A stretch of DNA of 64,000 nucleotides from Fimbriosthenelais zetlandica (Eukaryota), in contig OZ365109.1 of the NCBI GenBank assembly GCA_977030845.1, positions 59,768,001 to 59,832,000 of the forward strand. Reading direction: 5' to 3'. A program made the translations under genes and the position numbers. Under the pieces are notes generated by a model that made no database searches, had not been told where the DNA came from, and saw only the letters and a list, made by a program, of their open reading frames with translations. Shown in pieces: positions 1 through 64,000 of this stretch; positions within the stretch are counted from its first letter, which is position 1, and each line of letters begins with the position of its first letter.

Positions 1-1149
1 TATGTGTCATTCCAGAAAGGATATACGGTACTTCCTTGAATATAGCCTGTTCGTGACTCTTTTCGGTGAACAGCCTTTTCGTCTATCGTGAGCTTTACCT
101 ATATATGCTGTTTCCACAGTGCTGTAAGTCCTATAGCGGAAGAAAAATATACCAGTAGGCGATGTGTGCCACTGTTTTTAAGCCAGAGTAAGAGCGAGAA
201 AAAGAGTGCATTTAATCTTCACTTTTTAGGCCAATACATTAGGTTTGACAGCAAGGCCTTGTATGTCTGCCTTATCTTAAATAGATCATTTCCAAATGGG
301 AGTCATTTCTGCCAGGGTAAATGGTGCATCTATAAGTAAAAATCAATCCTTGTGTATGTGGCATAGGGTCAGGACCTAAGGTTACCAGTCATACAAGTTT
401 GCCTTATCGTCTCAGTCACAAGCGAGCCACAGCTGTTACATGGACAAGGTCAGTTCCCCAAGCGCATTGAAAAGTGTTTCAAGTAACCAACTGCAGTGTA
501 TATAAGTGCTCCCTACCCTTAATTATTCATAGCTTCTGTTTCGGTTTACCTGCATAACGTATGATGGAGCTATAGGCATAGGAAGTACCAGAGTGAGTGA
601 AGAAATATTAAGTGCTGAGCGAGGGATATTGTAGGGAAACGACTGAAGAGGGAATAGCTGCAGGCTATGAAAGGTCAATGATTGTGTTAGAGAGGGGAGC
701 AAGAAGCAGGAGAGTTTGCAAGTCTCTGGGGGCAGTGTAGTGTTTGCCAGACTGATGTCAATCTATATTGACACTGCAAAGCATGAGTGTATGGCACATG
801 AATGGCCCACATCAGCTGCGACCTCTCTATGCTTCTACCATTGCTGCTTCTTGAGCATTAGATTCGTTACCGTACACATTGCTGCCATTTCAAAATAATT
901 TGATTTCAAGCTACCGGTTGGGAAAATGTGAAGCCTTGTTCGACCGCAGCATTGAAACCCCTAGTTTCTCGGCATTTTTAGGCCGAGATTCCCACGTGAA
1001 GGCTGTATTTTCCACCCCTCTCGATGTCATTTTGAAGGGGACTGGGCCCGGGCTACCCATTGAGAATTATGCAACACCGTTTTCACTCCTACACCCAGGA
1101 TTTACTATTTCTGCATGATTATGATCATCAGACAGATTGGCAACATCTC

Positions 1150-2030
1150 CTAGTGCACAGATATTGATTTTGATGCTGGGATATCGAACGATGTGAAAGT
1201 AGGTCTGAAGGGATGGTGTGCTAAGAATGTCAAGTTCAAAGCTAACCTCTGAGAAAACCCACTGTCTTTTCCCAGCCCCAGATGAGAGACATATTTTAGC
1301 AAATCATCTATGACAGCCATTGCCGTGGACGTGCTTTTAATAGCTGCTCCCGCTGTGTCTGTTGATGCTCTGGCAACATTCTTGTGTGATCGCTCTATTT
1401 TATAGAACATCTGGTATCGATGGCGACTATCACAATACATTCAACCATCATGAGCTTCATTGCTCAGCTAATGGTAATGGATGATGCCCCATTGATGTAC
1501 CTATATCTACAGAGATAGAAATAGTTGAGTAGGAACATATGATATATCCATAATACAGTCACATGTTCCTTACTTTATAAGCCGGGAGATGAATAGAAAG
1601 GCATCCGATATCACTCAGATTATCATTAAATGTTGATAACACATCCTGTATATCCTTTATTAAGCATAGTCAGCTAATATATTCGTATTAAAATGATCAA
1701 AAAGTCCCATACAGAAGCGCTGGGGGTTAATTACATTTTAAGTCTAGTACAGTATCTAGACTCCCGGCGAACGTTCATATACCCATTCGGTACGCTGTTC
1801 TGTACCTTGGCATCTGAGCCAAAGCCTGTTGGTGAAACGCTGCCAAATGAAGGAGAATGAGCAGCTTGGAGCCCCTTAGGCTGGCTGTGCATGCATCTAT
1901 TTAGCTCATAAATGAAGTACCTTAAATGGTACAGAGCAGGGTGCAACTCAACAGCTAGATGTATATGCTCGGTTGACATGCAATGCTTGTCAATATTTAT
2001 ACCAGGGCGCTGGACCTTCAGTGAATCCAA
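1150..2030 (-). mobile_element. Decayed Gypsy/Ty3-like reverse transcriptase relic
   Basis: Minus-strand fragments EHIHLAVELHPALYHLRY...SPSFGSVSP (1731-2030) and AVIDDLLKY (1150-1440) resemble, in the expected order, the Gypsy pre-RT linker/SPWASP motif and the YxDD motif. Interrupted by stops and frameshifts. Boundaries approximate. Confidence 0.35.
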
Positions 2031-3743
2031 GCCTTTGCATATAAGCCGTCCGCTGGCAAGCTACCCCCAGCAACAATAGATTTATATTCATTTGACGACA
2101 GTAGCTTGTTCCGACCAGAAGGGTCTGTTGCACGCATGTTGCCTTTGTCACAGGCCGATCTAACTTGGCTGCAAATTTTGATGGATGATGATCGTCTTTT
2201 TATCAACTATTGGCTTACTGTGGTTAAAGGTTTTTGCTGCTATCTCTTGGACCTATCAATCAAACTTGTATTTAAGATAACAAACTCTAGTGCCAGCAAA
2301 TGACTTTTCAGCATAGATTATTTCCCCCGTCGAACATTCCCCTTCCGAAGCCATGGACCAGCACACCTGCAATGTGGGTCAGAATGGAAGTGTAATGAAA
2401 TCCAACTCTCTTCAATGAAATTTATTTTTGAAGAGGAGAATTCGCGACAGATTTCAATGCGTCAGATTGGATTCTTTGTTCTCGCGTTCAATAATGTGAT
2501 GTGAAAATTCAATTTCAGACCGATTCACTGTGACCGAAAGAAGCCAAATACCATTAAGCTCATTTGCCATGGGGTATAAACAATAATGACTTAAAGATCC
2601 CATGAAGTTTTCTACATTTAGAGGGGACTCTGTACTGTACCAGCCCCGTGAAGAATAATATTCAAAGATGCTGACATTGTTGTTGTTTTTTTATTCTGCA
2701 GCAAGGAATCCATATTAGTAGTCGGAGACATTCCCTAAGCTTGGTTGCAAAATCAAATACAATTACCATCAAACAATTACAATCAAACCAACTATGGAAA
2801 TGCTATGGATCGCTCGTTATGCTGTGTCTATAGGCCTAAGTCAGGCATTGTGCTTGACCAAACACTAGATGATGTTCCCCTACCCCCACTGTTAATCGTT
2901 GATTCAGGCATAAACCTCTGACAAGTTGTCCTGCTGTTTATATCCCGCCAGTCTCATTGAATATCTGTCAGCTATCGAATTGATCAAAACATTTGATGGG
3001 CTGTAAGCAGAATGAATGAGTGGAGTGCATGCTTGCTGTAGTAGGCACTATATAGGCAGCTTCTGAGAGGAATGGATGTTATTTTCATCCCTTCCACAAC
3101 TATAGACAGCGTAAATTTCTCATTTGCACTGTCTCCTCGAATATGGTTCATTTAGGCTGTCCCTTCTGATATTTCTCCATTGATAATAGATCTTAAAAAA
3201 TAGGCCCTGAAATTGATATCTTCTCGCATGAAAGGTCATTATATTTGATATCATATTACAAAATAGCAGTCTGTACCGATTGCCTGTCTCGGCCTATTAA
3301 CGCACGTAATAAAACTGTCAGACGATATCTTGTTTTACGAGGGAAATACTGGAATGTCCTTTTAAGCAGCTTTAAACCCCCCCACCCCAAGAATTGTGAA
3401 GTTCAGACCTGTTCTAATATAGCCCACCGGAATATCACCATAGTTTCATCACCTTTTACTCCAAATTAAGGTGATTTGGTAGGAGTCTGGTGTTGCTGCT
3501 GATGGTGGCTGTAATATGGCATAATCCAACAAACAGTTTTGTAATGGCAAACTTAGAGAGATTCTACCCCACGGCAAAGAAGTGGCAACAGAGTATTAGG
3601 TCTCATATAGCAAGCCTGCCTGACTGCACTAATCATATACATGTATATACCCGCTGTAAGAACAAGAACATCAGGGGCATATTTCAAAAGAAAAATTAGC
3701 AATGCTAAGTCTATGCCTAATTTTTGTTTTGAATTGGGCTCCT

Positions 3744-3811
3744 GGAGCCAGTTTCTAAAGGAATATTAACCATAGACTTAGAATGGTAATATTCCTTCTG
3801 AAACTGGTCCC
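3744..3811. mobile_element. Short hairpin / MITE-like element
   Basis: Imperfect inverted repeat: ccagtttctaaaggaatattaacca (from 3748) vs tggtaatattccttctgaaactgg (3784-3807), with a short loop. Confidence 0.55.
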
Positions 3812-5299
3812 TCATTCCATTCTGAGATTGACACCATGCAGTGTAGATATAACCCCTAGTGTGTCACGTCGCCCTTGCCACTTCTACTTCATAAAATATC
3901 ATCTTAAATAAAAACTTTATAACCTCTATGCCAAAACTGATTTTAGATAATTTAATTATAGTGTACATGCGCTGCACGTAGCAGGCCGTCGTGATGTAGG
4001 GCCAATATAGATCTACGTGATATCTGAGATTTTCGTATTTCTTAGCACTTTTTTGTTATTTATTCTCTAGGTTAATATATGACGTTGCATAATAATTTAT
4101 ATTGTGAAAATCATTTAATTTCTAAGTACAGATAGATATTACATCTAACCATTAATGGAATTACTGTATCAGATGCAATATAATCCCTATATCTATTTAT
4201 TATCCCTCCTCCTGCAATGTACTGTTCAAATGACATTTTGGGACCACTAATGAAATGAAACCAAATATATCTCAAAGGGGAAATTGAAATCAGCCTGACA
4301 TATTTTCCAGCCTACTCTTCTCACATTGTCATTATTGATATCAATATATCAAATACTCTCTATCTGTATCAAATACTCTTTGATTTAAGCAGTGAGCACG
4401 GTCGGTTGAGAGCTTTGGGAGGGAAATTCTTATCCAGCTCCCCGAATCGTCAGATTGAGAAGCACTTCTTCTATGGACCCAATCTCATCCATTTGAAGAA
4501 CACCAGTCTCCTATCGAATAGCAACAATAGCGGAAACATGCACTGTGATCAATGGTCTTTACTAAATCCAGGCATAGCCATCGCCTCGGATAATTTTGAT
4601 TGCATTAGCAAATTGCTTTCACTCGGCGACTCCTTGACAGGAAAAAGGCTACAGCCCAATACTGAATATAATGGCATAACGTCGCCTAGTAATTGCTCGT
4701 TATCCTGCCACTGTTGAGGTGACCGGTTTTTACCATTAAATATTAAAGGCTTCAGATATCACGCAGGGTGTTTTCTTACATTTCAGCCAGTGTTATTCAA
4801 TTATCCCTCACGTTCTCTAATATTATGGCCCGCTGTATTGGAATGGCACAAAAAATAGCCATATGAAAACTGATAGGTTTTTTATCATAAAAAATACAAG
4901 GTAATCAAGCAATATAGTAGGATTGTGTTTATTTAGCCAGAGGGATGGAAGTTGTTCGTCAAGGCATGCAATGATCATTTTTACAGCTTTTTATGTAACT
5001 CGGTGGATAGTAGTCTGAGATTGTTTCAAATCATTTGCATGTGGAATTTCCCCCAGGCATTTGAAACGGTTTTGGCATTTGTGTAGGATTTCAGTGCAAA
5101 TATTGTCAGATGACAAAAGTGTCAACCTTGTGTAATGAATGCCAATTCCTGAGCAAGGTATCATAATATATACGATTTCAGAGAGTAATCCTCTTATGAT
5201 ATGAAAGTTTTGCTTCCTTTGACATTATAGAAATGGTCTCAAAGTACTTATGGTTCTTTTTCTACAAGTCAGAACACATTTCTATATAATCACCTCCCT

Positions 5300-7700
5300 G
5301 CTTCCCATCAAAATTAATCAATATTACGAAGTTAGGTCAAACTTCTAAAGACTATAATTATAGGTTGTGCATGTGTTCTGTTATGTGTACAACAGAAAAT
5401 CCTCTATACCAAATAAAGTTTTCGGACTTCTCATATTACTGGACTGTATACATAATATACAGGGCTTATACACATTCAGGCCCCAATGCACTGGGTCTTC
5501 ATGATTTGAGACTTTATTCAATATGCCCCAGCATATATAGCATTGGACCTCCAAGCTACAGACTCGGTCATTGCTATGCATGAAGCATCATGACATCCAT
5601 GCCTCACTTCCTCTCATCCATTCCCTCTAAACACGTCCGTCAGGACGGCTCTCCTGTAAAGCTAGATGTATTCTGACAGTGCCATCAGAACCTTTCCATT
5701 TCCATCATCATTTGGTCATTTGTATTCCCAGCTACATTATGCTTTACTCCTACTCCATTCACAGCCTCACTGATCTCAGAGATGTGATCTAGCAGCACTA
5801 GAATACCCCCGTGGATCTATTGACAAGCATCAGTTCTATTTCCACTTTTATTTTTATTATGTTCTCTAGGCTAACACAACACTCACAACTACAGGCGATT
5901 TTATTGATCAATGCATGCACGGCTTCCAATTGTATTATAATTCAGACATCATTAAACCTTGCTTCATTGAGCTTTAATGAGGTTTTCTTGTTTAGATAAA
6001 CAGCATGATGTCACTAAATTTTCAAGGATGAAAAAAGTCTAGTCATACAAAACCCTCCAATATTGATTAACTGATTGCATTTTTCATTAATCATTTATTT
6101 GCTCATGGTACACCTGTTCACCTTTCTCTCCATAGCAATGCAGATGCAACTATTTTGTTTTGCATAAATCTTGTTTGCCAAAATCCTACATTATAAAACA
6201 TGTTTGTTTTAACTGTTTTATAAACAAAAAAAAACATTTGTTAGACAGCTTGCCTGATTGGACTCTTTACCTCTGGCTCATTCCCATCCTGGGGATAATA
6301 ACCCCTTATCGACTAGCACAACGAGAATGTACACAAGCAAATTACAAAGCTAGATTGACAAGCACTCAACTTCTCCTTTCTAATGGGACTCTGATCAAAG
6401 CTTTACATTGCTCGTGTATATAAATTGATTCACTCATGGTCTAACCCGTCCATCCCAATTGCTCCCAATGAAACAGGCAAGTTTCACCCCCAAAGTAAAC
6501 ATGATTTATTATGGGTCCTCTTTTGCCCAACAACTAAGCAGTGCCCAGGGATACATTTTAGTAGGCAGGATGCATCAGATTGAACGTGACAGATGTATGT
6601 GGGGCTACAAGTGGGAGCAGATGCAAAGCCACACTGTCACTTTCAGGCAAGCTTCTACCCGTGGCCCGAATCTTTATTGAAATATATTACGTGTCTTTTG
6701 GCCCGCTTGACATTCACATCGTAGCTTGCAGCACGGTCGCATCCTAGAAAATGTCAGTTTCAAAGTACTGCCAAAGGGCTTGGTGCTCTATACCTTGAGG
6801 TAGACATCTCCCTGAAGCTTGGAGCACATATATGAGGCAGCCCATGTATGCTCCACACCCAGCTTCTTCTATGGTATACTCACCTCTGGGTCACCTCCAC
6901 TCACCACGGGCTGGGGGTTATTTTCTATAATGGCCTTCCGCCCTTTTACAGCTGCCCCGATCGGTGGAGCCAAGCTGTGGAATCTGTATTCTCGAAGGCC
7001 AGTGGTCACAAGATATCATTGGACAGCTTGGCAGCATAGAGTTGAGCAAGTGAATCGATGTGCAATTTGTGTCCATGATTGCTCTAACGTGTACAGTGTA
7101 CCGCCGTCCCTATCATGGCTTCGCAAAGCCTGCCTTGTCTCCTTTTCTGATGAAGAGATTACTGGACCAAGATGGAATGCTGAATCCTGATTGTTTGAAG
7201 GAGTCGTCTCCAGGGATTTTAAGCATAGTCCTCCCATATAACGCTCCTTCGTGTTTATCCATAGAGATCTGATCTCTGAGGAGGAACCCGAGACGGGCTT
7301 TGGGGAAGGCATTCCTTTGCACGGTCTGTTTGTGAGGCTTCTTATCAAGATGCCGGGATAATCATAGAGAATGTGAGGATTAAACACTGATTGTACTCCA
7401 ATCGCTCATCCTCTTTCTCGGGGTTTCCAGGATCTGGGAGAAGAGGTGGGGGATCTCCTCCATTGTATCTCCTTCTGTGAGGTTTTCAATTGGCTGCGGA
7501 AAAGACCTGGCATCGGGGACGCAACAGCGTTTTCTACTCCTTTCCTTTTCTTCCGGTTTTCAATACATTCCGAATATCCCGCGTTTTTATTCTTCTATAT
7601 CGTCATTACTTCTCTATGAGACATGCAGTAGATTCTCTGACTCTCCCTTTTCCCTTATAATCCCTTGATTCACTTACAATCTCTTCCTAATGTACTTCTC
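5300..7700 (-). mobile_element. Heavily decayed CR1/L2-like LINE relic (ORF1 end and endonuclease region)
   Basis: Minus-strand RSLWINTKERYMGGLCLKS (ORF 7016-7387) resembles the APE-endonuclease motif ESLWIxI...IGxCYRxP. A charged ORF1-like segment lies upstream. Very degenerate; limits uncertain. Confidence 0.3.
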
Positions 7701-7769
7701 TAAATACAACTATGTCAATATCCGTATTCTGTCAGTACTCCCCCTCAGCAGTTGCTCACACATGCTCCT

Positions 7770-7960
7770 TGCTACCTCCCTCCTGCATCTCTTGTTCCCC
7801 CACAACCTCCTCCTCCTCCTCCTCTTCCTCCTCTTTTCTACTCCCTTTTATTCTTCAGAATCCCTCTCCCCCTTGCACTTTTTCCCTGCTCTCCTAAATC
7901 TCTTTTCCCACTCTCCTTCCGATCCCCTCCTATTCCCGTACCACCCTGCCTATATGGCAC
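7770..7960. repeat. Pyrimidine-rich low-complexity tract with (CCT)n core
   Basis: cctcctcctcctcctcctcttcctcctc at 7806-7833 within C/T-rich flanks. This explains the poly-Ser/Pro/Leu ORFs in the track. Confidence 0.8.
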
Positions 7961-8999
7961 CTACCCCAGACACACTCAGCCTGACTGCCACTCGGCAGTG
8001 AGGTGTGAAGAGGACACAAGCTTGAAAAGGTTTGACTCATCTCACAAATGGTCTGATTGGTGAAGGGCAACCTCTGTGAAAGGCCAGGACCCTGTCCTTA
8101 TGAGTTAATGCCTCTGAGTTCAAAGCAGCAGCTTCTGAAATTTGATCTTATTAAGCTCTTCTTTTTTTATCAGCACTTCTTTCCTAAACGTTCGTGATTT
8201 CCTGAGCACTTTCGTGTGTAATGCAAAATATCAACTAAGGCATATTTATAAATCATTAAATAGCTTTCGCTGATGAGTCTTTTATTGACTTAATTTGACC
8301 TGACTATTATTGATTTCCATAATTATGACTTTCAGTGTGACTAGGCTGAATCAAATGACCCAAATCAGTTAAATTGGCATTTTGCCATGGGACAAAGATA
8401 TCTAATTTACTCCATTGTCGTTGCCTCTTTGATTGCATGATTCTAGGTGAAATGCTACTTGTATTACATCTTTACAATTACAATTCATTCAGCCGGCGAT
8501 TCAAATGGCGAGTTGCCATGGCAGCTAAAACGATCCCCCATACGAAATTAATCCAATCAAATACAGTCAATAACATAAACGGTTTTCGTGGTCAGAATTT
8601 TTAATCAAGACACCTGAACTAATTATTTGTTATAATCACGCTACAAGTCCAAAAAATGGTCCAATTTAAAAGCAGGAAATGTCTGGTTTCAAAGCACCAT
8701 TTATGGCTATTTTCCTAATTCAACCAGGATCAAAGCCCCTATTGCGGCAAAGAGTTATTACACATTTCCGTGAGACTGCTGAGTTGTGGCATTTAAATGT
8801 GGAACCTTATATTCGAGGTTCTACATTTAATTTGGCCCATCTATATAGTAAAGGGCAATACTGCAGTGGCCTTGTGGTGGTTCTGAGAATACAGGAGCCC
8901 TACTATATTCAATGGCTCTACCTCATTATGAGAAATGGCTCCAGCCTTGCTTGGGGAGTATGTGATAGAGTGAATGGACTAGTCTAGTCTAGCCTCTAT

Positions 9000-11400
9000 A
9001 CATCAGTTATTACATTGTGCATTATAGGATTCCCCGTCCTTTGAAGCCCGCCAAATCTGTAGGGCTTGCCGTAGACAACCCACCCACTGGTCGGCCAGCA
9101 CAAGGAGCCTATTATTTGTCCATCTTGTCCACCTCGAGGACCAAATGTTAATGTCAGAACTGTCTAGCCTGGTTCGTGATCTCACCTCCAGATTGATACA
9201 TTTGGAAGTAGGGTTTCATGTCATAGGGCGTCTGGCTGACCAGCACCATGCTGTAGTCGTTTGCAACGCAACGCTTCGTCCTATAGGCCCTTTTTTCTCC
9301 CTCCCTATTCCCTCTCCCCTGCCCCTTCACTGGACAGGGGCGTGTTTTGTGTGAAGGGTTGGGAGGAAAGTGAGTTCCCATGTACATGGATCCCAAATGG
9401 CTGTTGATGGTATGAGGGGCACCCTTAAAGGCTATGTATGTAACCCCCACTGAGAACCCCTAGAGATTCAAAACATGAAGGACATAATACCTACTGCAAG
9501 CCCTTATGGAAATGTCCCCAGCAATGATGGTTCCCATACATATGTACAATACCCAACCTTGCCAACATATATATAAAGTACAACCCTTAGATGTAGAGTA
9601 CCTGTGGAGAGATACGGGTTAATGCACTCCATTGCAACCCTACACACTTCCTCACTCTCTGAAAAAGACACAGTTACAGAGCCAGACGGAAATCAATGAA
9701 AAAGGGAAGCATATGGATCATTTTTCCGCTGACTGTTTCATTCCAGGCCCAACTTAAAGGGATCAATATAAGTAAACGGGTGCCTCACTAGGAGCTCTGT
9801 TGCTCGTATCCCCAAGTTCAGGATCGATCAGAAATTGTCGAATCGCATGTAAGATCCATTACACGTCAATAGTTATGGCACATTTTATTGCTAGTTTCTG
9901 AAACAGGAGCGGACCTTAAGGAGCCATTGCTAACTATGGAACTAGAGCATCAAGTTATGTTTGTGCCTTTAAAACAAGCCACACTTGATTATCAAACGGG
10001 TGCTGCTGCTATTGAGGCAAGCGGGCTTCGGCACTGATCCCCACTGTAGGGGAGATAATGTTTCAGACCTACTTAGGCTCTTTTTTGTCTCTCTCAAAAC
10101 TTGAGTCTGAGCTATCACTTGTTCTTGGAGATTAAACGATTTGCCCATCACAGCCTTGCCGTGAAAATAAAGGGTACTGTTCAAAGCTCGATGACTGTGA
10201 ATAGATATGAATCGATAAATCTCCTCAGTATTCCTGAAAATTCCTAATGGACCGCCTTGATCCTGATTTAGCATAATTCCAATTATAAAAGCTGGAGAAA
10301 GAAAATTGCAGGTACCATGCACTTGTGAAATGGTGGAATTTAATACATTTTCATTATACTGTAATCCGTTTTCATTAGTTTAATGTATACTTTGCTCATT
10401 TCCATGTTGAAATTCAATACTTTCATCAGGGTGGGATTAGGGTTTAAATATGGGAATAGGCTTACTCTCAACTACCGACACAAAGACGTAATATGTTTCT
10501 GGGGCTGAGGCATGAGCAAAACAATCCTCTTGCATCCAGTAATCAGTGTGTTCTAAACATGGTGTACATCTATTATTCAGCAGCCATTGGAGATGTAGAG
10601 GAATGGCATTTAATCATAGCCACCCTTGCTCAGGGTCAGTGATCAGAGACTATAGCTGGTGGGAAGTCATTCAGTCTACGTCCCCCGTCCTTTCCCACAC
10701 TTGGTCATGGGAATATTTCCACAATCGCTACCATTTCCCACCAGCCAGCCGTCTTGGAGGCTCTAAAAGAGGTAACTTGTTCGCCAATTCACAAGTGTAC
10801 TGTCTATAGATCTTTTTTAAAGGCATGTCCCACTTTTGCCAAAACAGTGGCAGTCTAAGTGAATTTGGAACTCGCATGAGAAATGCAATTTCATTGATCC
10901 ATCGTGCTGTATGCATAATGAATGGCTGGCTTGCTCTCCGAGGAGTATGCCTCTTAATGTGGCTTATGTATGCAAACTTGTGTATTTGCAAATCACTACC
11001 AGGATTTTGTTGAGTGACATAGCGTCTTATCAACTCAGCTATGGGGTATAAGTAGGGGCTAGCCTTGAACATGAATGATGGAACGATTTCATCCAGGGCT
11101 ATATTCTGCCGCTATTACACCCAGGCCGAATATAAACAATATTTATGATGGATTATTATTCCAGTGAACGTCCATTCTCGTCTATATCATATTCAACAAT
11201 ATTCCACCTATTGCCATTGGTGGCTTCCTCCCTCTATACTTAGTGTATCCGTAGGGCTTTTTGAATTGATTTCCTCCTCGCCTTTTCCAGTGGCTTCCCC
11301 TTCAGCCATTTTTAAGCATCATAACTGGGTTCGTTATTTAAAACCTGATGTAAGGGGCATCCATCTTGAGGCATAGACTCATACAGTTGCTCTGTCATCG
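9000..11400 (-). mobile_element. Possible decayed LTR-retrotransposon pol relic (Gypsy-like)
   Basis: Minus-strand fragments PVMMLK, RQNIALDE, FISIHSHRAL and LQE...SLSR appear in RT then RNase H order (cf. PIVLVKK, YWQIxLDE, FxxxTDHxAL, LQE...ADALSR). Each match is weak on its own. Confidence 0.25.
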
Positions 11401-12479
11401 AGTGGACCATTTGAGAGGCCGTTGACTGTCATGACAGGGCTGTGTTTTCCTCATTATCATGAGTGAACCAGCCCATTATCTGTCTACCTTGACTGATTCC
11501 TCTGTTAGATCAGGAGTTAATTAGACAGTCCACTCTTGGTTGGGGAAGTTGGCTTTGCTAAAAGGCTGTGAACACGAGTCCATTGTTATTGGACTCTGGC
11601 CCTGTCTTTGGCATGCCACACATGTGGCCATCCATGGACGTGAAGGGCTCATTTCTAGGGATCATCTGTAGGTGCCTGCTCCAGATGTTTCATCTTATTA
11701 GGCATAGCTCATAAATCATGTTTGGGTCATTATAATGAAGCTGCCATGGCAGAGAGGGCATTACACAGCAATTGCTCCTGAATGGCGTTCTGACAGAGAA
11801 GCCCAATGGTGACCTCATTGCTTTAGAATCTAAGGTCAGACTCGCCAAAGCCTATATAAATGGCTTAATACTTGTCAAATAGGTACTATAGTTGCGGACA
11901 TATTCAAGGCAGACTAGAAGGATACTGTGTACACTTTATGAGTCTGGCCATAATACATCCTTGTGTGACTATGGGATTGAGCCTTAGAGCTGTTCTGGCA
12001 GTTGTTAGATTGCTAAACCATCAGTTCCATGCTTGCACAAGCTGTGTACAGTGGACCTCATATCTCTGTAGCTCCCCCCTGCTTTTTACACAATCCACCC
12101 TGCACTATTATAGAAGCCCAATACAATCCAGACTCAGAAATGATAGAGGTCTAGATCTGATTGGGCTGACCTCAGAGGTGCTAAATGGATTCAGGGCAAG
12201 GACTGGTGCTGGGCTGATGGAAAGCTTTCCATCCAACCCAGGGCTTGAACCATTGTGTTGCCGTGGCTTGGCTTATGGCTCTTAGAGTCCTTACCAGGAC
12301 AAAGGCTGATAAGGCCCAGACCAGGCCGGGAATCAATGGTGGCTGAGGAAAGCATGGAGGACAGGTCTGTGTGCCGATATTATCACCCTCCCTCATGATA
12401 TATCAATCTGCGACCTGTGGCCTGCAAACATCACTTGTCGGAAGCCCACACCTGTGGAATGTATCCGGTATGGTTATGG

Positions 12480-13064
12480 CCAGGGTTCACAAACTAAAAC
12501 TTTACCATCAATAACAAGATGCTAACCTTATTCTTGAAATTCTAGCTGAGACTTTACCGTAAGCAAATGCTTCAAAATTCAACAGATATCATCATATATT
12601 CATCAACTTTTACCATTTAGCTGGAACTGCAGAGGTTTAATTAGGAATTTACTAGTGGGTTGTTGCTTAGGTGGGCTTCATATGCGAAGCATCCCTTTAA
12701 AAGATCATATTTCCTAATGAATGAATATTTGTATAATTAATTATATTTATTTAACTCTGCTCAGATAATCCTATATGTAAATATGTACATATCTTCGTCC
12801 CTGTATATATATCCCCTATTTTATACGACAGCTCTAAATTTGAAGTTTAGTATATTGTTTAAATCATCTATTCTATGTAATTACTTAATCTTTTACTTTA
12901 TTCTTTTTCCATCATTTTGATACCAGGCTATTTGTAAATTTGGCTATTTAAAAGCAGGAAGGTCCTGGAAGACCGGGCTAGCTCCCGAAGGGCCTTGTTA
13001 TAATCTCACAGTGATTATACCTCCTGGATAAATTAGATAAATAAAAAAAAAAAAAAAAAAAAAA
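12480..13064 (+). mobile_element. 3' end of a 5'-truncated L2/CR1-like LINE with poly(A) tail
   Basis: AT-rich UTR-like stretch, then a GC-rich tail segment (ggtcctggaagaccgggctagctcccgaagggcc), then cctggataaattagataaat, AATAAA (13040-13045) and a run of 22 A (13043-13064). No target-site duplication identified. Confidence 0.5.
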
Positions 13065-16000
13065 GTGTAGGCCTACTTTGGCATAGTAGAAAATGGAGAA
13101 AATACGCATGGAAACATGGTTATGGTCTTTTAACATCAGAGATTTCCTTCCCTCTAGTCATATGGCATTCTACGTTTATTGTGATATGAATTGCATCCAA
13201 TACGACGATTTCTCGATCAGATATCTATATTTAGAGGTTGGAATAAAGGGGGTATGGATTTATCCTTGTTATGGCCATGCCAACGGGCCTAAGCTTCCCG
13301 TGATCGCCATCTATTCCAGAGAAATGGTGATTACCTGGCCTGAAAAGGGATTGCTTCGCCTTGAAAAGCTAAGTCCTCTATACTCTAAACGTCAGCTTGT
13401 TTATTTCATTGAGATATATGTAAACCTGCCTCTATCCAGCTAAAAGGATGGCATTGTGGTACGAGGGAGGGCAAAGGAACAGCGCAGTGCAGCAAATGAA
13501 GACGATAGTTTTAGTATGGAGCCTCCACCATTAGAGGTATTTAGGTTCATTATGGTCGAACAAGCCCAGAATCTATGAGGATAAGGGCAGAGCGGAAGGC
13601 CGAGAAATGGTGAACGCTGGTGGTTGTTCTAATTTGGACCAATGTTTAGACCAGCATAGCGATCGGGCACAGCGGTGTATCATTTAAGTGCCGATCTGTT
13701 GAACAGATTGGTTCAAGTAGCTTGATGAGGATAGATCGGATTGAGGGCGGTGTCCAGAATAAGGGCTATGGGTTCCTCTGTGTGTCTTCCTTCCCCATCC
13801 CGTCTAGACCTCTACCGTGGCACGTGCGCTAACTAGACCCCAGGGCTTTAACACTTCCTTGTACACTAAAGAGGCAAGCTAGAAAAGGGGGTCAGGCTAG
13901 CATGGGAGGGCTGAAGGCAGGAGATGTTGTAGGTGGCTGCTGCCATGAAGCCATCAGAGAAGTAATGGGAAGCTACATCTGATACTGAAAAGGCAGAGCT
14001 TTATAATACACCGATGCATTATCCTCCGCAAGTCATTAGCCGAGTGGGGCGGACGATATGATAGATGGCTTGACTTGATGGATTGACACCAGATCTTAGA
14101 AGACACAAACACTGAAAAATATACACCGATATTATTCTGGATTGCAGCAAGAATAGACCGATGCAGTCAATTGATACATGCATTTGTCAATAGGTGAACT
14201 ATTCAAAGGTTTACTAATCCTGGTCCTTTAATACCCAGTCAGAGCAGGATTATCACAGTAAATCATATCAAAAGGATAATGTACATTCTGGTCTGAATTT
14301 TTTTTGGTGTGCATAGGGATAGATGTCAGATACATGAATCTGCAGCTGGGGAAATGGTAATGTACATTATATACCAGTCACGCAGAGGTCCTTTTGCAGA
14401 AGACTTGACTCCAAATCGATGATCCTTTGCTTTAGTATACAGGTGTTTCTTCTTACACTTAATTCTTTACTCGATGGGAAGAATTGTATGATCAGCTCTA
14501 TTCATTGTAGACTGTGTGTAACCAGAAAGAAGTCTGGTCGATTTGGTAATCTCTCTATAGCTACAATATAGAACAGAGTGGATGGAAAGAGAACCAGATC
14601 GTGTACAGGTCATGTCGACTTGCTTTGTATCTAGTTGACGTTCTAGATGTAGGCTTAGTCAGAAGGAAAAGAAATCCTTTCATACTCCTATCGAATAAAT
14701 ATGAAAGCAAATGTGAAAGCTATGAATTTGCAGCTTTCAGAATGCAAATCCCTTCATAACAATAGCTGCTGTTTCTGTGTCTATCACATATCCATTTCAA
14801 GTGTATAGTCTATTGATGTGCCAATACTGTGAGCTCGATTCCGGACGCACCAGGTATAATATTCATTTTTACATAGTAGATCTATATATCGTCCCAATAT
14901 TTCATGGCATTCTCCATCCTTTTGGACTTGATGGAGATGCAGAAAGTTCCCTGAAAGGCATTTTATTGCCACTGAGAAAAATTAAACATTCATGCTAATC
15001 GGATAAATAATCACTAAACCCAATGCGATGACATAATTCATGGCCAGGATAAAAAAGATCAATTATCTTAATTAAGGAAGAACACGATTGGGGCAGGGAA
15101 CGGTTTTGTCGTCCTCCTGCCCCTGGTTGACACGGGAATGCGCAAAGAGAAAGCGAAGGGGGAAGGTGGGGTCTTCTGTCCTGGGATTGAAATCACATTC
15201 TTAGGTTGTGTTAAAAAAGATGGAGGCAAGCAGAGCTCCCCTGAAGAACTCCTGCCTGAAAAGGCAGCACATGCTTGAAGGTGGCCGGCTGCGGTCGGGA
15301 CACGTCTTGAGCCTTCCGCTCGAGTTACTCCTCAGGGTTTGTTGAGTGGTTGAGATCAAGATTGCTTCAGCAGTGTTCTCTGATAACCCATTTACACGTG
15401 CTGACAGGGGCAGGGACAGCCTTCAAGCCTCTGTAGGAGTGGAAAGAGAGAGAGCCTCTGCAGGATGGTGGCAAATGGCATGAACAGGATGTTTTATGGT
15501 TGGATTCTAAACGCCTTGGCTTTTTCTACTTGTCTTTTCACATCACAGGAGATCAGTGGTTGTCAAACGATTCTCAGATATAACCTCAAACGTGCCTTAA
15601 GTCTGCATCTGTTCCTGTTTTTATTTCAGACATTTCGGATTTGTGTTCCCTTTCCTAGCCATGTTAAATTAATCAGTATGTTATTTGTATGAGATTAGTG
15701 ATCATCCTTGAAATATAATTCAGGCGCCATGCAAGGAAAAATGCTATAGGCCCTATAGACAAATATTAGCCTTGATGAGGCAATACATTCGTTATTGATA
15801 CATGTGTGTGCTTTAATGAGTATGAGAAAAAGTATGATACGAGATGATGCATCCTTCGGTATTTCTAGAAGTAAAAATGTCACGTTGGCAGACTGGAGGA
15901 TTTGTCTTTTAATTCCTGCTCTCCGGCTCTGCCCAAGAGACTTTCTTCGGCTGAATATTTCATGTGCTGTCGAGGAGCCCATCTATATTCCATCATATTA

Positions 16001-17599
16001 TCGCTACTCCGGCCAACAATCATTTGGCCTGGTACATCTTACTCAATATAGGATAAAATGATTGGAAAATTAAGTCAACACCAGGGAGATGCGGCAAGCG
16101 AGAGGCAGGTCTAACAATAAATCGACATATAAGGACCACGAATGGCACGCCTGGCAGTTTTCTATTCAGAATAGTCATATCTATATGTAAAGTTATAATG
16201 CATACTTAATTCTATATTACCACTCACTCCGTACCTTCCCCAATCCTTGTACAAGAAATAACCCTTTTTTCGGTTGGACATTTACCTCGATCGATATGAA
16301 GTGGGATTTATGCATACACTTCCATAATGCCTACCCTAATCGACCATTTATGACTTTATCTGGTAACTGGGGATTGGCTGCCACAGGAGGCTTAAGTGTA
16401 TTAAATTGTGTCGATTCGATGTCATTGATGCCCCACATAACCAGCCAGAAGGTGGGTAACAGCCCAAGTGCTATAACTGACAAGCTATCGTTTAATGATA
16501 GTAATTGCCCAGTCAGTTAATTCCAGATCCCCAGGCTATTAATGGAAGGACAATATATTGGGATCCTCAGTTTTAATTTGAGTTTAATCCATACAATTTC
16601 AAGCAAGGCTCTGCTTCAGCTGGGCCATAAACCTCTTGAGCAGGCAAGCAGAAATCCTCCGACAAATTACGTGATACATTTGGAATCATCGTGATTACAC
16701 GCTGTACTGGCGAGGGAGAATCCCTCATTACACAATGATGCTTGGTCTGGGGCTCAAGTCTACCATGGAGTGCAAGAGAAAGACATGTTAAACTTATCCA
16801 TGCTGCAGCCCTATCCACTTCTCTCTCCCCACTCCCAAGTGTATTAACATTGATTTCCAGCTATTTGGTTTTCTGGGGCTGCCCAAGTGTTTGATTGTGC
16901 CAGCACAGCAAACCTGTGGGAGTATACTTTCCATGTTTGGGAGTAATATTGAGGCTAGTTCAGTACATGTATTCGCACAGACTACTAGGTTAATCACGAG
17001 CATGGTATACTGTACATGTATTATATCTCACCACAGAAAGTCCATGTATTGTACATGGACTTTCATACTCATCTTTTTCCCGCAAACGCTCATCGTTGTC
17101 AAGGAAACGTAGGCAACACCAGTCAGACTATTATTGTCCTGATGTAATTCAATTTAGTATTCCGGGGTGTGCAATATCTCAATCAGTTATCGGGCCATGA
17201 ATATTATTTCATGGGTGTTGCATTTTTCTGGCCTGCTTATCAATGAATGGCGGACGGCAGACAAATACTTGTACATTAAGATATTTGCGATAAGGCCTCA
17301 GCAGGGGAATGGCAGGGGGATTCAGTCCCTGGTCTGGAATTGATCCTTCTCCGCCATGCTTGTTCTCCTTTTTCGAGTTATAAATCGGGCCATGTTTGTC
17401 ATTACATATTCAGTTACCAGCATCTGTCAATATAACAGGGAACATTCAATTATGCAGTGTGACCAAGCAGTGCTTTATCACTCAGGCTTAGACACAGGCT
17501 ATCTGACCCTTCACAAAGTCATGTTAAAATGTCTCCAAGCTCCCTGCAGATGCAAATTTAATTTGTGTATATTATCATGTCTGTTTTGCCGTTCCGTCT

Positions 17600-17900
17600 C
17601 TGATTTAAGCCTCTGATATTCTTGAATTTCTTTTTTCCATGTCTTTTTCATCTACACCGTTTTGGTCTTTCTATTTTGTTTGTTTTCATTGTCTCTCTTT
17701 TCAAGTTTAATTACCCCCTCGATGTGAAATTGTTGTTCAGCCATAGATCTTCCCTCTCCTTGTTTCCCTTTTATGTCTTCAAAGGTCTCTGTCCATCTCT
17801 ATCATGTCTACCCTCTCCATTTTCCCTGTCTATACCAATGCTCTCTCTCATCTCTCAGCATTATCTGCCCCACTGCTTAATTTTCCATTCCCACTGATAT
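17600..17900. repeat. Pyrimidine-rich low-complexity tract
   Basis: Strong C/T bias on the + strand (tctctctttt, tccctctcct, ctctctctcatctctc). Confidence 0.55.
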
Positions 17901-19079
17901 TCCAGCTCACAGAGCCATGTCTCTAGACCTCTGTATGGGCTAGGTTATGATTCCATCCTTGGACTATTGCTATGTCTACCATCTCTTCATGGCAGTCTGT
18001 CGCTCCCACCATCATGCCATAAAAAGTGCGCCTGTGTGGCGACACTGGCAGACCCCGTTAATGCATTCCTCCACTATAACAACTAACAACATGGCTCGCC
18101 AGTACTGGACCTCCCTCTCTACCTTAATGATTTTACCCCCACAGAGAGATGCTAGAAACTATAGACCGGTCGATGAAAAACAAAACCAGGTTGTATAATC
18201 ACTTCCCATTGCCACATGGCAATGTCTGAACTAACTGCTAGTATTCTCGAAGTGCCATAAACTCTGCTCAGCTATTTAGTATACATAATAAATAACACTA
18301 TATTGTGTGATGGAATTTGATTACTGACAAACATTAGATTTCCTGGGGATAATGGACATTGTCAATTAAGTTAAAGCCTTGCCACTTTACACCATGAATT
18401 ATTTCAGGCGATCCATGTCCGTACAATCACAATATTGCCTGTGATATGGGATTACTAGCAAAGACAGTTTTATCGCATGAGGGAGATATTATGTAGCCTC
18501 CTTTGACAGCTGTATAATTATGTATATTACCGATTTGGCAATGAGTTCAATCCCATTATATTTGTATTTATTGTGTAAGCCTGTCCACCCACTTACGTGA
18601 AGCCTCCATTTGCGAAATTGGAATTCTCCAGTTTATTGTTATGTGTTGATTTCTCTTCATCAGACTTGGAAATAATATTGTATTGAATTTAAATAGTTTA
18701 TTAAATTTATTGCTAAAATTGTCCCGAATTATTCTGATAGAAAATATTATCCAGACACTGACTTGTATTTTTCAAAATCCCAAATACATTATATGGCGTA
18801 TTATATATGAAACATATATGCTTTATATGAAACAAATATGGGATATCATTAACAAAAAAGGCACACTTATTACCATGTTTCATTTGGTGAAAAATAAGAA
18901 TCACCAGTGATGAAAAATCGGTTCCGTTCTCGGTTATACTGTACCTTACAACCCAGAGCACTACCTCCATCGTTACTTCATATTATTTCTGTAAAACACC
19001 ACTTGATTGATTTTGATGGATTAGTTGCAGGGACGGAATATCTCCTTGGATTATCGGCCCACTCTTATAGAGTATAGGT

Positions 19080-19330
19080 ATAAGAAAAGGGAGAGGAGTT
19101 GGAGGGAGAAGCAATTAGAAGGCACTCTGGCTTCTGGGGGAGGATCCCAGGTGGTCGGAGGCTAGATGTACTGACAAATGAAAGGAGCCTAGCTAATCTC
19201 TCTCCTGATGCACATTGCCAACAAAGCCTAGAAGCCATTAACAGTGGTATTATGGACGGGATCGCAGCCTCTCCATGCGTATGAAACACTGAGAATATCC
19301 ACACCTGGATCTTATTTTACTACCTCTCAA
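19080..19330 (+). mobile_element. Decayed CR1-like endonuclease relic
   Basis: cacctggatcttattttacta reads HLDLILL (cf. the APE LDLxxT motif), downstream of a degenerate GDFN-region-like segment. Frameshifted. Confidence 0.3.
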
Positions 19331-19759
19331 TCTCATCCTCCATTTAGTCCGGTGAGAATCTAGTGTTGAAATCGGTTATAATCTGAATCGAGAGGCAAAG
19401 AGCGAGCTAGAGGATGAAATGATAATCTCCTGCGCTCCTCCCCTTGTGGCTTTTGTGCAGGTCTCTCTTTCACTCTCCTCCATTTCCCCGTCCTTTTTCC
19501 TTCCAAGTTGCCCATCTCTGCCTCTTTTCATTTCTCTGTTCCGTTGAAGCATTACATTTTGTTTCTCCCATGTTTAATATGAAATATGAAGAGATGGCAG
19601 TCGTGTCGTCTACAGAATCGGGTCAGTTTTATCTTTACTCCATTCAGATTCCCTCTTCACTGACCTCCGAATTCCTCAGTACCCCTAAATTTCAACGACA
19701 TTCTCCCTATTCATCTCTCAATTCTATTTGGTATAGCCTACCAAATAACAAAAACCTAG

Positions 19760-20085
19760 CCCCTCTCTTCATTTCATGCACTTACCTTTCCCCTCTTTTC
19801 TACCAGTCTCTTCCTCTCTCTCTCTTCTCTCAATCGTTCCTTCTCTCCTCCATCTCCTCCTATCCTGTCCCCCTTCTCTATCCCCCATCGCCCTCTCCCA
19901 CATGTGCACCCTCCTCTGCCTCTCTCCCTCTGATTTCCCTTCCCACTCTCTATCCTGCCTCCCTCCTCCTCTCCCCTCCCTCCTCCTCTCCCCTCTCTAC
20001 TCCTCTCCCCTCTCTCCTCCTCTCCCCCTGTCCTGCCTACCTCTCCCTTTCCTGCCTCCGTCTCCCTCTTTCCTGGATCCCTGGT
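19760..20085. repeat. Long CT-rich (polypyrimidine/polypurine) tract
   Basis: About 320 bp dominated by C and T on the + strand (ctctcccctctctactcctctcccctctctcctcctctccccct). Confidence 0.85.
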
Positions 20086-21207
20086 ACCCCCTCGTGTGTG
20101 GGAACAGGTTGATGTTACGGCAGACAATGATATGGTAGTGGCTTGCTGTATAGATCCATTGAGGTGTGCATTATCGATTGTTACCACTTGTAACCAAATC
20201 ATAAAGCATATTCAGCCTTGTTTTATCTGCCTATAGCTGTATCCAGTATACAGTCCCCCAAACCATCGTTAGAATTGGATCATCCATGTTTGATTGGGTG
20301 AGCACAATGAATTCCATTTTTAACGCCCACAGACAACATAATATTGATATCTGTAATTTGGAGAAGAGTTGAAAGGACGGACAGTAGTGGCAATTCATGA
20401 CATAATAAAGGTTGCAGCCATAAATAATGAATAGCTTGAAACCTGGCCAACGTTGGAATGACTGTCATTGCCGCCTATATATGCCGGGAGCACCAAGTGA
20501 GCCTATAGTGCATACAAAATGCTTTTACATCGTGTAAAATAACATAAATATTCATGAATCCCACGGGGCTTTTTATGTCGTATGGCTCTAATGATATAAT
20601 TCTAACGGAGGAGGATGGGAGGGTTTATTGTGTGGGGGGCAGGGTGGTTTTACTGATTGCCATACTAGAAGGTAACAATAGTAATGATCTATATTGCATG
20701 CCATCGTGTCATTATAAAACATGATATAATGTTCACTGGCCATGCACTGACTCTACACCCAGTACATCATTTGATTGGAGTACTGCCTTATGTGCCTTTT
20801 GGTGTTCATTTCACACATTGCCCTCTGACTGGTGGATGAAAGTGACTGACAAATGTCTCTGCACGAAGGCACCCACTGACCCTCCACACCAACTATAGCC
20901 CCCATCTCCACGCGTATTATAGACCTAGCTACAAAGTAGCGTGTATGTACACAACCCTCAGCTTCAACATGAAAGGCTAATGTCATATATATACCACAGA
21001 GATCCAATTAATGACCACTAAAGAGGTTCACAACCCTGAATTGACCATTTACAATAGATTATAGAGGGATTGATTTAGGTGCAAAGATATAAACCTTGAA
21101 AGACAATCAATTTCTAATCCATTAGGACTATGATATTGCACTGTGATGGAATTGGAAATGACAGTGCTAATAGTCGGCAAGGCGAGTGACAGGTCCAATC
21201 AAACTCT

Positions 21208-21343
21208 AGGGCCTGTTTCAAAAGGAATTCTAAATCGATCTACATCACCTTGATTGTCCACCCCTCTATTATATTTAGCCTATTGCATGGCCATGAAAAT
21301 AATCTCACACCGGTCTATCGAACCTTACCTATGAAACAGCCCC
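21208..21343. mobile_element. Short MITE-like element
   Basis: Left end agggcctgtttcaaaagg (21208) and right end cctatgaaacagcccc (21328-21343) form an imperfect terminal inverted repeat. Confidence 0.4.
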
Positions 21344-24299
21344 ATGCATCTCATTCCTCCGTCAATCCTTTTGTTTAAATGCAACGCTTTGTCCAAGCAA
21401 CATACAGGTAAATTGATTTTATATTGAATCCTTTGGAGCCATATATACTCAGGTATCTCATCTCTTACATAATGCAGAATAATGTTTGGATATAACATGT
21501 CTATATATGAATTATATTTGATATCCCAAGTGACCCCCATATAACCATGTGTAAATATTGATTTTGGCTGAAATGATACCGATTAGATATGATGATCGAT
21601 TGTACCTCCTGACTAGATCTAAAGCTCCATTACAATTGTGAATATTGACATTCATCGGTATTACATTTGCAATAAATATCCATCTCATCCATCATTCCAT
21701 GTAGGAACACTGTTGCACAAGTCAATCTTATATTTCGATTTCTAATCCTTCACCCATTCCCAGATACCTACTCTTACTATGGCCTCCAGTCACATCCCAG
21801 ACACAAATACTAGCATTGCGAAACTTGGGAAAGATACTTTTTTTCGGTAGGAAAATTGGATTTTTATCGGTGTGATAACAGTTTGGCTGGAGGCCTAAGT
21901 CCACAATTTTAGTGTTTGTTTGCTATTTTCTCTATTGCTAGCATGGAAGCTTGGTAGCGTGCTTCCTGGAGTTCTCACGAACCCTCGGTTGATGGCACGC
22001 ATGTGCATGTGGCTCTCCGCTCCTCCATTCAGCTAATAATACCCTGCTCTGCCCTGCCTATGTTTGGGCTACATTTACAAATTGCTCCATTGAGTCCCGG
22101 TCGAACTGAAGCTGGCCCGAGGCGCTCCAACCTGCTCAGGCGAGTGTCGGTATTCCCCTTCGACTGACATAGAAACCACTAATCGTCCAGTGGTAATATT
22201 TCACCATTTTCAACACAATGGGGTTTATGCAGTGGAATGGCTTGGGTGGGCACCTTCACTCCATGTCTTCTTCAATAAGCCCACGCCATGGTGAATTGAG
22301 CCGTTGTGAATATTTCATTTTTCTCTTCCGGCTGTCGAGCTGTCTGGCTGGGTGGTTGGTTGCTTGGTTAGTTGCTGGGGAGAGTTTTCATTTTCGGCCC
22401 AAGTCCTAACCCCGAAATCACAAATCATATTGGTGAATATTGGTGCAATGAATCGCGAGTGATGAGTGTGCCACTTCTACAAGCCATTGATGTGCCACCG
22501 CGAGCATTCCTGTGGTTGTGTCAGTTGAGAGAAAGAGAGATAGAGAGGGACAGATGCGTAGAAAAAAAGCAAGATGGTTGCAATTGATTGCAGTACAGAG
22601 CAACATCAAAGGTCCGTACCAATAATGTGTTTATGTTGGCAGAAAATCGACTGCCTATCACAACCACGTTTTACCACTGCTACTCTCATTAGCTGCAATA
22701 TCTGGAGCCAGCGGGGGAAAAATAATTTCCTCGATTCTTTGAACTCAGTACATGCCACACATTACCCAAGCCCCATCCTCTGAAAATGATCTCTAGCAAA
22801 GAAAACCATAATGGATCATTCAGCATTATATCTGGAGTTATTCCTTTCCTCCTCCGGTGTAATTATTGACGAGGTACCATCAAATATTACTCCCCTGCCC
22901 GGCCAATATATTGTGGCTGATCACTCAAAGGAAAAAGGCACCGGCGCAAAGGCATCCCTCCAGGGATTATATGTCTCATGATCATTTGATGAAGCCTTCA
23001 ATTTTCCTTCATTATTGCTCTTTTTGATGACTCAACACATTGCATATTTACCTTCCTGATCAATCAAGCATGGGAAAGTGACAAAAATGGACAATCAGTT
23101 TTGTTCTTGTTGGATAGAAGATGAATATTCTAGACACGTTTCTTGTCTGCAATGCAATGTCTAGACTGAGTAGTGACCGACTCTGTTCAGCCAGATTACC
23201 AATCTACATGACCATTAGATGCCAACTTGCTGCCAATATTTGCTCACTCTCAGTGGAATATAATAGAAGTCCCGTTGACATTCACCTGTCCATGATCCGG
23301 ATTCAAATGTCACAGATCAGGAAATATGACTTTCCGGGAAGCGCACGCTATTTAATAATGGATCGCCCTCAGGGACCCTCATAGAAGGAGGGCATATTGG
23401 TTGGGGCCTCAACAGGGCTTAGTGGTCAATGGATTTCCTGCAGCAGGAAAAACAAAAGCTTTGGCTGGTGGGGTTAGGTGGTGGTGGAGGTGGTATGGGC
23501 TGGTGGTTGGAGGACAAATGCCCCCTCCATGGAGGAAACCAATGGAGATATAGGGAGAGGCATTGGTAGGCAGGGTGCGCTGGAGATGGCCTTGCCGTGC
23601 TTTGACGAGGTCTAGGGCCATGCATTATAGATAGAGTTAAATGAGCGTTGGATGAGTTTTGTCAGGGGTATATATGGTAGAAGCAAGAATACTATAGGCA
23701 GGCCGAGCTGTTTCATGGTGCTGGGTAAAAGGTAGGACGCGGAGAAGGCCACTCGTAGAGGGCCTGCAGGCAGATCAGCCATGGCTATTCAGAATACAGT
23801 TTATAGGCAGAATATCTGATCTAAACAAGGACTTAACCTGAACCCCAACCACATAAACAACACAGCATGAGCACTAGTCATGATAAATCGTGAATGAGAG
23901 TCGGTGAGGGAAGAGTCACTCACCGGCAGAGCACAATAACTAGGATGGAGGAAGGCCAATGGTTGTTGATAAACTGATGTGGTCTATGCATGTATTGGTT
24001 TTCATCAGACTGCGGAAGCACGCGCCTGGCCCTGATCTATCTGTAGCTAGCTCTGGCCATGGGTCACTACTCTACAAATGGCTCAAGGAACAGGCCATAC
24101 TGGAATATAGATTGGAATCTGATACCTTCCAACGAAGCATGCATGTTATGGCATAACACGAAGGTACATGAAAATGATGAAGTGTGTGTTAGGCATAATG
24201 AAAAACACGTCCCTCTTATAATAAACTGCACTTTTAATATTTCTTTCAATCCCATTGTTGCGTCCCTTCTTCGTTCGGAAGTTTTTGCACGTTCTCAGA

Positions 24300-24660
24300 T
24301 ACATTTTAACAGGTCTGGGACTGTTCGCACGGTTCTGGGACTGTGCGAACGGTTCCAGAACAGTTAATTGCTTTTAGCACGCATTTGGGACGGGTGTCCC
24401 AGAGGCGTTCCCAACTGGTTCCATGTCCTCTTGGGAGTAGTCCCGCACTAACAGAAAAGATGGTCTTCTATTGGTCCCAGCGAAATTTGGCTTTAATATT
24501 ATATAAAAAATATAAAATTTTATAACGGTTCTAGACCAGTTCAAATGTTACCAAAAGACATAGAACTGTTCTGGGTCTGTTCTAAATATTAAATTTGTCC
24601 CGCGAACGTTCTTGGGACGGGGGTCCCAGATGCGTTCAAATAATATAAAGCCTGTTCCAA
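24300..24660. repeat. Degenerate internally repetitive element (gttct/gggac/gaac motifs)
   Basis: 26-bp direct repeat: ttgggacgggtgtcccagaggcgttc (24385-24410) vs ttgggacgggggtcccagatgcgttc (24612-24637). Repeated gttctgggactgt-like words are also present. Confidence 0.45.
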
Positions 24661-25129
24661 ATGAGTGACGGAAGTGATGCTATGAATAATGATGGATTAT
24701 GGGAAAGATATGGCAGTGCTGCTATAGGCGGCGATCTCGGGAACTAATTTCCTTATTCCTATTTTGGGACTTCCCTGTATGGGCGAGGCTATTTGCAGAC
24801 CAGCAGAACATCATTCGGATTTCGTGAACGGCATCATGGAAAACTAACCTCGTATGGAAAGCCGAATATGAACATAGGATTTTATTTCAGTGGTAGGGCC
24901 TAGTATGAAGAGACTAACAGTGCATTTTTAAGGAAGGTGGGAAACATGTTTCTGCCATATTTTAGCACTTATTAGATGGGGTTCATTGTCATTGAGATAA
25001 CTGCATGATCTTGGAGTCTGGCATAGGCCATCACAACAGGATCACACATAGCCTCATAGGGCATGTATAGGGTAAAAGAGCATGTTTCTACAAGGAGCTC
25101 TAGGCCTACATGGTCAATGATGGTCGGGC

Positions 25130-26554
25130 TAACCAGGTCATTATCACTCCACAGGTCGAGACTAGCAGAGAACAGAATATCTGAACATTATTACACATCC
25201 AGATTAGTAGAACATCATGATCACAGGCGCAGACTAGCAGTCATGATACCACAGGTGCATAATGACTCCACAGGTGTTGACTATCATAACATCATGTCTT
25301 CACAGGTGCAGACTAGCAGCTACCGTACTAGCAGAACATCATGATTGTAGGCTACCAGAATATCATGTTTTCACAGGTGCAGACTAACAGAACATCATCT
25401 CACAGGTGCAGACAACCAGAACATCATGATCTCACAGGCCCAGACTAGCAGAACATCATGATATCACAGGTGCAGACTAGCAGAACAGCATGATTCTACA
25501 GGTGTAGACTACCATAACATCATGTCTTCGCAGGTGTAGACTAGCAGAACATCATGTCATAGGTGCAGACTAGCAGAACATCATGATTCCACAGGTGTAG
25601 ACTATCAGAACATCATCATCTCACAGGTGTAGACTAGTAGAACATCATCTGATAGGTGCAGACTAGCAGAACATCATGATTCTACAGGTGCAAACTACCA
25701 GAACATCATGATTCCACAGGTGTAGACGAGCAGAGCATCATCTCATAGGTGCAGACTAGCAGAACATCATGATTCCACAGGTGTAGACTATCAGAACATC
25801 ATCATCTCACAGGTGTAGACTAGCAGAACATCATCTCACAGACGCAGACTAGCAGAACATCATGATTCTACAGGTGTAGACCACCAGAACATCATGTCTT
25901 CACAGGTGTAGACTAGCAGAACATCATCTGATAGGTGCTGACTAGCAGAACATCATGATTCTACAGGTGCAGACTACCAGAACATCATGATTCCACAGGT
26001 GTAGACGAGCAGAACATCATCTGATAGGTGCAGACTAGCAGAACATCATGATTCCACAGGTGTAGACTATCAGAACATCATGATTCCACAGGTGTAGACG
26101 AGCAGAACATCATCTCATAGGTGCAGACTAGCAGAACATCATGATTCTGCAGGTGTAGACTACCAGAACATCATGTCTTCACAGGTGTAGACTAGCAGAA
26201 CATCATCTGATAGGTGCAGACTAGCAGAACATCATGATTCTACAGGTGCAGACTACCAGAACATCATGATTCCACAGGTGTAGACGAGCAGAACATCATC
26301 TGATAGGTGCAGACTAGCAGAACATCATGATTCCACAGGTGTAGATTATCAGAACATCATCATCTCACAGGTGTAGACTAGCAGAACATCATCTCACAGG
26401 CGCAGACTAGCAGAACATCACGATTCTACAGGTGTAGACTACCAGAACATCATGTCTTCGCAGGTGTAGACTGGCAGAACATCATCATCTCACAGGTGTA
26501 GACTAGCAGAACATCATGATCTCACAGGTGCAGACTAGCAGAACATCATGTCTT
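25130..26554 (+). repeat. Minisatellite array, left arm (29/32-bp units)
   Basis: Tandem units of a 26-bp core acaggtg[t/c]agactagcagaacatcat plus a 3- or 6-nt linker (gattcc, gattct, gtcttc, catctc, gatctc, ctc, ctg). Units are degenerate toward 25130-25400. Confidence 0.95.
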
Positions 26555-28712
26555 GATAATCTACACCTGTGAAGACATGGTGTTTTGCCAGTCTACACCT
26601 GCGAAGACATGATGTTCTGGTAGTCTACACCTGTAGAATCATGATGTTCTGCTAGTCTGCGCCTGTGAGATGATGTTCTGCTAGTCTACACCTGTGAGAT
26701 GATGATGTTCTGATAGTCTACACCTGTGGAATCATGATGTTCTGCTAGTCTGCGCCTGTGAGATGATGTTCTGCCAGTCTACACCTGCGAAGACATGATG
26801 TTCTGGTAGTCTACACCTGTCGAATCATGATGTTCTGCTAGTCTGCGCCTGTGAGATGTTGTTCTGCTAGTCTACACCTGTGAGATGATGATGTTCTGCT
26901 CGTCTACACCTGTGAAGACATGATGTTTTGCCAGTCTACACCTGTGGAATCATGATGTTCTGCTAGTCTGCACCTGTGGAATCATGATGTTCTGCTAGTC
27001 TGCACCTATCAGATGATGTTATGCTAGTCTACACCTGTGAGATGATGATGTTCTGATAGTCTACACCTGTGGAATCATGATGTTCTGCTAGTCTGCACCT
27101 ATGAGATTATGTTCTGCTCGTCTACACCTGTGGAATCATGATGTTCTGCTAGTCTGCACCTATCAGATGATGTTCTGCTAGTCTACACCTGTGAAGACAT
27201 GGTGTTTTGCCAGTCTACACCTGCGAAGACATGATGTTCTGGTAGTCTACACCTGTAGAATCATGATGTTCTGCTATAGTCTGCGCCTGTGAGATGATGT
27301 TCTGCTAGTCTACACCTGTGAGATGATGATGTTCTGATAGTCTAGACCTGTGGAATCATGATGTTCTGCTAGTCTGCACCTATCAGATGATGTTCTGCCA
27401 GTCTACACCTGCGAAGACATGATGTTCTGGTAGTCTACACCTGTAGAATCATGATGTTCTGCTAGTCTGCGCCTGTGAGATTATGTTCTGCTCGTCTACA
27501 CCTGTGAAGACTTGATGTTTTGCCAGTCTAGACCTGTGGAATCATGATGTTCTGGTAGTCTGCACCTGTGGAATCATGATGTTCTGCTAGTCTGCGCCTG
27601 TGAGATGATGTTCTACTAGTCTACACCTGTGAGATGATGATGTTCTGATAGTCTACACCTGTGGAATCATGATGTTCTGCTAGTCTGCACCTATGAGATT
27701 ATGTTCTGCTCGTCTACACCTGTGGAATCATGATGTTCTGCTAGTCTGCACCTATCAGATGATGTTCTGCTAGTATACACCTGTGAAGACATGATGTTCT
27801 GGTAGTCTACACCTGTAGGATCATGATATTCTGCTAGTCTGTACCTGTGAGATCATGATGTTCTGCTAGTCTGCACCTGTGAGATCATGATGTTCTGCTC
27901 GTCTACACCTGTGAAGACATGATGTTCTGGTATTCTGCACCTATGAGATGATGTTCTGCTAGTCTACACCTGCGAGATCATGATGTTCTGCTAGTCTGCA
28001 CCTATCAGATGATGTTATGCTAGTCTACACCTGTGAAGACATGATGTTCTGGTAGTCTTCACCTGTAGAATCATGATGTTCTGATAGTCTACACCTGTGA
28101 GATGATGATGTTCTGATAGTCTACACCTGTGAGATGATGATGTTCTGATAGTCTACACCTGTGAAGACATGATGTTCTGGTAGTCTTGACCTGTAGAATC
28201 ATGATGTTCTGATAGTCTACACCTGTGAGATGATGATGTTCTGATAGTCTACACCTGTGAAGACATGATGTTCTGGTAGTCTTGACCTGTAGAATCATGA
28301 TGTTTTGATAGTCTACACCTGTGAGATGATGATGTTCTGATAGTCTACACCTGTGAGATCATGATGTTCTGCTAGTCTGCACCTATCAGATGATGTTGTG
28401 CTAGTCTACACCTGTGAAGACATGATGTTCTGGTAGTCTTCACCTGTAGAATCATGATGTTCTGATAGTCTACACCTGTGAAGACATGATGTTCTGCTAG
28501 TCTACACCTGTGAAGACATGATGTTCTGCTAGTCTTGGCATGTGAGATGATGTTCTGCTAGTCTGCACGTGTGAGATGATGATGTTCTGCTTGTCTGTAC
28601 CTGTAGAAACATGATGTTCTGCTAGTCTGGGCCTGTAGGATCATGATGTACTGCATGTAGAATCATGATGTTTTGCTAGGCTGAACCTGTGGAAATAGGA
28701 TGTTTTGATGTT
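26555..28712 (-). repeat. Minisatellite array, right arm (same units, reverse-complemented)
   Basis: Units read atgatgttctgctagtct[a/g]cacctgt plus gag/gagatg/gaagac/ggaatc/agaatc. Orientation switches at ...catcatgtctt|gataatctacacctgt (26554/26555). Units are degenerate toward 28560-28712. Confidence 0.95.
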
Positions 28713-29327
28713 CCCGCCCCCTCCCCAAGCCTGCCTTGCCAGGAGATGTGGATATTGGAGACATTTGTGTTAAGCAGGCCTACATGTAGACCCAGACTGA
28801 TCATGTTTTAGATATTTGCAAATTGTTCAATATTATTTTCACAGATTATCTTATGCTCAAGCCATTACATTTGACCTATATTTTTTTTATAGGCCTGAGG
28901 ACATAACGTGTAGACTATAGGCATACCGTAGGCTGTCTGAAATTAAAATGTAGACCCTGCTTCCAATGCATTGTTCTGTGGGCTACCGGTAGTCTATTTG
29001 ATTATAGGGTATGGAATGAATTATAATAGGCCTATCATAATAATTATCTCTAAATTAAGAGCAGCAGAAATGGGCCATGCTGGGCCCTGACATTAGGGTA
29101 GGCCTAGGCCTAGATGAAAATGTAGGCTAATATTAGGCCCTATAGCCTAATATAGGCCTAGGACCTACTACCCGTATAGGGCACCGTGGGACTACATAAG
29201 ACTGGGGGCAGGCAATGGAGGCCTGGAGCTTTTCTTTTTCGAAATAAATACTTGTGAAAATATAGGTTAATTTGACAGAAGGAATTGCTGAAATAAATAT
29301 TATATATTTTGTATGTCATGTGTCCGC

Positions 29328-29358
29328 AATAAAGATGATTGAATTGAATTGAATTGAA
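29328..29358 (+). repeat. AATAAA plus (TTGAA)4, a probable retroelement 3' tail
   Basis: aataaagatgattgaattgaattgaattgaat: a poly(A)-signal-like hexamer followed by a short pentamer microsatellite. Confidence 0.45.
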
Positions 29359-29783
29359 TAAATCTTTTATCCTCATAATAAGGTCATGCTCTTAGGTTTA
29401 TATTGCCATTCGAACCCCTGTTTTCCACCGTTTATGAATAAATAATTTATTTTAAAAGATCCTCCGCCCCCTCCCACCCCGCCATCTATGAGGTGGTCCC
29501 ACCATTTGGAATCAGTCTACAGTTGGCTTTCCATACGAGGTTAGTTTTCCATGATGCCGTTCACGAAGTCCGAATGATGTTCTGCTTGTCTGCAAATAGC
29601 CTCGCCCTCCCTGTATGTAGGGCGTTTTTAGGTACATCTATACTATCACTGGCTAGCCTACACATAAAGACTTATTACATATGTGGTCATTACATCTACC
29701 ATACACTTCCCTCTACGGTTCCACGGCTCGGATATTGTCTTTCATGCATATTCATGAGTCGTCCCGTTTTGCTCTATTATTAT

Positions 29784-29941
29784 TGGATGAACGGGGTCGA
29801 GAACTTCCGTTCCAGAGTCGTTCCAAAGGCATTATATGTCCTGCATTATGATTGGTTTAGAGTGGATGAACGGGCTCGAGAACTTCCGTTCCAGAGTCGT
29901 TCCAAAGGCATTCTATGTCCTGCATTATGATTGGTTTAGAG
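29784..29941 (+). repeat. Tandem duplication, 2 x 79 bp
   Basis: tggatgaacggggtcgagaac...attggtttagag starts at 29784 and again at 29863, with 2 mismatches. Confidence 0.95.
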
Positions 29942-31019
29942 GAATATAATCACCGGGGTTAATCTGTTTATGTCATCTCATTGGCTGCTATATTTTAAGC
30001 CAATGATATTCTTTTATATAAGGCAGTCAGGGGACCAGTGTATTATATTAATAATAATGGCTTTTATTTTTGCTTTATATAATAAGCACGCCTTCGGAAC
30101 CGCATGCATTTGGGGCACTGCACCCATCTTCAAAATATCGGCAAATCAATATTCCCACGAACTGCATTTATAAAGGCAATCTGTGTAATATATTATAGGA
30201 CATTGTGAATAACTGGCATAGGACTCCAAAGTCGTTTGCTTGCGTCCGGGCAATTTGGAATTGTAAAGATTCAACCATTGATATGAGACAGACACCCTAG
30301 CACGTCAAAATATCAATATGATATAGATTAAGCATAGATTTAGGAGGCTATTTATCATCATGTCTCATATACCCATAGCCCACCAGCCATTAGAGCAAAG
30401 AGTGTACTTGGTATATCCGTCAGCCTATATATCCCGAACCAAGCCATCTGTCACCTTATGCTGTCAACCTAGGAGGCAGCGAGTGACCCAGCACCTATGC
30501 TGCCTGTCACTGGAGCACGCTTTTAGAATTGTCTACCCCGCAGTGCAATGCATCACCCTTTGAACCGGGCCCTTCACTCAAAGGAGCTGGAAATTAGAAT
30601 GTCGAAGCTGTTGTATGGTAATGCCCCATTGAGAGATTAAACGTTCTGGATATAAGACTTGACATAACAAGGGTGCTTGAGGCAGCAGTAAATGACCCGA
30701 GGAGAAGAGACTTGAGTCTTAAACATAGCCTGGTGTCTTTGCCCAATCAGTAAGTTAGTACAGATGGATTATAATGAATTATAAAGTTAACATTACTCTA
30801 TCTATTTTTTAATTATGGAAATTCCAAAATAACGGGTACAGATTGATTCAATGATACAAATCTCAACCAATTTTTAAAATTATGATTAGCCAATGAAAAG
30901 AGATCAGAATCAATATGTGAATGCATGCATGGACGAAGCTAGAAATATACACAATTTGAAGTATTAAAAAAAATATTAGAAAGGATTTCTGTACGTTATT
31001 TCTGTATCCTTACAATTGC

Positions 31020-31330
31020 TTATTCCGATCCAAAGGCAAAGAGAACGGAGTGTCCCTCGTTACATCAAAGCCTTTTTTCTGGCTTATTCCGGGCATGTAT
31101 GTCATTAGCCACCAAGGCCATACAAAGAAGGCCTGAACCTCCCCTTATAGCCATGAACCTTGCCTTGCTGAATGCTAGCCTTATTAATGATTTCATCGCC
31201 CAGTGGCCATGAACCTCATGTTCCCATACCTTCTACGGCTACCGGTTGCTATGCTATGCAAAGATGAGTAATGGTATAGCAGTGGCTTTTGCAGGCTATA
31301 TAAGGGACTTATAGGCCACTCATAAAGTAC
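31020..31330 (-). mobile_element. Decayed LINE RT C-terminal relic
   Basis: Minus strand gcctataagtcccttatatagcct reads AYKSLI*P (cf. AYKSLVRPxLEY in CR1/Jockey-type ORF2). Single weak motif. Confidence 0.25.
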
Positions 31331-32878
31331 GAAGAGCTTGTGATATTTTCCATACACACTCTCTCACCCACTGAGTGGTCCTTCTCTCTCCTCCTGTATT
31401 GCATGCCTCTCTCCCATCTCTCCACCTTTTCTATACTCTCTACATCTCTCTCCTCCTGACCATTGCCTTACCCCCCACCCAGTGATCTTCCAACACGTTC
31501 CAACCTATCCTGAAGCCATGGCTGCTTGATAGAGTGCTAAATTGTTTAATGGACAGAGGGGACTCGAACAAGTCCCACTTGTTTCATTGTAGGGGCCAAA
31601 ATCAATAAACAACTCCATGGCCTGTGCTTACCTGAGCAGAAGCCACTGTATGGGCTTCACCCTGTGTGAAGTCTTCTAATACTGATCTATGGGTTCAGCA
31701 AGAATGGCCTGAAAAGCTGGAGGATCAATGTTCAAACTATTATGCCAGGGTTTAAGGTCTCCATTTGAAAATCAAAATGGAACTGAGAGCCAATAAAGCT
31801 CTGACATGATGGCAAAACATTAATAGTTCCCCTAAAAAAAGATGTTTTTAATAATGTGTAATACAAACTGCCACTAAAGTTTATAAGACTTATTTTTTCT
31901 CTAAGTAAGAATATAATAATCCCGTTTAAAAGTTTATGAATTCCCTACTCTATATATAATGTCCATATTATAATACATCTATCTCTGTAAACATTTAAAC
32001 CATAGTCTCCCTTTGATACATTGGTAGGAAAGGGATTATATATTATGATATGTCAGTATAATAGTAATAACATATATCTAGATGCTGTGATTATTTTATG
32101 TTCCCTGCACCCCGGGCGTGCAATAGCCAAACTATTCATAATGAGGGGCGCATGTCACAAACGCAGGATGCTGGCTTCCGCTTTTTATCTCATTAATTAC
32201 TTTTTCTCAGCGTTATATTCTACGGACCGCTGACTGGTTTTACCATGGCATTTATTGATCACAACACACATCATGTTGGGCCTCAGATTATGACAAATGA
32301 GAACTAACTCTCTTCCCTAGGGACGTCTCCCTCTCACCAGCGTTTAAAATGCCATAGCCATACACAGTTGCCTGTCTGCTTGCCTTTGAAATCTTTTGAT
32401 TGAAAGTTTCGCTGGCATTAGTGTTCTATTGCAGAACCTAAGTGTGAAATCAGGCGATGGCTGCTACATTATTGCACTCTCCAGTCAAGAATTCTTATCT
32501 GTAATAGAACAAATGGGAGAACACTCCTGTTGAGTTAAACAAGGAGACGCAGGTCTTTTATGTCCGATATGTTCTAGATTGAATGGAATGAGACAGAGGT
32601 GTTTCCCATTAATTTACAGTGAAAAGGTTGAGCATAAGAAGAGTAACTGGCAAATGATAAGATATTGTTCATAAGATTCAAGTATAATAGTGTGTGACTT
32701 GAACTTTTATGCTGCTCTATGTGTTATCCGATGAACAGTCAATCTTTTCAGGTTGGTTCCAGCTTATTATCTGAAATGCACTTTTTCCTTAATTTGTATC
32801 AATGGTCAGGGGACCGGACTCAATTTGAAGGACTTAACCTGCAGAGGAATGCATGGCTCACGTATTAGGCCTTCATAC

Positions 32879-32983
32879 GTAGGTGGATCCAGAGGGGATG
32901 GTTGATAAGTAATTTATTACGTTTTGGCGGGCCACAAGCCGATTAGGACCACCCCCGTTTCCAGAATCGTAGATCCGCACCTG
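32879..32983. mobile_element. Short degenerate MITE-like element with (GC)GGATCC-type ends
   Basis: aggtggatccaga (32881) vs tagatccgcacctg (to 32983) form an imperfect inverted pair. Confidence 0.3.
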
Positions 32984-35900
32984 AGTTTTTACTTTTGTAT
33001 TCAGCAGATATTAATAGAGTATTAGTTTTGATTCTGTTAATTACTTTTGGGACAATTCACTGTTCTATGAATGTATAGTTAACTAATCTCCCAATGATTT
33101 AATACTTTAATTACATGCATATCCCTTCTCTTGGTCCGTTCTTACATTGAATGCCTGATCTGACGAAGCGTGCCCTTTTAGCATTATAGAATAGATCTAT
33201 TATGGCCGTTTTGATGGCAATTTAAATGGGGCCACTTCAACCACGAGCTTTTTCAGGATTTGACTGAAATTTAGGAAGCATATTATGGCTGGTCGAAAGG
33301 TTGTCTATTTCACCAGTACTCATTCATCATTATTATTGTTCGCAGGCAATATTTTATGCCCTTTATTGCCTTATAGACCCGCCGGGCTTAGCCACGGCCT
33401 TTGACAGGCAATCCATCAGCTTCATGCGTTAAATAACTGTATGATCTTAGCCACAACTGCATGAAATTGGACTTGCATTTTTACAACCATCCGTGAGAAT
33501 GTGACCCGGCAGGGAATAAAATTTCACTCGGTGAAAATTGGAGTGCTCGCTCGGGGACATCGCTTTGTAATCATTCCAGAACCTGAGAAAGCTATGATAA
33601 ATCAAGCGATGTGAATTATCTGATACCAGGCAATTATTTACCAGTTATTTTACTAGCTAGCTCTAAATCATCAGCTGTAGGGATTATGTTACTGCAATAA
33701 TAAACGGGTGTGAAGGTTAAGGTTTTGTAAACACCAAGAAAGTGTATACATCGCCATGCCTTCCCCCCCTGTCTGTCTGTATATACAGTAGGCAAGTAGA
33801 GAGAAAGGAGCAGCTCATCAATGATTCAAGATAAGCCATGTACTGTGTACACATACATGTGACTGGTGGGATTAAATATGCAGACGCCAGGCGAAGGCCG
33901 ACACTGAGGCCTTGCACCTGTTGGCGGCTTGCTGGGGGCTTATACAATCAGCCTGCTACCACGGCCAAGAACCATATACTACTTATAACAACACTCCTGG
34001 GCCCTCCTATATATACACCATAGACACCATGCTGCTACCATGGTGCTGGCACTTTAGCAAAAGCTCCAGCCAGTTGGCTTCCTTTATTTCTTCACTATAT
34101 AGCCCCTAAAATCCCCAGCCCACCTACCTGTCTGAACCCCTCGCTTCCCTCAATTCCCTCTTTTTTTCACCTATGACTAATATGAGGGATGATTATTGCC
34201 CATAGATGAAAATATTAGTTATAGCTCGATGCCTATATTGACTGCCCTCTCCGTTCTGTCCCACACTCCACCTTGCCAATACGGCTTGTTCCGAAGTGTG
34301 AAAAACACACCCTATTACATTGGCGATTCATATCAAATAACCACTTATGCTTATGCCAATTCCCAATGCTGTCAAATCCGGCGAGGTAATGACTTATTTG
34401 GGCCAGTTCGCCCCTCGGTAATATCACGTTTCATGCGAAAAGCTCTGGCGACTGCTAATCCCCGCGGGGATCGGTCGGTGAATAATATGAAAATTCTAAA
34501 TGCAAACAGAGCTGATATGATTACAGGGCATGATAATTGATCCCTATAAAAAGGTGGCATATTTTATCCAGTATAACCTTCCCCATCTGCCATTACGTTC
34601 CCACCACATAGTGCAGAAGAACAGTGTACAGAACTGCAAAAGAGGGGGGAAATGTGATTCAAAATGTCTGCCATTTCATAGGCATATCCCCCCTATATAT
34701 CTCCCTGTGTCCCTTTCTACCAGTGCTCTTTTTTTTCTGCTATAGGCAACACGAGGGAGAGGGTGGGGCATTGTAAGTCCTATTACTTGGCTATAGTGTT
34801 GGCCCTTTTCTCCCGGGACGCAGCCATATCAGGCAGGCCAGAAGGGACTAAGTGGGCAGCAGAAAGCTACAGACTTAACCAGGAGAGAAAAGCTTGGACA
34901 TATAGCCTTGCCCGGCCCATGATAAGTCAAGATGGGTTAGATTTCCAGTCCGGGCAGGCAATGGGCAATGGAGACCAATATCTTGAAACAGAGATATCAT
35001 TCCAAGCCCAGGCCCAGATACTGTCTCTATAGCCCTATTCCTTATCTCCCATTTGATATATCCCGCCATATATTCTTATGTAGGGATCCAAAGAAAGAGT
35101 CATAAATGTCAGTGTGGCATTATATATAAGAGGCAATCTAGAGATGAGCATCTCTAATTAGGGGGAGGCATATAAGACATTCACCCTGCTTGTAATGGCT
35201 TTGAAGCGCTAGATTCTATCACCCCTTGCCATGATGGGTATGGACCATGATCACTAGTGTGAATGAATGGCCATTATGTTAGTTTAGAATAACTGATGAT
35301 CGCTGGACAATGATCTGACGTGTTCACGAGTGAATGTTCCACACTAATTACACAGCCCGTGGACAATATAAATGTTGTGCTCGCCTCCCCTCCTATTTTA
35401 ATGGTCCCATCAACATTAGGCTTGCCAATAAGGGCACATTATTAAAGCATCCGATTACTTGTTGATCCAGAGCTCCGGATGTCGGGATTTGAATTTGAGA
35501 CGACTGCCACGAGTCTGATTAATCACAGGCAAATAAATCACAGTCGGCAAAATAAATGACCTCTGACTTGATCCTTTATACCCGGTGCATAGGTCAGAAG
35601 GTCATTTACCAGGTCTTATTCCCATCAGACAGGGACCCTCGTAGATGGACATGCCCTGCCCCCCTCTTGCTCTTATATATCCATAATGCATAACTCGCCC
35701 AGATGCCCTCCCCTTAATAGCACTCTGACATTCACTTATTGGGGGCTTCAAGTGGATTTTATGCCCACAAAAGCTACAATTGGGAATTGAATCAAATTTC
35801 CCAGTTGCATTTTAAGCCTAGCCGTTTTGCCAGTTCCTGTTTCATTCCCTATAGACAGATCAAAAGCTCATTTGATCTCAGATGACTAATGGGAACAATG

Positions 35901-38900
35901 GCGTAGGGCTTAGTCCTGTCTCCCCACCCCTCTTCCCTTATTTAGAAGCAGCCCGCAGCATTAACAAACTTTTATATTAATTTCCATAAGCCATTGACGA
36001 TAATGTCTATTACCTCCCTTTATCTTCTGATTGCCAAGGCTATATGCCAGGGAAATTTCCCCTTGGCTTTTCCTATATCCCGACGCTTGAAGCAATTTGC
36101 CTACAATCGCGCATCCATTTACTTTAATAAGCTCCCTCCGAGAAACTTTATAGCGGTTACTATGCTCAATCGATAAATACGCATTGTCGCAGGCATATTC
36201 GGGTTTTATTGCTGACATATAAATACACTTCCACAAATTGTTTTCAATGTAACCTTCATTGCTGTCAATATAACAGAACCCTTTTCAAGTTGCAATCTGT
36301 ATTCCAGGCGATGTGGAGCAATGTTTAATCACACAACCTTTTTTCCCATCAAGCTTTAAAACACACACCATGGCCCTGAGCGAAATAAAGGTGTGTATTG
36401 GATGCTATCCAAAGTTTTAATGCCACGTTTTAATGGCGGCATTAAAACGAGACGCAGAGCCTAGCTGTTCAGACACCACAATGCTGTGTTTTTTATTTGT
36501 ATCAAATGACAGTATATCTCCCATGTAAATGAGGATAATCCCTGGTTTTATTACTCTGGAAACGTGAGGCTTTTTCCCCTTCAGTAGATGACAGGCCAGC
36601 ATGCAATAGAAACCATCTCTGAGGCTATAATCAATTTAAATCTATTGTCTATTTGTGTCAGAAGTCCATCCCTTCTATTGATGTCTCGGGTGATAATGAA
36701 TTGTGCCAGTGTATCTTATTTGGCGCCCGGTAATCCCGTTTGATATGATCCATAGCTTCTTATCAGGTGTAGAATCGAGAGACGAGGGGGAGGGGGTCAG
36801 CGGTGGAGTGGCGAGATAGGAGCTGATGGTCTCTAGGTGTGGGGTATCAGGTGTTATCCCAGGTTATCAGCTTGCTGGTAGGGCTAGCTTATTAAATCAG
36901 TAGGTAGCTTCTCACCTCCCCCGGCGTCTGCCTTGCAGGAGGGGAAAGCATTGCAAAAAAGTGAGAGGAAAAGCTGCTCGTGCTTGATACATAGAGAGGT
37001 GTAAGATTGATGGTGTACGTGGGCCAAAAGCATGGAGGAAGGGGGACCAGGGGTATCATATAGGATCAGGGAAAGACCCCTGTGCCAATAGATCACCTCC
37101 AATACTCGACCTATCTGATTGATATGGACTGATACTATCCCCTTTATGTGTCATCACCCGCCGGTAATGCACACACACTCAACACATCCAATGACACACG
37201 CTCATGAAGCCACCCCCAGTGGTAAAGCCCTCCCCAGTGGATGAGACGGTATCACTATGAACTATTCCTGCCCAAATTATCCATCATTTCCACCCCAACT
37301 TGTGTAGGCCAGTCACCCTGGGTAGTGGCCGGGATAGAGCGATCTGTACCAAGTATCCCTACATCCCATTTCTGTCATGATATATCGCCCGGCCCTCCAG
37401 GGGAAGATATGATTGATTACATTTTGGTTTCCTCAAGATATCTACCCGCGGATTCCGAGAAGCAGAACGGAAGCTGATCAGGATTTATTTTCCAAAATGT
37501 TGTCAGATTTTATGAGCATACATCCCTGCTTGGCTATGCTGTTCAGTCTTTGTTCTCCGCAATGCACACAAGCCTTGGATTTGTCTCCACTTGTAGCAAT
37601 CATGTAAAGGCGGGAGCCTAGATTTTCCACTCTATTTCCACCAACTGCGAAAGGCAATACAATTCTCTAGTATTGTACAGAGAGGATATATGTGGGCTCA
37701 TATGACAAACATAGTAGGTGCAGATGTTTAAGGCGGGTGACCATGATTGCTTGGCTACAAAAAGGACATCTGAGACAAGTCTGCACCTGACGATTGATAT
37801 CAAATATCAAAAATATGTCCTCGGCACCGCTTTGATGACACTCAGCCGAGGGGAAATACAATATTGTCAATGAATTCCAACACATGAGTCACCCAGTCGA
37901 CAATTGACTAACATTCACTGAGGCAAGGGTTAATCTTCCCTCGTGCCATTACATTTTACTTGTAATGTATGAAATGCCAAAGTTATTAATTATTCGGATT
38001 GCAACTTTTATAGATTTCAAATTAAGTTAATCTAATTGTGATATAGAATCTAGAAAATTAATGAAAATGTAATGATAGCTCTTCACTTTCTTTCATATCA
38101 TGGATTTTCGGGAATTGGATTTTCGACGTAATACTTTAACAATGGTTGCCATTTGACTGTACTGTATTGAATTGATTTTGCAAGAATTAAGAGTTAATAT
38201 TGACTAAATTTACCATTGCAAATCTTTGAAATTTGATATAGTAGGTGGATATAGGGTTGTATGAATAACACATGATGAGGTATTGGTATAATGAGATGGG
38301 CGTGTGATGGAGGGTTGAGGGTACCAGAGATTGGCGGTACTTGATACACATGGTTATAAACATGTATAGGAATGAGGAGTACCGTTTGCTTTGACCCATC
38401 TGCCCAGCAGTGGCAGGCGGGATTAGCGATGAATGGATGGGCGAGGAGAGAGATGCACCATGGATCAATGATGAGGAAGTGCTGGGGATCAGCCCAGATA
38501 TCCCCTCACGTCAGCCTGCTATGTTTTTGCAACCCACCAGTCTTATCCCAACTTATCTCCACTTACTTTTTGGTACCGTTCATTTATTGAAAATGGAGCG
38601 GTGAAGCTTAGCATTTGTAATTATGAAGAGCCGTGTTTCTTTTTGGTAAGATGCATATAAAAGATACATGTTCATCGCTGGCTCGGAGGCTGAATGACTG
38701 ATTGCAGGGTCTTCAGAAATCTTGCATCATTAATGTCACTCAGAATAAATGGGGGAGGATATTTATTATGCACGGTTGGTTCAAAATTGCCAAATTAAAT
38801 GGTGTGAATTATTCAGGTTGTAAGGATTTCAATACCTCAGTTCAGACAATACACAATACACAGAACATAATGATGGAGTGCCATTGGACCTGATATAGTT

Positions 38901-51340: not shown

Positions 51341-54300
51341 TGAGAGCAGTAAAAAGCATTATCCTTCACTGCTCGCCGACATCTGCGAGGGTTACCTGAT
51401 TATATGGCGTAATATATTGGCTGTAATTAATTCTGAATACATACGATATATTATTCTGAACATTTAAATTTGGGATTCCTTTAATGTGTTTCTTAAAGGC
51501 GATTATACACACAGTAGTCTTTTGCCAGCCATTGATGTAGAATTCCATTTAAGTACCTGTCAAGAAAAGGGATTATACGGAATAGAATTGTAGAATAGTA
51601 AAAGCTGGGACTTATAGGACTTATTTGTTACTTGTACTGTTACTTGCAGTCATTAGGGATATTCAAAGATAAAACAGGCATTAAAAACAAAATGAATTGG
51701 CCCGCTGTTATTTGTGAACAAAATAGATTATGGCTAGCAGGCACATCCATTTCCTGCATGAAGGCATCTTTTTGAGGCATTGCAAAACGTTCTATTGGCT
51801 ATAAGTAAGCCACACATAGTATCCTGTTGCACAGAATTAGGGAGAACCATTATCTTCTTTCATATATGATTTATTCAGACAACACTCACACATAGTCAAA
51901 CTTCGGATTTTTGATCTCACCAAAGCAAACAGAGAAAGAAGCCTTATCTAAATGATGATCACCTTATATTCTTTCTGCTTCCATAAGTGCTGTAACCATG
52001 AACTATGCCAAGGTGTTATGTTTCTGGCTCCTCTAATCTAACAAGGGTTGCGGGTCTCCAGACCTCATCTGACCGCGCATGATGGACTTTGCCAATAATC
52101 TCTTTCCTCCAAGGCTTGAGTTCAAAGCAAGCGCGGAGGCCGGATGTTGGGTTCACCTATGAAGCACGCTTAGAAATTAAACTATCACGCTATATTCTAT
52201 TGCTGGAGGTGGCTAGGTACAAATGTAAGTTCACTCCTAATGTGGAACGTATTCTCCTAGTAATGTAAATTGTATCAAACTTAGAAGGCTTCTCTCTACA
52301 TGTTTCTTGTGTAGAAATGGCTACAAATTAATGAGTTATACATAATATGGCATTGTGTAGCTAAGGTCACTTCTCTTCTCAGATTACTTTGAATGACATT
52401 TCATACAATGGATCAGCAAAGTCAGGATTAAAAAGTGTCCTATACTGCATGGCAGATGCCACATTTTATTGTAGATTATGAATTATGACTATTGTATTCC
52501 CTTGCCAGACGTGGGTTGTAAGCAGAAATTGTCCGTGCTACTTCCCCATGCCCTCGTCCCGGACCCTGAGGATCGGGATCATAACATGCACTGCAGCAAT
52601 ATGTTGAAGACTTCGATTCCTCTAAATTATTATGAAGGCCATTCGCCAGTGAACTGGAACGAATATTAGCCATATAATGCACTTAGTATTGCTAAGATTC
52701 CTTTTAAAACAGGCCCCTGGACTCAATCTTTATGGAATTCTTTCATAATGAAACAAAAGTCTTATACATTTTATTATGCATTATGGAACTTGACTATGCA
52801 TAGAAGATTTTTTATTCAATCTGCAGTGGAGAGATCCCAGGGTAGGCAGGCTCGAGATTGTTTTCATGTTCAATCTACTCGGTGTGAACACAGTGTTAGT
52901 GTAGACACATATTATGGATGTTCCCCTATATAAGCTTACTAAAGGTTATAAAGGCAGTCACCTATCCATCAGATAGCCTGGCCTTTAGGTGGGTGGTAGG
53001 GCTACTATAGAGGATATCAGAATTCACAGACTATCGGCCTTCCCTCCCTCTACACCTGTACTTATTGAACCAGTTCCATCTGTCCTGATACTGGTAGACG
53101 TATACCATAAATATAGACACAGAATCTACGTGCTATATCAAGACACGGCCACATGCTATTAAAACATCTATTTTTTTTCTCTATCAGGACTCAGAATTTG
53201 GGAATTAACTTGGATAAAACAGTTGTTCTTGATTTTGTTTCTCTGATTGTCTCACACTTTACGGGAAACTGGCAAAAACATTAATGAAACTCGGTGACTC
53301 CTTTTAGAATAACCCACATTTGACATCTAGAGCGTATTATAGATTATTCAAAGATGGCAATGGCTGTAAGTACTTGAAGGCTCTATTTATAAGAACACAA
53401 TTCTCATGTAGTAGTTTTGCAAGCTGAAGAGGTTATTTTGTATTGGTGCAAGAAGTCCTGTTCGAGATGAGGGCATGAGATTTTCCATGAAGCACATTGC
53501 AATCGTTACGTGGATAATTCTCCCATCGTTTAATCCCACTCGAGCATTGATTGCCTCCATCGGTATTTGTCAGGCCTGGCCTACTAGCCCACACATTAAA
53601 TAATTTCCACAAAACACTTCAATCAGGCGTTCTTCTAACAGAAACAAAACAGCTCCATTCTCTGTTTTTGACACAGACCACTTGAACTGCCTTTCATCGA
53701 ACAAGAAGTAATTCAGAGGGAGTTTTGTTCACAGAGACGTTCTTGTCCAAGCAATAAAGCACAAAGCATTGAGCTCTGTGACTTGTTTGGAAAGGCATTG
53801 TATTTGTTAAAGATCTTGCAAACTGCCAAAAATCGATTGGATTTCAAAAGGATGACTTGCATTCTCATCTTTGCTCTCTAGTTGGAAAGAAGCATCCTTA
53901 TCTCGCTGTATACCCTTGTCTCCATCCAGAGTGTTCTGTAGGTTTCTTGCTATCTAATGGGGGCTTTAATGAAGAAGGCATCTTTCCCTCACCGTTGCAT
54001 GTTAAAGGTCATTTTAATATGACAAAGCATTCCATCCACCAGATTTACCATGAAATAAGCATCCTTTTATTAGCTTCCTCTTAATTTAGCCTACACATAC
54101 TTATTGTGTAATCGAGAAAACATGGCCTAGTGTATACAAGGTGTAGCCGTTCACACACACCATGCACACACCCCACACCTTTAGCCACAGTTCTGAGACC
54201 GCCACTGATGGTTGGCACGTCCCAAGCTCTCGCTGTTCAGTGAGAAACATTCTAGGCCCCGGACATAACGTTTCCCATTGAAAGTACATGTCCGCCGGCT

Positions 54301-57300
54301 AGGCCTTTGAAGTCGTGCCACTGTCGGCGCTGATGTATTTATCATGCGGACGGAAACCCCGTGCCGCATTTGAATTTCTGCTCCACTTCCGGACACATGC
54401 TAAATCTGTGGCCCTAATTTCAAACCGAGAGGAAGATCAGTTGGTTTTAAGCTAGGATGGAGCTGGTCCAAAGGGGTGCAAGCTAGAATCACTTATTGCC
54501 AAAAACACATAACACCAAATCTGTGTCATTTGAGTCTGGATGATTAAAAATAGTTACTTATTAGCGCTTGGAATTGACTGAGGAATCAGGGCCGCAATTT
54601 ATTTTACATACATGTACGTACTTTCTCATGGTCTTTCTTCGATAATTTTTTGCCCCTGGGTACAAATGAAAAAAGACCCTTCCCTTGGCCTGAGGAAGAA
54701 GCAATTCCATTCGATATTTCAAAAACCCTCCAGCCAGTTGTCAAGGAAACCACAGATGGTGAATCTAATTAATATTGATTACTTTCCACTTTGCATCTAG
54801 CAAAGTGTTACTGTTATGCAACAAATTATCTTGTTGGACTGTGATGGGGGGCTAAGTCACTAACACGTTTAGCATTAAGCTCCCAGCAATGTACACAGAT
54901 TGGAGTCTGTTAACTCTTTCCGAAGGCAACATTCCAGCACTGGTTTCTCTCTAAAGCTTTAACCCGATCTATAGATGCCCCAGGGTAGACACCCAGCATT
55001 AGGCCTGTCACCAGACGGGGGAATATCCCGATCAGGACCGCTCCTATTTGCCTTTCACAAACTGACATTGTCAATGCTAGCTACCATTAAGCTGTTAGCA
55101 CAACTATGTAGCAGTCACATCACATGCTAATTCCCTCTGTCAGGCCATTCATGAATCAGGGCTAAAGCCCAGCTTACACATTGGCCAGTCTTTCTGAAAA
55201 GAACAACGGAAACGATCCTATTACCATTGTGGCCATCATCATAAGATTGCCAGGTAAAAAAAACATCTGAAGCCAGCCTTGAAGCCAGAGAACAAACTCC
55301 CAATGCATTGCCTCAGGCTGAAACTATCTGATAAGGGAAAGGAGCCGTCTGGAACAACTCCTAAGTGCACTATTTGTACAACTACTGTATCACAATCAAA
55401 GCCATTCGCTGCTAGATGTTATTTGTTCCCTTTTGCACAGTAAATAGCCCTGCTCCCTGCCTCATGCCTTTCAGCATTATAGGTTTTGGTCAGATATAAA
55501 TGCAATGCATAGGACCAGGTCCACGATAACAAGCAAGGCGCCATGCAAATGAGAATCTTGAAAGGCACCCGCATGCACGGTACTGCACCAATCGGCTTTC
55601 TTTTCTCTGAAACACTATTTATCACTCTGTTACATTGTTTGGTCGAAATGGTTTTGATCAAGTCACTAACGCAGCACGTGTGTGATTTATTTACCTCCTT
55701 CTCTTCCTCTGCATGGTTTTCATTTTGAAGCGCCTACCACGACGCCTGATCAATATAACGGCCTCAGATCCTCATTGGTATTTCCATAGCTCCATGCCAT
55801 TGTCTCAACTTGCACTCACTCTTCATTGATTGCTCCAAAACTAGTTTTCATTACATTCCCAATACAAATATGTGATCTTGAATTCAATAGATGATCCATG
55901 TTTTATATAGCCTAGTATTTTAAGTTGGACTGTTGTAAGGATCAATTTACACCTATTAAATTAACATTGATTTAAGCGCTCAGATACTTTTTTGATTTTG
56001 TTGGTAAACAAATTATTCGCCAACTATTGCTCTTTGCCACAAAATTATTGTTGATATATTGAATTACCTCAGAAGCATATATACAATAATTTATATCCCT
56101 GCTTTAAAGAACACTTTCCCATTACTACTCACACAAATTTGTTAAACTGCAAGCACAATTACTCCGTATTATATGAGTGAGTTGCAGTTAAATTGCATTC
56201 CTTTGGGGAAGAACTGTACTGGACATTCCTTTATATGTAATGTTTTCATTCTTGCCATAAATAGGCTTATTTTAGTTATGGTTAAAAAGATACTTCCACT
56301 GAGGGATCCGTTACCTGTTTCAAATAGCCATTTCCCTCTGCTACTCACAAGAGTTAAACTGAAATGTACATGTATTACACGTCCATTCATATTATACATT
56401 ATGCACAATTCTAACAATAACATTTTCAGTTCACAGTTACATGGATGCACATGGATGTTATTAAACATAATTAGTGGATGCGAATAAGCAATAAGAAATG
56501 TTAAAATGTTCCGGGAGAGTTAAGTGGTGAGTCGATATAAGGTATTTGTCAATGATAAAGATAAGCAAACACCTAATCACGGACTGACGTTTAAATCCTT
56601 TGTCCCTGGTAGTAGGACAAATGGGTTTCTAAAACAATGGACTCACAATAATGAGAGAATCTGTCACAAATGTCCTTTTATTGAATCTGGCATCTCAGGA
56701 CTGCATGGTGAAAGCTTCATTTTTCTTTCGTTCACAACTGTCGAAATATTCACAGTCGTCTATATAATATATGTACCCAAAGGAAAATATTTTAGGGTTT
56801 GACTTAGGGTTTCTTGTGACAAGGGTGGTTTGTCAAATGAAGATTACATTATTTTCGGGTCCAAATTGTTTTATCTTTCTTGCAGTGAGCACTTAGCTCG
56901 ATCCTTCCATAAAAGACAGTGACTGAATTATAATAATGTATCATAGTACTGTTTTGTTTTACCAAAGAAAGCAAAACATGAAAATCTAACCAATGACAAT
57001 TCTGTCGGAGAAATATATGCCCCTTATCTTCTTGTAGAAAAATAAACTATATCTATAAAATCATTACGTTGGGTATGGTGTAAAATAAATGGATTATGTA
57101 TTCAGATTTTACTGAATGAAGTATGCATTTGTCTGGAGCACAATAGCCTGGCTAGACCTGATTATGATGGGACCAGGGTGGAAGACAAGAGTCCTTGTGT
57201 CCAGAATGATGAATGTGTCTCCCATGGCAGGTCTATCTTGGGAAATCTGAGGTATTCTTCCATTACCTCTATCACAACAGAAGATGAGTCCATTACCCTC

Positions 57301-58444
57301 ACCCATATTGCTAAAGCATAGCCCATTTATATATGCGACCGGGAGTTACCTTTAACTGTGCATGCGCCTCTATATAGGAAACGTGACCTACTACCACTGG
57401 AGACCATTTGACCAGATTACTGGGGGAAAGTAGGGCAACAACCAATCTCTTTAAATGATATCAGCAAAATCAGTTTTCATTTAAGTCAGAATTCCCTGGT
57501 TGTCCGAGAGAAAAGGGACCAAATCAATTGAAGTCTTTTCCCAAATAGTAACAGAGTAAAGTGGTATTTAGTGCCATTGATTCTCTGCTATCTTCTAGTG
57601 GCTGCAAAACAGTCCCATGGTGGCTTCTCTCTCCCATTGAGGCCACAACTCTTGGTTGATGTTTACATGTAATCCTTTTATTCAATCGGGTGTGGTCCGC
57701 TCTTCTTCTGTCGAGCTGCCCCGATGGATCGCTCCGTAAATTGCTGTTTATTATTCCAGATTGTTAGAAATAGGCCATTGACCAATCCCCCTTCCTCACC
57801 CACCAAGGGTTAACATCAAGGCGAAGTAATTCTGCCTCAGGGATTTAAGTTCAGTATCAGGGACAGTCAGTGGGTTCAAAACAATTACCCCCTCAAAACG
57901 ACAAGACTGTTTCTCCTAGTTACTTGCTATTATACAGATGGGACAAATGTCTATCCATCATTTCGATATCTTTACAGATTTTCTCCAGATCCTGACAAAA
58001 TAAAACATTCCTTTGAACTATAAAGGCTAACAGTGGATGTACGGTCCCAGGGTTTTTATACTATTGACTGGTGAACCTATAGCCATCAATACATGTCCGG
58101 AACCTGCATTTGCCTACAACCACAAAACGTCTGAAAGCAGAAGGAAAGCAGAGACTCCCCTCTGAGAAAAACCAGGACTGACCAGGAAGTTCCCAAAGGA
58201 CAAATGCCAATGTCTAAATTCAGACATGGGGTGAATTTAAAAGCTCTCTGGACATAAATCAGACGAGAATCCTAGAGCAAGACGGAGCAGGAAGGTGGAG
58301 GCCAGAGCTAAGCGTGTACGCATGTATTTAGTAGCTCAGCCTGTCTGTATGGCCATGTAGAGTTTGGCATTGTGAAGGTCAAATGAACACTAAACATGGC
58401 GAATAGGAAAATGAGCAATATTTCCTTGAGCCTATGCTCTTTAA

Positions 58445-60043
58445 CTATGGGGCGCCAAGTGTTACCTTTTATATTTCGTACTTCAATTATTTATTTCGAT
58501 ACGAAATATTTTTTATTTTGTACCACAATTAAAATTCCGTGGACGGAATTTTAATTAATTTTAATTCCGTGGACGGAATTTTAATTAATTTTAATTTCGT
58601 GGAAGGAATTAATATTCCGTGGACGGAATTAAAATTAATTAAAATTAATTAAAATTAATTAAAATTAATTAAAATTCCGTCCACGGAATATTAATTCCTT
58701 CCACGGAATTAAAATTAATTAAAATTCCGTCCACGGAATTAAAATTAATTAAAATTCCGTCCACAGAATGTTAATTCTGTAGACGGAATTAAAATTTCGT
58801 TGACGGAATTAATTAATTCCGTCCACAGAATTTTAATTCCGTCCACAGAATTTTAATTCTGTAGACAGAATTAAAATTTCGTTGACGGAATTAATTTATT
58901 CCGTCCACAGAATTAAAATTTCGTTGACGGAATTAATTAATTCCGTCCACAGAATTTTAATTCTGTACACAAAATTAAAATTTCGTTGACGGAATTAATT
59001 AATTCCGTCTATTTCCTTCAACCACCATAAGGTGGCAGCACTCTCTCTTCAAAAACCTGTTAGGCCTAGGGCCTACTTGATTCAGGGGACAGTGATTCAC
59101 TCCTAGCCTAGCGACCAATGTGAATAATTACCACTGCGCATGCGCGATCATGACCCAGTTATGATGTCACGGGGTCACCGTTACCAAAGCGCCACTCCCA
59201 AGCACTGACGTCAGGTTCCCGCCATGTGTCCGCTATGACGTGCTGATCGCCGACAGGGCTACTGGCGCTTTTATTTCTTATTTTTAAGCTATTTATTATA
59301 GTCATCAGATCTACCAATGGGACTTAGCATATGCTCTAAATGGACCAACTTTTATTATGTGATACTGATCATTGGTGAGAGTGCTTTTCTTGGGCGGGGC
59401 AAAGGTGGTGACGTCGGGGAACTCATGGCAATACTGGGGGAGCTATGACAACACAACGTTATTCGTTGTCTTGATGTTGCAGGACTCATGGCGACAGCAG
59501 ATCAACACTGACAACAACTTCGTTTCTCTAGGTTTTACAATCCCTGAACGTGCTGCCACCTTATGTTGGTTGAAGGAAATAGACGGAATTAATTAATTCT
59601 GTCAACGACATTTTAATTCTGTGGACGGAATTAATTAATTCCGTCAACGAAATTTTAATTCTGTCTACAGAATTAAAATTCTGTGGACGGAATTAATTAA
59701 TTCCGTCAACGAAATTTTAATTCTGTCTACACAATTAAAATTCTGTGGACGGAATTTTAATTCCGTGGAAGGAATTAATATTCTGTGGACGGAATTTTAA
59801 TTAATTAATATTCCGTGGACGGAATTTTAATTAATTTTAATTCCGTGGAAGGAATTAATATTCCGTGGACGGAATTTTAATCAATTTTAATTCCGTCCAC
59901 GGAATATTAATTCCTTCCACGGAAATTAAAATTAATTAAAATTCCGTCCACGGAATTTTAATTCCAGACGAAATAAAATAAATTGAAACAAAATTAAATA
60001 ATTGTGGTACAAAATATAAAAGGTAACACTTGGCGCCCCATAT
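58445..60043. mobile_element. Foldback-type non-autonomous DNA transposon (long repeat-built inverted arms plus spacer)
   Basis: Perfect 31-bp outer inverted repeat tatggggcgccaagtgttaccttttatattt (58446-58476; reverse complement at 60012-60042). Arms are built of aattccgt[gg/cc]acggaatt-type units. Inner inverted ends ...ttccttcaaccaccataaggtggcagcac (to 59041) and gtgctgccaccttatgttggttgaagg (from 59550). TTAA lies on both sides (58441-58444, 60044-60047). Confidence 0.9.
59042..59549. promoter_or_regulatory. Promoter-like spacer inside the foldback element
   Basis: CCAAT 59115; TGCGCATGCGC (NRF1-type) 59135-59145; TGACGTCA (CRE) 59206-59213; TTCCCGCC (E2F-type) 59216-59223 overlapping CCGCCAT (YY1-type); TGACGTG 59236; ATTGG 59371; GGGCGGGGC (GC box) 59392-59400; TGACGTC 59409; CATGGCG 59487. 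Confidence 0.5.
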
Positions 60044-60329
60044 TTAACATGCAGTTTAATCTTACCTTGAAGCAGAAGCAGACGGTCTACTAGGTATACA
60101 CAGTCTATTTTCATTAGACTAATTAAAAGTAGAACCCATTCATCGTGCCTGAGGAACCAATATCTTACTTGCTCTATTAACTCTTGCTAAATTGTCTTTT
60201 TGTAAAAGTTGAATATTTATGATGTCCATCTGTTCAAGGTAAATATACAAAGTGGCAGGGTTAGCCTGTTATATGCTATGTTATGTGACATACAAGTTTA
60301 CATGTATGTCCAGGGGCCATAAATTAAAG

Positions 60330-60900
60330 AGGAGTTTTTTTACAGCATGAATGCCTTCCTTGGTTACTGCGGTAGTCAGAGTTATTCAAGCCCCAGTAAA
60401 ACCGCCATAACTCTCTCAATGTTTACCAAGAATGCCCAGCCATAGCTCAGCTGTACGCCATATACGTCACATTTTACCATCGTTCCCTCGACATCTGTGG
60501 CCATCTAATGCCCCCCATTGTGAACACCAGTCGTTTTGCTTGTCGTGATCTTAGCAAATAGACTCCTTCACGAGAAAGTAGACCATTGGCCTGGCCTCAG
60601 CAGACCTCAGATTTGAAACGCCTTCCCGGAGCCCATCCAGGATATGCTCAACCCCTTGTAATCATTGGACCCTCTGCATAAGCTTTTGACGGTTGTCAAT
60701 TTTGCATGTCAAGAGCAATTTGAAATTGTTCGACTCTTGGACGATAACACTACCTTGTATGAATTATCCAGCTGCATCTACTCAGAATCTTTCCCATCCT
60801 GTCGTCGTCTTATCCCAACAAAAGAATTGAATGTCATTGGAGAAGCTGTCTTTGTCCATGCCATAGTCTCCGCTCTCCATCCGATACCATCATTCTAACC
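60330..60900 (-). mobile_element. Decayed Gypsy/Ty3 reverse transcriptase relic
   Basis: Minus-strand motifs appear in correct RT order across frameshifts: DGK..RF*VD (DGxxRFCVD), KID...(K)xYxQVPM-like, TFS, KCDVYGVQLSY-LGH, F-LGL...YR (FLGLxGYYR). A possible gag-like stretch extends upstream to about 61650. Confidence 0.55.
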
Positions 60901-61749
60901 AAATCAATCACTTTCCTTTATGTTCAACCGTGGAAAATATGATAAGGGGGTACAATATCTATGTTTGTGCAGCTATCAATTATTTCATATGATAGATGAT
61001 TTTTCTACTGCCTTTAACAAGTTCGACAGCTAGTTTGTATTCATATGCACTTTGGGACCAATGCTTGTCATCCCCGGGCTGATGAATTCAAATAAATTTG
61101 ATCCTTTCTGAGATTGCTTTGTGCCCCTGATGAAGTATATTTTACCTTGCTATGGAAACCGTAGTTCTAAACGCAATGAAATTCATTCACATTTTTTAAG
61201 GTCCATCTTTGTTGTACATGAGTATACGCCTGGATCATATGAAAGGCCAATTATACTCATACAAAAGGCAGTCCCATCTATAATATTCATATCCTTTAGG
61301 TGGGCCCATCTTGTACCACGTCATCTGAGCGCTGCTTTCATCGGAAAGTAAAAAAGACTAATCTATATCCTACTTCATAGGGATAATATCTGAAGACGTC
61401 ACACCTACAGGGCTGGGAAGAAAAGGTATAGGCCTCCCCCACCCTGTCCTGAGGGACCTTCTCACAGGTGTAAAAATCCCTGTAGCATGTCGATCCATCA
61501 CACTGCTCGCTCCTCCAGGGTTTCAAGCCTGGCTTCCTTTCCTTCTCCAGGCTGGGACAACCAGCAATATGAGTGGTGCTTGCTGGGAGGTGGTGGTCGC
61601 TGATCAGACACCAGATCCAGTCATCCGCTGCTCCTACCACCACCCTACTCACCAGTCCAAATCAGCCTCGAGTAGATTTTCATGTCAGCAATCAACCGAT
61701 ATTCATCCAGGACTGACGGATGGTGACTTGTGGACAAGGGGGGTGTTGG

Positions 61750-61935
61750 TTATGAAAACCCATCCGCCCCCCTTAACTATAATAACCCACCCTTCAATCT
61801 TCCCCACCCTTCCTTCCATCCACTCCCACAACATGCACCCACTGCCCCCACCCACTAATATTACCAGCACTACCAACCCCACCCATATTAACACCCAACC
61901 CATCCTACCACCTCTTCCCATGCACCCTCCCACCT
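61750..61935. repeat. C/A-rich low-complexity tract (G-rich on the minus strand)
   Basis: Repeated ccca/cccacc/accacc words (ccccacccttccttccatccactcccaca...). Confidence 0.6.
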
Positions 61936-63694
61936 AAAGAGATCAGTATCTGATAGGCCCAAGAGGATGGATTAATGTCACTCATGAAGGGCCTCCTCCC
62001 ACCCACCTTCCCCATCACTTGAGAAGCCAACAAAAAGAGAGAGGGAGGGGATGAGGAAGGTGCTCTTCTGAACACGGCTTCCTCATTGTTACCTTCCTTC
62101 CAACTCTCATCCCACTTATAACTAACTCTAACATCTCTATGATTTATTCATAGTTTCCTATCGATATGTGCCAGTGAAACTTATAGAGGAACAGGGTGAG
62201 GGTGTGACTAACTAATCGAGGATTGCACATGTGTATCGACCTACGCGTTTAGAAAAAAATAGATCCTCTTGGCTTAAAAGGACCCTGGGGATAGCTCTAT
62301 AGATGCCATCCAATATTGTGTCCACAAATTCTGTGTGCTCTGAAAAGTCCTCTCTTCAGCGAAATTTTATTTTTACCAGAACTACTTTTAAAAGCTGGGT
62401 GGTATCAATTTGAAGGGAACTGGTATTTCTTATGGGAAACCTGAACCAGTGATCTCAGATCATTGTGCCTTGCCTCTGCATGCACAGTGCGCGACTAGTA
62501 TCGTTAATGTAAACCTAGCAGGGGAAGCTGCATGCTTTTAACTCAACTTTCCAGCTTTAAACCGTTTGAAATTCTAGCTCCTAATTCGATGAGGGAAATA
62601 AGTGTGTGCTACCTGCATCCCCCATGCCACGTGTACATTTTGGTTACATATTGATTCAAAGGCACAAGTAATATACATAGAAACATTAAAGGACCCTGGC
62701 TGGGGATTAAACGAGACATTGAAGGAATGTGTCAACCATATCACACACTCTGTGATATAAACCTTGAGAAATTAGGACAAATTCAATCGTTTCTTCTAAG
62801 ATGATGGAAATATATAACTCATAAATTCAGGTTATAACCTTGTTGTGTAGTAATTTATCTAACAAAAGACGAACGATACATTTAGCCCTATCTCCTTTAG
62901 ATGTGCTGGGGCTGAACATTATCTCTGAATGAAACATCTCCGAGTCCTATATATACATCTGCCCCATCTCAGGCGCTTTGACATATTTCTCTCGTCCAAA
63001 AAAAAAGAAAAGAAATAAAATGAAAATTCTCTGGGTGAGACTTTTATACATAGGGGAATAAGAAAACATTACAAGATGGATCTGTAAAAATATGTAAGGC
63101 AAGCAACTATCAGTTTTGATTGACGAGGTAGCATGTGAAGACACATTTGTAAATGACATTGTCATGGGAAGTTAGCGGTGGAGGGATGGCTGACTGGGTT
63201 CTAGTTACCACCACACAGCCCCATGTCTGCTCACTAAAACATTTTGTCAACACACACATCGGGGAAGTACATATTTATTTCCTTCACCCATAGGAAAACG
63301 ACTGACCTCCAAAACATAAATGTACATGTATGTTAAGCATCATGATTGCACCTGCACCTGGACTTGTCATCTTCCTCCAATGTATAATGCATTCTAACTT
63401 AGCAGAAGCCTCTCTGGAGCTTGAAATCCTTTTAGTGAAGGGAGGTGCAGGTGATAGTCCTACGATTCACTATACTTAATCAGATTACCATTGATGTTTC
63501 ACAACCACATTTTATGAAGGCTTTTTTTACTGCAGTTCTTACATATAAAAATATATCATCATTTTTTATTTCCTCAGACCCATTTCCTTCCATTTTTTTC
63601 AATGGATGTTTTACAATGTTTGTTTTTGCTAAATGTAATGTAGGCCTACAGATCCAACATAGTCTTATTGTTCTTTGTGTGTTTATCTTTACAG

Positions 63695-63899
63695 GTATCC
63701 TGGGTGGATCACCATTATATACCTCTTAGTTATGAGGATAGGCGAGTTGTGGATGACCACAGGTTCAGCATTGTACGGCCGTTTATAAAGGAATGGAATC
63801 TACAGATCCGTGACGTTACGTGGGAGGATCAGGGGCAGTACCGGTGCACCGTGAATACAGTACCGGTGAAGTCAAAAATCGTCATGCTGCATGTTAAAG
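63695..63899 (+). CDS. Ig-superfamily (lachesin/DIP/IgLON-like) gene, second half of the Ig domain (205 nt, phase 0-1); gene continues beyond the window
   Basis: Acceptor gtttatctttacag|, donor aaag|gtaagt. Encodes VSWVDHHYIPLSYEDRRVVDDHRFSIVRPFIKEWNLQIRDVTWEDQGQYRCTVNTVPVKSKIVMLHVK, with the Ig core Trp, WNLQI and DxGxYxC motifs. Not in the ORF track because it has no ATG. Confidence 0.95.
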
Positions 63900-64000
63900 G
63901 TAAGTCATTTTCAATCAATTTTCATTTCTGGTCGTACTTGGTAGTGGGTGCCATGACAATTCCGAGAACTTGCCTTAATGTGACCCTGAGTCCTACGAAT

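What the first reader, a model, noticed from the sequence alone, without database searches (positions are those of the whole stretch)
25130..28712. 3.6-kb palindromic minisatellite with fresh centre and worn outer ends
Seen: about 110 units (3.6 kb / ~31 bp) run forward to 26554 and as reverse complements from 26555, with no spacer at the junction. A five-unit block carrying rare variants (acaggcgcagac, gcaggtgtagactggc) occurs on both sides near the junction (about 26331-26480 forward, about 26577-26735 inverted). Both outer ends are decayed yet share the rare variant acaggcccagactagcagaac (25434-25454; reverse complement at 28616-28636). The unique flanks are not inverted copies of each other. 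Inference: a simple in-place inversion would put a worn end at the junction. The observed pattern instead fits an old inverted duplication whose centre keeps being renewed by arm-to-arm conversion or slippage. Such a structure could extrude a large hairpin or cruciform, or give long dsRNA if it lies inside the host pre-mRNA.
Basis: partly seen in the sequence, partly recalled or inferred. Interest (0 to 1): 0.75.

Follow-up and report, generated by a model that had tools for sequence, protein, structure and literature searches.

The report
Foldback transposon with minisatellite arms
The 3.6-kb palindromic minisatellite is real, but it is the inside of a 4.8-kb non-coding "foldback" jumping element that landed here ready-made, so it is a new family of a known kind of mobile DNA, not a palindrome that grew at this spot.

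Summary
The array is as described: about 109 units of 29-32 bp run forward to 26554 and inverted from 26555, with no spacer.

It is not a local structure. It lies inside a discrete 4,827-bp element (24781-29607). Uninterrupted paralogues of the ~1,032-bp host repeat carry those 9 bp once, which proves insertion.

At least seven other copies share the same termini. Three of them carry the identical centre junction, one with a single mismatch. Two more have a 5'-truncated LINE inserted exactly at that junction.

A sister family has homologous TIRs, a different 32-bp unit and the same forward-then-inverted layout. In each family the unit core matches a motif in its own TIR.

Near-identical copies differ by indels that are multiples of 93 bp, located inside the arms and not at the centre. 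The "fresh centre" block is a higher-order-repeat marker that recurs about 20 units further out.

Best reading: a non-autonomous foldback DNA transposon, probably Mutator/Rehavkus-like. No transposase was linked to it.

No sequencing runs were listed, so read support and RNA could not be tested. Earlier notes of this scan recorded other foldback families in this genome, but not this one.

The parts
24255..24780 (.). Left half of the ~1,032-bp host repeat into which the element inserted. The family has more than 100 copies at 97-100% identity.
   Evidence: homology to many loci covers window 24255-24780 and stops at the element
24772..24780 (+). Left copy of the 9-bp target-site duplication TCCCTGTAT
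   Evidence: read directly; in uninterrupted host-repeat copies the two flank matches overlap by exactly 9 bp.
24781..24863 (+). Left 83-bp terminal inverted repeat (GGGCGAGGCTATTTGCAGACCAGCAGAACATCAT...). Positions 14-34 hold the motif that forms the core of the minisatellite unit.
   Evidence: 83 bp, 97.6% to the reverse complement of the right end; motif vs unit, 20/21
24864..25129 (+). Left subterminal non-repetitive segment, conserved among copies
25130..26554 (+). Left arm: about 42 forward units of 29/32 bp with 93- and 279-bp higher-order periods. The outermost 4 units are degenerate.
26545..26565 (.). Centre junction (26554|26555), ...CATCATGTCTT|GATAATCTACACC.... It is asymmetric within the unit and has no spacer.
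   Evidence: the same 120 bp at C10:26.0M and C27:4.0M; C1:18.69M with 1 mismatch; LINE inserted exactly here in two other copies
26555..28712 (-). Right arm: about 67 inverted units with 93- and 125-bp higher-order periods. The outermost units are degenerate.
28713..29524 (+). Right subterminal non-repetitive segment. Its last ~80 bp together with the TIR (29446-29607) are shared with a much more abundant repeat family.
29525..29607 (-). Right 83-bp terminal inverted repeat
29608..29616 (+). Right copy of the 9-bp target-site duplication TCCCTGTAT
29608..30122 (.). Right half of the host repeat

Best explanation
Window 24781-29607 is one copy of a non-autonomous foldback-type DNA transposon. 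Its two long inverted arms are tandem amplifications of a ~20-bp motif that also sits in its 83-bp terminal inverted repeats.

Shown:
- The element is a discrete unit that inserts with a 9-bp target-site duplication.
- The palindromic layout and the exact centre junction are inherited by each copy.
- It encodes no protein of transposase size.
- The arrays change length in steps of the 93-bp higher-order repeat, inside the arms.

Inferred:
- It is moved in trans by a transposase that recognises the TIR motif. The arrayed motif copies would serve as extra binding sites, as proposed or shown for Galileo, Tetris and other foldback elements.
- The transposase is probably of the Mutator/Rehavkus type, judged from the 9-bp duplication, the long TIRs, the subterminal minisatellites and a host that earlier notes of this scan call annelid-like.
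- Array length changes arise by replication slippage, unequal sister exchange or gap repair.
For: 1. Discrete termini. Homology between this copy and seven others (C10:26.0M, C27:4.0M, C19:20.1M, C27:15.99M, C1:18.69M, C11:41.35M, C11:22.99M) ends at GGGCGAGG...CCTCGCCC at nearly every end (the left terminus of C19:20.1M is not recognisable), with unrelated flanks.
2. Insertion proven. The window flanks are the two halves of a ~1,032-bp repeat. In at least 5 intact copies the left-flank and right-flank matches overlap by exactly 9 bp, which is the duplicated TCCCTGTAT. A second copy has an 8-9-bp direct repeat, CCAAAATA.
3. The junction is inherited. The identical 120 bp around 26554|26555 occur at two other loci, and at a third with one mismatch. 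Two further copies carry a 1.1-kb poly(A)-tailed, 5'-truncated LINE fragment exactly at that junction and are 99.6% identical to each other there.
4. Polarity is uniform. All 7 two-armed copies of this family and all 7 sister-family loci I fetched run forward then inverted, and each terminal motif has the orientation of its neighbouring arm.
5. The sister family has a homologous TIR (62/91 identical). Each family's unit core matches its own TIR motif (20/21 and 17/18) better than the other family's (14/19 and 16/21).
6. No ORF longer than 93 aa lies wholly inside the element. The long ORFs inside other copies are nested retrotransposons.
7. The copy at C10 differs from this one by 2 substitutions in 3,053 bp, plus one 837-bp (9 x 93) indel in the left arm. 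The copy at C27:4.0M has a left arm 3,720 bp (40 x 93) longer.
8. Literature. Rehavkus elements (annelids and arthropods) have 9-bp TSDs, TIRs of 26-400 bp and subterminal minisatellites (PMC6446971), with inverted termini carrying up to tens of tandem repeats (bioRxiv 10.1101/2024.12.02.626372). Tetris and Tm1 are foldback elements with 8-10-bp TSDs (PMC4079207, PMC3169594).
Against: - No autonomous partner was found. None of the 46 MULE-domain hits in the genome lies within 10 kb of a listed TIR hit.
- Only 2 of the 7 copies with both termini recognisable show a clean target-site duplication. The most similar copy (C10) has none, and its flanks are single-copy, so no empty site exists to check.
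- The same 83-162-bp terminal module lies inside a ~550-bp repeat with roughly 950 candidate sites, whose ends are ~354 bp further out. The relation between the families is therefore unresolved.
- No read-level or RNA data could be consulted (none was listed).
Confidence: 0.9

Rival explanations
1. One reading: an old inverted duplication formed at this locus, whose centre is kept fresh by arm-to-arm conversion or slippage while the outer ends decay.
For: The outer units are degenerate and share one private variant. A mirrored block of about 190 bp sits at the centre. Within-arm and between-arm unit distances are equal, which fits exchange between arms.
Against: The same junction, the same worn outer ends and the same termini occur at other loci. 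Insertion with a 9-bp duplication is shown by empty sites. The centre block recurs about 20 units further out. Differences between copies lie mid-arm, not at the centre.
Confidence: 0.03
2. An assembly artefact: a fold-back chimeric read or a mis-join of two opposite-strand arrays.
For: Palindromic tandem arrays are hard to assemble. No reads could be laid on the region.
Against: The arms are only ~88% complementary and of different lengths, so they are not one molecule read twice. The identical junction was assembled at four loci on three contigs. At two more loci a LINE sits exactly in it. The sister family shows the same layout at at least 7 loci.
Confidence: 0.02
3. A dispersed satellite or segmental duplication spread by recombination, not by transposition.
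For: Five of the 7 copies with both termini lack a recognisable target-site duplication. One copy has only one arm.
Against: The boundaries are base-exact and identical at the termini found (all but the truncated left end of C19:20.1M), they coincide with 83-bp TIRs, and there is one empty-site-verified 9-bp duplication. Foldback elements are known to lose matching duplications through ectopic exchange between copies (Galileo chimeras; PMC3573991).
Confidence: 0.03
4. A host-used hairpin-RNA locus: when transcribed, the element gives long double-stranded RNA that feeds small-RNA silencing. This would be an added function on top of being a transposon.
For: Very stable predicted hairpin.
Against: No expression data were available. 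No promoter or gene context was established: none of the ten long window ORFs scanned has a Pfam hit and the window has no Rfam match. The copy sits inside another repeat.
Confidence: 0.05

Closest known systems
Rehavkus elements (a Mutator-related group; Repbase Rehavkus-1_HR and Rehavkus-1/3_TC)
   Same: [quoted passage not shown] Hosts include annelids. Repeat number varies widely between copies (PMC6446971; bioRxiv 10.1101/2024.12.02.626372).
   Different: No transposase with a DDE domain and PHD finger was linked to this family. Here the arrays meet head-on with no central segment at all. Sequence relatedness to Repbase Rehavkus entries could not be tested.
Drosophila Foldback (FB) elements
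   Same: Long inverted arms made of short tandem subrepeats (a 31-bp unit in FB, from my own knowledge). The arms are more regular inside and irregular at the outer ends. Many copies have little or no central loop. Arm lengths are unequal and variable.
   Different: Unrelated sequence and host. FB arms reach the very termini, whereas here 266 and 812 bp of unique DNA separate the arrays from the 83-bp TIRs.
Tetris (Drosophila virilis foldback transposon)
   Same: A flanking TIR domain followed by a tandem-repeat domain whose unit shares a short stretch with the terminal domain. TSDs of 8-10 bp. Only non-autonomous copies are known, and it was assigned to Mutator on TSD length alone (PMC4079207).
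   Different: The Tetris unit is about 220 bp with few copies and a middle domain. Here the unit is 32 bp, with 40-180 copies per arm and no middle domain.
Galileo (P superfamily, Drosophila)
   Same: Foldback-like long TIRs with internal tandem repeats that carry secondary transposase-binding sites. The two arms change length independently. Chimeric copies lack matching TSDs (PMC3573991).
   Different: Galileo makes 7-bp duplications; this element makes 9 bp.
Tm1 (Mutator/Foldback family of root-knot nematodes)
   Same: Composite TIRs built mostly of short tandem repeats, 9-bp TSDs, and mostly non-autonomous copies. The insertion was validated through paralogous empty sites (PMC3169594).
   Different: Tm1 has 13-15-bp repeats, much shorter arms, and a known transposase-encoding member.

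Membership tests
Foldback-type DNA transposon (structural class) | Two long inverted arms built of tandem subrepeats | tested here: met
   42 forward and 67 inverted 29/32-bp units
Foldback-type DNA transposon (structural class) | Discrete element with inverted termini, found at several loci with unrelated flanks | tested here: met
   eight copies, GGGCGAGG...CCTCGCCC termini (one left end truncated), 83-bp TIR
Foldback-type DNA transposon (structural class) | Target-site duplication on insertion, with the empty site recoverable | tested here: met
   9-bp overlap of the flank matches in intact host-repeat copies. Only 2 of 7 copies show a direct repeat.
Foldback-type DNA transposon (structural class) | Mobilised by a transposase acting on the termini or subrepeats | not testable with these tools
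   No autonomous copy found. Binding needs an experiment.
Mutator / Rehavkus superfamily | TSD of 9 bp (8-11) | tested here: met
   reference values from PMC6446971 Table 1
Mutator / Rehavkus superfamily | Long TIRs (26-400 bp) with a subterminal minisatellite | tested here: met
   PMC6446971; bioRxiv 10.1101/2024.12.02.626372
Mutator / Rehavkus superfamily | A related autonomous element encoding a MULE-type DDE transposase (with a PHD finger in Rehavkus) | tested here: inconclusive
   46 PF10551 hits in the genome, many in open frames of 400-860 aa, but none near a listed TIR hit. The loci could not be fetched.
Mutator / Rehavkus superfamily | Sequence similarity of the termini to described Rehavkus or MULE entries | not testable with these tools
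   No Repbase or Dfam library on hand
Galileo / P superfamily | 7-bp (P: 8-bp) target-site duplication | tested here: not met
   9 bp here; 7 bp for Galileo (PMC3573991)
In-situ palindromic amplification (inverted duplication at the locus) | Structure unique to the locus, with flanks continuous with the ancestral sequence and no TIR or TSD | tested here: not met

The most novel reading that the evidence does not exclude
The arrays are not passive minisatellites. They are family-specific amplifications of the transposase-binding motif that co-evolve with the TIR, since two sister families each keep unit and TIR motif matched. In addition, the spacer-less palindrome centre may be a preferred break site that captures retroelements: a truncated LINE sits at the exact junction base in a lineage that then spread to two loci. 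If both hold, this family would be a natural system for studying how binding-site dosage and hairpin fragility shape foldback transposons, in a group of animals where such elements are known only from Repbase entries.
Probability: 0.2. Interest if true: 0.5.

Novelty: new member of a known kind. Interest (0 to 1): 0.3.

Why it matters
The finding turns an apparently exotic 3.6-kb palindrome into a well-defined, recently active foldback transposon family with exact ends, a verified 9-bp target duplication and a sister family.

Uses:
- Repeat annotation of this genome. These elements will otherwise be called satellites or assembly errors.
- Flagging fragile, hairpin-forming sites.
- A clean example of a TIR motif and an internal minisatellite changing together.

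It does not reveal a new kind of system.

Tried and rejected
- Perfect-palindrome test: the longest exact symmetric run near the junction is 4 bp, so it is not a true palindrome.
- My first sliding-window identity script allowed free gaps and gave meaningless values near 100%. I replaced it with a unit-by-unit edit-distance map.
- Central 'loops' of other copies as a source of transposase: the 1.1-kb insert is a LINE reverse-transcriptase C-terminal fragment with a poly(A) tail (no Pfam hit; Atlas lead). The 3.8-kb insert is a copia-type element. The sister-family centres of 58-2,743 bp have no ORF of 120 aa or more.
- ORFs near solitary TIR modules: a Ty3-type retrotransposon, a galactosyltransferase gene, and others without Pfam hits. 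None is a transposase.
- Pairing of TIR hits genome-wide: apart from the known copies and one 3.2-kb arrayless element (L025), no convergent pair lies within 20 kb among the 100 listed of 118 hits.
- Co-location of MULE-domain hits with TIR hits: none.
- Empty site for the C10 copy: its flanks are single-copy, so this gave no information.
- Gene context: none of the ten long window ORFs scanned has a Pfam hit, and Rfam finds nothing in the window.
- Sequencing runs: none was listed.
I did not try to obtain those letters through another tool.
- Whether the one-armed copy C11:22.99M is ancestral or a deletion derivative: the boundary was inspected and left undecided.
Full report
**1. What is there**

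Reading 24900-29000 and Tandem Repeats Finder confirm a tandem array. Its units run forward up to 26554 and as reverse complements from 26555.
- Anchoring on the CAGGTGTAGAC start gives 42 units on the left and 67 on the right. Most are 32 or 29 bp.
- Higher-order periods are 93 and 279 bp on the left and 93 and 125 bp on the right.
- The switch has no spacer, but it is not symmetric within the unit.
- The longest exact symmetric run near the junction is 4 bp.
- The best mirror-register alignment is 422 bp at 88%. Other registers give 83-91%.
- The arms are unequal: 1,425 and 2,158 bp.

**2.

- The five-unit block next to the junction is real. Left units 3-7 differ from right units 2-6 by 4 positions in about 157 bp.
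- The same block recurs about 19-20 units further out on both arms with 5 differences.
- Its 'rare' markers occur 5-6 times in the right arm. It is therefore a marker of the higher-order repeat and not a sign of a renewed centre.
- Mirror similarity falls to background after about 6 units.
- Mean unit distances are identical within and between arms, 5.40 in each comparison.
- The outermost four units on each side are broken by indels.
- CAGGCCCAGAC is indeed private to the two outer ends.

**3. It is a discrete, dispersed element**

A search of the window's own 447-Mb assembly with 600 bp of the array found the repeat at several other loci. At nearly every one, forward hits are followed by inverted hits. 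After fetching seven loci:
- Homology to the window stops near 24781 on the left (24761-24797, depending on the copy) and at exactly 29607 on the right in all of them.
- Those points are the ends of an 83-bp terminal inverted repeat, GGGCGAGGCTATTTGCAGAC... (24781-24863 and 29525-29607, 2 mismatches).
- Beyond the termini the flanks are unrelated between loci.

**4. Proof of insertion**

- The element is flanked by TCCCTGTAT on both sides (24772-24780 and 29608-29616).
- The window flanks are themselves the two halves of a ~1,032-bp repeat with more than 100 copies at 97-100% identity (24255-24780 and 29608-30122).
- In uninterrupted copies the left-flank and right-flank matches overlap by exactly 9 bp. 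Examples are C11:7308473-7309504, C11:4869338-4870369, C25:4518466-4519497, C29:3633523-3634566 and C13:13426513-13427557.
- These are paralogous empty sites. The 4,827-bp element inserted as a unit and duplicated 9 bp.
- The host-repeat copy is 100% identical to other copies over 400-526 bp on each side, so the insertion is young.
- A second copy (C27:4.0M) has an 8-9-bp direct repeat.
- The other five copies with both termini show none. For the closest copy (C10) the flanks are single-copy and give no empty site.
- Non-matching flanks are known in foldback elements as products of exchange between copies (Galileo; PMC3573991). I did not test that here.

**5. The palindrome is inherited, not made here**

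- The 120 bp around the junction are identical at C10:26.0M and C27:4.0M, and differ by one base at C1:18.69M.
- At C19:20.1M and C27:15.99M a 1.1-kb segment sits exactly between ...GTCTT and GATAATC... .
- That segment has a poly(A) tail (seen as poly-T) and a 277-codon open frame. The frame had no Pfam hit. The protein atlas places it with jockey-type non-LTR reverse transcriptases (the atlas hit is a lead only).
- The two loci are 99.6% identical across it. The element therefore spread again after the LINE hit.
- These six independent assemblies of the same centre make a fold-back assembly artefact very unlikely.
- No sequencing run was listed for the region, so this could not be checked on reads.

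**6. How the arrays change**

- This copy and the C10 copy differ by 2 substitutions over the 3,053 bp right of the junction.
- On the left they differ by one substitution plus a single 837-bp (9 x 93) length difference. It maps 473-615 bp from the junction.
- The C27:4.0M copy has a left arm 3,720 bp (40 x 93) longer. The first ~1,240 bp from the left end and the ~530-615 bp next to the junction are colinear with this copy.
- Turnover is thus by whole higher-order units inside the arm. The centre and the worn outer ends are the stable parts.
- One diverged copy (C11:41.35M) has a different, more symmetric centre.
- One 2.5-kb copy (C11:22.99M) has only the forward arm. I could not decide whether that state is ancestral or derived.

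**7. Link between arms and termini, and a sister family**

- The core of the unit matches positions 14-34 of the TIR at 20 of 21 positions.
- A second family makes up the ~70% matches. Its unit consensus is CAGGCACAGACGCTCACAACAGCATGATTCCA.
- I fetched 7 of its loci. All have the same layout: 70-136 forward units, then 77-183 inverted units. Centres are 58-2,743 bp without ORFs of 120 aa or more. A lone motif copy lies about 290 bp outside the arrays.
- Its termini (GGGGGCCGCTAAATGGAGACGCTCAGAACAGCAT...) are homologous to those of the first family, 62 of 91 identical.
- Its unit core matches its own TIR motif at 17/18. The cross-family comparisons are 14/19 and 16/21.
- Unit and TIR motif have therefore changed together in two lineages. 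This is what one expects if the arrays are multiplied transposase-binding sites, or if they are repeatedly re-seeded from the TIR. That step is inference.
- All 14 two-armed loci examined have the same polarity, and each arm has the orientation of its nearby TIR motif.
- Each unit also contains a 12/15 self-complementary stretch, AGAACATCATGATCT.

**8. Coding capacity and superfamily**

- No ORF above 93 aa lies wholly within the element.
- Inserts in other copies are a copia-type element and the LINE fragment.
- ORFs near solitary TIR modules are unrelated: a Ty3-type element and a galactosyltransferase.
- The first 20 nt of the TIR occur 118 times in the genome with at most 1 mismatch.
- Most of those sites belong to a ~550-bp repeat with about 950 candidate sites. 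In it the module is internal, and the repeat ends ~354 bp further out. The relation of that family to this one is open.
- The genome has at least 46 MULE-domain hits, many in open frames of 400-860 aa.
- The 9-bp duplication, long TIRs and subterminal minisatellites fit Mutator-related foldback elements. They fit the Rehavkus group in particular, which is described from annelids and arthropods (PMC6446971; bioRxiv 10.1101/2024.12.02.626372).
- They also fit Tetris and Tm1 (PMC4079207, PMC3169594). They exclude Galileo/P, which makes 7-bp duplications (PMC3573991).
- I put the foldback-transposon reading at 0.9 and the Mutator/Rehavkus placement at about 0.5.
- That the host is an annelid rests on earlier AI notes of this scan and on the atlas taxa. 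I did not verify it.

**9. Hairpin potential**

- The central 885 nt fold into one long hairpin: -431 kcal/mol as DNA, against a shuffle mean of -132, z = -66.
- Nothing shows transcription. None of the ten long window ORFs scanned has a Pfam hit, and the window has no Rfam match. The copy lies inside another repeat.

**10. Verdict**

This is a young copy of a non-autonomous foldback DNA transposon, a known kind. The family itself is probably undescribed. The modestly interesting points are:
- the matched change of TIR motif and array unit in two sister families;
- the LINE captured at the exact palindrome centre;
- the clean empty-site proof of insertion.

Earlier notes of this scan had recorded other foldback families in this genome. 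The look-ups did not return this minisatellite-armed family.

Noticed in passing
window 24255-24780 + 29608-30122: The element sits in a ~1,032-bp repeat with more than 100 copies at 97-100% identity genome-wide. The repeat has no terminal inverted repeats and no ORF with a Pfam hit, and it contains a 79-bp x 2 tandem at 29784-29941. It looks like a very young, unclassified mobile family.
   Followed up: partly
L013:7370-8460 (C19:20.13M) and L014:6280-7330 (C27:15.99M): A 5'-truncated, poly(A)-tailed non-LTR retrotransposon fragment (277-aa frame) is inserted at exactly the junction base of the palindrome. It is 99.6% identical at two loci, so the composite moved again. The palindrome centre may be a preferred break or insertion point.
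   Followed up: partly
L025:1-3700 (C10:13.435M) and about 950 candidate sites genome-wide: The 83-162-bp terminal module of this element is an internal part of a ~550-bp repeat whose ends lie ~354 bp further out. That outer part contains CCAAT-like and TATA-like words. L025 is a 3.2-kb arrayless foldback with a 58-bp tandem duplication of the motif region. It may be the ~1,000-copy foldback family that earlier notes describe.
   Followed up: partly
L031-L037 (e.g. C1:22.12M, C10:45.49M, C10:49.35M): Sister foldback family with a different 32-bp unit, arms of up to 183 units (about 5.8 kb), and centres from 58 bp to 2.7 kb with no ORF of 120 aa or more. L032 and L033 have identical internal spacings, which suggests a segmental duplication on contig 1.
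   Followed up: partly
L017:4325-6865 (C11:22.99M): A one-armed 2.5-kb copy: the forward array abuts the right subterminal segment directly and the inverted arm is absent. Whether this state is ancestral or a deletion is undecided.
   Followed up: partly
L030 (C1:18691500-18695500): A copia-type LTR retrotransposon with a 1,099-aa open gag-pol frame is nested in the forward arm of another copy.
   Followed up: yes
window 58527-59957: A second, unrelated inverted pair of tandem arrays (units built on AATTCCGTGGACGGAATT, periods of 20-80 bp).
   Followed up: no
flanks of copies at C10:26.0M, C1:18.69M, C27:15.99M, C11:41.35M, C11:22.99M: Copies without a matching target duplication often have a GGG(G/C) word 4-12 bp outside the right terminus. 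This resembles the start of the TIR. It could be a target preference, a footprint or chance.
   Followed up: no
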